DNA from: a virus
Reading direction: 5' to 3' (one strand)
IMG/VR virus record: IMGVR_UViG_3300045421_000501
Location: 1 to 64,000 of that record
Length of the DNA stretch: 64,000 bases
In this document: positions 1 to 64,000 of the stretch, one piece after another
How positions within the stretch are numbered: the first letter of the stretch is position 1
Layout: every line of letters starts with the position of its first letter
Made by a program: the position numbers and the translations under genes
The notes under the pieces: model-generated
Told to the model about the DNA's origin: nothing
What the model saw: the letters and a program-made list of their open reading frames with translations, nothing else
Databases searched by the model: none

Positions 1-897
1 GCATGGGTTCAAGCAAAAGTAACTTTAGCAACAGAAGGTATTCTTACTTGTGCAAATTATATGGCAGGTAAAGATCAAGAACTTGGTGAATCCATGAATA
101 TTGATGAAATTGCACCAGTAGTTGCTGGTGGATTATCTGTTGCAAGAATGGCAGCATCTCAAATAGCAAAAAATGCAATTAAAGGTGCAACAGAAAAAAC
201 AGTTGGTGCAGCTGCATCTGGTATCATAAACACCGCAGGAACACAAACTGCAAATACTTCTGCTCAACAAGCAGCCAAGCTTGCTATGCGTCCAGGATCA
301 TCTTCATATGTTTCAAATTTACCAATTGATCGTTCTGCTGCGACAGCACCAACAATTCCAAAACCACAAACACCATCATCTTCAAAACCACAAACACCAT
401 TACCAACAAATTCTTCTGGATCAACTTCGAATCAAATATCACCTAATGGTGTAAAAAATAAAACAAATGATTCTAAAATAAGAAAAAATATATCAAAATC
501 TATAGAAACATCAATATCAAATACTGCAAGTATTGCAAAAAAAGGTGTGGGTGGATATGTTGGTATGTTTACTCCAAAGGAAGAATTTTCTCAAAAATTA
601 TTATCATTCAAACAAATCAATGACATTATGGAAACTGCTGCATGGCAAAGAAAAGAAGGTAAAAATCCAGAAGGGGGATTGAATCAAAAAGGAATTGATT
701 CATATCGTAAAGAAAATCCCGGTTCAAAACTTTCAATGGCAGTTACTACACCACCTTCAAAGTTATCTCCAAATTCAAAAGCAGCAAAACGTAGAAAATC
801 TTTTTGTGCTCGTATGTCAGGAATGCCTGGTCCAATGAAAGATGAAAAAGGAAGACCAACAAGAAAAGCATTATCTCTGAGAAAGTGGAATTGTTGA
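1..897 (+). CDS. Modular low-complexity putative virion/internal head protein, 5'-truncated by the window
   Basis: Frame is open from base 1 (AWVQAKVTLATEGILTCANYM...). C-terminal AAWQRKEGKNPEGGLN...RRKSFCARM...SLRKWNC module is typical of cyanomyovirus proteins upstream of gp17. Confidence 0.6.
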   Translation, partial: AWVQAKVTLATEGILTCANYMAGKDQELGESMNIDEIAPVVAGGLSVARMAASQIAKNAIKGATEKTVGAAASGIINTAGTQTANTSAQQAAKLAMRPGSSSYVSNLPIDRSAATAPTIPKPQTPSSSKPQTPLPTNSSGSTSNQISPNGVKNKTNDSKIRKNISKSIETSISNTASIAKKGVGGYVGMFTPKEEFSQKLLSFKQINDIMETAAWQRKEGKNPEGGLNQKGIDSYRKENPGSKLSMAVTTPPSKLSPNSKAAKRRKSFCARMSGMPGPMKDEKGRPTRKALSLRKWNC

Positions 898-936
898 TAT
901 AAATGAATTGTTTAGGAAGAGATTAGTAGGTAACTT

Positions 937-2586
937 ATGGCTGCAGATATTTATCTCGGTAATCCAAATCTAAAAAAAGCAAATACTCAAATTGAGTTTA
1001 CTGAAGAAAATATTATTGAATTCATGAAATGTAAACAAGATCCTGTTTATTTTGCAAAAAAATATATCAAGATTGTTTCTCTTGATCATGGGCTTGTTTC
1101 ATTTAAAATGTATCCATTTCAAGAAAAATTGATTAAAAATTTCCATGCTCATAGATTTAATATTTGTAAAATGCCACGTCAAACTGGTAAATCAACAACT
1201 GCAGTATCATACATGTTGCATTATGCAGTATTTAATGACAATGTAAATATTGCAATTCTTGCAAATAAGGCTTCAACTGCAAGGGACTTGTTAAGTAGAT
1301 TGCAATTAGCATATGAAAATCTTCCTAAATGGATGCAGCAGGGCATCATAGCATGGAATAAAGGAAGCATGGAACTTGAGAATGGATCTAAAATTATGGC
1401 AGCATCTACATCAGCCTCAGCAATTCGTGGAGGATCTTATAATATTATTTTTTTGGATGAATTTGCATTTATTCCAAATCATATTGCAGAACAATTTTTT
1501 GCATCAGTATATCCCACAATTTCTTCGGGTCAAAATACAAAAGTAATTATGGTTTCTACGCCCCATGGCATGAATCATTTCTATAGATATTGGCACGATG
1601 CGGAAAGAGGAAAAAATGAATATATTCCAACAGAAGTGCATTGGTCAGAAGTACCAGGAAGGGATGCAAAATGGAAAGAACAAACAATTGCAAATACTTC
1701 GGAACAACAGTTTAAGGTTGAATTTGAATGTGAATTTTTGGGATCCGTAGATACATTGATTGCACCATCAAAATTAAAATCAATGGTATATGATGATCCT
1801 ATTAAAAGAAGTGGAGGACTTGATGTATATCACAATCCAGATTTAACAAGAGATTATATTATTACTGTAGATGTTTCTAGAGGAATTACTAAAGATTATT
1901 CTGCATTCGTAGTTTTTGACATTACAACATTTCCATATACAGTTGTTGCAAAATATAGAAATAATGAAATTAAACCAATGATTTTCCCTTCCGTTATAGA
2001 AGAGGTTGCCAAAGCATATAATAAAGCTTGGGTTCTGTGTGAAGTCAATGATATTGGTGATCAGGTTGCTTCAATTTTACATTTTGATTTAGAATATGAA
2101 AATATACTTATGGTTTCTATGAGAGGAAGAGCAGGGCAAATTGCTGGAGCAGGGTTTTCTGGAACTAAAACTCAACTAGGAATTAAAATGAGTGCAACAA
2201 CTAAAAAAATTGGTTGTTCAAACTTAAAAATTTTAGTAGAAGATGATAAATTAATAATTCAAGATTATGACATCATTAGCGAACTTACAACTTTTATTCA
2301 AAGAAAACAATCATTCGAGGCAGAAGAAGGTTGTAATGATGATCTTGCAATGTGTTTAGTTATATTTTCTTGGTTAGTTGCACAAGATTACTTCAAAGAA
2401 ATGACTGATCAAGATGTTCGCAAAAGAATTTATGATGGGCAAAGAGATCAAATTGAACAGGACATGTCTCCATTCGGATTCATTTTAGATGGAAGTGATT
2501 ATGAAGGCGAAATGGTTGATGAGAGTGGAGATAGATGGCATACTGATGAATATGGTGACGTTTCATACATGTGGGAATATAAGTAA
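937..2586 (+). CDS. gp17: Terminase large subunit
   Basis: YLGNPNLK N-terminus, Walker A PRQTGKST, Walker B IIFLDEFAF, nuclease DVSRG and NDDLAM; T4 gene order. Confidence 0.97.
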   Translation: MAADIYLGNPNLKKANTQIEFTEENIIEFMKCKQDPVYFAKKYIKIVSLDHGLVSFKMYPFQEKLIKNFHAHRFNICKMPRQTGKSTTAVSYMLHYAVFNDNVNIAILANKASTARDLLSRLQLAYENLPKWMQQGIIAWNKGSMELENGSKIMAASTSASAIRGGSYNIIFLDEFAFIPNHIAEQFFASVYPTISSGQNTKVIMVSTPHGMNHFYRYWHDAERGKNEYIPTEVHWSEVPGRDAKWKEQTIANTSEQQFKVEFECEFLGSVDTLIAPSKLKSMVYDDPIKRSGGLDVYHNPDLTRDYIITVDVSRGITKDYSAFVVFDITTFPYTVVAKYRNNEIKPMIFPSVIEEVAKAYNKAWVLCEVNDIGDQVASILHFDLEYENILMVSMRGRAGQIAGAGFSGTKTQLGIKMSATTKKIGCSNLKILVEDDKLIIQDYDIISELTTFIQRKQSFEAEEGCNDDLAMCLVIFSWLVAQDYFKEMTDQDVRKRIYDGQRDQIEQDMSPFGFILDGSDYEGEMVDESGDRWHTDEYGDVSYMWEYK

Positions 2587-2588
2587 TT

Positions 2589-2596
2589 TATAAATA
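2589..2596 (+). promoter_or_regulatory. T4-type late promoter TATAAATA (gp18)
   Basis: Exact consensus 40 nt upstream of the gp18 start. Confidence 0.8.
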
Positions 2597-2635
2597 CTTT
2601 CAGAATAAAATAGGGAATCTCTAGGGGAGTTTAGA

Positions 2636-4825
2636 ATGGCGATTCAGTTAGCATCTCCGGGCGTAAAAGTTAGAGAAGTTGATTTAACCAGAGGTGGTGT
2701 AAATGCAACATCAAATATTGCTGCAGGAATTGCAGCACCATTTCAAAAAGGTCCGGTAAATGAAATTAAAAGAATATCAAATGAGAAACAATTAGTTGAT
2801 ATTTTTGGACAACCAGGAGTTGGAACAACAGACTACCATTATGAATCTTGGTATGCTGCTTCAAATTTTCTTTCATATGGTGGAGAATTAGATGTAGTTA
2901 GAGCAGGTGGATCAAATCTTGTTAATTCAAATGCTGCTGTTGCAGTTGCATCGTCATCAAGTTTAAAAATTTATAACTTTGAGGATTTTAATAATAATAG
3001 GTATAATGATTCAAATTGGTATTTTGCATCAAAAAATCCTGGTTTTTGGGCAGAAAATATAAAGGTATGTATTATTGATAATGCAGCTGATCAAAGAATT
3101 TCAGGAATTTCTAGTTTAACAAGTAATTCTGATCAAATAAAAGTTGGATATGCGGTAACTCAAACATTGAGTGGAGTGAATATTGGAATTGGTACAACAT
3201 CAGATGCAAATGGATATCTGAAAGGACTAATTACTGGTGTTGGAGTTAGTCACGTTGATATAAAAATTACTTCGTATGTTTCTGGAATTGGAAATACAGA
3301 ATATTCAATTTCATATCAGCAAAATTCACTGTATGAATTTAAAACTGGAGCAGGGTATGTAATTGGTGTTTCATCAGAAGCAGGAAATGCTGGAATTTTA
3401 ACTGGATCCTTAATAAATCAAAATTGGTATGATACTCAAAATATTTTGACTTCTGCTGAAGATGGTGGAACCGATCCATTTACATTATCATGGAGATCTG
3501 TTTTAAACAAACCACAAGATAGTGCATATGTTACTCAAAGATCTGGTAAAAATGATTCTTTAAATCTAGTAGTAATTGATATAACTGGATCAATTAGTGG
3601 TTCTGTAGGAACAATTTTAGAAAAATTTGGAAATCTTTCTAAAGCTAAGGATACCGAAATTTCTCCACAAAAATCAACATATTATAAAGATTATATCGCA
3701 GAAAATTCAAATTATATTTTTGCAGGAACTTCTCCAGCAAGAAATGATTCATATTGGAATACTTCTGCAAAACCAGCAGGATTTTCTGCAGGAATTACTA
3801 CGGTATCAACAGCAGCTGGATCTTGGGGACAAAATGCTCAGGGAATAATTTTTAACTCTGTAGGAAATATTTCATATAAACTAACTGGTGGTAAAGATTA
3901 CATTGGAATTGGATTATTTGATTGTGATCTTGGTGATCTAATGACATCATATGATTATTTTAATGATCCAGTAAATAGTGATATTCGTTTTCTACTCCAA
4001 GGTGGTGCTCATAAAAGTAAAGAAGATGAGCAAGCAAAAGCTAAAAAATTAATTTCAATTTGCGAATTTAGAAAAGATTGTGTAACATTCATTTCTCCAA
4101 ATCGAGATAGTGTTGTAAATCTTACGAATCAATCAACACAATTATCAAATATTCTCTCATTCTTTTCTCCATTAACATCTTCTTCTTATGCAATTTTTGA
4201 TTCCGGATATCAATACGTATATGATAGGTGGAATAAAAAATATGTTTATATTCCAACATCAAATGATGTTGCCGGATTGTGCGTAAGAACAGACATAAAT
4301 CAATTTCCATGGTTCTCTCCTGCGGGAAGTAGTAGAGGAAATTTAAATTATGCTATCAAATTAGCATATAATCCTGGACAAGATCATAGAGATCGTCTTT
4401 ATTCAAATAGAATTAATCCAATAATTGCTTCTCCTGGAGCAGGAATTATTCTTTATGGTGATAAGACTGGACTTTCCTATGAAAGTTCTTTTGATCGAAT
4501 CAATGTTCGAAGATTGTTTATTACAATTGAAAAAGCAATTGCAAATGTTGCAGATGCACAATTATTTGAATTAAATGATGCAGGTACTCGATCTAATTTT
4601 GTAAATATTATAGAACCTTATTTGAGAGATATTAAAGCAAAAAGAGGAATTTATGATTATCAAATCATCTGTGATGATACAAATAATCCACCAGATGTTA
4701 TTGATAGAAGTGAATTTGTTGCTGACATTTATGTCAAACCAGCTAGATCAATTAATTTTATAGGTCTAACATTTGTATCAACCAGAACCGGAATTTCCTT
4801 TTCGGAAGTAATCGGAACAGTATAA
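2636..4825 (+). CDS. gp18: Tail sheath protein
   Basis: SPGVKVREVDLT start, PWFSPAG, FDRINVRRLF, KPARSINFI. Confidence 0.97.
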   Translation: MAIQLASPGVKVREVDLTRGGVNATSNIAAGIAAPFQKGPVNEIKRISNEKQLVDIFGQPGVGTTDYHYESWYAASNFLSYGGELDVVRAGGSNLVNSNAAVAVASSSSLKIYNFEDFNNNRYNDSNWYFASKNPGFWAENIKVCIIDNAADQRISGISSLTSNSDQIKVGYAVTQTLSGVNIGIGTTSDANGYLKGLITGVGVSHVDIKITSYVSGIGNTEYSISYQQNSLYEFKTGAGYVIGVSSEAGNAGILTGSLINQNWYDTQNILTSAEDGGTDPFTLSWRSVLNKPQDSAYVTQRSGKNDSLNLVVIDITGSISGSVGTILEKFGNLSKAKDTEISPQKSTYYKDYIAENSNYIFAGTSPARNDSYWNTSAKPAGFSAGITTVSTAAGSWGQNAQGIIFNSVGNISYKLTGGKDYIGIGLFDCDLGDLMTSYDYFNDPVNSDIRFLLQGGAHKSKEDEQAKAKKLISICEFRKDCVTFISPNRDSVVNLTNQSTQLSNILSFFSPLTSSSYAIFDSGYQYVYDRWNKKYVYIPTSNDVAGLCVRTDINQFPWFSPAGSSRGNLNYAIKLAYNPGQDHRDRLYSNRINPIIASPGAGIILYGDKTGLSYESSFDRINVRRLFITIEKAIANVADAQLFELNDAGTRSNFVNIIEPYLRDIKAKRGIYDYQIICDDTNNPPDVIDRSEFVADIYVKPARSINFIGLTFVSTRTGISFSEVIGTV

Positions 4826-4840
4826 TAGGAGAAACTACCC

Positions 4841-5476
4841 ATGCCATTAGATAGAAACACAGCAGGTATTCTTAATAATACAAGAACGATTGATTCATTC
4901 AAGAGTCGATTGGTTCAGGGAGGTGCTCGTCCCAATTTATTTGAAGTCGAATTTGATTTTCCATCAACAATTAAAGCAGAGTTGGGAGATATTCCAACAG
5001 ACACTACATATAGAATGTTAATTAAAGGAGCACAACTTCCAGCATCAAATATCGCAGAAGTAATTGTTCCCTTTAGAGGAAGACAGCTAAAAGTGGCTGG
5101 AGATAGAAGATTTGATCCATGGACAATTACAGTTGTCAATGATGGTGATTTTAAACTAAAAGAAGCATTTGAAAAGTGGTCAAATTATATTACCAAAACT
5201 TCAGATGGTTCTGGTACAATAAGACCTCAAGATTATTTTGCAAATTGGATTGTTCATCAACTAGGAAGAGCATCTTATACTTCAGGATCAGCTTCTGCAA
5301 GTGGATCTACACTTCCAATTCTAAGAAGTTATAAGATGTATGGATGTTGGCCAAGCATTGTTTCTGGAATTGAACTATCGTATGATAGTGCAGACACCGT
5401 AGAAGAATTTCAAGTAACATTACAAGTTCAATGGTGGGAAGCATATAATAGCACAGGCGGCGATTCAATTGTTTGA
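4841..5476 (+). CDS. gp19: Tail tube protein
   Basis: GGARPNLFEV, PFRGRQLKVAGDRRFDPWTIT, EEFQVTL. Confidence 0.96.
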   Translation: MPLDRNTAGILNNTRTIDSFKSRLVQGGARPNLFEVEFDFPSTIKAELGDIPTDTTYRMLIKGAQLPASNIAEVIVPFRGRQLKVAGDRRFDPWTITVVNDGDFKLKEAFEKWSNYITKTSDGSGTIRPQDYFANWIVHQLGRASYTSGSASASGSTLPILRSYKMYGCWPSIVSGIELSYDSADTVEEFQVTLQVQWWEAYNSTGGDSIV

Positions 5477-5501
5477 TAAATAGTGAAAATTACTTTACAC
5501 T

Positions 5502-7181
5502 ATGGCTGCCGGAAAAAAATTATTTGGATTTGCTCTTGAGGATGTTGATGATAAAAAATCACAAAGTGTAGTCAGCCCTGTTCCTCCAAATGATGAGGAT
5601 GGGGTTGATTATTATTTGTCTTCTGGATTTTATGGTCAATACGTAGATTTAGAAGGAGTTTTTAGAACCGAATTTGATATTGTAAAAAAATATCGTGATA
5701 TGGCATTGCATCCGGAATGTGATACTGCAATTGAACATGTTGTAAATGAGGCTATTGTTTCTGACTTAAACGATAGTCCAATTCAAATTGATTTGGATAA
5801 TTTGAATGCAAGTGATAATTTAAAATCTGTAATTCGCAATGAATTCAAATATATTAAAGATTTGATGCAATTTGATAAAAAAGCACATGAAATTTTTAGA
5901 AATTGGTATGTTGATGGAAGAATTTATTATCATAAAGTAATTGATATGAAAAAACCTGATGAAGGTATTCAAGATATCAGGTATATTGACGCACTAAAAA
6001 TAAAATTAATGAGAATTCGTCCTCAGGATAAAAGTCATGGGCAAACATTGAAAATTGATTTGGGAACAGATAATCCTTTGATACATCAACATGCAGATGC
6101 AGAAGTTGAAGAATTTTATATTTATTATCCCAAAGGAATGGTTGAAAAATATGGATCCATAACCGGAAAGGGAATTAAAATTGCAAAAGATTCAATTACT
6201 TTTGTTTCTTCCGGACTTGTGGATCGAAATAAGTATCTTACGCTTTCATATTTACATAAAGCTATTAAATCCCTCAATCAACTTCGTATGATTGAAGATT
6301 CTCTTGTAATTTATAGACTTTCAAGAGCACCAGAAAAAAGAATTTTTTATATTGATGTTGGAAATTTGCCAAAAGTAAAAGCAGAACAATATCTTCGTGA
6401 TGTGATGATGAGATACCGCAATCGAATGCATTACGATGCTCATACTGGAGAAGTTAAAGATGATAAAAAATTTGTAAGTATGTTGGAAGATTTTTGGCTT
6501 CCTCGTCGGGAAGGTGGAAGAGGAACTGAAATTGGAACTCTTCCTGGAGGACAAAATTTAGGAGAACTTCAAGACATTGAATATTTTCAAAAAAAACTTT
6601 TCAGATCATTGAATATTCCCGATAGTAGACTTGCAAGTGAGAGTGGATTTAATCTTGGTCGTTCTTCAGAAATTCTTCGTGATGAATTAATGTTTTCAAA
6701 ATTTGTCGGAAGAATGAGAAAAAGATTTAGTAATATTTTCATTGATATGCTAAAAACTCAATTAATTTTGAAAAATATTGTCACCCCAGAAGACTGGGAA
6801 AAAATGGCAGAGCATATTCAATTTGATTATTTGTACGACAATCATTTTTCTGAATTAAAAGAAACCGAATTGATGAACGAAAGATTAAATTTAATGGTTG
6901 CAATTGAACCTTATATTGGAACTTATTACTCTAGAGATTATGTTAAACGTAAAGTCTTGAGAATGACAGAAGAAGAAATTGAAGAAATGACTCGAGAAAT
7001 GGAAGAAGAAAATGAAACAGGTGTTGGTGTTCCATTAGATGTTCAAAATGAAATCGCGGTTGGAAAAAATCAATCTAATAATGATTTGGGAGAAAATCCA
7101 CCAGAACCAGATTTGGAAAATAATAAAAATTCTGGAGCAACAGAATCTCCAAAAATAAATATTAAAAAAGCTAAGATATAA
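5502..7181 (+). CDS. gp20: Portal vertex protein
   Basis: IYRLSRAPEKRIFYIDVGNLPK, EDFWLPRREGGRGTEI. Confidence 0.97.
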   Translation: MAAGKKLFGFALEDVDDKKSQSVVSPVPPNDEDGVDYYLSSGFYGQYVDLEGVFRTEFDIVKKYRDMALHPECDTAIEHVVNEAIVSDLNDSPIQIDLDNLNASDNLKSVIRNEFKYIKDLMQFDKKAHEIFRNWYVDGRIYYHKVIDMKKPDEGIQDIRYIDALKIKLMRIRPQDKSHGQTLKIDLGTDNPLIHQHADAEVEEFYIYYPKGMVEKYGSITGKGIKIAKDSITFVSSGLVDRNKYLTLSYLHKAIKSLNQLRMIEDSLVIYRLSRAPEKRIFYIDVGNLPKVKAEQYLRDVMMRYRNRMHYDAHTGEVKDDKKFVSMLEDFWLPRREGGRGTEIGTLPGGQNLGELQDIEYFQKKLFRSLNIPDSRLASESGFNLGRSSEILRDELMFSKFVGRMRKRFSNIFIDMLKTQLILKNIVTPEDWEKMAEHIQFDYLYDNHFSELKETELMNERLNLMVAIEPYIGTYYSRDYVKRKVLRMTEEEIEEMTREMEEENETGVGVPLDVQNEIAVGKNQSNNDLGENPPEPDLENNKNSGATESPKINIKKAKI

Positions 7182-7184
7182 ATA
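7177..7184 (+). promoter_or_regulatory. Late promoter TATAAATA
   Basis: Exact consensus overlapping the gp20 stop codon. Confidence 0.75.
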
Positions 7185-7206
7185 AATACAAGGCATATCT
7201 ATAACT

Positions 7207-7416
7207 ATGGAAACTTCAGAATTAGTAAATATGATTGCGGCAGATGCTAAACCATCAGATATTTCTGATTATATTAAAAATTTACTTTATGCAAAATCAG
7301 CGGAAAAAATTGACGATTTGAGACCATCTGTTTCTGCTAATTTATTTGGAGATGATCATGATGAATTCGAAGAAAATGATGATTCAGAAGAATTCGATTC
7401 AGAAGAGGTAGAATGA
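7207..7416 (+). CDS. Small acidic protein, possible prohead core protein (gp67 position)
   Basis: 69 aa with an acidic tail, between gp20 and gp21. Confidence 0.6.
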   Translation: METSELVNMIAADAKPSDISDYIKNLLYAKSAEKIDDLRPSVSANLFGDDHDEFEENDDSEEFDSEEVE

Positions 7417-7979
7417 GCGCATCACAACCATTAAGTTTAGTAAAAGATTATGGATTACTTGATAGTAGTAACGATAGTATCAAAACTTCAAATCCCCAGA
7501 TTATAAAAACTGGTATTGTTTATGCATCTTGTAGTACTGAAAAAAAGGGTGGGAACATTGGAGTCTGCAATACAACAACTAGTTCTGGTATTGGTTCATT
7601 TCATATAAATCTTGGAACAGAACTTCTTTATCGTTATGGACATCCCGCTCAAGCAGTTATTACTGGAATACAAACAGGAACAAGTACAGTTCTAACATTA
7701 AATCATACAGATACCAAACTTAGAGTTGGTGATTATATTCAAGTTGTCGGAGCAGGAACAACATATGATAATAGTCTTTTTCATAAAGAAATTACGGAAA
7801 TTCAATTTCCTCAACAATGGAATAATTATCAAACAAAAATTACCATAAATGCAAATACAAATTCTGGGCATCATACTTTTGTTGGAGTTGCGACTGCAGC
7901 AAAATCAATTGTTTTTGTATTAAAACCAGAAACTAATCATGGGTGTACAGTACATTTACACGAGGTACAACTAGGATGA
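7413..7979 (+). CDS. Hypothetical beta-rich protein, probably virion-associated
   Basis: 188-aa G/T-rich ORF translationally coupled within the head operon. Confidence 0.55.
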   Translation: MSASQPLSLVKDYGLLDSSNDSIKTSNPQIIKTGIVYASCSTEKKGGNIGVCNTTTSSGIGSFHINLGTELLYRYGHPAQAVITGIQTGTSTVLTLNHTDTKLRVGDYIQVVGAGTTYDNSLFHKEITEIQFPQQWNNYQTKITINANTNSGHHTFVGVATAAKSIVFVLKPETNHGCTVHLHEVQLG

Positions 7980-8623
7980 AATTAATTTCCGAAGAAATAG
8001 AATCAGTAGAAGTTTTTACTGAAGAAAAAAATGGTAAAAAAACTCTTTATATTCAAGGACCTTTTCTTCAAGCAGAAACTGTAAATCGTAATAAAAGATT
8101 TTATCCAATTTCAACTTTAGTTAAAGAAGTTGCAAGATATACTCAAGTATTTGTTGAAAATGGAAGAGCTCTTGGTGAGTTGGGACATCCAAATGGACCA
8201 ATTATCAACTTAGACAGAGTTTCTCACAAAATTGTAGAACTCAAACAAGACGGAAATAATTTTATAGGTAAAGCTCAAATTCTTTCAACACCAATGGGAA
8301 AAATTGCATCTTCACTTTTAGGTGAGGGTGTAAAATTAGGAGTTTCTTCTAGAGGAATGGGATCTCTTTTTCAAAAAGAAGGAATTAATTACGTTAGTGA
8401 AGATTTTATGCTTGCGACTGCTGCTGATATTGTAGCAGATCCTTCTGCTCCTGATGCTTTTGTAAATGGAATCATGGAAGGTAAAGAATGGATTTGGGAA
8501 GGAAATGTTCTTCGAGAAATTCAATGCACTGAAATCAAAAGAGAAATAAATACACTTGTTGATCAAGATTTGTTAGAATCAAATAAACTTCGTTTATTTG
8601 GAAAATTTTTATCAAATCTATAA
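7976..8623 (+). CDS. gp21: Prohead core protease
   Basis: MKLISEE start at ATG 7976; RALGELGHP, GVSSRGMGS, DIVADPSAPDAFV. Confidence 0.96.
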   Translation: MKLISEEIESVEVFTEEKNGKKTLYIQGPFLQAETVNRNKRFYPISTLVKEVARYTQVFVENGRALGELGHPNGPIINLDRVSHKIVELKQDGNNFIGKAQILSTPMGKIASSLLGEGVKLGVSSRGMGSLFQKEGINYVSEDFMLATAADIVADPSAPDAFVNGIMEGKEWIWEGNVLREIQCTEIKREINTLVDQDLLESNKLRLFGKFLSNL

Positions 8624-8625
8624 AT

Positions 8626-8633
8626 TATAAATA
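8626..8633 (+). promoter_or_regulatory. Late promoter TATAAATA (gp22/gp23)
   Basis: Exact consensus upstream of gp22. Confidence 0.8.
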
Positions 8634-8664
8634 ATAACAGAAAATATAGGAATTTGGTAGAAAG

Positions 8665-9759
8665 ATGACCGTTGGTAAAAATCTACAAGAAATGCAAAAT
8701 CAAGTAACAAAGGATGCCAAGCCTGCGGAACCAATGCCTAAGGCTGCAAACTATGTTCCTGATAATGATTCAATAGAAGTTTTAGGTGGTCCTACACCTC
8801 AAAATTCTAAGCCGGATGATGAGAGTAATAAACTCAAATCTCCTTCTGCAACATTTATTGCCAAAAGCAATCCTATAACAAAGGGATCTGCCGGTACTGT
8901 TCAAATGCCTGGACCACAAGGTGCTGTTGGTATGAAGGCAAGTGGATATGGTCGTGGGGCTAATGAAGAGGTTGAAGTTGAAGATGAGTCATTCCTAGAA
9001 GATGAAGAAGGTTCAAACTATGAAGAAGATGAATTTGAAGAAGAAGAAGAGTTAGATCTTGAAGATGATGTAAAGGCTCTTCTATCAGGTGAAGATCTTT
9101 CTGAAGAATTCCAAGAAAAAGCAAAAACAGTATTTGAAGCAGCTGTTCGTTCCAAGATTTCTTCTTTGAGGGAATCGATGGAACATAATTATGAATCTGC
9201 TCTAATTGAACAAGTAGAGCAGATTAAGTTTGATCTTACTGAACGTGTTGATTCATATTTAGAATATGTTGCAAATGAGTGGATCAACGAAAATGAATTA
9301 CAAATTGAATCAGGACTCAAAGGAGAATTATCCGAGTCCTTTATGACTGGTCTCAAAAATCTTTTTGAAGAACATTATGTAGAAATCCCTGAAGAAAAAT
9401 ATAATGTTGTTGAAGCTATGGTACAAAAACTTGATGAGATGGAAATAAAACTCAATGAGCAGATTACTACAAATATTAGCTTAAACAAGCGTTTGTCGGA
9501 GTCTGTCTCTAATAATATCATTGACGAAGTAAGTGAAGGTTTAGCTCTTTCCCAAAAGGAAAAACTTGCCGCTCTTGCCGAAAGTGTTGAGTTTGAAAGT
9601 GAAGGACAATACCGTGAAAAACTAAAGACGCTTCGTGAAGCATATTTTGCACCTAAATTAGCGTCAAATAATTCACAAGAAGTCATTTCTGAAGAAGTAA
9701 ATGAAGATTATGGACCTACAATGAATGCTTATCTTCATGCATTGACAAAGTTCAACTAA
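8665..9759 (+). CDS. gp22: Prohead core scaffolding protein
   Basis: Acidic coiled coil, LSEEFQEKAKTVFEAAV, VDSYLEYVANEW; precedes gp23. Confidence 0.93.
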   Translation: MTVGKNLQEMQNQVTKDAKPAEPMPKAANYVPDNDSIEVLGGPTPQNSKPDDESNKLKSPSATFIAKSNPITKGSAGTVQMPGPQGAVGMKASGYGRGANEEVEVEDESFLEDEEGSNYEEDEFEEEEELDLEDDVKALLSGEDLSEEFQEKAKTVFEAAVRSKISSLRESMEHNYESALIEQVEQIKFDLTERVDSYLEYVANEWINENELQIESGLKGELSESFMTGLKNLFEEHYVEIPEEKYNVVEAMVQKLDEMEIKLNEQITTNISLNKRLSESVSNNIIDEVSEGLALSQKEKLAALAESVEFESEGQYREKLKTLREAYFAPKLASNNSQEVISEEVNEDYGPTMNAYLHALTKFN

Positions 9760-9813
9760 ATTGATTTTTATATTATAACACACACACTTTTTTCAAGAAG
9801 GAGTTAATTTCAA

Positions 9814-11214
9814 ATGTATAACGCAACTCAGTTGCAGAGAAAGTGGGCTCCTCTTCTAGAGGCAGAGGGTCTAGATAAAATCTCAGATCCACATAGAAGA
9901 GCAGTTACCGCTCAACTGTTAGAAAATCAGGAGAATGATTTACGTGAAGGTAGATCATTCCTATCAGAAACTGCACCAACTTTCAATACCGATCCTGCAG
10001 GAACAGGAAATCCAGGATTTTCTGGATCAGCAACGACTCCAGTTGCAGGTTTTGATCCGGTTCTAATTAGTTTAATTAGACGTGCAATGCCTAACTTGGT
10101 CGCTTATGACTTAGCAGGTGTTCAACCAATGAATGGTCCTACTGGACTCATTTTTGCAATGAGAACTAAGTATGACAATCAAAGAGGAACTGAAGCGTTC
10201 TTCAATGAGCCAAATTCTGCATTCTCAGCACAAAACTCTTCTGCTAATCTTACTCAAGGAGATTATACTGGTGGTGTTGATGGAGACAGCACTGTAGGTT
10301 TCGGTACAACTGCACAATCCGGAACAAATCCATCCATTCTAAATGGTGGTGCATCAAATGCATATAATGTAGGTCAAGGTTTCAGAACTCAAGATCTAGA
10401 ATCTCTTGGAGATGGTCCTGCAAATAATTTCCGTGAAATGTCTTTCTCAATCGAGAAAGTTAGCGTAACTGCAAAGTCAAGAGCACTCAAAGCTGAGTAT
10501 TCATTAGAACTTGCACAAGATCTCAAGGCTATTCATGGTCTTGATGCGGAAGCAGAATTGGCAAATATTCTTTCTATAGAAATTCTTGCCGAAATCAACC
10601 GCGAAATCATTCGTACCATCTATAAAGTGGCTGAGCCTGGTGCTCAAACCAATACAGCAACTGCTGGTATATTTGACTTGGATATTGATTCCAATGGTCG
10701 TTGGATGGTTGAGAAGTTCAAAGGTATGATGTTCCAACTGGAGCGTGATGCTAATGCAATCGCTCAGAGAACTCGTAGAGGAAAGGGCAATATGATTCTT
10801 TGCTCTGCCGACGTTGCTTCTGCACTTCAAGCTGCAGGTCAACTTTCATACTCTGATGCTCTAAGCAATAATCTACAGGTTGATGATACCGGAAATACTT
10901 TTGCTGGTGTTCTAAATGGTCGCTATAAAGTTTATATCGATCCATTTGCTGCAAACCTAAGTGCAGATCAATACTATGTAATGGGATATAAGGGTACTTC
11001 ACCTTATGATGCAGGTCTTTTCTACTGCCCCTATGTGCCTCTACAGATGGTACGTGCTGTTGGACAGGATACATTCCAACCAAAAATTGGATTCAAGACT
11101 CGCTATGGTATGGTTGCAAATCCATTTGCAGAAGGAACCGATGTTGGTGCAGGTCGTATCACCAATGATACAAACCGTTACTACAGAAGAGTAAAAGTTC
11201 AAAATCTAATGTGA
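9814..11214 (+). CDS. gp23: Major capsid protein
   Basis: KWAPLL, GVQPMNGPTGLIFAMR, KSRALKAEYSLELAQDLKAIHGLDAE, FQPKIGFKTRYG. Confidence 0.99.
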   Translation: MYNATQLQRKWAPLLEAEGLDKISDPHRRAVTAQLLENQENDLREGRSFLSETAPTFNTDPAGTGNPGFSGSATTPVAGFDPVLISLIRRAMPNLVAYDLAGVQPMNGPTGLIFAMRTKYDNQRGTEAFFNEPNSAFSAQNSSANLTQGDYTGGVDGDSTVGFGTTAQSGTNPSILNGGASNAYNVGQGFRTQDLESLGDGPANNFREMSFSIEKVSVTAKSRALKAEYSLELAQDLKAIHGLDAEAELANILSIEILAEINREIIRTIYKVAEPGAQTNTATAGIFDLDIDSNGRWMVEKFKGMMFQLERDANAIAQRTRRGKGNMILCSADVASALQAAGQLSYSDALSNNLQVDDTGNTFAGVLNGRYKVYIDPFAANLSADQYYVMGYKGTSPYDAGLFYCPYVPLQMVRAVGQDTFQPKIGFKTRYGMVANPFAEGTDVGAGRITNDTNRYYRRVKVQNLM

Positions 11215-11231
11215 TTTTGAAATTATATTTT

Positions 11232-11260
11232 GACCTCCTGATAAAGGAGGTCTTTTTTTA
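11232..11260 (+). terminator. Rho-independent terminator after gp23
   Basis: GACCTCCT-GATAA-AGGAGGTC hairpin followed by T7. Confidence 0.9.
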
Positions 11261-11297
11261 TGCAAATCTGCTATAAATAATAATATATTTTATTAAT

Positions 11298-11462
11298 ATG
11301 TCAAAAAATCAATTGTCAAGAGATGAAATTCGTTGTTGGGTTCAAAAACTTAAACATGAATTATATTCAGAACAACCAAATAATTACATCAAAGATCCTA
11401 AACAAATTGCTCACAGATATTTGGAAAGAGTTCTGAATAAGATCGATGAATATCGTTACTAA
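11298..11462 (+). CDS. Small hypothetical protein (54 aa, below the ORF-track cutoff)
   Basis: MSKNQLSRDEIRCWVQKLKHELY...IDEYRY; preceded by TATAAATA at 11272-11279. Confidence 0.65.
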   Translation: MSKNQLSRDEIRCWVQKLKHELYSEQPNNYIKDPKQIAHRYLERVLNKIDEYRY

Positions 11463-11486
11463 ATACAGTTAGCTTGGGAAGTTGAC

Positions 11487-12065
11487 TTGTCTGCAAATTA
11501 CACACAATCTCCATGCTCACTTCAGGGAGTATCGAATAAAAATTTTTTATCACTAATAGGATTTAAACTTATTATCAATCGATGCCCTAAAGTGAGTTTT
11601 TTATGCAATGCTGCGACTGTACCGGGACTGCAATTGGGAAATGCTAAACAGTCAACATACTTAAAAGATATTCCTATACCCGGAGATAAAATAATCTATG
11701 ACGATTTGCAAGTAAGATTTCTTGTAGATGAGGATATGGAAAATTATCTTCAACTTTATAAATGGATTACTGGATTGGGATATCCGGAAAGTTTAGATCA
11801 ATTTTCACAACTAAAAGAAAATGATAGATTCTTTCCAAGTAGTGATCCAAGAGATCCTTACAATGAAAGATCAGATGCTACTTTGCAAGTATTGAATAGT
11901 AATTTTAATTCTTCAGTTTCTTTTGGATTTAGGGATATGTACCCAACAAATTTATCTCCAATTCCTTTTGACGCAACTTTTGAATCTCAGACTTATTTTA
12001 CGGCAAGTTGTAATTTTAAGTACACTATATTTAATATTATTGATATAAATGGAAACAAAGTCTAG
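11487..12065 (+). CDS. gp3: Tail completion / tube terminator protein
   Basis: NFLSLIGFK, PIPGDKIIYDDLQVRFLVDEDMENY; position after gp23. Confidence 0.85.
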   Translation: MSANYTQSPCSLQGVSNKNFLSLIGFKLIINRCPKVSFLCNAATVPGLQLGNAKQSTYLKDIPIPGDKIIYDDLQVRFLVDEDMENYLQLYKWITGLGYPESLDQFSQLKENDRFFPSSDPRDPYNERSDATLQVLNSNFNSSVSFGFRDMYPTNLSPIPFDATFESQTYFTASCNFKYTIFNIIDINGNKV

Positions 12066-12498
12066 TATTAATTTAGAAAAAATTCAACAAATGTGGGAAC
12101 TAGATTCTCAAATAGATCCTGATAATTTGCATAATGAATCATTAAAAATTCCAGTTTTACATTCAAAATATTATAATTTATATAATACATTATTACTATT
12201 AAAAAAAAATATAGAGATACAAAAAAATAATATTCTCATACAAAGAAAAAAATATTATACAGGAAAAGCTTCTACAGAAATCTATAAGGAAGAACCATTT
12301 CCATATAAAATTCGTGATAAAGAAGATTTAAATTTATATCTAGATGTTGATGAAAAACTTTCAAAAGTTAAATTAAAAATAGAATATTATGATGTTATGC
12401 TTAGATATATTGAAGAAATTCTTCGAATGATTACGAATCGTACTTATCAAATTAAAAACGCAATCGAATGGAATAAATTTCAAGCAGGTTATGGCTGA
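12049..12498 (+). CDS. uvsY: Recombination mediator protein
   Basis: ESLKIPVLHSKY, RTYQIKNAIEW; precedes uvsW. Confidence 0.9.
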   Translation: METKSSINLEKIQQMWELDSQIDPDNLHNESLKIPVLHSKYYNLYNTLLLLKKNIEIQKNNILIQRKKYYTGKASTEIYKEEPFPYKIRDKEDLNLYLDVDEKLSKVKLKIEYYDVMLRYIEEILRMITNRTYQIKNAIEWNKFQAGYG

Positions 12499-13945
12499 TT
12501 TATCAATTCTAAAAAAGAACGAAGTATATTTGAAAATTCAATGCGAAGCACATATAAAATATGAACTTCAAGATCAATTTACATTTGAAATACCAAATGC
12601 AAAATTTATGCCTCAATACAGAAATAAGTATTGGGATGGAAAAATTCGTCTTTTTTGTATTGAGAAAGGTGAAATATATGTGGGACTTTTAGATAAATTA
12701 ATTGTTTTTTGTAAGAATCACGATTATACATTTGAATTTGAAAATAATAAATTTTACGGACTTCCATATGAAGAAAATGAAATGATCTCTGAGGAAGGAA
12801 TAAAAGATTATATGTCAAATATATGCAAATATAAACCAAGAGATTATCAATTAGATGGAGTTTTTGATGCCCTTAAAAAAAATCGAAGATTAATTATATC
12901 ACCAACTGGTTCAGGAAAATCTTTAATGATTTATTCTGTAATTCGATATCATGCAGAACAAGGAAGAAAAATTCTAATAGTTGTTCCAACTACATCTCTT
13001 GTAGAACAAATGTACAAAGATTTTGAAGATTATGGATGGGATAGCGAAAAATATTGTCATAAAATTTATTCAGGAAGAGAAAGAATTAGTGAGAAACAAG
13101 TTACTATAACAACTTGGCAATCAATCTATAAAATGGATCGAAAGTGGTTTGATCCATATGAAGTTATTGTTGGAGATGAAGCTCATCAATTTAAATCAAA
13201 ATCTTTAATTACTATAATGACTAAATTGGCAGATGCAAAATATCGTTATGGGTTTACTGGAACATTAGATGGAACTCAAACTCATAAGTGGGTCTTAGAA
13301 GGATTGTTTGGTCCATCATATAAAGTTATTAATACAAAAGAACTGCAAGATGCCGGATATTTGGCAAAATTGAGTATTAAAGTTTTACTTTTAAAACATG
13401 AACCTCAAATATTTGAAACTTATGAAGATGAAGTTCAATATCTAATTGGCAATGAAAAAAGAAATAAATTTATTCGCAATCTTATATTAGATCTAAAAGG
13501 AAATACTTTGGTTCTTTTTAGTAGAGTTCTAACTCATGGACAGATACTTTTTGATCTCATAAATAATGATAAGCGAAAAGTTTTTTTTATTCATGGTGGT
13601 GTAGACGTAGAAGAAAGAGAACAGGTTCGCAAAATAACTGAACAAGAGAATAATGCAATCATAATTGCATCTTTTGGAACTTTTAGTACTGGAATAAATA
13701 TAAAAAATTTACATAATGTAGTTTTTTCTTCACCTAGTAAATCTAGAATTAGAACTCTTCAATCAATTGGAAGAGTTCTGAGAAAAAGTGAAAATAAACT
13801 TAAAGCTGTTCTTTATGACATTGCAGACGATTGTAAAAAAGGTTCAAGATCTAATTATACTTTAAATCATCTTGTTGAGCGTATCAAATACTACAACGAG
13901 GAAAAATTTAATTATGAAATCATCCAAATCAACTTCCAAAAATAA
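12491..13945 (+). CDS. uvsW: SF2 DNA helicase
   Basis: SPTGSGKS, GDEAH, TGT, QSIGRVLR. Confidence 0.96.
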   Translation: MADLSILKKNEVYLKIQCEAHIKYELQDQFTFEIPNAKFMPQYRNKYWDGKIRLFCIEKGEIYVGLLDKLIVFCKNHDYTFEFENNKFYGLPYEENEMISEEGIKDYMSNICKYKPRDYQLDGVFDALKKNRRLIISPTGSGKSLMIYSVIRYHAEQGRKILIVVPTTSLVEQMYKDFEDYGWDSEKYCHKIYSGRERISEKQVTITTWQSIYKMDRKWFDPYEVIVGDEAHQFKSKSLITIMTKLADAKYRYGFTGTLDGTQTHKWVLEGLFGPSYKVINTKELQDAGYLAKLSIKVLLLKHEPQIFETYEDEVQYLIGNEKRNKFIRNLILDLKGNTLVLFSRVLTHGQILFDLINNDKRKVFFIHGGVDVEEREQVRKITEQENNAIIIASFGTFSTGINIKNLHNVVFSSPSKSRIRTLQSIGRVLRKSENKLKAVLYDIADDCKKGSRSNYTLNHLVERIKYYNEEKFNYEIIQINFQK

Positions 13946-14330
13946 TAACGATCAATTTTATGCATCAATTAAACTTGTAAGTGGCGAAGAAATACTTTCA
14001 TATGTTATTGTTGATGAGGTAAATGGAAATATTAAATTTTTATTAGATTCTCCAATCGTACTCAAAGATATTATAAATTTAAAAGATGGAACCAGTATTG
14101 GTTATCAATTTGAACCATGGATGAAAATACCTGAAGATGATATGTTTATTATTGATATGGAAAAAATAATTACAGTAAGTGAAATTACAAATAAAAAATT
14201 AATTGAACTTTATATAAATTTTGTTGCAAATGGTTATAGAGGTAAACATAATAAATTAACAAAGGAAATGGGATATATTTCTTCTGTTAATGAGGCTAGA
14301 TCTATATTAGAAAAACTTTATAATAATTAA
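13914..14330 (+). CDS. Conserved cyanophage hypothetical protein
   Basis: FYASIKLVSGEEI...PWMK, between uvsW and gp55; ATG 13914 preferred over the track's 13872. Confidence 0.7.
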   Translation: MKSSKSTSKNNNDQFYASIKLVSGEEILSYVIVDEVNGNIKFLLDSPIVLKDIINLKDGTSIGYQFEPWMKIPEDDMFIIDMEKIITVSEITNKKLIELYINFVANGYRGKHNKLTKEMGYISSVNEARSILEKLYNN

Positions 14331-14382
14331 ACCTATTATATTTTTAACTCCGACAGAGTTATTATACTGATATTCCAAAGAC

Positions 14383-14412
14383 TTGTCAAGCCCTATACAA
14401 ATATGCTATAAT
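14383..14412 (+). promoter_or_regulatory. Sigma70-like early promoter for gp55
   Basis: TTGTCA-N18-TATAAT with extended TG. Confidence 0.6.
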
Positions 14413-14441
14413 GATTATTATGAAAAGTAAATTTATTAAAA

Positions 14442-14918
14442 ATGACTGTAATGGTAAAAAAGAGATCTGAACATTATGTAAATAATAAAGAATTTTTACA
14501 TGCCCTAATTGTCTATAGGAACAAAGTAAAAGAAGCAAAAGAAAATGGAAATACAAAACCAAGAATTACAAATTACCTTGGGGAATGTTTTTTGAAGATT
14601 GCGACTCATTTGTCATATAAACCAAATTTTGTAAATTATATGTTTAAGGATGATATGATTTGCGATGGAATTGAAAACTGTGTTCAATATATTCATAACT
14701 TTGATCCAGAAAAATCTTCAAATCCATTTGCATATTTTACTCAAGTTATTCATTATGCTTTTTTGAGAAGAATACAAAAGGAAAAGAAACAATTAGAAAT
14801 TAAACAAAAAATAATTGAAAGAACTGGATACGATGAAGTTTTTGTTGCCGATGAACATGGTGACACTACTAGCTATAATCAAATCAAAGATGCGATTCAA
14901 TACAGATCTAATCGATGA
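14442..14918 (+). CDS. gp55: Late-transcription sigma factor
   Basis: HYVNNKEF, DMICDGIENC, NPFAYFTQ, AFLRRIQKEKKQ. Confidence 0.96.
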   Translation: MTVMVKKRSEHYVNNKEFLHALIVYRNKVKEAKENGNTKPRITNYLGECFLKIATHLSYKPNFVNYMFKDDMICDGIENCVQYIHNFDPEKSSNPFAYFTQVIHYAFLRRIQKEKKQLEIKQKIIERTGYDEVFVADEHGDTTSYNQIKDAIQYRSNR

Positions 14919-15955
14919 AAGTAGCAATCATAACAGATCAACATTTTGGATTCAAAAAGGGATCAAAACTTTATCATGATTATTTTCTTAAATTTTATAA
15001 TCAAGTTTTTTTTCCATATTTGGGAAAAAATAAAATTACTACTATTCTTGATTTGGGTGATACTTTTGATAGTCGTAAGACTATTGATTTTTATTCTCTC
15101 GACTGGGCAAAGAAAAATTATTTCGATGTTATTCGAGACAATAAAATACAGTTGTATAGTGTTGTGGGAAATCACACCGCATTTTATAAAAATACCAATG
15201 AAATTAATACTATCGACTTACTTTTACGAGAGTATGATAATATTACAGTTATTCATGAGACCACAGAAATAAAAATTGATAATTTAAACATTCTTTTTAT
15301 TCCATGGATAAATTCTGAAAACGAGCAAATTACAATTAAAAAAATAAATGAAACCAAATCTAAAGTCGCAATGGGACATTTAGAATTAAATGGATTTTAT
15401 TCACATATTGGACATGTAATGGAAGATGGAAATGATTCCACTCCATACGATAAATTTGATAGAGTATTTTCGGGGCATTATCATACTCGTTCAAACAATG
15501 GAAAAATTTTTTATTTGGGAAATCCATATCAGATGTTTTGGAATGATCTTTCCGATATTCGGGGATTTCATATTTTTGATACAGAAACTTATAACCTCGT
15601 TGCAGTAAATAATCCATTTGATTTATATAAAATTATTCACTATGATGATACTCCATATCAAATATTTAATTTTTCAGAATGCGAAGGTAAAATACTTAAG
15701 TTACTTGTAAAAAATAAGTCAGATAAAAATCAATATGAAAAATTTATAGAATGTATATTGAAAGCAAATCCAGCAGATTTGAAAATAGTAGAAAAAATAA
15801 ACTCAGTTTATCTTGAAGATGAATTTTTAGAACAGACAGAAGATACATTTACAATATTAGATAAGTATATTGAAGAATTAGATACAAATCTAAATAAAGC
15901 TAAGATGAAGAATCTAATAAAAGATATCTATCAACAAGCTTGCGAGGTAATGTAA
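14915..15955 (+). CDS. gp47: Recombination endonuclease subunit (Mre11-like)
   Basis: ITDQHFG, LGDTFD, GNH, SGHYH metallophosphoesterase motifs. Confidence 0.95.
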   Translation: MKVAIITDQHFGFKKGSKLYHDYFLKFYNQVFFPYLGKNKITTILDLGDTFDSRKTIDFYSLDWAKKNYFDVIRDNKIQLYSVVGNHTAFYKNTNEINTIDLLLREYDNITVIHETTEIKIDNLNILFIPWINSENEQITIKKINETKSKVAMGHLELNGFYSHIGHVMEDGNDSTPYDKFDRVFSGHYHTRSNNGKIFYLGNPYQMFWNDLSDIRGFHIFDTETYNLVAVNNPFDLYKIIHYDDTPYQIFNFSECEGKILKLLVKNKSDKNQYEKFIECILKANPADLKIVEKINSVYLEDEFLEQTEDTFTILDKYIEELDTNLNKAKMKNLIKDIYQQACEVM

Positions 15956-16221
15956 TGTATATCATTTCAGTAGAAGGAATGGAGGATGGTGCATATGCAG
16001 TACAAAATGAAAATGGAGATAAAGTAGTTTTTTTCTTTGAGGAACTTGATGATGCAAAAAGATATGCTATGATGTTAGAAGAAGATCAACATCCTTCAAT
16101 GTGTGTTCTTGAGGTTAATTCAAAACGAGCAGTTGAAGTATGTGAAAAAACGGGAGTAAAATATACAATAATAACTGGAAATGACATCGTAATTCCACCA
16201 TCTGAAGATGATTACATTTAA
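15955..16221 (+). CDS. Conserved hypothetical protein
   Basis: GAYAV...FEELDDAKRYAMML...DIVIPP, between gp47 and gp46. Confidence 0.7.
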   Translation: MYIISVEGMEDGAYAVQNENGDKVVFFFEELDDAKRYAMMLEEDQHPSMCVLEVNSKRAVEVCEKTGVKYTIITGNDIVIPPSEDDYI

Positions 16222-17920
16222 AAAAATAAAGTATAAAAATTTCCTTTCATCCGGAAATATTTTTACATCAATAGATTTAAACAAAACAAATAATACTTTA
16301 ATTGTTGGTCAAAATGGATCGGGTAAAAGTACAATTTTAGATGCTCTTTGTTTTTGTTTATTCAATAAACCATTTCGAAAAATTAATAAAAATCAATTAA
16401 TAAATTCTATAAATGAAAAAGATTGTATTGCAGAAGTTGAATTTTCAATAAACGAATCCAATTATAAAATTATCAGAGGAATAAAACCAAATATATTTGA
16501 AATCTATGTAAATGGAGTTAAATTGAATGAAGATTCTTCTTCTGTTGATCAGCAAAAAATATTAGAACAAACTATTTTAAAACTAAATTATAAATCATTT
16601 ACTCAGATTGTAATTCTTGGAAGTGCTTCGTTTGTTCCTTTTATGCAACTCGCATCTTCACATCGAAGAGAAATAATTGAAGATTTACTTGATATTAAAG
16701 TATTTTCTGCAATGTTGGATATCATTAAAGTAAAAATAAAAGATTCTAAAGATACATTAAAAACTTTAGAATTAAAAAAAGAAAATGTTGCAGAAAAAAT
16801 TATTATGCAACAGGATTTTATTAAATCAATTGAAGAGAGTGGACAAAAAGATATTCAAGAAAAAAATAATAAGATAGTTGAATGTCAAAATGAAATCATT
16901 GAATATAATCAAAAGGTAGAAAATCTTTTATCTTTAGTCAAAGAAAAGCAAGAAGAAACTAAAAAATATTGTGATGCATCAGAAACGCTTCGTAAACTTG
17001 GAACATACAAAGAAAAAATATCAAATAAAAAACAAAACTCAAATGAAGATTTAAATTTTTTCAATAAAAATTCGGTTTGCCCTACATGCACACAAAATAT
17101 TGAAGAAGATTTCAGAGTAAATAGAATTAAAGAACTTCAAGAAATTCTTGATACATATGAAAAGAATCTTCATCAAATTGAAGAAACTCTTGAAAAAGAA
17201 GAATTTCGAGAAAAAACTTTTTCTGATCTTCAAGGAGAAATTACCAATTTACAAAATGAAATTTCAAAAATTAATATTAAAATTTCTAACTCAAATAAAT
17301 TACGAAATAATCTTGAACAAGAAATTCAAACTATTACCAATAGAATTGAAAACACAAATACTGAACATGAAAAATTAAGTGAATATAAAAAAAATTTGAA
17401 AGATATATTATCAGAACTGCAGAATATAAAAAATAATTATGATTATTATCTTCAAGTTAATTACCTACTAAAAGATGATGGAGTTAAAAGTAATATTATT
17501 CGCAAGTATCTTCCACTTATAAATCAGCAGGTAAATAAGTATTTGGAATTGATGGATTTTTACATCAATTTTAATTTGGATGAAGAATTCAATGAAAGAA
17601 TCGAAACTCCTATTCATGAAAAATTTTCATATGCATCTTTTTCTGAAGGTGAAAAAATGAGAATTGATTTATCTCTATTGTTTACTTGGAGAGAAATTGC
17701 AAAAATGAAAAATAGTGTAGTTACAAATTTATTAATTATGGATGAAGTATTTGATAGTTCATTGGATGGAATGGGAACAGATGAATTTATGAAAATTATT
17801 AAGTTTATTGTAAAGGATGCAAATATATTTGTAATTAGTCACAAGAATGAACTTCACGATAAGTTTGAAACAGTTTTAGAGTTTGAAAAAATTAAAGGAT
17901 TTTCTCAAATAAAAACTTGA
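16208..17920 (+). CDS. gp46: Recombination ATPase subunit (Rad50-like)
   Basis: GQNGSGKST, CPTC zinc hook, FSEGEKMRIDL, MDEVFDSSLD. Confidence 0.96.
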   Translation: MITFKKIKYKNFLSSGNIFTSIDLNKTNNTLIVGQNGSGKSTILDALCFCLFNKPFRKINKNQLINSINEKDCIAEVEFSINESNYKIIRGIKPNIFEIYVNGVKLNEDSSSVDQQKILEQTILKLNYKSFTQIVILGSASFVPFMQLASSHRREIIEDLLDIKVFSAMLDIIKVKIKDSKDTLKTLELKKENVAEKIIMQQDFIKSIEESGQKDIQEKNNKIVECQNEIIEYNQKVENLLSLVKEKQEETKKYCDASETLRKLGTYKEKISNKKQNSNEDLNFFNKNSVCPTCTQNIEEDFRVNRIKELQEILDTYEKNLHQIEETLEKEEFREKTFSDLQGEITNLQNEISKINIKISNSNKLRNNLEQEIQTITNRIENTNTEHEKLSEYKKNLKDILSELQNIKNNYDYYLQVNYLLKDDGVKSNIIRKYLPLINQQVNKYLELMDFYINFNLDEEFNERIETPIHEKFSYASFSEGEKMRIDLSLLFTWREIAKMKNSVVTNLLIMDEVFDSSLDGMGTDEFMKIIKFIVKDANIFVISHKNELHDKFETVLEFEKIKGFSQIKT

Positions 17921-17945
17921 CATCTGTTTATTTTTTCTATATAAT
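17917..17945 (+). promoter_or_regulatory. Sigma70-like early promoter for hli
   Basis: TTGACA-N17-TATAAT, perfect consensus. Confidence 0.8.
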
Positions 17946-17968
17946 GTGGTTGAAAATCTTCAAATATT

Positions 17969-18187
17969 ATGACAGTAACGACTGAAGATGGCGGACGCCA
18001 AAACATGTTCGCTAAAGAACCAAAAATGTACATCGATTCTGAGGTAAAAAATCAAATGGAAAACAATGTCTATGAAACTCATAACGAACGAGCAGAAAAA
18101 TTGAATGGAAGACTTGCAATGCTCGGCATAATTGCTGCTCTAGGAGCATATGAACTTACCGGACAACTTATTCCTGGTATTTGGTAA
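17969..18187 (+). CDS. hli: High-light-inducible protein
   Basis: AEKLNGRLAMLG chlorophyll-binding helix and TGQLIPGIW C-terminus. Confidence 0.93.
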   Translation: MTVTTEDGGRQNMFAKEPKMYIDSEVKNQMENNVYETHNERAEKLNGRLAMLGIIAALGAYELTGQLIPGIW

Positions 18188-18190
18188 TAT

Positions 18191-18214
18191 AAAGGGGATC
18201 TAATGATCCCCTTT
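18191..18214. terminator. Terminator hairpin after hli, possibly bidirectional
   Basis: AAAGGGGATC-TAAT-GATCCCCTTT perfect inverted repeat. Confidence 0.8.
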
Positions 18215-18333
18215 ATCATTATTTACACCAATGACATTTTGGATCAATCATTAATATTATTTGAATGTGTTTTATTTATTTAAATATTTGCGATTATCGA
18301 TATGATATGCTATAATGCTGGTTGAACTTTATT

Positions 18334-18651
18334 ATGATGGATATGTCTAACAACGAGTTTTGGAAATATAATGAGGATTTAACACTGAAAATAATAGAAG
18401 AATATATTAAGGGAACATATAATTCTCATTATGCATCTGATAAATCTAAAGTTCAAGTTTTGGATATTATTGATGCTATTGGAGATGGAATTCCATTCTG
18501 CAGAACAAATTTAATTAAATATTCGGCTAGATTTGGTAAAAAGAATGGATTTTCAAAATTGGATGCAATGAAGATTATTCATTATGGCATTCTTCTTTAT
18601 CACTTTGCTGGATTTCACACTAATATTAAAAATAATAATGAAAATTTCTGA
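18334..18651 (+). CDS. Conserved hypothetical protein (DUF3310-like)
   Basis: FWKYNED, TYNSHY, IKYSARFGKK, KIIHYGILL; start uncertain (18322/18334/18343). Confidence 0.65.
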   Translation: MMDMSNNEFWKYNEDLTLKIIEEYIKGTYNSHYASDKSKVQVLDIIDAIGDGIPFCRTNLIKYSARFGKKNGFSKLDAMKIIHYGILLYHFAGFHTNIKNNNENF

Positions 18652-19309
18652 TAAAACTCTTTCAATTCTTAAAAATTTTTCTCAAATCAATCAATCAATT
18701 TCCTTCAAAGAAGGTAAAAAATTAAAAACAATGTCTGTAATGAGAAATATTCTTGCAGAAGCAAATATTGAAGAATACATTCCAAAAGATTTTGCAATTT
18801 ACGATCTTCCTCAATTTTTGAATAGCATTTTTCTTCATGCGGATCCTGAAATTGATTTGAATGAAGAAAATTATATGACTATTCGAGATGGTAAAACTCG
18901 TAGGTCAAAATATTTTTTCTCAGATCCAAGTGTAATTGTTGCACCTCCAGATAAAGAAATTGATTTTCCTAGTCTAGACGTTTGTTTTATTTTACAACAG
19001 CAGCAATTAGATAAGATTATTAAAGCATCTAATATTCTACAACTTCCAGATTTATGTGTTATTGGAGAATCTGGAGTTGTAAAAATGATTGCTACCGATA
19101 AAAGAAATGAAACATCAAATAACTACTCCGTAATTGTTGGTGAAGCAGAAAATAATTTTTGCTTTAATTTTAAGTTTGAAAATATTAAAATTGTTCCGAG
19201 TACATATGAAGTAACGATTTCTAAAAAGGGAATTGCAAAATTTTTTTCAAACGACTATAATCTAACTTACTATATTGCTCTTGAACCAGATTCAATTTTT
19301 GAAGAATGA
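18638..19309 (+). CDS. gp45: Sliding clamp
   Basis: MKISDKTLSILKNFSQINQSI, FAIYDL, YYIALEPDS; ATG 18638. Confidence 0.95.
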   Translation: MKISDKTLSILKNFSQINQSISFKEGKKLKTMSVMRNILAEANIEEYIPKDFAIYDLPQFLNSIFLHADPEIDLNEENYMTIRDGKTRRSKYFFSDPSVIVAPPDKEIDFPSLDVCFILQQQQLDKIIKASNILQLPDLCVIGESGVVKMIATDKRNETSNNYSVIVGEAENNFCFNFKFENIKIVPSTYEVTISKKGIAKFFSNDYNLTYYIALEPDSIFEE

Positions 19310-19845
19310 ATATTTTCGTTGTAGATTCAAATCCAAGAGTTGCTGCTCAGCAACTTCCTGATAAGCATGTTGTAAAAATGCCTTTAGAAACTTGTCAAAT
19401 GGTTTCTATTATCTTTTCAAATTGGTATTGGAATTGGGGTAAAATTCATAAGATAGATGGAACTCCATACAGCACAGAAAAGGGTGCTTTTCGTAATCAT
19501 CCATGTACTGTGTGGGCTGCTTCAGATGTTGTTAATTTTGCTTGGTTACTTACTCATGGATTTGAACTCTGCGATGAATATACATATCGTTATGAAAAAA
19601 AACATTCTTGTCAAAATACTTTAGAAGAAGCAATGACAATTTTTCATGATGAAAGTCAAATACCAATTTCGGATTATCAAAATGTAAAAGAGTTTACTCG
19701 TGCAATGCCAGATGACTTGAAAAATAATACAGATATTGATACAATTACTGCATATCGTAAATATGTTGCTTCTAAACCTTGGGTAAAGGATAACTACTTA
19801 CGAAAACCTGAAAGAACTCCTGATTGGATGATTAATTATGCGTGA
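19306..19845 (+). CDS. Pyrimidine-dimer DNA glycosylase-family protein (DenV-like)
   Basis: MNIF...DKHVVKMPLETCQM, HPCTVW, EYTYRYEKKH, AMPD. Confidence 0.65.
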   Translation: MNIFVVDSNPRVAAQQLPDKHVVKMPLETCQMVSIIFSNWYWNWGKIHKIDGTPYSTEKGAFRNHPCTVWAASDVVNFAWLLTHGFELCDEYTYRYEKKHSCQNTLEEAMTIFHDESQIPISDYQNVKEFTRAMPDDLKNNTDIDTITAYRKYVASKPWVKDNYLRKPERTPDWMINYA

Positions 19846-20782
19846 TGATTTTTTGTGGGTAGAAAAGTATCGTCCAAAAACAGTCGAGGAATGCATACTT
19901 CCCATAGACATTAAGGATGCATTTGAAGGATTTTTGCAACAGGGAGAAATTCCAAATCTTCTTCTTTCCGGATCTGCTGGGTCTGGAAAAACTACTGTAG
20001 CAAAAGCAATTTGTGAACAATTGGGATGTGATTATATTTTAATAAATGGATCTGATGAAGGTCGATTTATAGACACTGTACGCAATACAATTAAAAATTA
20101 TGCTTCGACCGTTTCATTACAAACAACTTCTAAGCACAAAGTCATCATTATTGACGAAGCTGATAATACGACCAACGATGTTCAACTCTGTTTACGGGCG
20201 AACATTGAGGCGTTTCATGCAAATTGCAGATTTATATTCACCTGCAACTACAAAAATAAAATTATCGAACCCCTACATTCACGTTGTTCCTGCCTGGAGT
20301 TTGGAATTAAAGGAAATGAAAAAATCAGAATTGCTACAAAATTCTTTAGACGAGTATGCGAAATCTTGGTTGAGGAAAATATTAAATTCGATGAAAAAGT
20401 AGTTGCAGAATTAATTAATAAGTATTTCCCAGATTGGAGAAGACTTCTAAATGAACTTCAGAGGTATTCTTCAAATGGTGAAATAGGTGTGAGTATTCTT
20501 GTAGATAAAAATTCTTTTTCTACAAATGAACTTATAAAATCATTGAAAACTAAACAATTTTTGAATGTTCGCAAATGGATTGTTCAAAATTTAGATAGTG
20601 ATCCAAATGTTATTCTCAAAAATGTCTATAATTGTTTATATGATCATATGAAGGAAAACTCTATTCCCGAAGCAGTTTTAATTATTGCCAAATATCAATA
20701 TCAAACTGCATTTGTTGCAGATCATGAAATTAATCTTCTTGCTGCATTAACTGAACTTATGTGTAACTGTGAATTCAAATGA
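19838..20782 (+). CDS. gp44: Clamp loader large subunit
   Basis: LWVEKYRP, GSAGSGKTT, IIIDEAD, PLHSRC. Confidence 0.96.
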   Translation: MRDDFLWVEKYRPKTVEECILPIDIKDAFEGFLQQGEIPNLLLSGSAGSGKTTVAKAICEQLGCDYILINGSDEGRFIDTVRNTIKNYASTVSLQTTSKHKVIIIDEADNTTNDVQLCLRANIEAFHANCRFIFTCNYKNKIIEPLHSRCSCLEFGIKGNEKIRIATKFFRRVCEILVEENIKFDEKVVAELINKYFPDWRRLLNELQRYSSNGEIGVSILVDKNSFSTNELIKSLKTKQFLNVRKWIVQNLDSDPNVILKNVYNCLYDHMKENSIPEAVLIIAKYQYQTAFVADHEINLLAALTELMCNCEFK

Positions 20783-21399
20783 CTGGTATGATTCTTCGTC
20801 CATTCGGACCAACAATGTATCGAAATAAAATTTCTGATCGAATGCGTGATGAAATCAATGAGGCAGCACAAAATTCTCAAGTTGAAAATAACAATTTACT
20901 CGCAGGAAATATTGACAGAGAAGTTCAATATTTAATTAGTGAAGAAACTAATTTAGAATTGCGAGAATTTGTTTTAGATTATGTGGATCAAATGGCAAAA
21001 GTCGGTTCATATAATCCTCCTGTAGATCATGTTCTTTCCGGAATTGCTTTAGATAAACCTTGGGTGAATGTTCAAAAAAAGGGTGAATGGAATCCTCCTC
21101 ATATTCATGCAGGAGATTTTTCTTGTGTTGCTTATTCAAAAATTCCTGATGAATTGAAAGATGAATGGAAACATCCTACTCAAAGAGGAAGAAATCCAGT
21201 AGGAGGTAAAATTGAATGGCAATATGGAATGTGGGCACCACATAATCTTCATGCATTTGGACCTGTTGAACCTGAGGAGAAAGATATTTACTTTTTTCCC
21301 GCTTGGTTAATACATTATGTTTATCCATTCAATTCCGATGTAGAACGAATTAGTTTTTCTACTAATTTCTTTTTGAATTATTCGTATGAGCAAACTTAA
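20779..21399 (+). CDS. 2OG-Fe(II) oxygenase-family protein
   Basis: WVN...WNPPHIH, FFPAWLIHYVYP, RISFSTN. Confidence 0.8.
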   Translation: MTGMILRPFGPTMYRNKISDRMRDEINEAAQNSQVENNNLLAGNIDREVQYLISEETNLELREFVLDYVDQMAKVGSYNPPVDHVLSGIALDKPWVNVQKKGEWNPPHIHAGDFSCVAYSKIPDELKDEWKHPTQRGRNPVGGKIEWQYGMWAPHNLHAFGPVEPEEKDIYFFPAWLIHYVYPFNSDVERISFSTNFFLNYSYEQT

Positions 21400-22288
21400 A
21401 AGTCCATTAAGATATCCTGGAGGAAAAACCAGGGCAGTTGCAAAAATGCAACAGTATTTTCCTGATTTTCGAAATTACGATGAATTTCGTGAACCATTTG
21501 TTGGCGGAGGTTCTGTCGCTATTTACGTCACGCAACTATATCCTTATCTAAGTATTTGGGTAAATGATCTTTATGAACCTCTTACCAATTTTTGGAAAAC
21601 ACTTCAAAGTGATGGTAAGAAAATGGAAGAGGAGATTTCTCGAATTAAAAAACACTACAACACTCCAGATCGAGCAAAAATTGTTTTTCTTGAATCTAAG
21701 GAATGTCTAAATCACAAAAAATCAACTGATTTTGATCGAGCAATATCTTTTTATATTGTAAATAAATGTTCCTTTAGCGGTCTCACTGAAGCATCTAGTT
21801 TTTCTGCACAAGCATCAGATCATAACTTTACCGAAAGAAATATTGGATTTCTTTCTGAGTATTCTGAAATAATTCAAAATTGGAGAATTACAAATTTTCC
21901 TTATGAAAATATAATTTCAGATTGCTATGGTGGTGCTTTTGTTTATATGGATCCTCCCTATGACATTAAGGATAATCTTTATGGAAAAAAGGGAGAACTT
22001 CATAAATCTTTTGATCACGATAAGTTTGCTGAAGTATGCAATATAACTAATATGAACATGATGGTTAGTTATAATTCAGATCAACTTGTAACAAATCGTT
22101 TTGTGGGAAATCAATGGAAAGCATATGAATATGATCACACATATACAATGAGATCTGTTGGTGATTATATGAGCGATCAGAAAGAAAGAAAAGAACTTTT
22201 ATTATTGAACTATGACTTACGAATTGAAGGACTGGTTGAATTCAATCAATCAGACAAAAATCAATATAATGAACACAAACCAGGATAG
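21386..22288 (+). CDS. dam: DNA adenine methyltransferase (Dam-like, D12 class)
   Basis: SPLRYPGGK, EPFVGGGS, DPPY. Confidence 0.9.
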   Translation: MSKLKSPLRYPGGKTRAVAKMQQYFPDFRNYDEFREPFVGGGSVAIYVTQLYPYLSIWVNDLYEPLTNFWKTLQSDGKKMEEEISRIKKHYNTPDRAKIVFLESKECLNHKKSTDFDRAISFYIVNKCSFSGLTEASSFSAQASDHNFTERNIGFLSEYSEIIQNWRITNFPYENIISDCYGGAFVYMDPPYDIKDNLYGKKGELHKSFDHDKFAEVCNITNMNMMVSYNSDQLVTNRFVGNQWKAYEYDHTYTMRSVGDYMSDQKERKELLLLNYDLRIEGLVEFNQSDKNQYNEHKPG

Positions 22289-22598
22289 TGTCCATGATTA
22301 TGTACCTTATGTAATTAATAGATGTTTATCTGGACATATTGATGCAATTATGTTTGTGAATGAAATGAATATGAATCATCATTTGGATAAAAAACTTCAA
22401 TATGATTTTTTGCTAAATATCTTGAGGAAGAAGAAAAGATATTCTCCTTGGATAAAAAAGGAAGAAATTAAAAATTTGGAATCTGTAAAATCCTATTATG
22501 GATATAATACAGATAAAGCAAAACAAGCTCTTTCTTTGCTAACAAAATCTCAAATAAACTACATAAAAACAAAACTTGATACTGGAGGAATAAAATGA
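22212..22598 (+). CDS. gp62: Clamp loader small subunit
   Basis: LKDWLNSIN, PYVINRCLS, LQYDFL; precedes regA. Confidence 0.92.
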   Translation: MTYELKDWLNSINQTKINIMNTNQDSVHDYVPYVINRCLSGHIDAIMFVNEMNMNHHLDKKLQYDFLLNILRKKKRYSPWIKKEEIKNLESVKSYYGYNTDKAKQALSLLTKSQINYIKTKLDTGGIK

Positions 22599-23029
22599 GT
22601 ATCGTTCATGAGCCAGAAGTGAATTGGAGTGCTGATAAAATGGTTGAGGTAATTCTTGCCGAACCAGATGATTTTTTAAAGGTAAGAGAAACGCTTACAA
22701 GAATTGGAGTATCTTCTAGAAAAGAAAAAAAGTTATATCAATCTTGCCACATTTTGCATAAGCAAGGAAAATATTACATTGTTCATTTCAAAGAATTATT
22801 TGCTTTAGATGGTAAAAAAGCAAATCTAACTGTAAATGATGTTCAACGTAGAAATAGAATTACTCAGTTACTTGCTGATTGGGGACTAATTACTGTAATT
22901 AATGTAAATTTAATTACTGATATTGCACCTCTAAATCAAATTAAAGTCATTTCATATAAAGAAAAAGGTGAATGGATTTTAGAAACAAAGTATAATATTG
23001 GTAAAAAGAAAGTAGAAGAATCCGAATAA
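22595..23029 (+). CDS. regA: Translational repressor
   Basis: DDFLKVRETLTRIG, LYQSCHILHKQGKYYIVHFKELF. Confidence 0.97.
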   Translation: MSIVHEPEVNWSADKMVEVILAEPDDFLKVRETLTRIGVSSRKEKKLYQSCHILHKQGKYYIVHFKELFALDGKKANLTVNDVQRRNRITQLLADWGLITVINVNLITDIAPLNQIKVISYKEKGEWILETKYNIGKKKVEESE

Positions 23030-23140
23030 AAACTTCGGAAAACAGTATTTCAATTTTTTGAAGATCTTGTATAATTAATATGTCGCCTTTATTTCAGGGG
23101 ACATATCTTAATAAATCAAGACGCTCAAGGAGGTCGTATC

Positions 23141-23581
23141 ATGTTTAATAGTAAGTCTTCAATTACATTGTCGGTTCCAGAAACTGCAAAATATCTGGAA
23201 AAAATTCGAAAAAATACAATAGGTATTGATGACATTTTTAATCAAATTGAACAATCCTTTGGATACAATACAAATTATCCATTGTATAATTTGGTAAAAG
23301 AAAATGAAACAAATTATAGGCTTGAAATTGCTCTTGCCGGATTTAAACGTGATGAAATTTCTGTATACACAGAAATAAATAAATTAGTCGTTGAATCTAA
23401 AAGTCAGAATGCAAACACTGAAGAATATATTCATAAAGGTGTTGCAACAAGATCATTTTCAAAAACTTGGACAATTTCTGAGGATATTCAAGTTTCTAAA
23501 GTTATTTTTGAGGATGGGTTATTGACAGTTAATTTAAATAAAATAATTCCAGAATCTCATATGAGAAAAGACTGGATGTAA
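23141..23581 (+). CDS. hsp20: Small heat-shock protein
   Basis: NYPLYNL, LEIALAGF, YIHKGVATRSF, FEDGLL alpha-crystallin domain. Confidence 0.93.
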   Translation: MFNSKSSITLSVPETAKYLEKIRKNTIGIDDIFNQIEQSFGYNTNYPLYNLVKENETNYRLEIALAGFKRDEISVYTEINKLVVESKSQNANTEEYIHKGVATRSFSKTWTISEDIQVSKVIFEDGLLTVNLNKIIPESHMRKDWM

Positions 23582-23636
23582 TTTTTTGGATGGGGAGGGT
23601 AAAACCTCCCCTAAATATTATGAGGGATATTTGATA

Positions 23637-24386
23637 ATGTTGTATCTAAAAATAAAACATCACCTTTCAGCTAAAGACTATAGAAAACAAATTGATGAAA
23701 GTCTAAGTTTGAAATTTAGAGAAAATTTAAATTATATTTTTTGGAATAAAAATGTTCTAAAAAGTCAAATTCGACGAGCTCTTTTAAAGTTTGGAAACGC
23801 ATTTGCAGAATATGTTGGAATTGATACTCGAATCATAAAAGATATCTTACTTTTGGGTGGCAATGCTGGGTATAATTATACAAGTTATTCTGATTTAGAT
23901 GTCCATTTAGTCGTTGATCCAAACGATCTTCCTCAATGCAATTCTGAATTATTGCAAGATTATTTTAAAGATAAAAAAACTCTTTGGTCTTTAACTCATA
24001 ATGTAAAAATATATGGATCTGATGTTGAACCATATATTGAGCAACCTGGAATAATTCGAAAAAAAAGTCAAGGAGTTTATAGTTTAGTTAAAAATAAATG
24101 GATTCAAGAACCAGAAAAGTTTGAGGGTGATCTTGATGAACGAGAACTAGAAAAAAAAGTTAAAAATATGAAAGATCGTATTGATACTTTGATTTTAGGA
24201 AATAATGAAATTGGACTTAAAAATTTATTAAAAAAATTAAAAAATTCAAGAAAATCTTCAATCGATAAGTATGGAGAATATGGATTTGAAAATTTAGTAT
24301 TCAAAGAACTTAGAAATATTGGATACCTTGACAAAGTACGTAGGGCAGTGATAGAATTGAAGAACAAAAAACTATCTCTACCATGA
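23637..24386 (+). CDS. Pol-beta-superfamily nucleotidyltransferase-like protein
   Basis: LGGNAGYNYTSYSDLDVH (G-G/S...DxD), DVEPY third acid, GEYGFENLVFKELR; start uncertain. Confidence 0.7.
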   Translation: MLYLKIKHHLSAKDYRKQIDESLSLKFRENLNYIFWNKNVLKSQIRRALLKFGNAFAEYVGIDTRIIKDILLLGGNAGYNYTSYSDLDVHLVVDPNDLPQCNSELLQDYFKDKKTLWSLTHNVKIYGSDVEPYIEQPGIIRKKSQGVYSLVKNKWIQEPEKFEGDLDERELEKKVKNMKDRIDTLILGNNEIGLKNLLKKLKNSRKSSIDKYGEYGFENLVFKELRNIGYLDKVRRAVIELKNKKLSLP

Positions 24387-24646
24387 CTAAAGTTTTAATG
24401 CTAAAAACAGGAATTGTTTTAATTTCTAAAATTGATGAGCTTTCGTCTGAACTTGGAGAACCAGATTGTATGTTGAAGCAACCTTTTGAAATGATTATGA
24501 ATTCAATGACAGAAGAATATAATCTAAGACCTTGGCCTAGTTTTAGTAGACAGCAGGAAATAATGATTCATTCAGATAGCATACTTACTATAGTTGATCC
24601 AGAAGCTGAATATCTTGAAAAGTATCAAAAATTGATTTCTGAATGA
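24383..24646 (+). CDS. Conserved hypothetical protein upstream of gp43
   Basis: ELGEPDCMLKQPF, IHSDSILTIVDP. Confidence 0.7.
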   Translation: MTKVLMLKTGIVLISKIDELSSELGEPDCMLKQPFEMIMNSMTEEYNLRPWPSFSRQQEIMIHSDSILTIVDPEAEYLEKYQKLISE

Positions 24647-25914
24647 GATATTATACTAATGTTCAAATGGTGGGCAATGAATTTCTTGTCCGTGGATTTG
24701 ATCAAAATAAATCTTTTATTTTGAGAGAAACTTGGCAACCCACACTATTTGTTCCAAGCAATAAAAAAACAAAATATAAAACTCTAGATGATAAATGCGT
24801 TCAAGATATTCAACCAGGATCAGTTCGAGATTGTAGGGAATTTATTCGAAAGCATGAAGGAGTAGACGGATTTCAAATATATGGAAATACTAGGTATATC
24901 TATCAATATATTTCAGAAAAATATCCAGAAGATCATATTGAATTTGATCTAAAAAAACTAAAATTAATAACTTTAGATATTGAGGTTGCCGCAGAAAATG
25001 GATTTCCAACTGTTGCAAATTGTGATGAAGAAGTCTTATGTGTTACGTTGCAAAATTTTTCAAATAAGAAAATACTAACTTTTGGACGAGGAAAATTTAA
25101 TAATAAAAATTCGGATATTCAGTATGTTGAATGTACTGATGAGTATGATTTACTAACTAAATTTAGTGCATATTGGGAAGAAAATCCTCCGGAAGTGGTT
25201 ACTGGATGGAACTGCGAATTATATGATATTCCATATCTTGCAACTAGAATTGGTAAAATTCTTGGAGAAAAAAGATTGAAAAAACTTTCACCATGGAGTT
25301 TGGTGACTAGTGAAGAAGTTTTTATTTCGGGAAGAGGTCATCTTACATATGATATTGGTGGAATTACCGTACTTGATTATTTGGACTTATATAAAAAATT
25401 TACATATAAAACTCAACAATCATATCGCCTTGATTATATTGCCGAAGTTGAATTAGGATCTAAAAAACTAGATCATAGTGAGCATGAAACCTTTCGAGAA
25501 TTTTATACAAATGATTGGCAAAAGTTTGTTGAATATAATATTCAAGACGTTAAACTTGTTGATGGATTGGAAGAAAAACTTAGGTTAATCGAACTCGCAG
25601 TTACGATGGCATTTGATGCGAAAGTAAATTTTAATGATGTATTTTATCAGGTTCGAATGTGGGATGCCATTATTTATAATTATTTAAAGAAAAGAAATAT
25701 TGTTATTCCACCAAAGAAAAATGTTGAAAAAAGTGAAAAATATGCTGGTGCTTATGTAAAGGAACCTATTCCTGGAATGTATGATTACGTGGTAAGTTTT
25801 GATTTGAATTCACTTTATCCACATTTGATTATGCAATACGCAATTTCCCCAGAAACACTTGTTGAAAAAGATGAACTCAATAAAAGAATTGCTGAACTTG
25901 AAAGTATGCTATAA
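24643..25914 (+). CDS. gp43: DNA polymerase B, N-terminal part (N-domain, 3'-5' exonuclease, motif A)
   Basis: LDIEV ExoI, TGWN..YDIPY ExoII, YNIQDV ExoIII, SFDLNSLYP motif A; ends ISPETL plus 17 extra residues and a stop. Confidence 0.93.
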   Translation: MRYYTNVQMVGNEFLVRGFDQNKSFILRETWQPTLFVPSNKKTKYKTLDDKCVQDIQPGSVRDCREFIRKHEGVDGFQIYGNTRYIYQYISEKYPEDHIEFDLKKLKLITLDIEVAAENGFPTVANCDEEVLCVTLQNFSNKKILTFGRGKFNNKNSDIQYVECTDEYDLLTKFSAYWEENPPEVVTGWNCELYDIPYLATRIGKILGEKRLKKLSPWSLVTSEEVFISGRGHLTYDIGGITVLDYLDLYKKFTYKTQQSYRLDYIAEVELGSKKLDHSEHETFREFYTNDWQKFVEYNIQDVKLVDGLEEKLRLIELAVTMAFDAKVNFNDVFYQVRMWDAIIYNYLKKRNIVIPPKKNVEKSEKYAGAYVKEPIPGMYDYVVSFDLNSLYPHLIMQYAISPETLVEKDELNKRIAELESML

Positions 25915-25922
25915 TATAAATA
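25915..25922 (+). promoter_or_regulatory. Late promoter TATAAATA inside the gp43 split
   Basis: Exact consensus immediately after the stop of the N-terminal half. Confidence 0.65.
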
Positions 25923-26030
25923 AGCGAGCACTATAATTGTAGTGAGATTTTGATAAAGCAAAGATTGAAAGAGTTTGGTATTAAAAAAATTAAAATTATA
26001 GAGAATTCAAATGTGGAAAGATGTTCGTAA
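25920..26030 (+). pseudogene. Probable C-terminal relic of a deleted homing endonuclease
   Basis: ATG-less frame ISEHYNCSEILIKQRLKEFGIKKIKIIENSNVERCS* resembles an HTH DNA-binding tail. Confidence 0.45.
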
Positions 26031-27357
26031 AATGACTCGTGAGGAAATTGTAGAAGAACTTGAGGTACTTAAACAGGTAAGAGAACTTTCCGTAAAGGTG
26101 AATGTAGATAAACTTCTCAAACAAGAGTTGGATTTGGAACCTTTGCAAAAGGTAAATCTCACTATGACTGCGAATGGAGCACTCTATCATAGGGTGAAAG
26201 GTATGCTTCCAGAGATCATGGAAAAAATGTATAGTGATCGAGTCATTTTTAAAAAGAAAATGCTCACTGCTAAACAGCAGTATGAAAAGACTCCAACCAA
26301 AGAATTAGAAAAGGAAATTGCCAGATGTAATAATATTCAGATGGCAAAAAAAATTCAATTGAATTCTGCTTATGGTGCAATTGGAAATAATTATTTTAGA
26401 TATTATAAATTGGAAAATGCTGAAGCAATTACTCTTTCTGGGCAAGTTTCAATTCGTTGGATTGAAAATAAGATGAATCTTTATATTAATAAAATTTTAA
26501 AAACCGATAATAATGATTATGTTATTGCTGCAGATACTGATTCCATTTATATTAATATGGGTCCTTTGGTTGAAAGTGTATTCAAGGGAAGAGAGAAAAC
26601 TACTGAAGTCATTGTCAAATTCCTTGATAAGATCTGTGAAGTGGAACTTGAAAAATATATTGAAAGTTCTTACCAAGAATTGGCAGATTATGTAAATGCA
26701 TATGCTCAAAAAATGCAAATGAAACGTGAAAATATTGCTGAACGTGGAATTTGGACTGGGAAAAAAAGATATGCATTAAATGTATGGGACTCTGAAGGTG
26801 TTCGTTATACTCAACCCAAACTTAAGATTATGGGAATTGAAGCTGTAAAATCTTCAACACCAGCACCAGTTCGAAGTAAAATTAAAGAATCTTTGGCAAT
26901 TATTCTAACAAAGACGGAAGATGATTTGATTGATTTTATTGAGAATTCAAAAAAACAATTTTGGAAATTGAGTCCGAGTGATATTTCTTTTCCTAGAAGT
27001 TGTAACAATATTGAAAAATATAAGAATTCAAATTCAATTTACCAAAAAGGAACCCCGATGCATGTAAGGGGTGCATTACTTTATAATTATTATATAAAAA
27101 AATTCAATTTGAGTAATAAATATAATGTTATCAATAATGGCGAAAAAATTAAATATTGTTATCTTAAAAAACCAAATCCAATTAACGAAAATGTAATTTC
27201 TTTTATTTCTGAATTTCCAAAAGAACTCGGATTAGAAAAGTATATTGATTATAATATGCAATTTGAAAAAGCATTTTTAGAACCGATCACAAGCATCCTA
27301 GATAAAATTGGGTGGGCAGCAGAAAAAACTTCAACGCTTGAATCATTTTTTATATGA
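26011..27357 (+). CDS. gp43: DNA polymerase B, C-terminal part (fingers, palm, thumb)
   Basis: KKIQLNSAYG motif B, ADTDS motif C, KKRYAL, C-terminal clamp-binding TLESFF. Confidence 0.93.
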   Translation: MWKDVRKMTREEIVEELEVLKQVRELSVKVNVDKLLKQELDLEPLQKVNLTMTANGALYHRVKGMLPEIMEKMYSDRVIFKKKMLTAKQQYEKTPTKELEKEIARCNNIQMAKKIQLNSAYGAIGNNYFRYYKLENAEAITLSGQVSIRWIENKMNLYINKILKTDNNDYVIAADTDSIYINMGPLVESVFKGREKTTEVIVKFLDKICEVELEKYIESSYQELADYVNAYAQKMQMKRENIAERGIWTGKKRYALNVWDSEGVRYTQPKLKIMGIEAVKSSTPAPVRSKIKESLAIILTKTEDDLIDFIENSKKQFWKLSPSDISFPRSCNNIEKYKNSNSIYQKGTPMHVRGALLYNYYIKKFNLSNKYNVINNGEKIKYCYLKKPNPINENVISFISEFPKELGLEKYIDYNMQFEKAFLEPITSILDKIGWAAEKTSTLESFFI

Positions 27358-27389
27358 TTGTGCCATAATACTAATCTACAATACATTTT

Positions 27390-27554
27390 ATGGACGTTCC
27401 AATTAATAGTAAAGAACTCGAAACAATTATCAATGCGTTATCTTTGGGTGGCGATGCTTCTTTATATCACAAGTTAAAATTATTTAAGGAATTGATAGAG
27501 CAAGGATTACCTGCTAAAAAAATTCTAAGAGAACAATACGGGATTGAAGCATGA
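27390..27554 (+). CDS. Small hypothetical protein (54 aa, below the ORF-track cutoff)
   Basis: MDVPINSKELETIINALSLGGDASLYHKL...; stop overlaps the uvsX start (ATGA). Confidence 0.65.
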   Translation: MDVPINSKELETIINALSLGGDASLYHKLKLFKELIEQGLPAKKILREQYGIEA

Positions 27555-28597
27555 TGGACTTTATTAAAGATATAGTTAAAGAAATTGGAGATGAATATAC
27601 TTCGTTAGCATCTGAAATTGATGAATCTGAAGAATATATTGATACAGGTTCTTATATTTTCAATGCACTTTGCAGTGGAAGTATTTTTGGTGGAATTTCA
27701 AATAAAAGAATTACTGCAATAGCTGGAGAAAGTTCTACTGGAAAAACTTTTTTTAGTTTATCTGTAGTCAAGCATTTTCTGACTACAAATGAAGATGCTT
27801 ATGTATTATATTTTGATACAGAATCTGCAATTACTAAAAAATTACTATCCGAAAAAGGAATTCCATTGGATCGAATAGTAGTTATAAATGTTGTTACCGT
27901 AGAAGATTTTCGTGCAAAAACACTGAAAGCCGTTGATATTTATTTGAAGAAAAAAGAATCTGATAGAAAACCTTGTTTATTTGTATTGGATTCTTTGGGA
28001 ATGCTCTCTACAAATAAAGAAATTGAAGATACACTAGCGGAAAAGACAACAAGAGACATGACTAAAGCATCTTTGATCAAGGGTGCTTTTAGAATGCTTA
28101 CTTTGAAACTTGGTCAAGCAAAAATTCCAATGATAGTAACTAATCATGTTTATCAAGAAGTTGGTGCATATGTTCCGACAAAAACCATGGGAGGTGGTTC
28201 TGGTCTCAAGTATGCTGCCAGTACTATTATTAGTCTCTCAAAAAGTAAGGAAAAGGAGGGAACAGAAGTTATCGGAAACATTATCAAGGCTAAGACTGAT
28301 AAATCGCGTCTAACTAAAGAACAAAAATCTGTTCAAATTCGTTTATTTTATGATGAAAGAGGTCTTGATCGATATTATGGATTGATTGAAATTGCCGAAA
28401 AGTATAATATTTTTAAAAAAATAGGAACTCGCTATGATGTAGATGGTACAATGGTATTTGAAAAATCAATCTACAAAAATCCCGAAAAATATTTCACTGA
28501 AGATATTTTGAATAAAATTGACGAATTTGCAAAATTGGAGTTTGGTTATGGAAGAAAAGATACCACTGACAGTTCTGAGAAATCTTCTGACGAATGA
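27551..28597 (+). CDS. uvsX: RecA-like recombinase
   Basis: AGESSTGKT, LDSLGML, MGGGSGLKYAAS. Confidence 0.96.
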   Translation: MMDFIKDIVKEIGDEYTSLASEIDESEEYIDTGSYIFNALCSGSIFGGISNKRITAIAGESSTGKTFFSLSVVKHFLTTNEDAYVLYFDTESAITKKLLSEKGIPLDRIVVINVVTVEDFRAKTLKAVDIYLKKKESDRKPCLFVLDSLGMLSTNKEIEDTLAEKTTRDMTKASLIKGAFRMLTLKLGQAKIPMIVTNHVYQEVGAYVPTKTMGGGSGLKYAASTIISLSKSKEKEGTEVIGNIIKAKTDKSRLTKEQKSVQIRLFYDERGLDRYYGLIEIAEKYNIFKKIGTRYDVDGTMVFEKSIYKNPEKYFTEDILNKIDEFAKLEFGYGRKDTTDSSEKSSDE

Positions 28598-29924
28598 AAA
28601 ATATGCAAGAAAGGTAATTCCCTTCTTAGAACCAACATATTTTGAGGATCGTTCCTACAAAATTATATTTGAAGAAATTACATCATTTATTGTTGCATAT
28701 GAACAACTTCCTTCTAAAGAAGTTTTATATATTGAAACTGAAAAAAGAAAAGATATTAGTGAAAATGAATATAAAGAAATCAATAATCTAATTAAAAATT
28801 TAGATGAAAAGGATGTTGACTATGATTGGTTAGTAGATACTACCGAAGGTTGGTGTAAAGAACGTGCCATATATTTGGCATTGATGCAAAGCATTAAGAT
28901 TGCAGATGGGCAGGATGAAAAGAAAAGTCCAGATGCAATTCCAAAAATTTTATCGGATGCTTTGAGTGTTAGTTTTGATAGTCATATTGGACATGATTAT
29001 ATTGATGATTTCGAAAAGAGATATGACTTTTATCATCAGAAAGAAACTAAAATTTCTTTTGATCTGGAATACTTTAATAAAATCACTTCTGGTGGAATTT
29101 CAAATAAAACTTTGAATATTGCACTTGCTGGTACTGGAGTTGGAAAATCTTTATTCATGTGCCATTTTGCATCCAGCATTTTATTATCTGGTAAAAATGT
29201 TTTGTATATTACCTTGGAAATGTCTGAGGAAAAAATTGCTGAACGTATTGATGCAAATCTTTTGAATGTAAATATACGAGAAATTGTAGATCTTCCAAAA
29301 CCAATTTTTCAAAGAAAAATTGATTCTTTGATTGCAAAGACTCAAGGTAAACTAATTATTAAAGAATATCCAACTGCATCTGCACATGTGGGACATTTTA
29401 GAGGACTTCTAAATGAACTCAATCTTAAAAAATCATTTCGACCTGATATTATTTTCATTGACTACCTTAATATTTGTTCTTCCAGCAGATATCGGAGCAC
29501 TGTCAATGTCAATTCATATTCATATATTAAGGCAATTGCAGAAGAATTGCGAGGATTGGCTGTTGAATTCGATGTTCCAATTTTTTCTGCTACTCAGACT
29601 ACTCGTTCAGGTTTTGGCAACTCTGATCCTAATCTTACTGATACTTCTGAATCCTTTGGTCTCCCTGCTACTGCTGATCTTATGTTTGCCCTTATTAGCA
29701 CAGAAGAGCTAGAACAACTTGGGCAGATTATGGTAAAGCAACTGAAAAATAGATATAATGATCCAACTGTAAATAAAAGATTTGTAGTAGGAATTGATAG
29801 AGCAAAAATGAGACTTTATGATTGTGAACAAACTGCTCAGAATGATATTCTTGACAAAGGTGATGAAGAGGAGTATAATTATATCGAAGACAAAAAATTA
29901 AAATACCAAGGATTTAAATTCTAA
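28548..29924 (+). CDS. gp41: Replicative DNA helicase
   Basis: LAGTGVGKS, ITLEM, IDYLN, SESFGLPATAD, KQLKNRY; ATG 28548. Confidence 0.96.
   Translation: MEEKIPLTVLRNLLTNEKYARKVIPFLEPTYFEDRSYKIIFEEITSFIVAYEQLPSKEVLYIETEKRKDISENEYKEINNLIKNLDEKDVDYDWLVDTTEGWCKERAIYLALMQSIKIADGQDEKKSPDAIPKILSDALSVSFDSHIGHDYIDDFEKRYDFYHQKETKISFDLEYFNKITSGGISNKTLNIALAGTGVGKSLFMCHFASSILLSGKNVLYITLEMSEEKIAERIDANLLNVNIREIVDLPKPIFQRKIDSLIAKTQGKLIIKEYPTASAHVGHFRGLLNELNLKKSFRPDIIFIDYLNICSSSRYRSTVNVNSYSYIKAIAEELRGLAVEFDVPIFSATQTTRSGFGNSDPNLTDTSESFGLPATADLMFALISTEELEQLGQIMVKQLKNRYNDPTVNKRFVVGIDRAKMRLYDCEQTAQNDILDKGDEEEYNYIEDKKLKYQGFKF
29851..29879 (+). promoter_or_regulatory. Sigma70-like promoter in the gp41 3' end, upstream of mazG
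   Basis: TTGACA-N17-TATAAT. Confidence 0.7.
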
Positions 29925-30326
29925 ATGTCACACTTTGAACTTTACAAAACTTTTGTGGATGAAGTCACTAGTAGTTCATCCAAGGATCATGTTTCATTTA
30001 CTCAACGATTAAATGGACTTTATTCTCAAGGATGCCCAATTGAACGATTGCTTACAGCATCTGTAGGAATGAGTGCAGAATCTGGAGAATTTATGGAAAT
30101 TGTTAAAAAAATTATTTTTCAAGGAAAACCTTGGGAAGAATCAAATATTGAACATTTAAAAATTGAACTTGGTGATATTCTTTGGTATGTTGCTCAGGCA
30201 TGTATTTCATTAGATATTACTATGGAGGAACTTTTGGATATGAATATTAAAAAGTTATCAAAAAGATATCCAGATGGAGCTTTCGATTCTTATTATTCTG
30301 AAAATAGAAGAGCAGACGATCTATAA
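29925..30326 (+). CDS. mazG: MazG-like NTP pyrophosphohydrolase
   Basis: AESGEFMEIVKK, ELGDILWY, NIKKLSKRYP. Confidence 0.93.
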   Translation: MSHFELYKTFVDEVTSSSSKDHVSFTQRLNGLYSQGCPIERLLTASVGMSAESGEFMEIVKKIIFQGKPWEESNIEHLKIELGDILWYVAQACISLDITMEELLDMNIKKLSKRYPDGAFDSYYSENRRADDL

Positions 30327-30355
30327 AATAAATACCTCCATAAGGAGGTTTTTTT
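30327..30355 (+). terminator. Terminator/RBS-sequestering hairpin overlapped by a late-promoter-like AATAAATA
   Basis: ACCTCC-ATAA-GGAGGT followed by a T run; GGAGG is the RBS of the ORF at 30356. Confidence 0.7.
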
Positions 30356-31168
30356 ATGGCAATCGATAAGGGAAAGCAATTTGAATATGCTATGATGAAA
30401 GTAGCATATTCTAGGATTATTGATCCATCTTTAGATGAACTAAATCAACTTAAAAAATTGGAGATTCAAGCAATTGAAAACGAAGTTCAAGTTGCTGCAA
30501 ATAGAATGCTTGATAGCATTAAACCAAGCAATCCAGAACCTTTTTATAAATCTTTTAGGCAACTTGGTGGATCTAGTCCCGAACCCAAAACCGATGTTTC
30601 TTTTGTAAAAAATGGAATGAAATATAAGTGTTCTATGAAATGGGGAGATTCATATCAATTGTCCAGCGCAGGAATACAGGGGACAATAAATGTATTGAAT
30701 AATGTATTATTAAAAGTTGCTATGGCTAATTCAATGAATCCAAATTCAATAATTCAAATTGCACAAGTTTTAGATGAATTATCTGAGACTTTGGGAAGTG
30801 GACCAAAAAAACAAACACAACCAGTAATGAAAGCAATCTTAGATCAGGCAAAACGTTCTGGTGGATTGAATGATAAATTGCAAAATATTCTTGGTTCTAG
30901 AAGAAATCCAGAATCTGATAAATTATTTTTAACATTTAAGCGAGAAGTTGTCAGAGAATCTTTGACTGGGGAAATGCTTTTTGGGGCACATAGTGATAAG
31001 GCAGCAAATTATGTTTTAACTGATAGAGAACTAAAACCAATCAATAATGAATTAGTGAATCAAATTGCAGATAAAACATATATTGATATTCGTTTGAAGG
31101 GTAGAGGAAAAGATGCTTCCGGAGTTAGATTGAATGAAGCTGTTGTTCGAATCGAACCAATAACATGA
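30356..31168 (+). CDS. Putative PD-(D/E)xK-fold nuclease-like protein
   Basis: GKQFE...PKTD...KCSMK pattern resembles a restriction-endonuclease-like catalytic motif. Confidence 0.45.
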   Translation: MAIDKGKQFEYAMMKVAYSRIIDPSLDELNQLKKLEIQAIENEVQVAANRMLDSIKPSNPEPFYKSFRQLGGSSPEPKTDVSFVKNGMKYKCSMKWGDSYQLSSAGIQGTINVLNNVLLKVAMANSMNPNSIIQIAQVLDELSETLGSGPKKQTQPVMKAILDQAKRSGGLNDKLQNILGSRRNPESDKLFLTFKREVVRESLTGEMLFGAHSDKAANYVLTDRELKPINNELVNQIADKTYIDIRLKGRGKDASGVRLNEAVVRIEPIT

Positions 31169-31455
31169 ATGAAATTATAAAATTATATGCGTCTTCAATA
31201 AAACGCAATCAAATTATGAAAAAAGAAATTGAAGATTTTATGATATTTTATATTCATTTTTGCAAACAGTATAAAGACAAGAAGAATAAATACTTACAAT
31301 ATACGAAGGTTGGACTTATATTTATCCAACAAAATCAAAAATTAATATACGACAAGATTAATGAAGAGTTTTTATCAGTTCATCAGCGAAGCAAGAATAA
31401 CTCAAGCCTCGACTCAGGCAAAGCGTCTAGGGTTGGTAGGAAATGGACACGGTGA
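31165..31455 (+). CDS. Hypothetical protein
   Basis: Coupled start (ATGA); overlaps the next ORF by about 95 nt. Confidence 0.45.
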   Translation: MNEIIKLYASSIKRNQIMKKEIEDFMIFYIHFCKQYKDKKNKYLQYTKVGLIFIQQNQKLIYDKINEEFLSVHQRSKNNSSLDSGKASRVGRKWTR

Positions 31456-32242
31456 CTGGTATACAAGACAAGGAGAATTAAAAGCAAAAACTATAAATGG
31501 GAAATTGCATTTATATACTGCAAAAGAATTGCAGAAAAATTCTTTAGGACAAGAAACAAATTCCTCAAATATAACAAGTTCAAATGCAAGTGGAGCGAAA
31601 GGAAAACCTTCTCTACAAAGAAGAACGACTCTGATTGAACCACCACAAAAATCGAAAAAAAAATCAACAACTAAGAAAAAATCCTCAAATGAATTAATAG
31701 TAAAAAATACGAATAAACCATTGACTGTAGTATTTGATTCTTTTGATGATGATAATATAAGTAATAATATTATCAAAACAGTAAAGGATTTGGGTGGAGA
31801 GTTTTATATTTTTCCAAGTAGAAACTCAAATATTAAAGAATTGAAATTAAAATTTGATAAAAAAATAAGTGATAGAATAGTTGATAATAAAAATGCAGAA
31901 AACATTTATGATGTTCTTCAGAGTATTAACGATGCTGGAGTTGATTCTGTAAATATTGTCGTTCGTCAAAGTCGGATGAAAACTATTACGAATCTTTCCC
32001 AAGAACAAAATGGAGTTTTATATGATTATCAAATGATAAATATCATTCCTGTAGATGAAAGAAGTGTAAGAGAACAATATATTTCGGGAGACATATTTAC
32101 ATTAGGATCACTTATAGAATCAAATGGAATGATTGGTAAAATTGTGAGAAGAGGATCAAATCATTTAATTTGCACAACGAATGATGGAAATATGTTTAAG
32201 TCCTTTATAAATAATGCAAGTGAAATAAAAATAAATTTATGA
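31361..32242 (+). CDS. Cyanophage cytidyltransferase-like protein with degenerate active site; T4-like capsid-targeting N-terminus
   Basis: MKSFYQFISEAR, AKRLGLVGNGHGDWY, REQYISGDIF, GKIVRRGSNHLIC; the family FGRFNPPTxGH motif is absent. Confidence 0.65.
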   Translation: MKSFYQFISEARITQASTQAKRLGLVGNGHGDWYTRQGELKAKTINGKLHLYTAKELQKNSLGQETNSSNITSSNASGAKGKPSLQRRTTLIEPPQKSKKKSTTKKKSSNELIVKNTNKPLTVVFDSFDDDNISNNIIKTVKDLGGEFYIFPSRNSNIKELKLKFDKKISDRIVDNKNAENIYDVLQSINDAGVDSVNIVVRQSRMKTITNLSQEQNGVLYDYQMINIIPVDERSVREQYISGDIFTLGSLIESNGMIGKIVRRGSNHLICTTNDGNMFKSFINNASEIKINL

Positions 32243-32940
32243 CTAATTTAATTTTGACAAATGGAAAAGTTGAAAATACTTGGTTTAGGGATTTTTTTGA
32301 AAATAAAAAATATAAAAATATAGGGTTGAGATTATCAAGTGGAACAGATTCTGCTTTAGTATTATTTTTTCTTGCAAAATTTATTTTAGAAACTGAAAGT
32401 TTTGATATTAAAGTATTTCCTTTTCTTGGATTAAATTTAAATAATAAAAGTTATAATCCCGAACCAAAAGCAAAAAAAATTGTAGATATAATTCAAAAAT
32501 TATATTCAAAATCTAAAATTGAAGATTTAAAAGTATTTGAATATTCTCATTTAGACTCTTCTGTAAATAAAAATGTTTATATAGATATTGGAAAAAATGC
32601 ATATACTGAGGAAAAAAATATTGAACTTTGGTTGACAGGAGCGACATTAAATCCACCTAAAGCAATTCGTGACTTATATGATATAAATTCACAAAAAGTT
32701 GGGTTTAGGGATGATTCAGTTCAACATGCAAAATTTAATAATCCAGAAACTGCTCCTTGGTTGATGGTGAATAAAAAATTTATAGCACATCAGTATTATA
32801 AATATAATTTAATGGAAAATATATTTCCATTAACAGAATCTTGTATATCTCAAGTAAAACCGTTTCCATGTAAAAAATGCTTTTGGTGTGTTGAAAAATA
32901 TTGGGCATTTGGAATGTATGATAATTGTGACACTAAATAA
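32239..32940 (+). CDS. PP-loop ATPase, QueC-like family
   Basis: LSSGTDSAL PP-loop and TESC...CKKCFWC Cys cluster; TATAAATA at 32206-32213. Confidence 0.65.
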   Translation: MTNLILTNGKVENTWFRDFFENKKYKNIGLRLSSGTDSALVLFFLAKFILETESFDIKVFPFLGLNLNNKSYNPEPKAKKIVDIIQKLYSKSKIEDLKVFEYSHLDSSVNKNVYIDIGKNAYTEEKNIELWLTGATLNPPKAIRDLYDINSQKVGFRDDSVQHAKFNNPETAPWLMVNKKFIAHQYYKYNLMENIFPLTESCISQVKPFPCKKCFWCVEKYWAFGMYDNCDTK

Positions 32941-32965
32941 AGTATAGAAAACATTTACGAGTAAA

Positions 32966-34381
32966 ATGAGTAATCCTTGGGTAGAATCGTTCGAAGAACT
33001 CCGTAGACCATTTTTGTTTGAGGGTGAGGAAAAACTCAAGCAAAGAAATAAAAATGAGATGCTGCGTAAGGCAGGCAATCTTGCTCGTGAAGTAGTTTCT
33101 ACTCCTAACACTGAGAAAAATGCTGTAAAAAGAGGCGCAGCAATGGATAGAATGAGCAAACTTGTACGTGCGATTGCTGGTGATGACGAAAGAAAGAGAT
33201 TTGAACGTACTGGACAATCACCAGCACATAATCCAGGATATCGAGGTGAAGAAGTTGAAATGAAAGGAGAAGATCCCTGTTGGAAAGGGTATCAGATGGT
33301 CGGAACAAAGAAAAAAGGAAATCGTGAAGTTCCTAACTGTGTTCCTAAAAAAACTAATGAAGAAGTTAAAATGAAAGGAGAAGATCCCTGTTGGAAAGGG
33401 TATCAGATGGTCGGAACAAAGAAAAAAGGAAATCGTGAAGTTCCTAACTGTGTTCCTAAAAAAACTAATGAAGCCGTAGATCAGGACAACGATGGCGATA
33501 ACGATTTTGCCGACATTATGATTCGAAGAATGGTTAGTTCTGGAAAAATGTCGAAGGCACAAGCAATTGAAAAAACTAAAAATAAATCTTATAATAAAAA
33601 ATCAGGAATTAAAAAAGAACAGTATTCAAATTGGAGAAATGAATTAGAAGAATTTGAAAATATTATAGAGGCATTAGTTTCTTCTGGAGAACAAACCGAA
33701 AAAATTGAGGATAGAAGAAAGAGTGGAAATAAAAATAAAGTAGATATTAATCCCACTTTAAAATTAGAAGAAGATCAGTATGAAGATAATGAATTAAATG
33801 AAAAAACATTAACTGCTGCCGAAACTAAAAAAAAAGAACATATTGTAATGTCAATGAAATCTAAATTGAAAGATTTTGAACAAAGATATCCTGGTCGTGG
33901 AAAGGAAGTAATGTATGCAACAGCTACTAAAATGGCAAAAGAAAATTCTTTAGACTATTGGTTAGATGAGGCAAGAAATGAAACCTCGGCAGAACGTTAT
34001 GCAAGACTTCGTGCATCTGAAATGTCTTCTGTTGATAAAAATAGACAAAAAAAACAGAGAGAAAGGCAAACAAAATTAGAATCTGAAGCAGATAAAATTC
34101 TTGCTGGATTTAGTAAAAAAGGAACCGGAATTTCAAAAACAAAATCTCCAGAAAAACCAGAGACTCCAGAAGCAAATCGTAGATTAAAACCTGGAGAAAA
34201 AAAAGATACTCTTGCAACAAGAGCTTCTCAGGCAATGAAAGAAGAGGAAGAAAAAAATAATAAAAAACCAAAATACATGTATTCTAAAAATCCAAAATAT
34301 GCTCGTCCACAAAAAGATGATCCTTATGGTAGAGGTGGTGGGTCAAAAGTAAGAACTCACGATAAAGGATGGGACGAATAA
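32966..34381 (+). CDS. Modular charged putative internal head protein
   Basis: Concatenated modules (2x DPCWKGYQMVGTKKK..VPNCVP, DQDNDGDNDFAD, KEVMYATATKMA) separated by Glu-ending linkers. Confidence 0.65.
   Translation: MSNPWVESFEELRRPFLFEGEEKLKQRNKNEMLRKAGNLAREVVSTPNTEKNAVKRGAAMDRMSKLVRAIAGDDERKRFERTGQSPAHNPGYRGEEVEMKGEDPCWKGYQMVGTKKKGNREVPNCVPKKTNEEVKMKGEDPCWKGYQMVGTKKKGNREVPNCVPKKTNEAVDQDNDGDNDFADIMIRRMVSSGKMSKAQAIEKTKNKSYNKKSGIKKEQYSNWRNELEEFENIIEALVSSGEQTEKIEDRRKSGNKNKVDINPTLKLEEDQYEDNELNEKTLTAAETKKKEHIVMSMKSKLKDFEQRYPGRGKEVMYATATKMAKENSLDYWLDEARNETSAERYARLRASEMSSVDKNRQKKQRERQTKLESEADKILAGFSKKGTGISKTKSPEKPETPEANRRLKPGEKKDTLATRASQAMKEEEEKNNKKPKYMYSKNPKYARPQKDDPYGRGGGSKVRTHDKGWDE
33247..33473 (+). 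repeat. 111-bp in-frame tandem duplication
   Basis: Two copies offset by 111 nt with a single mismatch (GAA/AAA). Confidence 0.95.
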
Positions 34382-34415
34382 ATTATAAATAAATAGCTAA
34401 AAAGTATTTAAAAAA

Positions 34416-35050
34416 ATGAATTTTCAGAAAAGAGCAGAGAAAGATGAAGAAAAATATGGTGATTCTATATATACACAATCAGTTGCACAACAATCAAGAG
34501 ACGCACTCAAACGTTATTTGAGGGCAGGTTATAGTAAGCATGGTGCTGGTGATGTGAGAGGAAGAGGTAATAGAGCAAGAAGAAGAGCAGCAACACTTCA
34601 AAGAAACCATTATGACCCTTATGATCTTATCTTCTCACACTTACTTGATGAAGGATATGTTGAAACACCAGAAGCAGCAGAAGTAATTATGGTGAATATG
34701 AGTGAAGAATGAATAGAGGCGTATGGCGTTGAATTGCATGAAATCTCACAAACGACAGCAACTAAAGAATATGCTGCAAGTTCAGCTGGTGAGTTTGGAG
34801 ATCAAAATTCTTAAAGAGATATAAACAGAACTGATAACCTTAGACAACATATTGAAAGAAAGTTTGGAAAAAAGCAGCAGAGCACGCAGATGCGGCTGTG
34901 GACGCTCAAACCTTTGGTCGTAAAGATAAAAGTGGAAGAAGACAACAAAGACCAGAACCAAGAATTCAAACGAGTGATTACAGAATCACTAAAGATGGTA
35001 AAATGCATAAGCAAGACCAGAGACAGTTAAAGACAAAGTTAGGTGGGTAG
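34416..35050 (+). pseudogene. Decaying modular virion-type gene (intact part 34416-34712)
   Basis: MSEE-TGA where Trp is expected, second stop at 34812, frameshift in the A6 run at 34868-34873; protein-like reading continues to TAG 35050; TATAAATA at 34384. Confidence 0.65.
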
Positions 35051-35111
35051 ACTGAAATTATTTTCAAAAAATCAATATAATAAATAAAATTGAATACATA
35101 TAGAGGATAAT

Positions 35112-35303
35112 ATGACACCAGTAATTCTTTTTGCAGCAGCTTCTCAAATTTTTACAGCAGCAAATGTTCAGTTAGGATTGGGAATTCTTTTGGCAATATC
35201 TGAAGTTTTAGGGGCAGATTCTAGAATTAAAGCAAATGGAATTGTTTCATTTATTATAATTCAAGTTCAAAATTTAATCAAAACTCAAAAGACAAAAGTT
35301 TAA
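35112..35303 (+). CDS. Small hydrophobic hypothetical protein
   Basis: GAGG RBS, hydrophobic helix, LLAISEVLG...IKANG. Confidence 0.65.
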   Translation: MTPVILFAAASQIFTAANVQLGLGILLAISEVLGADSRIKANGIVSFIIIQVQNLIKTQKTKV

Positions 35304-35327
35304 TTTTAATTTCAAAATTCAAAAAAT

Positions 35328-35353
35328 GAGTCCTGAGAAAGGGCTCTTTTTTT
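35328..35353 (+). terminator. Rho-independent terminator
   Basis: GAGTCCT-GAGAA-AGGGCTC hairpin then T7; late promoter TATAAATA follows at 35356-35363. Confidence 0.8.
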
Positions 35354-35390
35354 ATTATAAATATTTAAACAAAAGTAGTAAAAATCTAAA

Positions 35391-36224
35391 ATGGCACTCT
35401 GGGGAAAATCTGATAGTCTTTACTCAACCGGAACAGTATCCGTAAATTATGCAACAAAAGTGATTACCGGTTCTGGTACTTCATTTACCGCTGCTGGTAT
35501 TTCCACTGGAGATGTTATTAGTATTGGTGTTGGAAAAACTTATGGTGAAGCAGTAATCAGAACGGTTGTTTCTAATACTCAAATTACAATTGCATCTACT
35601 CAATTTTTGAGTGGAAGTGCAATTTCTGGAATTGGATATACAATTTCAGAAAAACCATCATATACATTACATGATTCTGATCTTTCGGTATTGACTGCAC
35701 CAGCAACAACTCGAATTGTTGGTGTTGATACTACCGAAGTTCATTCTGCAGATCATTATGCTCATGCGGGATGGGTTGGAATTTTAACTTATATTGATCA
35801 GCATGGAAGATTGAGAAGGAAAAGTGAAGTTTTAGTTGCATTTTCTGGAATTACTACAGGAACTCCTTCTTATACTTCTTCTGGAGATGCTGATGGTGAT
35901 GATCAAATTGCACCAGATCGTAGAATTACAATTAATACACAACCATCCAGTGTAGGTGTTGGAACTACAGCAGTAGCAACATTTGTTGTGCTTGCATCAG
36001 TACTTCCATCTGCAGCACTAACATATCAATGGCAATACTCATCTAATGCTGGTATTGCTTATACAGCACTTTCAAATGGTGGAGCATATGCAGGAACGGG
36101 AACTACTACACTAACAGTAACTAATAGTAGTAATGCACTCAATGGATACTATTATCGCGCAGTTGTAACTTCTCCAGATGCAAATCCACAAACATCCAAT
36201 GCAGCTTTAATGACAGTTTCTTAA
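35391..36224 (+). CDS. Virion structural protein with a C-terminal Ig-like domain
   Basis: MALWG start, HAGWVG, ITINTQP...LTYQWQYS...YYYRAVV Ig signature. Confidence 0.75.
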   Translation: MALWGKSDSLYSTGTVSVNYATKVITGSGTSFTAAGISTGDVISIGVGKTYGEAVIRTVVSNTQITIASTQFLSGSAISGIGYTISEKPSYTLHDSDLSVLTAPATTRIVGVDTTEVHSADHYAHAGWVGILTYIDQHGRLRRKSEVLVAFSGITTGTPSYTSSGDADGDDQIAPDRRITINTQPSSVGVGTTAVATFVVLASVLPSAALTYQWQYSSNAGIAYTALSNGGAYAGTGTTTLTVTNSSNALNGYYYRAVVTSPDANPQTSNAALMTVS

Positions 36225-36231
36225 TATAATA

Positions 36232-36603
36232 ATGAAGTTTGAACATCTGAATGAAGATAATTATCTTCTCTTTGCCATAAAATATTATGAAAATCCCTAT
36301 GGATCAACCATGGAGGATTTTGAAGAAGATTTGAGAAGATTTAAGTATATAAAAAGATTATTGAAAAAATATGCAACACAAAATGAATTGAAACATCATT
36401 TGATTTTGAATCATATTATTATTTGTTTTAATATTTTTGGAGATGCAACAATACCTCTTTTATTTTTTAAAATTGAAAAAGAATATTGGTCGATCTTAAA
36501 AACCTTTTTATTATTTCTAAATCGAATACCAGAATATCCAAAAAGTGAATTGAATGATATTCCAATAGATGAAAAATGCAATAATATTTTAAGTTCAATC
36601 TAA
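36232..36603 (+). CDS. Conserved T4-like hypothetical protein
   Basis: FAIKYYENP, FEEDLRRFKYIKRL, LILNHII. Confidence 0.75.
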   Translation: MKFEHLNEDNYLLFAIKYYENPYGSTMEDFEEDLRRFKYIKRLLKKYATQNELKHHLILNHIIICFNIFGDATIPLLFFKIEKEYWSILKTFLLFLNRIPEYPKSELNDIPIDEKCNNILSSI

Positions 36604-36845
36604 TGAATAATTCAAAGTTGGATCGTATAATAAATATTATTAGAGAAGATATGATGGTAACTGACCCAGCTAAGACAAATACGCCAGGATTTAGTGCTAG
36701 TGCAAATCAACCAGTTTCTGGATTTGATCCGATTATGGACCTTAGGCGTAAATATGGTAAAAAATTGAATCTTTTTTATCGTACACGTATCAAGGATATA
36801 AAAAATGCTGAACGGAGATCTAAAGGCACGAACCGCAGTGCTTGA
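36603..36845 (+). CDS. Hypothetical protein
   Basis: LDRIINIIRE...GFDPIM; coupled to its neighbours. Confidence 0.6.
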   Translation: MNNSKLDRIINIIREDMMVTDPAKTNTPGFSASANQPVSGFDPIMDLRRKYGKKLNLFYRTRIKDIKNAERRSKGTNRSA

Positions 36846-37242
36846 ACAAAAAAGTTCAAATCAAGAAAAATTAATTGAAAAAGTTGACGCTGCAATTCAA
36901 GTAATGAAAGAAGTGGTGGAAAATGTTTCAAAAATGTTAGCTGTTCATAATGAAAGAATTGAACAATCTAGCAAAGCTGATAATATTATTATCAGTATGA
37001 TTAAGGAAATGAAAACAGAACTTGAAGCAGAAGATGTAGATCTTGGTGATAGAATAGACGAAATTAGTATAAAACTAGAAGATATGAAAAAAGTAAAGTG
37101 GATAACAGTGGGAGTAGGATTATTTACTGCTGTTACTGTAGGAGCTATTTCGACACTTGCTTCTGGATTATTGACACCTGGAGAATTAGGTGTTAGAATG
37201 GAGCATCGTTATGTTCCGAATCCAGAAAATATTAAAAAATGA
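36805..37242 (+). CDS. Coiled-coil protein with a C-terminal transmembrane helix
   Basis: AVLEQK, MLAVHNERI, WITVGVGLFTAVTVGAI. Confidence 0.65.
   Translation: MLNGDLKARTAVLEQKSSNQEKLIEKVDAAIQVMKEVVENVSKMLAVHNERIEQSSKADNIIISMIKEMKTELEAEDVDLGDRIDEISIKLEDMKKVKWITVGVGLFTAVTVGAISTLASGLLTPGELGVRMEHRYVPNPENIKK
37171..37199 (+). promoter_or_regulatory. Sigma70-like promoter upstream of primase
   Basis: TTGACA-N17-TAGAAT with extended TG. Confidence 0.65.
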
Positions 37243-38252
37243 TTTATGTTGATGTAAAATATATTGGACTAATTTCTTGCAGACTACAAAAATTTAGTAA
37301 AAAAAAGGAAAATCTTTATAATTTTAGATGCCCTTATTGTGGCGATTCTCAAAAAAATAAAAATCGTACAAGAGCATATTTTTATCAACGCAAATCTGAT
37401 TTTAATTTTAAGTGCCATAATTGTGGAATTTCAAAATCATTCACATATTTTTTGAAAGATTTGGATAGTCAAATCTATGATGAATATATTTTGGAAAGAT
37501 ATCGAGAAGGATTATCCGGAAAGGGAACAGTGTGTCCTGAACCCGAGTTCAAATTTAAAAAACCAGTTTTTGGTGCAAGTAAACCTGTAAATAAATTAAA
37601 TATTCCAACGATTGCAGATTTGGATAAACTTCATCCTGCAAGAGTATATTTGGAGAATAGAAAAATACCGGAAAAATTCTATTCCAAATTATACTATGCA
37701 GAAAAATTTAAGGAATGGACAAACACTCAAAAACACACATTCAATTCAATTGAGAAAGATGAGTCTCGAATTATTATTCCTCTTATAAATCATGGCGAAA
37801 TATTTGGATATCAGGGAAGAAGTTTGAATAAAGATTCAAATGTTAAGTATATTACAATTATTCTAAATGATAAACATCCTAAAATATTTGGATTAGATAA
37901 TCTAAATTATGAAAAACCAGTTTACATCGTAGAAGGTCCTTTTGATTCGATGTTTTTGAACAATTCAATAGCAATGGTTGGAGCGGATTTTGATAAAATG
38001 TTTTTTATTAGTAATTTTAATGTTGACTTTGTGATGGTTTATGATAATGAAAAACGTAATAAAGAAATTGTGAATCGAATTGAAACTGCAATTGATTATA
38101 AATTTCCCGTAGTAATTTGGCCAAATGATCTAAAGGAAAAAGATATTAATGATATGATACTAGCAGGTAAATGTCCTGAAAAAATAATTAGTGAAAATAC
38201 TTTTAGTGGTTTAGAAGCAAAAACAAAACTTATTGGATGGAAAAGAGTATGA
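37239..38252 (+). CDS. gp61: DNA primase
   Basis: CPYCGDS...CHNC zinc finger, VEGPFDS, YDNE, KDINDM TOPRIM motifs. Confidence 0.96.
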   Translation: MIYVDVKYIGLISCRLQKFSKKKENLYNFRCPYCGDSQKNKNRTRAYFYQRKSDFNFKCHNCGISKSFTYFLKDLDSQIYDEYILERYREGLSGKGTVCPEPEFKFKKPVFGASKPVNKLNIPTIADLDKLHPARVYLENRKIPEKFYSKLYYAEKFKEWTNTQKHTFNSIEKDESRIIIPLINHGEIFGYQGRSLNKDSNVKYITIILNDKHPKIFGLDNLNYEKPVYIVEGPFDSMFLNNSIAMVGADFDKMFFISNFNVDFVMVYDNEKRNKEIVNRIETAIDYKFPVVIWPNDLKEKDINDMILAGKCPEKIISENTFSGLEAKTKLIGWKRV

Positions 38253-40543
38253 CAAGTCAAATATCAGTAAAAAAAAGAGACGGAAGAATTGAACTTTTAA
38301 ATTTAGATAAAATACATGTGATGGTTGATGAAGCATGTAGAGATCTTGCAGGAGTATCTGCATCTCAAGTTGAAATGACATCAGGAATTCAATTTTATAA
38401 TGGTATTACTACAGCAGAAATACAAGAAATTTTGATTCGTTCTGCATCTGATTTAATTTCATTAGAAACACCAAATTATCAGTATGTTGCAGCAAGACTT
38501 TTATTATTTTCTCTTCGAAAGTCTTTGTATGGTAAAAAGAAAGAATTTCCTTCTTTTATAAATCATATAAAATTTTGTATCAATAAATTAGTTTATGATT
38601 CAGAAATTCTTGACTCCTATAGTGAAGATGAGATTGATATACTTGATAGACATATCAATCATGAACGGGATTTTATTTTTACTTATGCTGGCATTCGTCA
38701 GGTAGTTGATAAATATTTGGTTCAGGATAGAAGTTCTGGGCAGGTATATGAGACTCCACAGTTTGCTTATATGATGATTGCAGCTACAATATTTGCAAAA
38801 TATTCAAAAGAAACTCGAATTTCTTATGTAAAGAGGTACTATGATGCAATCTCAAAACACAAAATCAACATTCCAACTCCCATCATGGCAGGAGTGCGAA
38901 CACCACTTCGTCAATTTGCATCTTGTGTTCTGGTTGATATTGATGACTCCCTCGATAGCATCTTTAGTTCTGATATGGCTATTGGCAAATACGTCGCACA
39001 GAGGGCTGGTATTGGCATTAATGTTGGTAGAATCCGTGGTATCAACAGTAAAATCAGAGGAGGAGAAGTTAAGCACACTGGTGTTATTCCTTTCCTTAAA
39101 AAGTTTGAATCAACTGTACGATGCTGTACGCAAAATGGAATCCGTGGGGGATCAGCTACTGCCCATTTTCCAATTTGGCATAAAGAAATAGAAGATATTA
39201 TTGTATTAAAAAATAACAAGGGAACCGAAGATAATCGTGTTCGTAAATTAGATTATTCAATTCAAATTAGTAAAATATTTTATGAGAGGTTTATTCAAAA
39301 TGGTGAGATTACGCTTTTCTCCCCACATGATGTTCCTGGACTTTATGATTCTTTTGGAACAGACAAGTTTGACGATTTGTATGTTAAATATGAAAACGAT
39401 TCGTCCATTCCGGCGAAAACTATTAAGGCACAAGAACTTATTCTTGATATCATTAAAGAAAGGGCAGAAACGGGTCGCATCTATATTATGAATATAGATC
39501 ACTGCAATTCTCATTCTTCATTTTTAGATAAAATTGAGATGAGCAATTTATGTCAAGAAATTACACTTCCAACAAGACCAATTGAACATATAGATTCAAA
39601 GAAAGGTGAAATCGCATTATGCATTCTTTCTGCAATTAATGTTGGAAGAGTAAAATCAGATGATGAACTAGAAGATCTTTGTGATCTTTCTGTTCGTTCT
39701 TTGGATGAATTGATTGATCATCAAAAGTATCCTGTAGTATCTGCAGAAATTGCTACAAAGGCACGGAGATCTCTTGGAATCGGTTTTATTGGTCTTGCAC
39801 ATTATCTTGCTAAACTTGGATTTAAGTATGAATCACAGGGAGCCTGGGACGCAGTTCATGGACTTGCAGAATCTTTTCAATATTTTTTATTGAAATCATC
39901 TTGTAATTTGGCAAAAGAAAAGGGTGCTTGCGAATACTACAATCGAACAAAATATTCTTGTGGAATTCTTCCAATAGATACATATAAGAAGGACGTGGAT
40001 GAAATTTCAAATATTCCTCTTCAACACGATTGGGAGGATTTACGATCAAAAATAAAACAATATGGTATTAGGAATTCTACTTTATCGGCACAAATGCCAT
40101 CTGAAAGTAGTTCAGTAGTCTCCAATGCTACGAATGGAATAGAACCTCCCAGAGCTTATCTATCAGTTAAAAAAAGTAAAAAGGGTCCACTGAAACAAAT
40201 AGTTCCTCAATATCAAACACTAAAAAATAACTATACCCTATTATGGGACATGCTTGATAATTCTGGATATATTCGAATTGTTGCAGTCATGCAAAAATTC
40301 TTTGATCAGGCAATCTCGGGAAATTGGAGTTATAATCCAGAACACTATTCCGACAATGAAGTTCCAGTATCAGTAATGGTGCAGGACTTACTTATAACCT
40401 ACAAGTTCGGATGGAAGACTTCTTATTATCAGAATACTTATGACAATAAATCTGATGAAATTGAAGTTAAACCTGAACTGAAATCACTTATAACAGAAAT
40501 TCTAGATTCAAAGGAAGACGATTGTGAAAGCTGCAAAATTTAG
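38249..40543 (+). CDS. nrdA: Ribonucleotide reductase class Ia alpha subunit
   Basis: ATP cone VKKRDG, PTPIMAG, ASCVL, SNLCQEI, C-terminal CESC. Confidence 0.97.
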   Translation: MTSQISVKKRDGRIELLNLDKIHVMVDEACRDLAGVSASQVEMTSGIQFYNGITTAEIQEILIRSASDLISLETPNYQYVAARLLLFSLRKSLYGKKKEFPSFINHIKFCINKLVYDSEILDSYSEDEIDILDRHINHERDFIFTYAGIRQVVDKYLVQDRSSGQVYETPQFAYMMIAATIFAKYSKETRISYVKRYYDAISKHKINIPTPIMAGVRTPLRQFASCVLVDIDDSLDSIFSSDMAIGKYVAQRAGIGINVGRIRGINSKIRGGEVKHTGVIPFLKKFESTVRCCTQNGIRGGSATAHFPIWHKEIEDIIVLKNNKGTEDNRVRKLDYSIQISKIFYERFIQNGEITLFSPHDVPGLYDSFGTDKFDDLYVKYENDSSIPAKTIKAQELILDIIKERAETGRIYIMNIDHCNSHSSFLDKIEMSNLCQEITLPTRPIEHIDSKKGEIALCILSAINVGRVKSDDELEDLCDLSVRSLDELIDHQKYPVVSAEIATKARRSLGIGFIGLAHYLAKLGFKYESQGAWDAVHGLAESFQYFLLKSSCNLAKEKGACEYYNRTKYSCGILPIDTYKKDVDEISNIPLQHDWEDLRSKIKQYGIRNSTLSAQMPSESSSVVSNATNGIEPPRAYLSVKKSKKGPLKQIVPQYQTLKNNYTLLWDMLDNSGYIRIVAVMQKFFDQAISGNWSYNPEHYSDNEVPVSVMVQDLLITYKFGWKTSYYQNTYDNKSDEIEVKPELKSLITEILDSKEDDCESCKI

Positions 40544-41738
40544 GAAGTCATCTAAAAGGACATCTAAAACAGTCAACTCGCAAAAAACAAAAATGGCCAT
40601 AGACGGAATGACCGTTTTTAATGATGCTTATGTTGACACCAAAAAACAACCAATGTTTTTTGGAGCACCTTTAGGAATTCAGAGATACGATACCTATAAA
40701 TATCCAATTTTTGAAAAACTTACTCAACAACAACTGGGATATTTTTGGAGACCTGAAGAAATTTCTCTTCAAAAGGATAGGGGAGATTACGAAAGTCTTC
40801 GTCCGGAACAAAAGCATATTTTTACTTCAAATTTGAAGTATCAAATTATGCTTGATTCTATTCAAGGACGTGCTCCAGGAATGGCATTTTCCCCATATTG
40901 TTCACTTCCGGAATTGGAAGGATGTATGAAAGTTTGGGAATTTATGGAAATGATTCATTCTCGTTCATATACTTATATTATTAAAAACATTTATTCTGAT
41001 CCCTCAGAAGTATTTGATACAATTATTGATGATGATCGAATTATGTCGAGGGCGAAAAGTGTAACTCAATCATATAATGATTTTATTATTGCTGCTCAGG
41101 AATTTGGAAGTAGTAATCAATGGAAGCATTCTTTAGAGGGTGTATCAAGTGCAAAATCTACTTTATATGAACTCAAAAGAAAATTATATCGAGCAGTTGT
41201 AAATGTTAATATTTTAGAAGGAATACGTTTTTATGTAAGTTTTGCATGTAGTTTTGCATTTGGCGAAATTAAACTCATGGAAGGATCCGCAAAAATTATT
41301 TCTTTGATTGCAAGAGATGAAAATCAACATCTAGCTTTGACTCAAAATATTATAAACAAATGGGCAAGCGGAGATGATCCAGAAATGATACAAATTTCTC
41401 AAGAAGAAAATGAAAATGTAATGCAAATGTTTAGAACTGCAGTGGAACAAGAAAAAGAATGGGCAAATTATTTGTTTAAAGATGGTTCTATGATTGGTTT
41501 AAATGAAAAACTTCTTTCTTCTTATGTTGAATGGATTGCTAATCGCAGAATGAAATCGATTGGAATAAAACCAATTTACGATATCTCTTCAAAAACAAAT
41601 CCTCTACCATGGACGGAACATTGGATTTCTTCAAAGGGACTTCAAGTTGCTCCTCAAGAAACAGAGGTTGAAAGTTATTTGGTTGGCGGAATTAAACAAG
41701 ATTTAAAGACAGATAGTTTTGCTGGATTTAAACTATAA
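40524..41738 (+). CDS. nrdB: Ribonucleotide reductase beta subunit
   Basis: FWRPEE, EMIHSRSY, EGIRFYVSF, RDENQH, APQETEVESY; start may be ATG 40593. Confidence 0.97.
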   Translation: MKAAKFRKSSKRTSKTVNSQKTKMAIDGMTVFNDAYVDTKKQPMFFGAPLGIQRYDTYKYPIFEKLTQQQLGYFWRPEEISLQKDRGDYESLRPEQKHIFTSNLKYQIMLDSIQGRAPGMAFSPYCSLPELEGCMKVWEFMEMIHSRSYTYIIKNIYSDPSEVFDTIIDDDRIMSRAKSVTQSYNDFIIAAQEFGSSNQWKHSLEGVSSAKSTLYELKRKLYRAVVNVNILEGIRFYVSFACSFAFGEIKLMEGSAKIISLIARDENQHLALTQNIINKWASGDDPEMIQISQEENENVMQMFRTAVEQEKEWANYLFKDGSMIGLNEKLLSSYVEWIANRRMKSIGIKPIYDISSKTNPLPWTEHWISSKGLQVAPQETEVESYLVGGIKQDLKTDSFAGFKL

Positions 41739-41743
41739 TTGTA

Positions 41744-41780
41744 AATAAATACCTCAAGTGGCATCCCATTTGAGGTATTT
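41744..41780 (+). promoter_or_regulatory. Late-promoter-like AATAAATA overlapping a 15-bp hairpin that hides the RBS
   Basis: AAATACCTCAAGTGG-CATC-CCATTTGAGGTATTT, with GAGG 7 nt before ATG 41783. Confidence 0.7.
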
Positions 41781-41782
41781 TT

Positions 41783-42121
41783 ATGAATTCTCAATCTGCT
41801 AAAGCAAAGGGTCGTCGTCTACAACAGTGGGTTCGAGAAAAATTAATTGAGGCACTTGATATACATCCAGAAGATATTGAAAGTCGTAGCATGGGTGCTG
41901 GTGGAGAAGATCTCGTCATGGCTCGTGCTGCTAGATTAAAGTTTCCACATAGCATTGAATGCAAAAATGTAGAGAAACTAAATATATGGGATGCATATGA
42001 ACAGGCAAAGGCAAACAGCAATCAATATGAACCTTTATTAGTAATTAAAAAAAATCATAAAAATCCTTTAGTAGTAATTGATGCTGAATATTTTATAAAA
42101 TTATTTGGAGATAATAAATGA
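41783..42121 (+). CDS. Holliday-junction-resolvase-like PD-(D/E)xK nuclease
   Basis: SAKAKGRRLQ, GEDL, SIECKN, EQA. Confidence 0.7.
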   Translation: MNSQSAKAKGRRLQQWVREKLIEALDIHPEDIESRSMGAGGEDLVMARAARLKFPHSIECKNVEKLNIWDAYEQAKANSNQYEPLLVIKKNHKNPLVVIDAEYFIKLFGDNK

Positions 42122-42804
42122 AAATAGATTTACATAGTTTTTTTAAATTTTATGATGATAAAAATCCGAAACATGTTGCTGCAGTAGAACAACTTGAAAA
42201 GGAATTGAAAGATTCTCCTCTAATGGACGATACTTCAAATTGGGTGAGAATTTACCGAAGTAAAGTTGATCGTCCAAAATCATCCATTCGTTTGGATGTT
42301 CCTTATTATCCGCAAACAGATAATTATCGGGATGCTCCACGCACCTGTAATTCATCTTCTTGTGCGATGTGCCTTCAATACTTCAAACCAGGAACTCTTA
42401 AGGGTGTGACTGGTGATGATGCTTATATTCAAAAAGTATTTTCAATTGGCGATACCACAGATCATACAGTTCAAACAAAAGTATTACAATCTTATGGTGT
42501 TTCTTCTGAGTTTAGTTATAATCTTTCTTTTGAGATTCTGGATTCTGAACTTGCTGCGGATCGTCCTGTAGTTATCGGTATTCTTCACCGTGGTCCATTA
42601 TCTGCTCCTACAGGCGGGCATATGGTGGTTGTAATTGGTAAAACAGAATCTGGTGATTATGTTGTAAATGATCCTTATGGAAGTTTGAATGATGGTTACA
42701 CTGGAAATGTGATGAATGGTAAAGGTGCGATTTATAAGAAATCAGAACTTATGTCTAGATGGTGTCCAAATAAAAACGATGGATGGGGGAGAATTTTCAA
42801 ATGA
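42118..42804 (+). CDS. Peptidase C39-like protein
   Basis: [11 protein letters not shown]...CNSSSCAM catalytic Cys, GGHMVVVIG His, VNDPYG Asp. Confidence 0.8.
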
Positions 42805-43475
42805 CAAACATCAGATTTGCAGATGCTGTAAAATACAATAAAGATACTCCTGAGCAACAAAAGGCTTGGGAGTATCTTCAAAATAATGTCCCAGCAAATA
42901 TTCTTGATGAGTTTGCAAGACTTTATCGTCTCAAACCAGTTTATGGAATGCAGTTAGTTACAAAGGAACAACTGGCTCATATTTGGGGATGTAGCACCAA
43001 TTTAATTTTAAGTGAAGAAATAGTAGAATTGAATAAGTGTCTAAATCAATTTGGAATTATTACACCAGTTCGTATTCGTCATTTTCTTTCACAGATTTCT
43101 CATGAATCTGGTGGTGGAAGATATAAGCAAGAACTTGCTTCAGGGGATGATTATGAATGGAGAAGTGATCTGGGAAATAATCAATCTGGAGATGGTCCTA
43201 AGTATAAGGGTGCTGGATATATTCAATTGACTGGTCGTGCAAACTATCAAGATTTTGCAAATTATATGAAAGATCCTAGAATTATGGAAGGTGTTTCTTA
43301 TGTTGCTAAAAATTATCCCTTTACTAGTGCTGGATTCTGGTGGCACAATAACAAAATGAATCAACTCTGTGATGCAAATCCTTCAGTTGAACAAGTTACT
43401 CGCAGAGTAAATGGTGGATATAATGGTCTGGATGATCGTAAGATGTATTATAAAAGATGTTGTTCTGTAATTTAA
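42801..43475 (+). CDS. GH19 (chitinase-like) endolysin
   Basis: [55 protein letters not shown]. Confidence 0.9.
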
Positions 43476-43489
43476 TTTTTTACTTTTGC

Positions 43490-43518
43490 TTGACAAATCC
43501 TAAATAATCACTTATAAT
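43490..43518 (+). promoter_or_regulatory. Sigma70-like promoter
   Basis: TTGACA-N17-TATAAT perfect; a CTAAATA late-like box lies in the spacer. Confidence 0.8.
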
Positions 43519-43522
43519 GTTT

Positions 43523-43552
43523 AAGCAATTTTTAAAAAAAGATTGCTTTTTT
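43523..43552 (+). terminator. AT-rich hairpin with T run
   Basis: AAGCAATTTTT...AAAGATTGCTT followed by TTTT. Confidence 0.5.
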
Positions 43553-43575
43553 ATTATGAGATTTTGAGTGCGATT

Positions 43576-43641
43576 TAGAGCCGTGGAAAGTGCCCTTTGA
43601 GAAAAGGGTATACCCCCTTTCTATACGGATGTAGAGTTCTA
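43576..43641 (+). ncRNA. Candidate structured cis-regulatory RNA leader
   Basis: GC-rich island with nested stems TAGAG/TTCTA, CCGT/ACGG, GGAAAG/CTTTCT and TGCCCTTT-GAGA-AAAGGGTA, ending 9 nt before ATG 43651. Confidence 0.55.
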
Positions 43642-43650
43642 TTATTTTAA

Positions 43651-44310
43651 ATGCTATTTTCAACAATTACAGCCTTCTCAGTGTCTGCCTTAACTGCTTT
43701 CAATTCACCTTTATTACTTCCAGTGAATGAACCCCCAGCAGTTTCACAAGATAGTTTAGAGTTGACAATTCAAGACTATCTAAAAAGAGCAGAATCCAAA
43801 CCAGAAAAACCGAATATTGCAGAACAAGAAACAAAGGTCGAAAAAATAGAAAAGGTTTGGAAATGTAAAGGGTGTAATCATACCGAAACTTATACTTTGG
43901 AATACCTACAAAAACAAGGTATCAAAGATAAGAATGCTCTCGCCACCATTATGGGTAATATCAAACAAGAAAGTGATTTTATTCCAAACATTTGTGAAGG
44001 TGGTGCGATTACAAGATACGAATTTTGTAATGCTGGTTACGGATTAATTCAGTGGACTTCAAGTGACAGATATTACAGATTAGGTTCTGTTGCTCGTGCT
44101 GTTGGATTGAGTCCCTCATCATTGGAAGGTCAACTCAAACATATGTTGACTGAACCTCAATGGAAAGAGATTGAATATCAAATGAAATCTCCTGGAAGAT
44201 CTATTGACGGTTATATGAATGTTGCTTATCGTTGGATTGGTTGGGGCATTCATGGTGCTCGCACCAACTTTGCTTATCGATACGCAAATAAAATGTATCT
44301 CGATAGTTGA
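43651..44310 (+). CDS. Secreted phage-tail-lysozyme-like cell wall hydrolase
   Basis: Hydrophobic N-terminus; ATIMGNIKQES and GYGLIQWT motifs. Confidence 0.75.
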   Translation: MLFSTITAFSVSALTAFNSPLLLPVNEPPAVSQDSLELTIQDYLKRAESKPEKPNIAEQETKVEKIEKVWKCKGCNHTETYTLEYLQKQGIKDKNALATIMGNIKQESDFIPNICEGGAITRYEFCNAGYGLIQWTSSDRYYRLGSVARAVGLSPSSLEGQLKHMLTEPQWKEIEYQMKSPGRSIDGYMNVAYRWIGWGIHGARTNFAYRYANKMYLDS

Positions 44311-44318
44311 ATAAATAT

Positions 44319-44345
44319 GGGAAGACTGGCCATCTTCCCTTTTTT
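44319..44345 (+). terminator. Rho-independent terminator
   Basis: GGGAAGA-CTGGCCA-TCTTCCC followed by T6. Confidence 0.75.
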
Positions 44346-44756
44346 ATGAATTTTAACTTTGGAAAGAAATCAAAAAGTATTTTTCAATACGCAATTATTG
44401 GAATCGTCTTTACTTCAATTGTAACTGGAGTTTCTAGATGTACCAAGATTCCAGAAGAGCAACTTTATGATATTGTAGATGAAGTTCAAAGAAAACTTCC
44501 TGGAAAACCTTTGAATGATTATATAATCACAGATCCAGTTCTTTTGGATCGTAGAGTCAAAAGAGATGTAGACAGAGCAATTCGTGTCGTGGCACCAGAG
44601 TATGATCGGATTATTTCCGATTATGATAAAAAATATAAACAAAAATACGTAGAAGAAAAAAATGATGAAACATTATGCTATACTGATGAATGTAAAACAC
44701 TTGCTCCGCCAATGAGAATCTGTTCTCCATGGATTGACGATTGCTCTAAAGAATGA
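44346..44756 (+). CDS. Membrane-anchored hypothetical protein
   Basis: N-terminal TM segment, Cys-rich C-terminus CYTDECK..PPMRICSPW; ATG 44346 preferred. Confidence 0.65.
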   Translation: MNFNFGKKSKSIFQYAIIGIVFTSIVTGVSRCTKIPEEQLYDIVDEVQRKLPGKPLNDYIITDPVLLDRRVKRDVDRAIRVVAPEYDRIISDYDKKYKQKYVEEKNDETLCYTDECKTLAPPMRICSPWIDDCSKE

Positions 44757-44762
44757 TATACT
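44734..44762 (+). promoter_or_regulatory. Sigma70-like promoter for the tRNA cluster
   Basis: TTGACG-N17-TATACT, 8 nt before the first tRNA. Confidence 0.65.
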
Positions 44763-44770
44763 ATGTTCAT

Positions 44771-44844
44771 GTCTCAGTAACTCAGTGGACAAGAGTATCC
44801 GCCTTCTAAGCGGTTAGCCGTTGGTTCGAATCCAACCTGAGACG
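44771..44844 (+). tRNA. tRNA-Arg(TCT)
   Basis: Acceptor GTCTCAG/CTGAGAC, anticodon loop CT-TCT-AA, GTTCGAATC T-loop. Confidence 0.92.
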
Positions 44845-44846
44845 TT

Positions 44847-44920
44847 CGGGCATTAGCGCAGTTTGGTAGCGCGTCCCGTTTGGGGCGGGAAGGTCAAAGG
44901 TTCAAATCCTTTATGCCCGA
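44847..44920 (+). tRNA. tRNA-Pro(TGG)
   Basis: CGGGCAT/ATGCCCG, TCCCG-TT-TGG-GG-CGGGA. Confidence 0.93.
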
Positions 44921-44923
44921 CTT

Positions 44924-44996
44924 GGAACCATAGCTTAGTTGGTAGAGCATTCGACTGATAATCGAAAGGTCATTGGTTCAAATCCAATTGGTTTCA
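44924..44996 (+). tRNA. tRNA-Ile(GAT)
   Basis: GGAACCA/TGGTTTC, TTCGA-CT-GAT-AA-TCGAA. Confidence 0.9.
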
Positions 44997-45005
44997 TCCT
45001 TTTTC

Positions 45006-45076
45006 GGGGAATTAGTTTAGTGGTAAAACAGATGCTTTGCAAGCATCAATCACCAGTTCGACTCTGGTATTCTCCA
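45006..45076 (+). tRNA. tRNA-Ala(TGC)
   Basis: GGGGAAT/ATTCTCC with G3:U70, GATGC-TT-TGC-AA-GCATC. Confidence 0.92.
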
Positions 45077-45141
45077 TTGCTCATATAAATATTTTGAGCA
45101 AGTTTGTACATAAAATTGAAGTAGCAACTTCATTATTATAT

Positions 45142-45213
45142 TCCCTTGTAGCTCAGCGGTAGAGTCGTCGGCTGTTAACCGATTTGTCGCAAGTTCGAAT
45201 CTTGCCGGGGGAG
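45142..45213 (+). tRNA. tRNA-Asn(GTT)
   Basis: TCCCTTG/CGGGGGA, GTCGG-CT-GTT-AA-CCGAT. Confidence 0.92.
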
Positions 45214-45215
45214 TT

Positions 45216-45286
45216 GCCCTATAAGCATTGTGGTGATGCAGCAGTTTTGTAAACTGCAGAGGATGGTTCAATTCCGTCATGGGGCT
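45216..45286 (+). tRNA. tRNA-Thr(TGT)
   Basis: GCCCTAT/ATGGGGC, GCAGT-TT-TGT-AA-ACTGC. Confidence 0.88.
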
Positions 45287-45314
45287 TGACAAAACAAATA
45301 ATACGTTTTATAAT
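45286..45314 (+). promoter_or_regulatory. Sigma70-like promoter for the L,D-transpeptidase gene
   Basis: TTGACA-N17-TATAAT perfect. Confidence 0.8.
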
Positions 45315-45334
45315 TTGTTTATCCGTGTGAAGGA

Positions 45335-45706
45335 ATGATGCTTGATACAATATTGACAATCGTGATAAGTCTTTCTCAACAGAAACTTTATGCTCATACT
45401 AGTGATGGAAATATTGTATCTTTTCCAGTTTCAACTGGAAAGAAATCTACACCGACTCCTATTACTGAAGATAAAATTTCGATAAAACGTAAAGTTACTG
45501 ATTTTTATGGACCGGGATATTACATTAAGGATGTTCCTTATGTGATGTGTTTGGATAAGTATCCTTCACACTGTATTCATCCAAATCTTTCTAGCAGACC
45601 TTTGGGACATCCTTATTCTGGTGGATGTATTCGTATGAATGAAAAAGATGTTCAATGGGTTTTTGAAAGAACACCATTGAATACTCCAGTTAAAATTATA
45701 TCTTAA
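45335..45706 (+). CDS. L,D-transpeptidase (YkuD) catalytic-domain protein
   Basis: ISLSQQKLY, FPVSTGK..TPTP, IH...LGHPYSGGCIRM, TPVKI. Confidence 0.85.
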   Translation: MMLDTILTIVISLSQQKLYAHTSDGNIVSFPVSTGKKSTPTPITEDKISIKRKVTDFYGPGYYIKDVPYVMCLDKYPSHCIHPNLSSRPLGHPYSGGCIRMNEKDVQWVFERTPLNTPVKIIS

Positions 45707-45820
45707 TAAATATAAGTAAATATGATATTTTAGACTGTTCTAATTTTCTAGATGAAATAAAAATATGTAAAGAAACAGTTAGAGAATATTTTAGAAAAAA
45801 AAGAATAATTTTTTTATTTT

Positions 45821-45892
45821 GCGGAATTAGTTCAGTGGTAGAACGCCATCCTTCCAAGTTGGATGTCACCGGTTCGAATCCGGTATTCCGCT
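45821..45892 (+). tRNA. tRNA-Gly(TCC)
   Basis: GCGGAAT/ATTCCGC, loop CT-TCC-AA. Confidence 0.92.
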
Positions 45893-45895
45893 TAT

Positions 45896-45975
45896 GCCCA
45901 AGTGGTGAAACTGGTATACACGCTTGACTTAGGATCAAGTGCTTCGGCGTGGAGGTTCGAGTCCTCTCTTGGGCA
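45896..45975 (+). tRNA. tRNA-Leu(TAG)
   Basis: GCCCAAG/CTTGGGC, CTTGA-CT-TAG-GA-TCAAG, long variable arm. Confidence 0.93.
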
Positions 45976-46010
45976 TGTATAAAAACCATATATAAAAATA
46001 AATATCTGCA

Positions 46011-46598
46011 ATGAAAGAACTTTGTAAAAATTTATATACATGTCACTTAGGATTCGATTGGTGTACACCAGAAGAACTTTCAATTATTGAAAATAAACTT
46101 ATAATTGGACATCTATTTAGAAAAAAATATTATAATACACGTCAATATTCCTACCCCAATATTTTTGTAAATTCACGCATTGAACATCTAATTAAAATAA
46201 TAAAAACTAAAATATTTGAATGTTTTCCAAAAGTTATTTTGGAAAATGAAGAACCAAATAAATTTTTTTACATATCAAATTTAGATTGGGGAAAATGTGT
46301 GTTGCATCATCATTTAAATATTCCTAATCATTTGCGTAGTGTTGTTTGCGATCTGTCTAAATATGAGAAAGGAATAACCACAGTTTTTTATTTAAAAAAG
46401 CAAATAATAAATCAATACGATGGGGCATTTGCTTATCTATTGAATGATAGATGCTATATTCATCAAGGAATTGCTGGGGACTTATTAGTTTTGCCTTCGA
46501 ATGCATATCATGCACCATTATTAACTAAATCAAAGGAATATAGAATATCTTTGAATATTAATTTTAAAACTGTAAATAATATAAATGATTTTACATGA
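46011..46598 (+). CDS. Divergent 2OG-Fe(II) oxygenase-like protein
   Basis: LHHH, TVFYL, GDLLVLPSNAYHAP, RISLNINF. Confidence 0.6.
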   Translation: MKELCKNLYTCHLGFDWCTPEELSIIENKLIIGHLFRKKYYNTRQYSYPNIFVNSRIEHLIKIIKTKIFECFPKVILENEEPNKFFYISNLDWGKCVLHHHLNIPNHLRSVVCDLSKYEKGITTVFYLKKQIINQYDGAFAYLLNDRCYIHQGIAGDLLVLPSNAYHAPLLTKSKEYRISLNINFKTVNNINDFT

Positions 46599-46789
46599 AA
46601 AAAACCAAATTTCAAAAATTAATTCAAAAACCATTAAGATTTCATCATCAAGATATTCACGAAGAAATTGATAACATAAAGGTACTATTATATGAACTTA
46701 ACAATCAGATGCAAGGTTTGCAATACAGAATTGACCAGCTCCTCCAAAAAACAGATTTGTGGATGCCAGAATATGATGACGTTGAATGA
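46595..46789 (+). CDS. Hypothetical protein
   Basis: QKPLRFHHQDIHEE; coupled start; overlaps the next ORF. Confidence 0.5.
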   Translation: MKKTKFQKLIQKPLRFHHQDIHEEIDNIKVLLYELNNQMQGLQYRIDQLLQKTDLWMPEYDDVE

Positions 46790-46940
46790 TAATAAAATTT
46801 CTGCAGTTGACCTTTCTCAGGTGATTGTGGTAAAATCTATTAATTCATTTGAAGGAAAATATCTTTCGGATGAAGATCTTGAATATCAAGAATCTCGTAA
46901 GAAAAGAAAAGTTCGTAAAATGGAATTTGAAATTAAATAG
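46692..46940 (+). CDS. Hypothetical Zn-ribbon protein
   Basis: RCKVC...CGCQNM, ISAVDLS, RKKRKVRKMEFE. Confidence 0.65.
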   Translation: MNLTIRCKVCNTELTSSSKKQICGCQNMMTLNDNKISAVDLSQVIVVKSINSFEGKYLSDEDLEYQESRKKRKVRKMEFEIK

Positions 46941-47025
46941 GGAAAGGTGGCCGAGTGGTTTAAGGCAACAGTCTTGAAAACTGTCGAGGTGAAATCCTCC
47001 GTGAGTTCGAATCTCACTCTTTCCG
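46941..47025 (+). tRNA. tRNA-Ser(TGA)
   Basis: GGAAAGG/TCTTTCC, ACAGT-CT-TGA-AA-ACTGT, long variable arm. Confidence 0.93.
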
Positions 47026-47027
47026 TT

Positions 47028-47061
47028 TGCTCTTGACAACCGAGAGCATTTTTGCTATAAT
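47028..47061 (+). promoter_or_regulatory. Terminator hairpin overlapping a sigma70 promoter
   Basis: TGCTCTTG-ACAAC-CGAGAGCA-T5; TTGACA(47033)-N17-TATAAT(47056). Confidence 0.7.
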
Positions 47062-47085
47062 ACACGAGTAAACAAATTTTTAAAA

Positions 47086-47313
47086 ATGTCCAGGAGTCCA
47101 TTTTTTTCAAAATTCAAAACTGATATTAAAAAACTTACTGCAGCAATTGAAGGAAACATCTATCTAGATGAAGAATATCCAAAATTATATGATAAACTTT
47201 ATAAGTATTATAAGTCTCGCGGAGTTTATTTTTATGATGATGCAGAAAAGGATTATAATGTAATTCTTGATAGTGTTGAATATGATTTGATGGATTCTGG
47301 TGTATTAGTCTAA
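47086..47313 (+). CDS. Hypothetical protein
   Basis: 75-aa ORF directly after a promoter; YPKLYDKLYKYY. Confidence 0.65.
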   Translation: MSRSPFFSKFKTDIKKLTAAIEGNIYLDEEYPKLYDKLYKYYKSRGVYFYDDAEKDYNVILDSVEYDLMDSGVLV

Positions 47314-47357
47314 ATAAATAATTTTTGGAATAATGTACAAAAATCCAGCCTTCACTA

Positions 47358-47579
47358 ATGACAAAAACAAGTATTCTTCGTTACTTGGGTAATATTCTTC
47401 TTATATTTGGATATTACATTATGTTATGGGGAAGTTTTAAAAATGGATTATTAATAAAATGTGTAGGAGGAATTATGACGTTTCCTTTTGCACTTAAATA
47501 TAAATTGTGGGATATGGTATTTCTATGTGTATTTTTTTCTAGCATAGAAATATCTAAACTCATATGTCTATTTTCCTAG
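47358..47579 (+). CDS. Small membrane protein
   Basis: Three hydrophobic segments; LRYLGNILL, KLWD. Confidence 0.6.
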   Translation: MTKTSILRYLGNILLIFGYYIMLWGSFKNGLLIKCVGGIMTFPFALKYKLWDMVFLCVFFSSIEISKLICLFS

Positions 47580-47711
47580 TTTATAAAAACTAGGTGGTGG
47601 AGTCAAATCGACCCATGTGCTCGTCGGATGCACAATAAATTATGCCGACTGGTGTGGATGAGGTAATCCCGCTTAGTTTCTTATTTCTAATTAAAAAATA
47701 AGTGGCGAGCA
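47572..47711 (+). ncRNA. wcaG/manA-type cyanophage RNA motif
   Basis: Three hairpins each followed by UGGYG (47595, 47650, 47703), directly upstream of an NAD-dependent epimerase. Confidence 0.7.
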
Positions 47712-47762
47712 TAATTGCAATTAATTTATTATAATATGTACAAATAATTTTTATTAAATAGT

Positions 47763-48821
47763 ATGTCAAATTATACTAAAACTGCATTAGTTCTTGGTGC
47801 AGGTGGTTTTATTGGAAGCCATATGGTAAAAAGACTTCGTTCAGAAGGATATTGGGTTCGTGGGGTTGATCTAAAACAACCAGAATTTTCTGAAACCGGA
47901 GCAAATGAATTTATTGTTGGAGATCTTAGAAATGTAGAATTTGTTTCTAGATGTATAAGATTTAAAGGAGATCAGGGAAATTTTTATCATCCAGTTCCAC
48001 ATCGATATCATCAAGCATTTGATGAAATTTATCAATTTGCTGCCGATATGGGTGGAGCAGGATTTGTTTTTACTGGAGAAAATGATGCTGACATTATGCA
48101 TAATTCAGTATCAATTAATCTAAATGTTCTAGAAGAACAGAAAAAATTTAATGATCAACTTGGCATGAATTTCACTAAAATTTTTTATAGTGGATCCGCA
48201 TGTATGTATCCAGAACATAATCAGTTAGATCCTGATAATCCTGATTGTCGTGAACAATCTGCATACCCAGCAAATCCAGATTCTGAATATGGATGGGAAA
48301 AACTGTTCTCGGAACGTCTTTACTTTGCTTATCATCGCAACTATGGTATTCCTGTACGTGTTGCTCGATATCATAATATATTCGGGCCAGAAGGGACCTG
48401 GAAAGGCGGAAGGGAAAAAGCACCCGCAGCAATCTGCCGTAAGGTAGCAGAACTTCCAGTATGTGGTGGTACTATTGAGGTATGGGGTGACGGAAAACAA
48501 ACTCGTTCTTTCCTTTATATCGATGAGTGTATTGAAGCAACTCGTAGATTAATGGACTCTGACTTCATTGGACCAGTGAATATTGGTTCCGAAGAAATGG
48601 TGACTATCAATCAACTTGTCGATATTGCTGCAAAGGTTGCGGGTAAACCAGTGCAAAAAATGCACAAGTTGGATGCTCCTCTTGGAGTTCGTGGTCGTAA
48701 TTCAAATAATGATTTAATCCGACAAAAATTGGGATGGGATTATTCACAAACACTTGAAGAAGGAATTCGAAAAACATATAATTGGATTCAAAATCAAATC
48801 TTAAATAATGTTTTTGAATAA
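47763..48821 (+). CDS. NAD-dependent epimerase/dehydratase, GDP-mannose 3,5-epimerase-like
   Basis: GAGGFIG, AADMGGAGF, SACMYP, YGWEK, GGREKAPAAICRK. Confidence 0.88.
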   Translation: MSNYTKTALVLGAGGFIGSHMVKRLRSEGYWVRGVDLKQPEFSETGANEFIVGDLRNVEFVSRCIRFKGDQGNFYHPVPHRYHQAFDEIYQFAADMGGAGFVFTGENDADIMHNSVSINLNVLEEQKKFNDQLGMNFTKIFYSGSACMYPEHNQLDPDNPDCREQSAYPANPDSEYGWEKLFSERLYFAYHRNYGIPVRVARYHNIFGPEGTWKGGREKAPAAICRKVAELPVCGGTIEVWGDGKQTRSFLYIDECIEATRRLMDSDFIGPVNIGSEEMVTINQLVDIAAKVAGKPVQKMHKLDAPLGVRGRNSNNDLIRQKLGWDYSQTLEEGIRKTYNWIQNQILNNVFE

Positions 48822-48847
48822 TTAGTTGCGGATATTAATTGAATCAA

Positions 48848-49504
48848 ATGAATACACAGTACAATTTTGAAACGGATAAACTAAAGAATTTATTCAAAGA
48901 TTCTGATAAAATTGAAAAAAATTTTTCACAGGCTTATCAGGACCTTTTTGTTCTCACAATGTTGAATGGAAAAACTTCAGGAAAATATATTGAAATTGGT
49001 GGAAATAATCCTGTAGTTATTAATAATACATATTTACTTGAAAGTCAATTTAAGTGGAAAGGATTTTCTTTAGATATTGATGATTCTATGGCAAAAATTT
49101 ATAATTTAGTTAGGGCAAACAAATGTGAATGTTTTGATGCTACAAAGTTTGATTATAATAAAAAAATAAAATCATTGAAATGGAAGACAAATCAAATTGA
49201 TTATCTATCAGTTGATTGTGAACCTGCAATGACTACTTTTGCAGCTCTCAAAAAAATTCCACATGATGAATATAGATTTTCTGTAATTACATATGAGACG
49301 GATGTATATAAAGATGGAAATCAAGCAAAAGAATTATCAAGAAATTTTTTACAAAAATTGGGATATCAATTGGTATCTGCAGATGTCTGCAATGGAGGAA
49401 ATCCATATGAAGATTGGTATGTAGATCCTCAAATAGTAAGTGAAAATATTTGGAAAAGTTTTGAAAGCAATGGTGCAGAAGCTAGAATATTATTTGTAAA
49501 ATGA
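48848..49504 (+). CDS. FkbM-like SAM methyltransferase
   Basis: SQAYQD, YIEIGG, NNTYLLE..W.G, IDYLSVDCE, EDWY. Confidence 0.7.
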   Translation: MNTQYNFETDKLKNLFKDSDKIEKNFSQAYQDLFVLTMLNGKTSGKYIEIGGNNPVVINNTYLLESQFKWKGFSLDIDDSMAKIYNLVRANKCECFDATKFDYNKKIKSLKWKTNQIDYLSVDCEPAMTTFAALKKIPHDEYRFSVITYETDVYKDGNQAKELSRNFLQKLGYQLVSADVCNGGNPYEDWYVDPQIVSENIWKSFESNGAEARILFVK

Positions 49505-50280
49505 CACTTAAGATTTCTCATTGGTATGGTCGTCTTGGAAATAATATTCAACAATGTGCTGTTGGTATTATGGCTGCAGAATTGATTGGGGGAACATTTG
49601 AAAGTATAAATCATGATACAATTGATACAATTAATGTTTCTTTTGGTGATAATTCGCAAGATGCATTATCAAAATTTTTTTATTGGGAAGGATCAAATAA
49701 AGAAATCGATATTGATTCCGAATACGTTCGAAAAAATATACGAAGAATCTGCAAAAATCACATTTCAAAACGTCTTAAGATCCCTAAGCAAGAACTTTTT
49801 TCAGATAATACTATTGTTATTCATGTTCGTAGTGGCGATATTTTTAGCATTGAACATAAAGATGGTCATAATTACGTTCCTAATCCTTTGGATTATTATG
49901 AATCGTTAATTGATAAGTTTGATCAAGCAATTATTGTTACTGAAAATGATAATCACAATCCAATTGTAGAGATTTTGAAAAATAATTCAAAAGTAATAAT
50001 TCAGTCTTCTTCAATAGAAAATGATTTTGCAACTTTAATGTCGGCAAAGAATTTAGCTTCTTCTGGAGTAGGAACTTTTTGTGTTGCAGCAGCTTTGTGT
50101 TCAAATAATATTCGCAATTTTTATTGTACGGATTTAATGTTGACAGAACATTTAAATTATAGTATGATTGTTAATACTGATATAGAAGTATTTGTTTGCA
50201 ATTTGAAAAATTATATACCAATAGGTGAATGGAAAAACACAAATGAACAAAGAAAATTTATTTTGGAATATAAGATATGA
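49501..50280 (+). CDS. Fucosyltransferase-like protein (GT11/GT23 clan)
   Basis: GRLGNNIQQ, IHVRSGD, DFATLM, GTF. Confidence 0.6.
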   Translation: MTLKISHWYGRLGNNIQQCAVGIMAAELIGGTFESINHDTIDTINVSFGDNSQDALSKFFYWEGSNKEIDIDSEYVRKNIRRICKNHISKRLKIPKQELFSDNTIVIHVRSGDIFSIEHKDGHNYVPNPLDYYESLIDKFDQAIIVTENDNHNPIVEILKNNSKVIIQSSSIENDFATLMSAKNLASSGVGTFCVAAALCSNNIRNFYCTDLMLTEHLNYSMIVNTDIEVFVCNLKNYIPIGEWKNTNEQRKFILEYKI

Positions 50281-51116
50281 AAATATTTGATTCTCTTCTT
50301 TTCTTCAATGAATTAGATTTATTGGAACTCAGAATGAATATTCTTGGGGATTATGTAGATTATTTTGTGATCAATGAAGCAAATGTTACATTTACTGGAA
50401 AAGAAAAACAATTATATTTTCAGGAAAATCGTCAAAGATTTAAAAAATGGGATGATAAAATAATACATAATGTGATTATAGATAATAATGATAATTTTGA
50501 AAATTATATTGACGGCAAATTATATCATCGACCATTGAAGGAAGATAACATATATAAACTTCCAATGCACTATCAAAGAGATGTTTTTCACAGAGACAGT
50601 TGCATCTATGGAATTTTGCAAGAAGCACAGGATGATGATATTATATTCACGAGTGATGCTGATGAAATTGCAAATCCGTTGGTTGTCGAAAGAATGGGTG
50701 ATTGGTTTGATCGAAGCAATCATTATGTAATGGTTGGCCCTTGTTATTATTATTACTTAAATGTTCAGGTAGAAGATAATTGGATGGGAACAAGAGTATG
50801 TACTTTAGAGCATCTTAAAACTACTAGTATAGATAAACTAAGGCAATCTCATAAAGATGCTTGGAAAATAATGAGTGGTGGGTGGCATTGGAGTTTTTTT
50901 GGTGGAGCTGATCGAGTTCGTGCTAAAATTGAAGCATACGCTCATCAAGAACATAATATAGAACAATTAAAAATGTCAATGGAAAGTAGAATCGAAAATA
51001 ATGAAGATCCTTGTGGTAGAGATTATTTTAAGCTAAGAACTGTTCCAATTGATAATAGTTTTCCGGAATATATTCAATATAATAAAAATAAACTTTTGCA
51101 ATATATTAAAAAATGA
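50277..51116 (+). CDS. GT17-family glycosyltransferase
   Basis: FFNELDLLELR, VDYFVINEA..TFTGK.K, SDADEI, GGWHWSF, AHQE. Confidence 0.8.
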   Translation: MKIFDSLLFFNELDLLELRMNILGDYVDYFVINEANVTFTGKEKQLYFQENRQRFKKWDDKIIHNVIIDNNDNFENYIDGKLYHRPLKEDNIYKLPMHYQRDVFHRDSCIYGILQEAQDDDIIFTSDADEIANPLVVERMGDWFDRSNHYVMVGPCYYYYLNVQVEDNWMGTRVCTLEHLKTTSIDKLRQSHKDAWKIMSGGWHWSFFGGADRVRAKIEAYAHQEHNIEQLKMSMESRIENNEDPCGRDYFKLRTVPIDNSFPEYIQYNKNKLLQYIKK

Positions 51117-52054
51117 ATTTTATTGAAGGTGTAGCAGTTTCAAATCTGTGTGATTATTCATTTGGAGATCAGGCTGGATGTTTGGGAAGAGTTCCTGGAG
51201 CATTCATGAAACAAGCTGATTTAGTCAATCAAGAATTTATTTCAATTTGCAATCAAAATATTGCAAAAGGAAAAAATTTGATGACTCTTTTTATTGATAA
51301 TATTCGATTATATAAAAGACAAATTAAAGCTTCTAATGAAAGGGATCAGAAATGGATTGATGCATTGCATGAAACAAATGATCTTTTAGAACTTTGTGGA
51401 AAGATTGAGAAAATAAATTTTATCATCTTCACAAATCTTGAAGACACACCAATCGATGAAACAATTCATAAAATAATTCCAGACAATGTAATTTCCATAC
51501 ATGCTGTAAATGCAATTTCTTTTGGTAAAAAAGTAATTCCTTTTCCATATGGATTACAAAGAATTTTAAATAATAGTGATAATAGAATTCCGATTATTAG
51601 TAATTTGATCGAAAAGGAAGTAACACCTAAAAAATTAGTTTATATTAATCACACCAAAGATACCAATTTAAGTGAACGTGGAGATATTAAAAAAATTCTT
51701 GGTAAACACAATTATGTTACTGTGGATGATCGAATTCCATTTGAGCAATATTGCAAACAAATACAAAATCATAAATTTATGATTTGTCCACAAGGAAATG
51801 GTGTAGATTGTCATCGAAATTGGGAAGTTCTTTATTTAAAAAGAGTTCCAATTATGAAAAAAACTGAATATCTTATGGAACTTTATAAGGAATATCCTGT
51901 TCTTTGGGTAGATGATTATTCAAAAATTACTAAAACATTATTAATAAATAATGATCATCTTTATGTAAGAGCGAAAAATATAGAAAATAATTTACTCGAT
52001 TTGTATTCGTTATTTAATAGGATTGTAAGAGATGGAAAAGATAAAATTAAATGA
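51113..52054 (+). CDS. Exostosin/GT47-like glycosyltransferase
   Basis: KFMICPQGNGVDCHRNWEVLYLKRVPI. Confidence 0.65.
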   Translation: MNFIEGVAVSNLCDYSFGDQAGCLGRVPGAFMKQADLVNQEFISICNQNIAKGKNLMTLFIDNIRLYKRQIKASNERDQKWIDALHETNDLLELCGKIEKINFIIFTNLEDTPIDETIHKIIPDNVISIHAVNAISFGKKVIPFPYGLQRILNNSDNRIPIISNLIEKEVTPKKLVYINHTKDTNLSERGDIKKILGKHNYVTVDDRIPFEQYCKQIQNHKFMICPQGNGVDCHRNWEVLYLKRVPIMKKTEYLMELYKEYPVLWVDDYSKITKTLLINNDHLYVRAKNIENNLLDLYSLFNRIVRDGKDKIK

Positions 52055-52712
52055 TGTGACTTTATGCTGCATCTCTTCCGTAAAATTAGAAGAAACTGTA
52101 TATGCTCTAATAAAAAGTTGTGAGGGATTAGAATTTGCAGAAGCAAAACTCATCGGACATCAAAAACCAGATAACCTTCCAGACTATATTAAGTTTGAAG
52201 AAACATATCAGATAAAAAGTATTGACGATTATAGTTATTATTGCATCTATAATCTTACAAATCATATTCAAACAAGTCATTGTCTTTTGATTCAATCTGA
52301 TGGATATGTAATTCGTCCTTGGTTATGGAATGATTCGTGGATGCAATATGATTATATTGGAGCTCCTTGGCCGGATCGTCAAAAACAACAAGATGCTTTT
52401 ATTGATCCTTGGGGAAAAGCTCATAGAGTTGGAAATGGTGGATTTACTCTTCGAAGTAAAAAATTATTAGATGTTCCCAAACAAGCACACATTCAATTTG
52501 ATGTGAATTGGGGTAGATTTTATAAACACATGGGAGCAAAACTTACTGCAGAAGATGGAAATATTTGTGTTCATAATCGACATATATATGAAGTACTTGG
52601 ATGCAAATTTGCTCCAGTAGAAGTTGCATCTAAATTTTCCAGAGAACAAACTTTACCTGATAGTGAAGAAGACACCTTCGGGTTTCATTATTATTTTCAA
52701 GATATAAAATGA
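52032..52712 (+). CDS. DUF5672-like putative glycosyltransferase
   Basis: LLIQSDG, YDYIGAPW, VGNGGFTLRSKK, EDG, FGFH. Confidence 0.7.
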   Translation: MEKIKLNDVTLCCISSVKLEETVYALIKSCEGLEFAEAKLIGHQKPDNLPDYIKFEETYQIKSIDDYSYYCIYNLTNHIQTSHCLLIQSDGYVIRPWLWNDSWMQYDYIGAPWPDRQKQQDAFIDPWGKAHRVGNGGFTLRSKKLLDVPKQAHIQFDVNWGRFYKHMGAKLTAEDGNICVHNRHIYEVLGCKFAPVEVASKFSREQTLPDSEEDTFGFHYYFQDIK

Positions 52713-53503
52713 AAGCATCAATTTATCAATTATGGTGGAATCCTTGGGGTGAAGAAGGATTAGATTTTAATAAAAACGTAAGTATATCTGTAGACAATCT
52801 TCAAAATAATTTTGATGCAGATTTAAAAATTTTATTTTTAGCAGAACCATATTCAATTGCACCTACAGTTAATGAAGGAGCATTAAATTCCTCAATATTT
52901 TTTGATAAAATATATACATTCAATCAAGCAATATTGAACGAATACCCTCAAGCAGAATTATTTCCTTGGGGATCTTCGTGGTTAGATTTTGACAATCTAA
53001 ATATTGAGAAGCAAGATGTAATAACATTTGTCACTAGTAATAAATCTCAAACATTGGGGCATAAACTTCGTTTAGATATTTTTGATTATTTGAATCCGAT
53101 AGATGAAATTAATGGAATGGAAATTTTTAGTCATATGTCTCCACCATTTCATCAAATTCGAAATGACTTTTTTTATAATGCAAAATTTCATATATGTGTA
53201 GAAAATTCGATTCAAAAAAATTATTTTACAGAAAAAATTATTGATTGTTTTGCAAGTAAAACTATTCCAATTTATTTTGGTTGCCCAAATTTAGGAGATT
53301 GGTTTAATATGAATGGAGTTTATCAATTTGAAAATCTAAAAGAATTAAATGATATTTTAGATTTATTGTCTCCAGATGTATATGAGAAAAAAATAAAAGC
53401 AATCGAAGAAAATTATGAAATTGCAAAACAATTTTATGGAGAAAATGACGTTGTACCCAGACTTACTAAAAAAATTACTGAATTTGTAAATCATGCCATT
53501 TAA
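52709..53503 (+). CDS. GT10-like fucosyltransferase
   Basis: KFHICVENS..NYFTEKIIDCF...TIPIYFG. Confidence 0.75.
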   Translation: MKASIYQLWWNPWGEEGLDFNKNVSISVDNLQNNFDADLKILFLAEPYSIAPTVNEGALNSSIFFDKIYTFNQAILNEYPQAELFPWGSSWLDFDNLNIEKQDVITFVTSNKSQTLGHKLRLDIFDYLNPIDEINGMEIFSHMSPPFHQIRNDFFYNAKFHICVENSIQKNYFTEKIIDCFASKTIPIYFGCPNLGDWFNMNGVYQFENLKELNDILDLLSPDVYEKKIKAIEENYEIAKQFYGENDVVPRLTKKITEFVNHAI

Positions 53504-54170
53504 CGGATCAAATCAGACAAACTACATACAAAAAGATTATTCATTTCTAAGAATCAAACCCGAAGGAATGAAAAATTTAAAAACAAACTATTCACAAGTT
53601 TGGCAAGATATTTTTGCGTTGGTTGTAAATGATGCAAAACAAGAAGGTACGTTCATTGAAATTGGAGGAGGACAACCAAAAATTGGTAATAATACATGGC
53701 TTCTTGAAGAACAATATAATTGGAAAGGGTTTTCAATTGAACTTGATGATGAATTATGTTTGATGTGGGAAAATGCAGATCGAAAAAATACAAAAATATT
53801 TAAAGACAATGCACTTATTTTTGATTATGTCCATGCAGTTGAAGAATTAAAATTACCATACCATATGGATTATTTGTCATTTGATTTAGAACCACCAGAG
53901 ATAACATTGGAGTGTTTGAAAAAATTTCCTTTTGATAAATTGTCATTCAATTGTGTGACGTATGAGCATGATGCATATCGACAATGGGGAGATATTTATG
54001 CTCATCGAAATATATTTTTTGAAAATGGATATAGATTAGTTGGTGAAAATTTAAAGAATCGTGGATGTACTATGGAAGAATGGTTTCTTCATGAAGATGT
54101 TGATTCTCAAATTTATAGTAAACTGTATAGTGAAGATTGCGAAGCGTATGAATTGTTATTGGACTTATGA
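53493..54170 (+). CDS. FkbM-like SAM methyltransferase (paralog of 48848)
   Basis: SQVWQD, FIEIGG, NNTWLLE..WKG, DYLSFDLEP, YEHD. Confidence 0.7.
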   Translation: MPFNGSNQTNYIQKDYSFLRIKPEGMKNLKTNYSQVWQDIFALVVNDAKQEGTFIEIGGGQPKIGNNTWLLEEQYNWKGFSIELDDELCLMWENADRKNTKIFKDNALIFDYVHAVEELKLPYHMDYLSFDLEPPEITLECLKKFPFDKLSFNCVTYEHDAYRQWGDIYAHRNIFFENGYRLVGENLKNRGCTMEEWFLHEDVDSQIYSKLYSEDCEAYELLLDL

Positions 54171-54859
54171 CAAGAATCAGTTTTTGTATTCCTTGCTATG
54201 AAGCCCATGGTAAAGGATATAATTATCTACTTGATGTTTTTTATGCATTAAATAATCAAGTATTCAAGGACTTTAATGTATGGATTTCCGATCAAAGTAA
54301 AGACGATAAAGTATATCAAGCATGTGAAGAATATGCAGATTGCTTTGAAATTAATTATATTAAATATCAAGAAAATATTGGCAATGTTTCTGCAAATACA
54401 AATAATGCAATCAAGTATGCTGACGGCGAAATTTTAAAAATTCATTATCAAGATGATTTTATTCTTACAGAAAATCTTACTTTTGAACTTGACAAAGTAT
54501 TTGTTAATGATGTAGAATGGGCAGTAAGTTGTTTTGCACATTCTATTGATGATGGTAGAACACATTATAATGCTAAAACTCCATACTGGAATGATAAAAT
54601 TTTAGAAGGAGTGAATACATTTAGTTCTCCATCCATACTTGCAATGAGAAAAGATTTGAAAGTATATTTTGATCAAAATATTACATTACTTTTGGATTGT
54701 GATATGTTTTATCAGTTGTATATCAAATATGGAGAACCTATAATAATGACAGATGTTCATATTTCAAATCGTGAACATGCAAATCAAACACAAAGAAAAG
54801 TTGAACATTTATTATCAACCGAGATTGAATATTTAAAGAGGAAATATGATAGGATTTAA
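54167..54859 (+). CDS. GT2-family glycosyltransferase
   Basis: ISFCIPCYE, ISDQS, NTNNAI, QDD. Confidence 0.8.
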   Translation: MTRISFCIPCYEAHGKGYNYLLDVFYALNNQVFKDFNVWISDQSKDDKVYQACEEYADCFEINYIKYQENIGNVSANTNNAIKYADGEILKIHYQDDFILTENLTFELDKVFVNDVEWAVSCFAHSIDDGRTHYNAKTPYWNDKILEGVNTFSSPSILAMRKDLKVYFDQNITLLLDCDMFYQLYIKYGEPIIMTDVHISNREHANQTQRKVEHLLSTEIEYLKRKYDRI

Positions 54860-55628
54860 TCATCTAGGTCGTCATGGGAGACTTGGAAATCAAATGTTTC
54901 AGTACGCTGGACTCATGGGAATTGCAGATCATAATGATTATGAATTTGCAATTCCACCTAGTAATTTTCAAGATCCTTGGAATGATCATCAATTATTTGA
55001 GGCATTTAAACTTACAAGTTTAGTCAATATTAAATTTGTAGATGGTCCATATGTTCAGGAAAAAACATTTTCGTTTGATGAGGATTTATTTAATACTATT
55101 CCCGACAATCACAATGTTTTTGGATATCTTCAAACTGCGAAATATTTTTACCATATTCAAAGTGAAGTAAGAGAAAATTTTAAATTTAAAAATGATATTC
55201 TTGGACCATGTGAAGATATGATTCAAAGTGTAGAAAATCCAATTGCATTACACGTTCGTCGAGGAGATTATATTTCAAATTCGGACAATCATCCCCCTTG
55301 TCCGAAAGAGTATTATGATGAAGCATTAAAAAAATTTGATAATAATCGAAATGTGATTGTATTTTCTGATGATCCAGAATGGTGTAGTCGGGAATTTACT
55401 GAGGATAGATTTTTGATATCTGAGGGAGGAGACAATCTTGCAGATCTTTGTATGATGAGTTTATGTGAAGATTTTATTATTGCAAATTCATCATTTTCCT
55501 GGTGGGGATCATGGTTATCTGAAAATGAAAAGAAAAAAATTATTGCACCCAGTCGTTGGTTCGGTAGTGGTTACACTTCGTCTCACGACATTTCTGATCT
55601 CTATTGCTCAAATTGGGAGGTAATCTAA
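54846..55628 (+). CDS. GT11 alpha-1,2-fucosyltransferase-like
   Basis: GRLGNQMFQYA, LHVRRGDY, FSDD, IIANSSFSWWG. Confidence 0.88.
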   Translation: MIGFNHLGRHGRLGNQMFQYAGLMGIADHNDYEFAIPPSNFQDPWNDHQLFEAFKLTSLVNIKFVDGPYVQEKTFSFDEDLFNTIPDNHNVFGYLQTAKYFYHIQSEVRENFKFKNDILGPCEDMIQSVENPIALHVRRGDYISNSDNHPPCPKEYYDEALKKFDNNRNVIVFSDDPEWCSREFTEDRFLISEGGDNLADLCMMSLCEDFIIANSSFSWWGSWLSENEKKKIIAPSRWFGSGYTSSHDISDLYCSNWEVI

Positions 55629-56525
55629 ATGAAAAATAATGATCTTGAAATATTGGAACAAAACTGGATGCCCTTGGAAGATGTTACTTTTTTAATTCCA
55701 TTGAGAATTGAAAGTCAAGATAGAATGCGTAATATTATCACAACGATGATTTATTTGCTTCGAAATTTTAATACCAATGTCATGATAAAAGAATATGACA
55801 TGGAGCAAATCTTTATGCAATCTGCTTTTCCTACAATTGAAGATGCAGTTGGAGATAAAGTAAAAAATATTAATTATATTTTTGAGAAAACTGATGAATT
55901 TATTTTTCATCGAACACGACTTCTCAATGATATGATTCAAAATGCAGAAACTCCAATCGTAGTCAATTATGATAGTGATGTTCTTCTTCCAAAGGAGACA
56001 TATTTACATGCAAGGCATCTTATTTTGAATGGATATACTAATCCAGAACAACCAAATATAAAACCGGAACCAATTAAAGTTGTTTATCCGTATGGTTATG
56101 GAAATTTTCAGTTTCAAATAAGTGCCACAGATGAAGAAGTTACTAATTTTATAAACAGTAATTTTAATTTTACTGCATTTACAAGCATGAGGCAGTATGA
56201 TGCAAAGTTTGGATTCTGTCAATTTTTTGATCGAGAAGAATATATTCGATTTGGAATGGAAAATGAGAACTTTGTATCCTATGGATATGAAGATGATGAA
56301 AGATATAATCGATTTAATACACTTTCTCATGTTGCTCGAATCAATGATTATGTTTATCATTTGGAGCATGTAAGAACTCAAAATTCTTGGTTTAATAATC
56401 CACATATTGAATCAAATAGATTTCTTTGGGAAAAATTAAAAATTCTTCCCAAAGAAAATATAATTGAGTATTATAATAATCAGAAATATTTAATTGATAG
56501 GGGTGTTATTTGTGGACAAAAATAA
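55629..56525 (+). CDS. GT-A glycosyltransferase with a GT7-like C-terminal motif
   Basis: FLIPLR, YDSD, GMENENFVSYGYEDDER, YHLEH. Confidence 0.7.
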   Translation: MKNNDLEILEQNWMPLEDVTFLIPLRIESQDRMRNIITTMIYLLRNFNTNVMIKEYDMEQIFMQSAFPTIEDAVGDKVKNINYIFEKTDEFIFHRTRLLNDMIQNAETPIVVNYDSDVLLPKETYLHARHLILNGYTNPEQPNIKPEPIKVVYPYGYGNFQFQISATDEEVTNFINSNFNFTAFTSMRQYDAKFGFCQFFDREEYIRFGMENENFVSYGYEDDERYNRFNTLSHVARINDYVYHLEHVRTQNSWFNNPHIESNRFLWEKLKILPKENIIEYYNNQKYLIDRGVICGQK

Positions 56526-57327
56526 AGCATCCTACAAACTAAAAGGATTTCCAAAATGCTTATGGATTAATTTAAATCGTTGTGTTCAAAGAAAGGAATA
56601 CATGGAAAATCAATTCAAGTATTGGGAAATCTATGATCATGTAAGAATTTCTGGTATTGATGGTAAGGAAGATGATCCAACTTCATATTTAAAAGGAAGT
56701 GTACCTCACAATATGAATAACGGTGAAATTGGTTGTGTTTTATCTCATTTGAATGCAATTAAATATTTTGTTGAGAAAACAGATCTCAATGAAATCATGA
56801 TTATGGAAGATGATTTGGATATGAATACTGTTAAGTATTGGAATTTTACTTGGAGTGATGTAAGATCAAAATTACCAATTAATTTTGATACTTGTCAGTT
56901 TACAATTATCAATCCAAATGGAATAACATTGAAATTGCACCAACGGTTTATTAATGATTTTTCTGCTGCATGTTATTTAATTACAAGACATCATGCAATA
57001 AAAATAATGAAATTGCATAATAGAGGAAATCAATGGAAAATTGATCAAAACATTCGACCAAGAGCAGTATCCGAAGATCTAATTTTGGATAGTGGAAAGG
57101 GGTATTCTACTCCACTTTTTAACTATAGATTAGACTTAGGATCTGCAATTCACGAAGAGCATATTGATATTTTTCATAAGGATAGTGGAAATGCTTTAGA
57201 TGAATTTTGGAAAATGAATGGACAGGATCAAAACATTTCTCAAATTATGGAATTAGATGAATATTGTGGTAGAATACCACCACAGGTTTATATAAATCAA
57301 GCAAATTTAGAGAAACAAAACTCATGA
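56512..57327 (+). CDS. GT25-family glycosyltransferase
   Basis: INLNR...RK, GIDGK, GEIGCVLSHL, IMEDD; GTG 56512 is the likely start. Confidence 0.8.
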   Translation: MDKNKASYKLKGFPKCLWINLNRCVQRKEYMENQFKYWEIYDHVRISGIDGKEDDPTSYLKGSVPHNMNNGEIGCVLSHLNAIKYFVEKTDLNEIMIMEDDLDMNTVKYWNFTWSDVRSKLPINFDTCQFTIINPNGITLKLHQRFINDFSAACYLITRHHAIKIMKLHNRGNQWKIDQNIRPRAVSEDLILDSGKGYSTPLFNYRLDLGSAIHEEHIDIFHKDSGNALDEFWKMNGQDQNISQIMELDEYCGRIPPQVYINQANLEKQNS

Positions 57328-58025
57328 AAATTATAGATCATATTGGAATATTTGAAAACTTTGCAAATGAAAACTTTTGCAAAGAACTAATTACTATTTT
57401 TGAATATTGGTTTGAACGAAAATATACATTACAGGAGAATGTAAATTCTCATATAACAGAAGAAAGAAAAGTGAGTTTATTTAATGAAGGTATTACTCAG
57501 TTTCCTGGGAAATCCCTTGGTAGAAAAGATGTTCAATTTTATTTGGAAACAATGGACATTCAAATGGCAATGAATGTTAATGGTATAGTTGGACAAGCCT
57601 TTGAGCAATACATTTCAGAATATCCAGGATTACTAAAAAATGCAGATCCAGTTTCATCCTGGACTACTAAAATACAAAAAACTAATTCTGGTGGAGGGTA
57701 TCATACATGGCATTGCGAGAATGGTGATTTTGGATATCGGGATAGAGTTTTGACTTGGATGATTTATCTAAATGATATTCCTCATGAAAATGGTGGAGCA
57801 ACAGAATTTTTTCATCAAAAACTATCCATTCAACCTAGTGTAGGAACACTAGTTCTTTGGCCTGCATGTTATACTCATATGCATCGAGGTGGATTTTTGA
57901 CTGGAGATATTTCTAAATATATTGCTACCGGATGGTTTCTTCGAGAACCGGGACAAGTTTTTAATAAAAGAATGGGAGAAGAATGTGGACAAATACAACC
58001 TCAAAAATTTGATTTGAATGAATAA
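57324..58025 (+). CDS. 2OG-Fe(II) oxygenase
   Basis: GGGYHTWHCE, WMIYLND, GGATEF, WPACYTHMHRG, KYIATGW. Confidence 0.85.
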   Translation: MKIIDHIGIFENFANENFCKELITIFEYWFERKYTLQENVNSHITEERKVSLFNEGITQFPGKSLGRKDVQFYLETMDIQMAMNVNGIVGQAFEQYISEYPGLLKNADPVSSWTTKIQKTNSGGGYHTWHCENGDFGYRDRVLTWMIYLNDIPHENGGATEFFHQKLSIQPSVGTLVLWPACYTHMHRGGFLTGDISKYIATGWFLREPGQVFNKRMGEECGQIQPQKFDLNE

Positions 58026-59445
58026 TATTTTTGTAGGAATAGGTGATGCACTTCACGATACCAGTATTTGTGCATTGATTGATGGTGAATTTAAGTATCG
58101 AAAATCTGAAAGATACTTTGGAGTAAAGCATCACGAAGCTAAAAGTCAATGGTATGCAAATACTTTAAATGATTGGAATATAACCAAAGTTGATAAATTG
58201 GTTTACACTCATAAAGGTGGAATTGGAAGGGGTAGAAAACCATATGATGGAGAAGAATTTTTGGTCAACGAATCCTTCCCCCATATAAAATGCAATGATA
58301 CAATATGTTTAGATCACCATATTGCTCATATGTTTAGCACATTATCAAGTGCTAAACAACATGCGGTATTTGATGGAAAAGGATCTGGATCAAAGGCAAA
58401 AGGAAGATTTACTGGATTAATAAAAACTGAAACAAAATTTCAAAGATATAAAAAAATGGGTGCTGGAAGATATTTACAATATCTTGGAACAGTATTAAAT
58501 TTTTCTGGATTGGAAATAGATTTCCCCGGAAAAATTATGGGATTGCAATCATATGGAGTTCCTGATTTAAATCTGGCATCTCAAATTAACGAAGAGAATA
58601 TTCTTGATTTTATTGAACCTTGGGTAAGAAAAATACCAAAAAGTACTGATAAAGATTTTCAGAATTTTGTTGCAACTGTACATAAGGCATGTGAACTTCA
58701 GCAATTAGAATATTTTAAAGAGTTTGATTCGAATGAACTAATTGCATGTTCTGGTGGAGTAATGTTAAACACTGTAATTAATACGGAACTTCGAAAAAAA
58801 TATAATCTTTATATTCCACCACATGTATATGATGGAGGATTGTCAATTGGATGTCTTAATTATATTGTAAAGAATTTAAATATTCCAAACTTTCCTTTTA
58901 TTCAGGATGATGAAAGACCATTAGAAAATCCATCAGATGATACAATTGAATTCATTGCAGAAAAACTTGCACTTGGTAAAATTATTGGATGGTATCAGGG
59001 AAATGGTGAGATTGGACCAAGAGCACTTGGCAATCGTAGTATTTTGATGAGTCCTTTAGTTAAAAATGGAAAGGAAATTCTCAATCAAAAAGTAAAAAAA
59101 AGAGAATGGTGGAGACCTTTTGGTGCTTCGGTAATCAAAGAAAAAGCACATGAATATTTTGATATTGATAATAATCCATATATGCTATATAATAGTAAAG
59201 TATTAGTCGATGAACTATATTCAATTACTCATGTTGATGGTACTTGTAGACATCAAACAGTAACTTCCGATCATAAATTTTATTATAAACTCTTAGAAAA
59301 ATTTGAAGAAAAAACTGGTTTGCCAATACTGTTAAATACATCATTGAATATTGGGGGAAAACCAATTTCATCCAAACTGGAAAATGCACATGTTCCTGGA
59401 TTAGATATACTTTGTTGTGGTAATGAAATACATTCTTATAGCTAA
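58018..59445 (+). CDS. Carbamoyltransferase (NodU/CmcH family)
   Basis: HDTS, DHHIAH, FDGKG, GKIMGL, GGVMLN, GPRALGNRSIL, KKREWWRPF, HVDGTCR, LNTSLN. Confidence 0.92.
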   Translation: MNNIFVGIGDALHDTSICALIDGEFKYRKSERYFGVKHHEAKSQWYANTLNDWNITKVDKLVYTHKGGIGRGRKPYDGEEFLVNESFPHIKCNDTICLDHHIAHMFSTLSSAKQHAVFDGKGSGSKAKGRFTGLIKTETKFQRYKKMGAGRYLQYLGTVLNFSGLEIDFPGKIMGLQSYGVPDLNLASQINEENILDFIEPWVRKIPKSTDKDFQNFVATVHKACELQQLEYFKEFDSNELIACSGGVMLNTVINTELRKKYNLYIPPHVYDGGLSIGCLNYIVKNLNIPNFPFIQDDERPLENPSDDTIEFIAEKLALGKIIGWYQGNGEIGPRALGNRSILMSPLVKNGKEILNQKVKKREWWRPFGASVIKEKAHEYFDIDNNPYMLYNSKVLVDELYSITHVDGTCRHQTVTSDHKFYYKLLEKFEEKTGLPILLNTSLNIGGKPISSKLENAHVPGLDILCCGNEIHSYS

Positions 59446-59459
59446 ATGTAAAAAATTAT

Positions 59460-61133
59460 ATGATAATTTATAGTTGTATTACAAATCAGTATGATAATAT
59501 ATCGAATGATCATTATTATGATCCAGAAGTTCGTTATGTCATGTTTCATGATGGAACCATTGAAAAAAAAGGTTCATGGGAATTTATAGAACTTGATATT
59601 GATGAAAATTCACATACAAAAAAATCATATCATCCAAAACATCTACCACATTTATATTTTGACTATGGTGAATGCACTGTTTGGATTGATGGTTGCTATA
59701 TTATAACTGAAGATTTTGTAAATTTTTCAAAAAAAATATTTGAAACCCATAATTTAGTACTACAAAATCATCCATCAAAACGAACTTTAGTTGAAGAATT
59801 TGCAAAACTTTATTATCGTGGATTTGTAGATGAGGAGAAGTGTTATGAATTGGCTGAAAAAATTTATAACAGTGGATATAAATGTTGGATGTATGATCAA
59901 ACTATCAATTGTTGTGTATGGAGAAAAATAAATAAAGAAGTTATTGATTGGAATAATTCTTGGCATAAGTGGTTTATTTTCGGTGATATAAGAGATCAAA
60001 TAGCAAGTTCCTTGGCAGATTATGAAACATTTTCCAGCCATAAAATTGAATTAATTGTAGATTTAAATCATACAACTAGGAATAAAAAATATTCACAATC
60101 ATATGAACTATTAGAACATTCAGATCTTCAACACTTAAAAGTCTTTATTTCAAATATTTCAAATAAATTAGTTACTAATTCAAAATTATCTTTTCATTCA
60201 AATAAAGTTCTTGATGAGAATGAAAATAAATTATACAATTCAGAAATTAAAGTAGTTCCAATTGATAAAAATGAAAATAAATTATACAATTCAGAAATTG
60301 AAGTAGTTCCAATTAATAAAAATGAAATGATAATATACTCTTGTATTACAAATGGATATGATGAAATTCCAGATCATTATTATGATCCAGAAGTTCGTTA
60401 TGTCATGTTTCATGATGGAACGATTGAAAAAAAAGATCCATGGGAATTTATAGATATTCGAGATTATTGTGATCTAGAATGTCCTCTCAGATTATCTAAT
60501 TATCCCAAAACCAATCCACATTTATTTTTTGAAGAAGGATCTAATACAATTTGGATTGATGGTTGTTATGTAATGACAGAAGAATTTGTCAAAGTCTCTA
60601 AAAAAACTTTTCCATTTACAATTCTTAGGCATCCATTTAAATTTTCTTATTACGATGAAATGCTGGAAGGATTTTTATCTGCTTTTTTTTCTTTTGATGA
60701 TGGAATTGAGTTCACAAAATTATTATTCGATGATAACTATAACTTCAAGCAATATAGTAGTCCTTTGTGTACTATTGTTTATAGAACAACAAATTCAGAA
60801 AATCAAAAATTTAATGAGTGTTGGTGGAAATATTCACTCATAGGACCAAATCGAGATCAAGTTGCTTTTGATGCAGCTATTCAATTCACTAATGTCTTCC
60901 CAAATTATATTGAAAAGAGAAATGATTGTGGAATAATTTTAGGGTCTGGATCTAAAATTGGAAGAAAGAAAAAACATGAACAAAGAGGAAAAATTTCTCA
61001 GTGGAAAATGAAACAAAACTTTATTGATGAAATGCGGAAATATGCTAAATTACATCCACATTTTTATGCAAAACATGATCATTATGATATGATGATCAAT
61101 AATAATATTATATCTTCGGATAAATCATTATGA
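59460..61133 (+). CDS. Two-domain DUF616-like putative glycosyltransferase
   Basis: Two copies of IIYSCIT..YD...WIDG...HP...RDQ. Confidence 0.65.
   Translation: MIIYSCITNQYDNISNDHYYDPEVRYVMFHDGTIEKKGSWEFIELDIDENSHTKKSYHPKHLPHLYFDYGECTVWIDGCYIITEDFVNFSKKIFETHNLVLQNHPSKRTLVEEFAKLYYRGFVDEEKCYELAEKIYNSGYKCWMYDQTINCCVWRKINKEVIDWNNSWHKWFIFGDIRDQIASSLADYETFSSHKIELIVDLNHTTRNKKYSQSYELLEHSDLQHLKVFISNISNKLVTNSKLSFHSNKVLDENENKLYNSEIKVVPIDKNENKLYNSEIEVVPINKNEMIIYSCITNGYDEIPDHYYDPEVRYVMFHDGTIEKKDPWEFIDIRDYCDLECPLRLSNYPKTNPHLFFEEGSNTIWIDGCYVMTEEFVKVSKKTFPFTILRHPFKFSYYDEMLEGFLSAFFSFDDGIEFTKLLFDDNYNFKQYSSPLCTIVYRTTNSENQKFNECWWKYSLIGPNRDQVAFDAAIQFTNVFPNYIEKRNDCGIILGSGSKIGRKKKHEQRGKISQWKMKQNFIDEMRKYAKLHPHFYAKHDHYDMMINNNIISSDKSL
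60219..60326 (+). repeat. 51-bp tandem duplication in the inter-domain linker
   Basis: NENKLYNSEI(K/E)VVPI(D/N)K twice, 2 nt differences. Confidence 0.9.
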
Positions 61134-61288
61134 TAATATACTCTTGTATTACAAATGGATATGATGAAATTCCAGATCATTATTATGATCCAGAAGTTCG
61201 TTATGTCATGTTTCATGATGGAACGATTGAAAAAAAAGGTCCATGGGAATTTATAGATATTCGAGATTATTGTGATCTAGAATGTCCT
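60327..61288 (+). repeat. 159-bp near-identical direct repeat (60327-60485 and 61130-61288)
   Basis: Offset 803 nt, one mismatch; a partial third copy lies at about 59508-59590. Confidence 0.9.
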
Positions 61289-61957
61289 AAAAGATTATCT
61301 TCTTATCCCAAAATCAATCCACATAAGTTTTTTTCTGAGGGTGAAGATACTGTTTGGATTGATGGTTGTTATGTTCAAACTCAAGAATGGGTAAATTTAT
61401 CAAAAGAAATATTTAAAAAAAATAAATTTACTCATATTCGACATCCTCTAAAATTTAACTTTATTGAAGAAGCGATTGAGAAATATGTGGGATCTTTTAG
61501 TACTAGAGAAGACATACTCGAAATTTGTAATTTATTGAAAGAAAAAAATTATAATTTTTATAAGTATTCTAGTCCAATTTTATGCTGCATTTGGAGAACA
61601 ATCACCGAAGAAATGAATATTTTTCATGATACTTGGTGGGAATATTCTTTAATTGGACTAAATCGAGATCAAATTTCTTTTGATTATGCTAAACAAAAAC
61701 ATAATTTGAATTGGCAAATTATTGAAGACTGGCTTTCTGTGGGAGTGGATTGGTCTCGTGTAACTGGGAAATTGGCAAGAAAAAAAATACATCCGCAAAA
61801 AGGAGATCTTGAGCAATATTTAAGAAAAGAAGAAATGCTTTCTGAAATATCTAAAATAACAAAAATGCCTTGGAAATTATATTTGAAACATGATTTTTCT
61901 ATATCTATTTATAGATGGGTAACTAATCCAGAACTTCCGAGATCAACTTCGAAGTAG
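61130..61957 (+). CDS. Single-domain DUF616-like putative glycosyltransferase
   Basis: IIYSCITNGYD, WIDG, RHP, NRDQISFDY. Confidence 0.65.
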   Translation: MIIYSCITNGYDEIPDHYYDPEVRYVMFHDGTIEKKGPWEFIDIRDYCDLECPKRLSSYPKINPHKFFSEGEDTVWIDGCYVQTQEWVNLSKEIFKKNKFTHIRHPLKFNFIEEAIEKYVGSFSTREDILEICNLLKEKNYNFYKYSSPILCCIWRTITEEMNIFHDTWWEYSLIGLNRDQISFDYAKQKHNLNWQIIEDWLSVGVDWSRVTGKLARKKIHPQKGDLEQYLRKEEMLSEISKITKMPWKLYLKHDFSISIYRWVTNPELPRSTSK

Positions 61958-61971
61958 AGTATTTATGCTTA

Positions 61972-62005
61972 TTGACATGTATTCCAAAATACATTATACT
62001 AAATA
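61972..62005 (+). promoter_or_regulatory. psbA promoter (sigma70-like, with an overlapping late-like box)
   Basis: TTGACA-N17-TATACT followed by CTAAATA. Confidence 0.75.
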
Positions 62006-62033
62006 TTGTTAAGAAATCAAAACATTTCTTACT

Positions 62034-62140
62034 CACTCCCGCTAACCGAGACCTATGGGAGTCTAAATACGTCCCTTATACCTATGCAGGAGGGTTGCAT
62101 AGGAATACTTGTACCGTTCAGCACCTCCTGGACTAATTTA
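62034..62140 (+). ncRNA. PhotoRC-II-like RNA motif in the psbA leader
   Basis: ACTCCC..ACCGAGACC..GGGAGT and CCTATGCA-GGAGGGT-TGCATAGG hairpins; the GGAGG loop is complementary to downstream CCTCC; directly upstream of phage psbA. Confidence 0.7.
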
Positions 62141-62156
62141 CTACCCATTTAATTAA

Positions 62157-62473
62157 ATGACTGCTACAATTGCTTTACAAAAACAATCTAATCCATGGAA
62201 TCAATTCTGCGATTGGATTACTTCTACCAATAACCGCCTTTATGTGGGTTGGTTTGGTACTCTGATGATTCCTACTCTTCTTGCAGCAACGATTTGTTTC
62301 ATCATCGCCTTCGTTGGCGCACCCCCGGTGGACATTGATGGTATTAGGGAACCAGTTGCTGGTTCTCTTATGTGGGGCAACAACATCATCTCTGGTGCTG
62401 TTGTTCCTTCTAGCAACGCAATCGGATTGCATCTATACAATATTTGGGATGCAGCAAGTCTTGATGAGTGGCT
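62157..62473 (+). CDS. psbA: Photosystem II D1 protein, exon 1 (codons 1-105 plus 2 nt)
   Basis: [42 protein letters not shown]. Confidence 0.95.
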
Positions 62474-63290
62474 TTATAAATAATATTGGGTCACTTTAAA
62501 TCGGGTGAACTGCTGGAAAGCTAAGTTCTCTTATGAAACACAAACATCATCTTACTCCAAAATATCTTGGTGGGTCTGACGAACCACAAAATCTTGTAGA
62601 GGTTTCTCCAACACAACACGCTATGTTTCATTATTGCAACTGGCGTCTTTGGGAAAATAAAGAAGATATGATTGCTTGGAAAGCACTTGCAGGGTATTCT
62701 TCAAAAGAAGAAATAATCCAACAAGTTATTTCTCTTGCAGGTAAGAAGGGTGGTAAGGTTGCAAAAGAAAGCGGACAACTTCGTGCTGCTGCTCTTAAAC
62801 AACCTAAAAGTGTTAGGCAGAAAATTGGTAAAAACCTTATCAACTTTGCCTACAAAAATCCAAAAAATGCAACACAAGAAACTCTAACTAATAGAAAGTA
62901 TAAGAAAGTATTTCACATTTACGAAAAACTAACTGAACGGTCTATTGGTAAACATCTTGGAAATGTTGAGTTTAATCCAGAACAAGATAAAACACTTAAA
63001 ACTGTTTGTTCTATGATACTGGAAAAGTATGGGGTAAAAGTTTATCCTTCACATCTTAATAGTGTTGCTAACGGAAATAGACTTTTAACGAGTGGTATTT
63101 CTTGCAGTTGGGTTTTAGAGAATACGCCAATCAGCAGCCAAGCCACAGACGATACTTCTGTGGAAGGTTCAGAGACTAGTCGGTTCAACAAGCGTGTTGA
63201 GTAATACGACATTAGCGCCCGACACCTTATGAAGATAATAGGGTGAAGATATAGTCCAGTCCATATGGAAACATATGGTTCCCCCGACTG
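62474..63290 (+). mobile_element. Group I intron (817 nt) in psbA
   Basis: P1 AGTGGCT/GGTCACT with a U.G splice pair; P4 TGCTGG/TCAGCA; P3 TCGGGTG/CGCCCGA; P7 GACTA/TAGTC; terminal G; splicing restores GAG TGG CT^C TAT AAT GGG (EWLYNG). Confidence 0.92.
62533..63204 (+). CDS. Intron-encoded HNH homing endonuclease
   Basis: HKHHLTPKYLGGSDEPQNLVEVSPTQHAMFH; late promoter TATAAATA at 62475-62482 in the P1 loop. Confidence 0.88.
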   Translation: MKHKHHLTPKYLGGSDEPQNLVEVSPTQHAMFHYCNWRLWENKEDMIAWKALAGYSSKEEIIQQVISLAGKKGGKVAKESGQLRAAALKQPKSVRQKIGKNLINFAYKNPKNATQETLTNRKYKKVFHIYEKLTERSIGKHLGNVEFNPEQDKTLKTVCSMILEKYGVKVYPSHLNSVANGNRLLTSGISCSWVLENTPISSQATDDTSVEGSETSRFNKRVE

Positions 63291-64000
63291 CTATAATGGG
63301 GGTCCTTATCAACTCGTCGTCTTCCACTTTCTTATCGGCATCTTCTGCTATATGGGTCGTGAGTGGGAACTATCTTACCGACTGGGTATGAGACCCTGGA
63401 TTTGTGTTGCTTACTCTGCACCTGTTGCTGCTGCTAGTGCGGTATTCCTTGTTTATCCTTTCGGTCAGGGTTCCTTCTCAGACGGTATGCCCCTGGGCAT
63501 CTCCGGCACCTTCAATTACATGTTGGTGTTCCAGGCTGAGCACAACATTTTGATGCACCCCTTCCACATGCTTGGTGTGGCTGGTGTGTTCGGCGGCAGC
63601 CTGTTCTCCGCCATGCACGGTTCACTGGTTACCTCTTCCTTAGTGCGTGAAACCACCGAGAGCGAGAGCCAGAACTACGGCTACAAGTTCGGTCAAGAGG
63701 AAGAAACTTATAACATTGTTGCTGCTCACGGTTATTTTGGAAGACTTATTTTCCAATATGCATCATTCAACAACTCTCGTTCACTTCACTTCTTCCTTGC
63801 TGCTTGGCCTGTAGTTGGCATCTGGTTCACTGCTTTAGGTGTTTCTACAATGGCTTTTAATCTCAATGGACTGAATTTTAATCAGAGTATTCTGGATAAT
63901 CAGGGTCATGTTATTAAAACTTGGGCAGATATTTTAAATTCTGCTGGACTTGGGCTCGAAGTAATGCACGAAAGAAACGCACATAATTTTCCTTTGGATC
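63291..64000 (+). CDS. psbA: Photosystem II D1 protein, exon 2 (3'-truncated by the window)
   Basis: [64 protein letters not shown]. Confidence 0.97.

Follow-up and report, generated by a model that had tools for sequence, protein, structure and literature searches.

In the window, by which we mean the whole 64,000-nt stretch of viral DNA analysed here (IMG/VR record IMGVR_UViG_3300045421_000501, positions 1 to 64,000), the gene for the replicative DNA polymerase gp43 was confirmed to be split into two ORFs, and the split was confirmed to be genuine and conserved. The best explanation overall, and one that we consider likely, is that a cassette split gp43, that its nuclease gene decayed to a scar and that the enzyme persists as a two-subunit polymerase with paired helices at the new chain ends.

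ORF and Pfam analysis bore out the preliminary description of gp43 as ORFs of 423 aa (gp43A) and 448 aa (gp43B) separated by 96 nt (Table 1). The first ORF ends in SFDLNSLYPHLIMQYAISPETL followed by VEKDELNKRIAELESML and the stop codon, and the second begins with MWKDVRKMTREEIVEELEVLKQVRELSVKVN, which runs into VDKLL...ANGALY. Pfam assigned DNA_pol_B_exo1 (PF03104, 70.5 bits) and the beginning of DNA_pol_B to gp43A and the remainder of DNA_pol_B to gp43B (PF00136, 51.4 and 52 bits on the two ORFs); profile positions 21-94 of PF00136 were matched by gp43A and 98-270 by gp43B. Aligned to contiguous gp43, gp43A covers residues 1-406. As had been claimed, the catalytic motifs lie on separate chains, with the invariant D387 of motif A in gp43A and the invariant DTDS of motif C at residues 175-178 of gp43B. 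By its domains and motifs A and C, the polymerase is a family B enzyme of the T4/RB69 gp43 type. The fold was compared using the unsplit relative L038 in place of the two chains of the window, and its model matched RB69 gp43 in Foldseek with TM 0.86-0.90 and E 1e-69. Contiguous cyanophage gp43 was found to have about 9 residues between ISPETL and VDKxL, in agreement with the short linker given in the preliminary description; among T4-like gp43 proteins, the loop after ISPET ranges from 27 to 61 aa.

Contigs from three separately assembled lake-water metagenome runs cover positions 25500-26500 with 0 differences, at a depth of 14-45. Both ORFs are intact and of full length with every catalytic motif present, and the 114-kb contig has a single polB locus.

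Table 1. Positions of the features of the split gp43 locus in the window.
Feature	Position	Strand	Basis
gp43A: N-terminal and exonuclease domains, palm start through motif A, 17-aa tail	24643..25914	+	ORF, Pfam, alignment
Motif A (SFDLNSLYP), including catalytic Asp387	25795..25821	+	invariant alignment columns
Cassette tract, approximate; mobile and co-converted, replacing ~142 nt of contiguous gp43	25839..26200	+	breakpoints
Tail peptide VEKDELNKRIAELESML, counterpart of hairpin arm 1	25861..25911	+	57 clusters, pN/pS, L250/L038 models
Intercistronic gap of 96 nt, homing endonuclease gene scar	25915..26010	+	alignment with HEG-bearing relatives, tblastn
TATAAATA box, resembling a T4-type late promoter	25915..25922	+	same position and sequence in relatives
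GIY-YIG-like gene remnant: last 29 codons, stop codon lost	25920..26006	+	tblastn
gp43B: 31-aa head, remaining palm, fingers, motif C, thumb	26011..27357	+	ORF, Pfam
Head peptide MWKDVRKMTREEIVEELEVLKQVRELSVKVN	26011..26103	+	conservation, pN/pS, L250/L038 models
Native palm segment in its cassette-type version (VDKLL...ANGALYHRVKG), travelling with the cassette	26104..26200	+	identity drop
Motif C (DTDS), catalytic aspartates on the second chain	26533..26544	+	D175, T176, D177, S178 invariant

In relatives, the gene is either contiguous or broken, at a single fixed position, into two ORFs. Metagenomic alleles of the split number in the hundreds; the tail and head peptides are present in more than 100 protein clusters from metagenomes and also in IMG/VR, where 74 distinct contigs carry both gp43 halves. 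Among the 120 best relatives of gp43A, 57 end in the same tail; the 120 best of gp43B all measure 448-469 aa, and 95 of them start directly with the MW... head. Both peptides were found at each contig locus having sufficient upstream sequence, so that their suspected co-occurrence at split genes held throughout the IMG/VR contigs. A search with the 50-aa head (tblastn) against 50,697 phage records yielded the contiguous S-CAM7 gene as the sole match and no deposited split phage, and no description of a cyanophage palm split of gp43 was found in a literature search. A different split class, with a first half (A') of 486-491 aa, was seen in L175-L177, where the split is at the fingers tip.

Inspection of the gap in the 74 contigs revealed an HNH homing endonuclease gene (HEG) in 48, a GIY-YIG-like gene in 13 and remnants only in the other 13. 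Remnant-type gaps measure 47-220 nt, the full range across alleles with the same termini being 47-1092 nt. The HNH gene of relatives matched PF01844 with 36.6 bits (cutoff 21.4) and PHROG HNH families with E 3e-13. For the GIY-YIG-like gene, PF22945 was the sole profile match, at 18-21 bits and below the cutoff of 27, and a YVY-x10-FYVG...R pattern was recognised by eye.

The gap of the window aligns both to the GIY-YIG-like gene's 5' flank and to its 3' end. By tblastn, the remnant matched residues 154-182 of the L012 endonuclease with 86% identity (E 1e-11), corresponding to the C-terminal helix-turn-helix module, and the catalytic part is absent. The TATAAATA box, a putative promoter, precedes the GIY-YIG-like gene in relatives and is identical in L131, L008, L012, L153 and L141. 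The cassette tract of the window is sister to that of the GIY-bearing L008 (98% SH-aLRT). On these alignments, the gap is an endonuclease gene remnant. The proposed tie of the split to a mobile element was thereby upheld, because the same gap holds HNH or GIY-YIG-like genes in relatives and a remnant in the window. No second copy of an HNH or GIY-YIG-like endonuclease was found in the 114-kb contig. gp43B starts at an ATG that is conserved, and HEG-bearing alleles have GGAG ahead of it; the Shine-Dalgarno sequence is weaker in the window, reading TAGAG versus TGGAG in those alleles.

Comparison of split and contiguous genes that are 92-98% identical showed the differences to be confined to approximately 25839-26200 in window coordinates, with breakpoints 76 nt upstream of the gp43A stop codon and 189-195 nt inside gp43B. 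The breakpoints are shared by the pairs L101 versus L047 and L157 versus S-SKS1; L101 and the contiguous L047 have 98.4% nucleotide identity except for 838 nt replacing 142 nt. A co-occurring contiguous allele has 183 nt where the window has 25803-26206. In the palm segment directly downstream of the head, identity falls to 37-60% in split/contiguous pairs that are otherwise 93-100% identical. As computed from codon alignments, the identity of the cassette tract correlated with distal identity at r 0.2-0.4 only, compared with r 0.8-0.97 for other segments, and in a tree of distal gp43B the split forms are scattered amid contiguous forms. Judging from these sequence patterns, the cassette is mobile between gp43 genes. 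Tail and head are both inside the transferred tract and are linked through co-conversion whatever their structure. The tail allele mostly follows the endonuclease type (...ELESML with GIY, ...ELEKML with HNH), with exceptions.

Both peptides are under purifying selection, with pN/pS values of 0.34 for the tail, 0.28 for the head and 0.20-0.21 for the flanks. Hydrophobic residues are invariant at L7, I11, L14 and M17/L18 of the tail and at I13, L17, L20, V23 and L26 of the head. The argument from periodicity and charge in the preliminary description proved statistically weak. Amphipathicity was not supported for the tail, whose helical hydrophobic moment was 0.21 versus a shuffle mean of 0.25, and was supported marginally for the head, whose moment was slightly above that of the shuffles (p about 0.04). 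The contrast drawn between a basic pair in the tail and an acidic run in the head was not supported either, as the net charges are -2 and -1, and overall charge complementarity is therefore absent.

The unsplit proteins of S-CAM7/L038 (868 aa) and L250 (860 aa) hold both peptides as a contiguous insertion. AlphaFold2 models of L038 and L250 (pLDDT 96) predicted a helical hairpin in each, with pLDDT above 90, H416-427/loop/H434-447 in L038 and H409-422/3-residue turn/H426-441 in L250. The arms of L250, the intact equivalent of P0027 that was found via a DNA pattern, are almost identical to the tail and head of the window. Head residues 15-30 are the counterpart of arm 2, and residues 1-14 are an extension unique to the split form, without counterpart in the unsplit hairpins. 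In S-CAM7 (NC_031927), L038 and L250, the homologous helix-turn-helix stands at the same point after ISPETL and is followed by the same cassette-type segment (...LDLxPLK...TMTANGA.Y). These forms differ from the window in being a single uninterrupted ORF of 860-868 aa; where split forms have stop codon, gap and start codon, S-CAM7/L038 have the 6-residue loop NDPSYD and L250 has the 3-residue turn GKN. L250 branches within the split forms (95% SH-aLRT) and has the appearance of a split that has healed; the distant S-CAM7 form could be ancestral. Contiguity of the peptides in unsplit homologs had been listed beforehand as an observation against a clasp. It was found in these three forms, and it is read here instead as placing the two arms next to each other. 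Because tail and head both match arms of a contiguous helix-turn-helix, the two predicted helices probably pair in the split form as well. The gp43A and gp43B chains presumably bind each other, and we infer that tail-head pairing matters for polymerase activity.

In the course of events that we favour, a cassette would have entered the T4-type family B polymerase gene of a lake cyanophage-like virus, splitting it after motif A and ahead of the fingers. This cassette would consist, in order, of tail-helix codons, a stop codon, a free-standing homing endonuclease gene, a start codon, head-helix codons and approximately 33 diverged palm codons, and it would move among gp43 genes through homing or recombination. 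In the window, the GIY-YIG-like gene would later have been deleted, leaving the 96-nt scar of the TATAAATA box and the last 29 nuclease codons, so that the gene would remain split without its invader. The polymerase would be made of two subunits with a composite active site, to which gp43A contributes motif A and gp43B motif C. In a few relatives, the counterparts of tail and head are joined as the arms of one uninterrupted small helix-turn-helix; tail and head are therefore most likely packed side by side in antiparallel orientation, and such an arrangement would help to hold or position the two palm fragments. An extension of this proposal, which we put forward tentatively and regard as possible rather than probable, is that the cassette is a self-contained module in which the endonuclease carries both arms of an antiparallel clasp as a protein-level antidote to its own insertion. 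Any invaded gp43 would then be functional as two chains, and the clasp would preserve viability of the gene after nuclease decay, as in the window, with later healing into a hairpin.

It is unlikely, in our assessment, that tail and head are mere passengers and that the halves assemble via the large native polymerase interface, the peptides being tolerated leftovers or serving another role such as active-site positioning, replisome contact or DNA/RNA signals for the endonuclease gene. Such a reading would fit the fingers-tip splits of gp43 (44RR and the L175-L177 class), which work or persist with unrelated termini, as well as the dispensability of the Aeh1 NrdA tails for heterodimer formation, the insignificant amphipathicity of the tail and the variable loop length after ISPET, which implies that insertions are tolerated there. 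It is opposed by amino-acid purifying selection near the level of the catalytic flanks despite plentiful synonymous change, by the invariance of the hydrophobic positions in both peptides and by the retention of both arms in two unsplit forms with different loops, each predicted to be a tight hairpin.

Restoration of a single polypeptide, be it via translational bypass of the 96-nt gap, RNA splicing or protein splicing, is very improbable. The gene 60 bypass does belong to T4-like phages, where it is part of a homing endonuclease cassette, and the gap of the window is short; however, the same termini flank gaps of very different length, mostly with a whole endonuclease gene inside, and gp43B retains its conserved ATG, with GGAG ahead of it in HEG-bearing alleles. 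Bypass of the T4 gene 60 type was rejected on the 47-1092-nt gap range and on that ATG. A group I/II intron was rejected as no covariance model matched; the Rfam search of 25300-26700 (E<=10) returned no intron family and chance snoRNA/lncRNA-like matches only. A split intein was likewise rejected, as Val instead of Cys/Ser follows ISPETL, the head has no His-Asn and the added peptides come to 17 + 31 = 48 aa versus the ~100+ of an intein. The absence of intein termini and of an intron core, noted at the outset, was thus substantiated, and with no intein motifs and so few added residues, two chains must persist. Finally, an assembly error or a dying polymerase pseudogene might be suspected in a metagenome assembly with a plainly degraded endonuclease, but has a negligible probability in view of the identical contigs of three runs, the intact ORFs with all catalytic motifs, the same architecture under purifying selection in 74 other contigs and the lack of any other polB in the 114-kb contig.

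If this interpretation is correct, an essential single-chain replicative polymerase can survive a selfish-element cut through its active-site domain. It would constitute the second, and far more widespread, natural case of tails as an antidote, of which only the Aeh1 ribonucleotide reductase has been tested so far. The natural sequences display near-identical contiguous genes that were apparently invaded, two nuclease types exchanged at one site, nuclease decay to scars of 47-220 nt, that of the window being one, and what looks like occasional healing into a contiguous hairpin. As many cyanophage polymerases are two genes, caution is advised for annotators and for surveys using g43 as a marker. 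Should the arms suffice for reassembly, they would provide a natural portable heterodimerising tag of roughly 45 residues and would also account for the origin of short spacers between cistrons, like the one in phage 44RR.

Among known systems, gene 43 is split into 43A and 43B in the Aeromonas salmonicida phages 44RR2.8t and 25, with a 49-nt untranslated spacer in 44RR and a spacer plus a seg-type endonuclease gene in phage 25; the two proteins purify together and show activity (Petrov et al. 2010, as relayed in PMC2988022 and PMC2677866). The same enzyme is thus encoded in two cistrons there, with motifs A and C on different chains. The preliminary description was correct in placing the Aeromonas split elsewhere: the 44RR2.8t split is at the fingers tip, its gp43A of 498 aa ending in ...ILASRGVKLDH, whereas that of the window is in the palm loop directly after motif A, and the termini are unrelated. 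Beyond 44RR, the present case adds a decay series in which the short spacer appears as an endonuclease gene remnant.

In the 'fractured genes' of marine metagenomes, an endonuclease gene of the free-standing kind lies between the two halves of a split intein (Dassa et al. 2009, PMC2677866). They share with split gp43 the layout of N-part, endonuclease gene and C-part in cyanophage-like replication genes, the existence of endonuclease-less alleles and a hairpin upstream of the endonuclease gene, but their trans-splicing inteins yield one polypeptide, whereas split gp43 is without intein motifs. The mobA/gene 60-39 topoisomerase cassette of T4 combines a split with a 50-nt bypass (Bonocora et al. 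2011, as cited; Manning & Atkins, bioRxiv 10.1101/2022.08.31.505936). It resembles our case in that the endonuclease travels with flanking sequence rendering the insertion harmless, and in repeated insertion at a single position, the nuclease being lost in 'hit and run' fashion; it differs in its 50-nt translational bypass, where split gp43 has plain stop and start codons.

A parallel in mechanism is the nrdA-a/mobE/nrdA-b arrangement of Aeromonas phage Aeh1, in which a free-standing homing endonuclease divides an essential gene (Friedrich et al. 2007, as cited; Crona et al. 2011, PMC3045599). Both NrdA halves carry unique tails born of the insertion, neither RNA nor protein is spliced to restore function, and the authors proposed such tails as a general mechanism; the tails are unnecessary for binding of the halves and are needed for dimerisation of the heterodimer, a higher-order assembly (PMC3045599). 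Splice-free reassembly through tails from a mobile element is therefore not new in kind. The two cases are alike in that a replication-related gene is split by an endonuclease and the tails are inherited with the insertion, with no splicing. They differ in the enzyme, a ribonucleotide reductase known from one phage versus a polymerase with hundreds of metagenomic alleles; in the loss of the nuclease gene from the window; and in the tails, which are oppositely charged in Aeh1 (pI 10.4 and 3.8; PMC3045599) and correspond in gp43 to helical hairpin arms without net charge complementarity.

In the window, the T4-type family B DNA polymerase gp43 was found to be encoded by two ORFs, gp43A and gp43B, spaced 96 nt apart; gp43A comprises the family B exonuclease domain and the opening part of the polymerase domain, whose remainder lies on gp43B. 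Alignment with the contiguous cyanophage gp43 of DSL-LC03, P-SSM2 and S-SKS1, which has ~9 residues at the ISPETL-VDKLL site, revealed gp43A to match through ISPETL and then to carry 17 extra residues (tail), and gp43B to carry 31 extra residues (head) ahead of VDKLL. Motif A (D387) lies on one chain and motif C (DTDS 175-178) on the other, and a second polB is absent from the 114-kb contig. No intein-like features were seen at the window's split, and no Rfam family matched the locus above chance. The preliminary description was accurate on the ORFs, gap, junctions and separated motifs, as well as on the short linker in contiguous cyanophage gp43 and the absence of an intein or intron core.

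Coordinates of gp43 genes and of the endonuclease genes used for module comparison
Feature	Coordinates	Strand	Details
gp43A ORF	24643-25914	same strand as gp43B	423 aa
gp43B ORF	26011-27357	same strand as gp43A	448 aa
S-CAM7 contiguous gp43	L084:1202-3805 (NC_031927)		homologous helix-loop-helix insertion and cassette-type downstream segment
GIY-YIG-like gene	L012:1593-2138		module comparison
HNH gene	L004:2270-2827		module comparison

Logan contigs from three of three lake-water metagenome runs, possibly including the source sample and hence only partly independent, covered 25500-26500 without difference or gap at a depth of 14-45. Stop and gap, for which confirmation in reads had been advised, are unchanged there, and the split is not an artefact. 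A related contig from the same lake samples (runs X1, X4, X6 and X7) has 183 nt in place of window positions 25803-26206 (402 nt) and represents a related phage's contiguous gp43 allele; cassette-bearing and cassette-free alleles therefore co-occur.

Both halves were found on 74 distinct IMG/VR contigs. The tail form L-V-x-K-x-E-L-N-x-R-I-A-E-L-E-[KS]-M-L ends 57 of the best 120 gp43A relatives in a search limited to proteins of half-gene length; the best 120 gp43B relatives are all 448-469 aa long, and 95 of them start directly with MWKDVRKMSREEIVEELEALKQVRELS. As to whether tail and head co-occur at split genes, a check proposed beforehand, both were present at every IMG/VR locus with sufficient upstream DNA. 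Among 50,697 deposited phages, the head peptide was not found at a gene start.

The gap holds the gene for an HNH endonuclease (match above the Pfam HNH cutoff; PHROG HNH families) in 48 of the 74 contigs (gap 610-1092 nt) and, in 13, that for a GIY-YIG-like protein (570-658 nt), assigned from a Pfam match below cutoff and a motif pattern recognised by eye; the other 13 have remnant gaps of 47-220 nt with recognisable HNH gene fragments. A helix-turn-helix module of ~50 aa is common to both nucleases (42% identity, E 2e-11). Since one protein has it at the C-terminus and the other at the N-terminus, and since the last codons of both genes, overlapping the GGAG ahead of gp43B, are identical, module exchange and a common target are suggested. 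In some HNH gaps the endonuclease gene is followed by a further small ORF, e.g., a 66-aa Cys-rich ORF in L004; gaps in this group are 773 nt (L004, L005, L121) or about 1090 nt (L109, L128, L134, L120).

The window's own gap consists of a TATAAATA box, which precedes the GIY-YIG-like gene in gene-bearing relatives, fused to the last 29 codons of that gene (86% identical, E 1e-11), with ~475 nt lost by deletion. In the cassette-tract tree, moreover, its sister is the GIY-bearing contig L008 (98% SH-aLRT). The window, from a freshwater sample, is thus a post-invasion scar, where the nuclease is gone and the gene still split. An inverted repeat (ATCCACA...TGTGGAT or GGATA...TATCC) was observed at the box upstream of both endonuclease genes, enclosing it upstream of HNH genes and lying directly 3' of it upstream of GIY-YIG-like genes (first ~40 nt past the gp43A stop in L011, L006 and L004; first ~45 nt in L131 and L008). 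Repeat and box resemble the arrangement reported for mobE and I-TevI, where control is by a late promoter and an RBS hairpin.

Comparison of L101 (split, GIY-like gene) with L047 (contiguous) showed DNA 98.4% identical on either side of two breakpoints, one 76 nt short of the gp43A stop and the other 189 nt inside gp43B, between which 142 nt are replaced by 838 nt. L157 and phage S-SKS1 have the same breakpoints, with 92% flank identity. Transposed to the window, these fall at about 25839-26200, close to the span initially proposed (25780-26190). In pairwise comparison of 41 split genes, identity of the cassette tract correlated only weakly with that of the rest of the gene (r 0.20-0.42), as against 0.78-0.97 for other segments. 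In the distal gp43B tree, split genes fall at scattered positions between contiguous genes, well-supported branches forcing at least 10 changes, and nuclease type switches frequently on the cassette tree. The transferred unit therefore includes tail and head, together with a diverged version of the ~33 palm residues that come next.

The pN/pS ratio was 0.34 for the tail and 0.28 for the head, synonymous change being plentiful, and 0.20-0.21 for the flanking catalytic segments. (Near-)invariant positions include L7, N8, R10, I11, E13, L14, E15 and M17/L18 of the tail and E12, I13, E16, L17, L20, K21, V23 and L26 of the head, whose residues 1-8 were set by the search pattern and are uninformative on conservation. 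The peptides also occur as an insertion in unsplit homologues, which the preliminary description had counted against its reading but which here speaks for adjacent arms. Cultured S-CAM7, an experimentally tractable unsplit counterpart, and contig L038 have a contiguous gp43 of 867-868 aa with the homologous insertion ...MDDLNIMIHNAQ-NDPSYD-QEKLEAMLQVRQLS..., and contig L250 an intact 860-aa gp43 with arms nearly identical to the window's and a short turn within -NGKND-. AlphaFold2 models of L038 and L250 gp43 (mean pLDDT 96; local pLDDT 91-97) place helices at 416-427 and 434-447, with a 6-residue loop, and at 409-422 and 426-441, respectively; the L038 model matches RB69 gp43 with TM 0.86-0.90. 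Joined by only a 3-residue turn, the L250 helices are antiparallel neighbours that probably pack against each other. L250, placed within the split forms (95% SH-aLRT, cassette-tract tree), is best interpreted as a split that has healed; the S-CAM7 gene, on a long branch, may be either the ancestral form or an old healing.

We infer that gp43A and gp43B most likely form a two-subunit polymerase, the palm being completed across the subunit interface. At the cut, tail and head would substitute for the hairpin arms and help to hold the fragments or to align them; travelling with the nuclease gene, they would render its insertion harmless. This mechanism is put conditionally because the tail shows no significant amphipathicity and the peptides no net charge complementarity, so that the earlier argument from amphipathic helices and charge lacks statistical support; because the head's 14-residue N-terminal extension has no counterpart in unsplit hairpins; and because in Aeh1 nrdA, the tested precedent, binding of the two halves does not need the tails (PMC3045599).

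Crona et al. 2011 (PMC3045599) showed that in Aeh1 nrdA, tails created by mobE insertion are essential for activity, and proposed that fragmentation can generally be remedied in this way without splicing. In Aeromonas phages 44RR and 25, gp43 is likewise split; the two parts are separated by a short spacer, to which a seg endonuclease gene may be added (PMC2988022; PMC2677866). The split there is at the fingers tip, in line with the preliminary description, whereas the window's split follows ISPETL. A second split of cyanophage-like gp43, unrelated to the window's and located at the fingers tip, was observed (L175:639-2099 and downstream; L176, L177; proteins P0042, P0046, P0072 and others), with an A' half of 486-491 aa ending ...LVDIEAEMKKRGLS*, a B' start of MGYLIGGNKEEQENE... 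and stop/start overlap, at the same place as in 44RR2.8t (...ILASRGVKLDH* / MELELFRDF...). Intein-based fractured genes (PMC2677866) and the mobA/gene 60 cassette are relatives in kind of the gp43 cassette. New here are the position of the split, the group of hosts, the character of the tails as parts of a helical hairpin, two nucleases that can replace each other, a decay series accounting for 'empty' spacers, and the healed forms.
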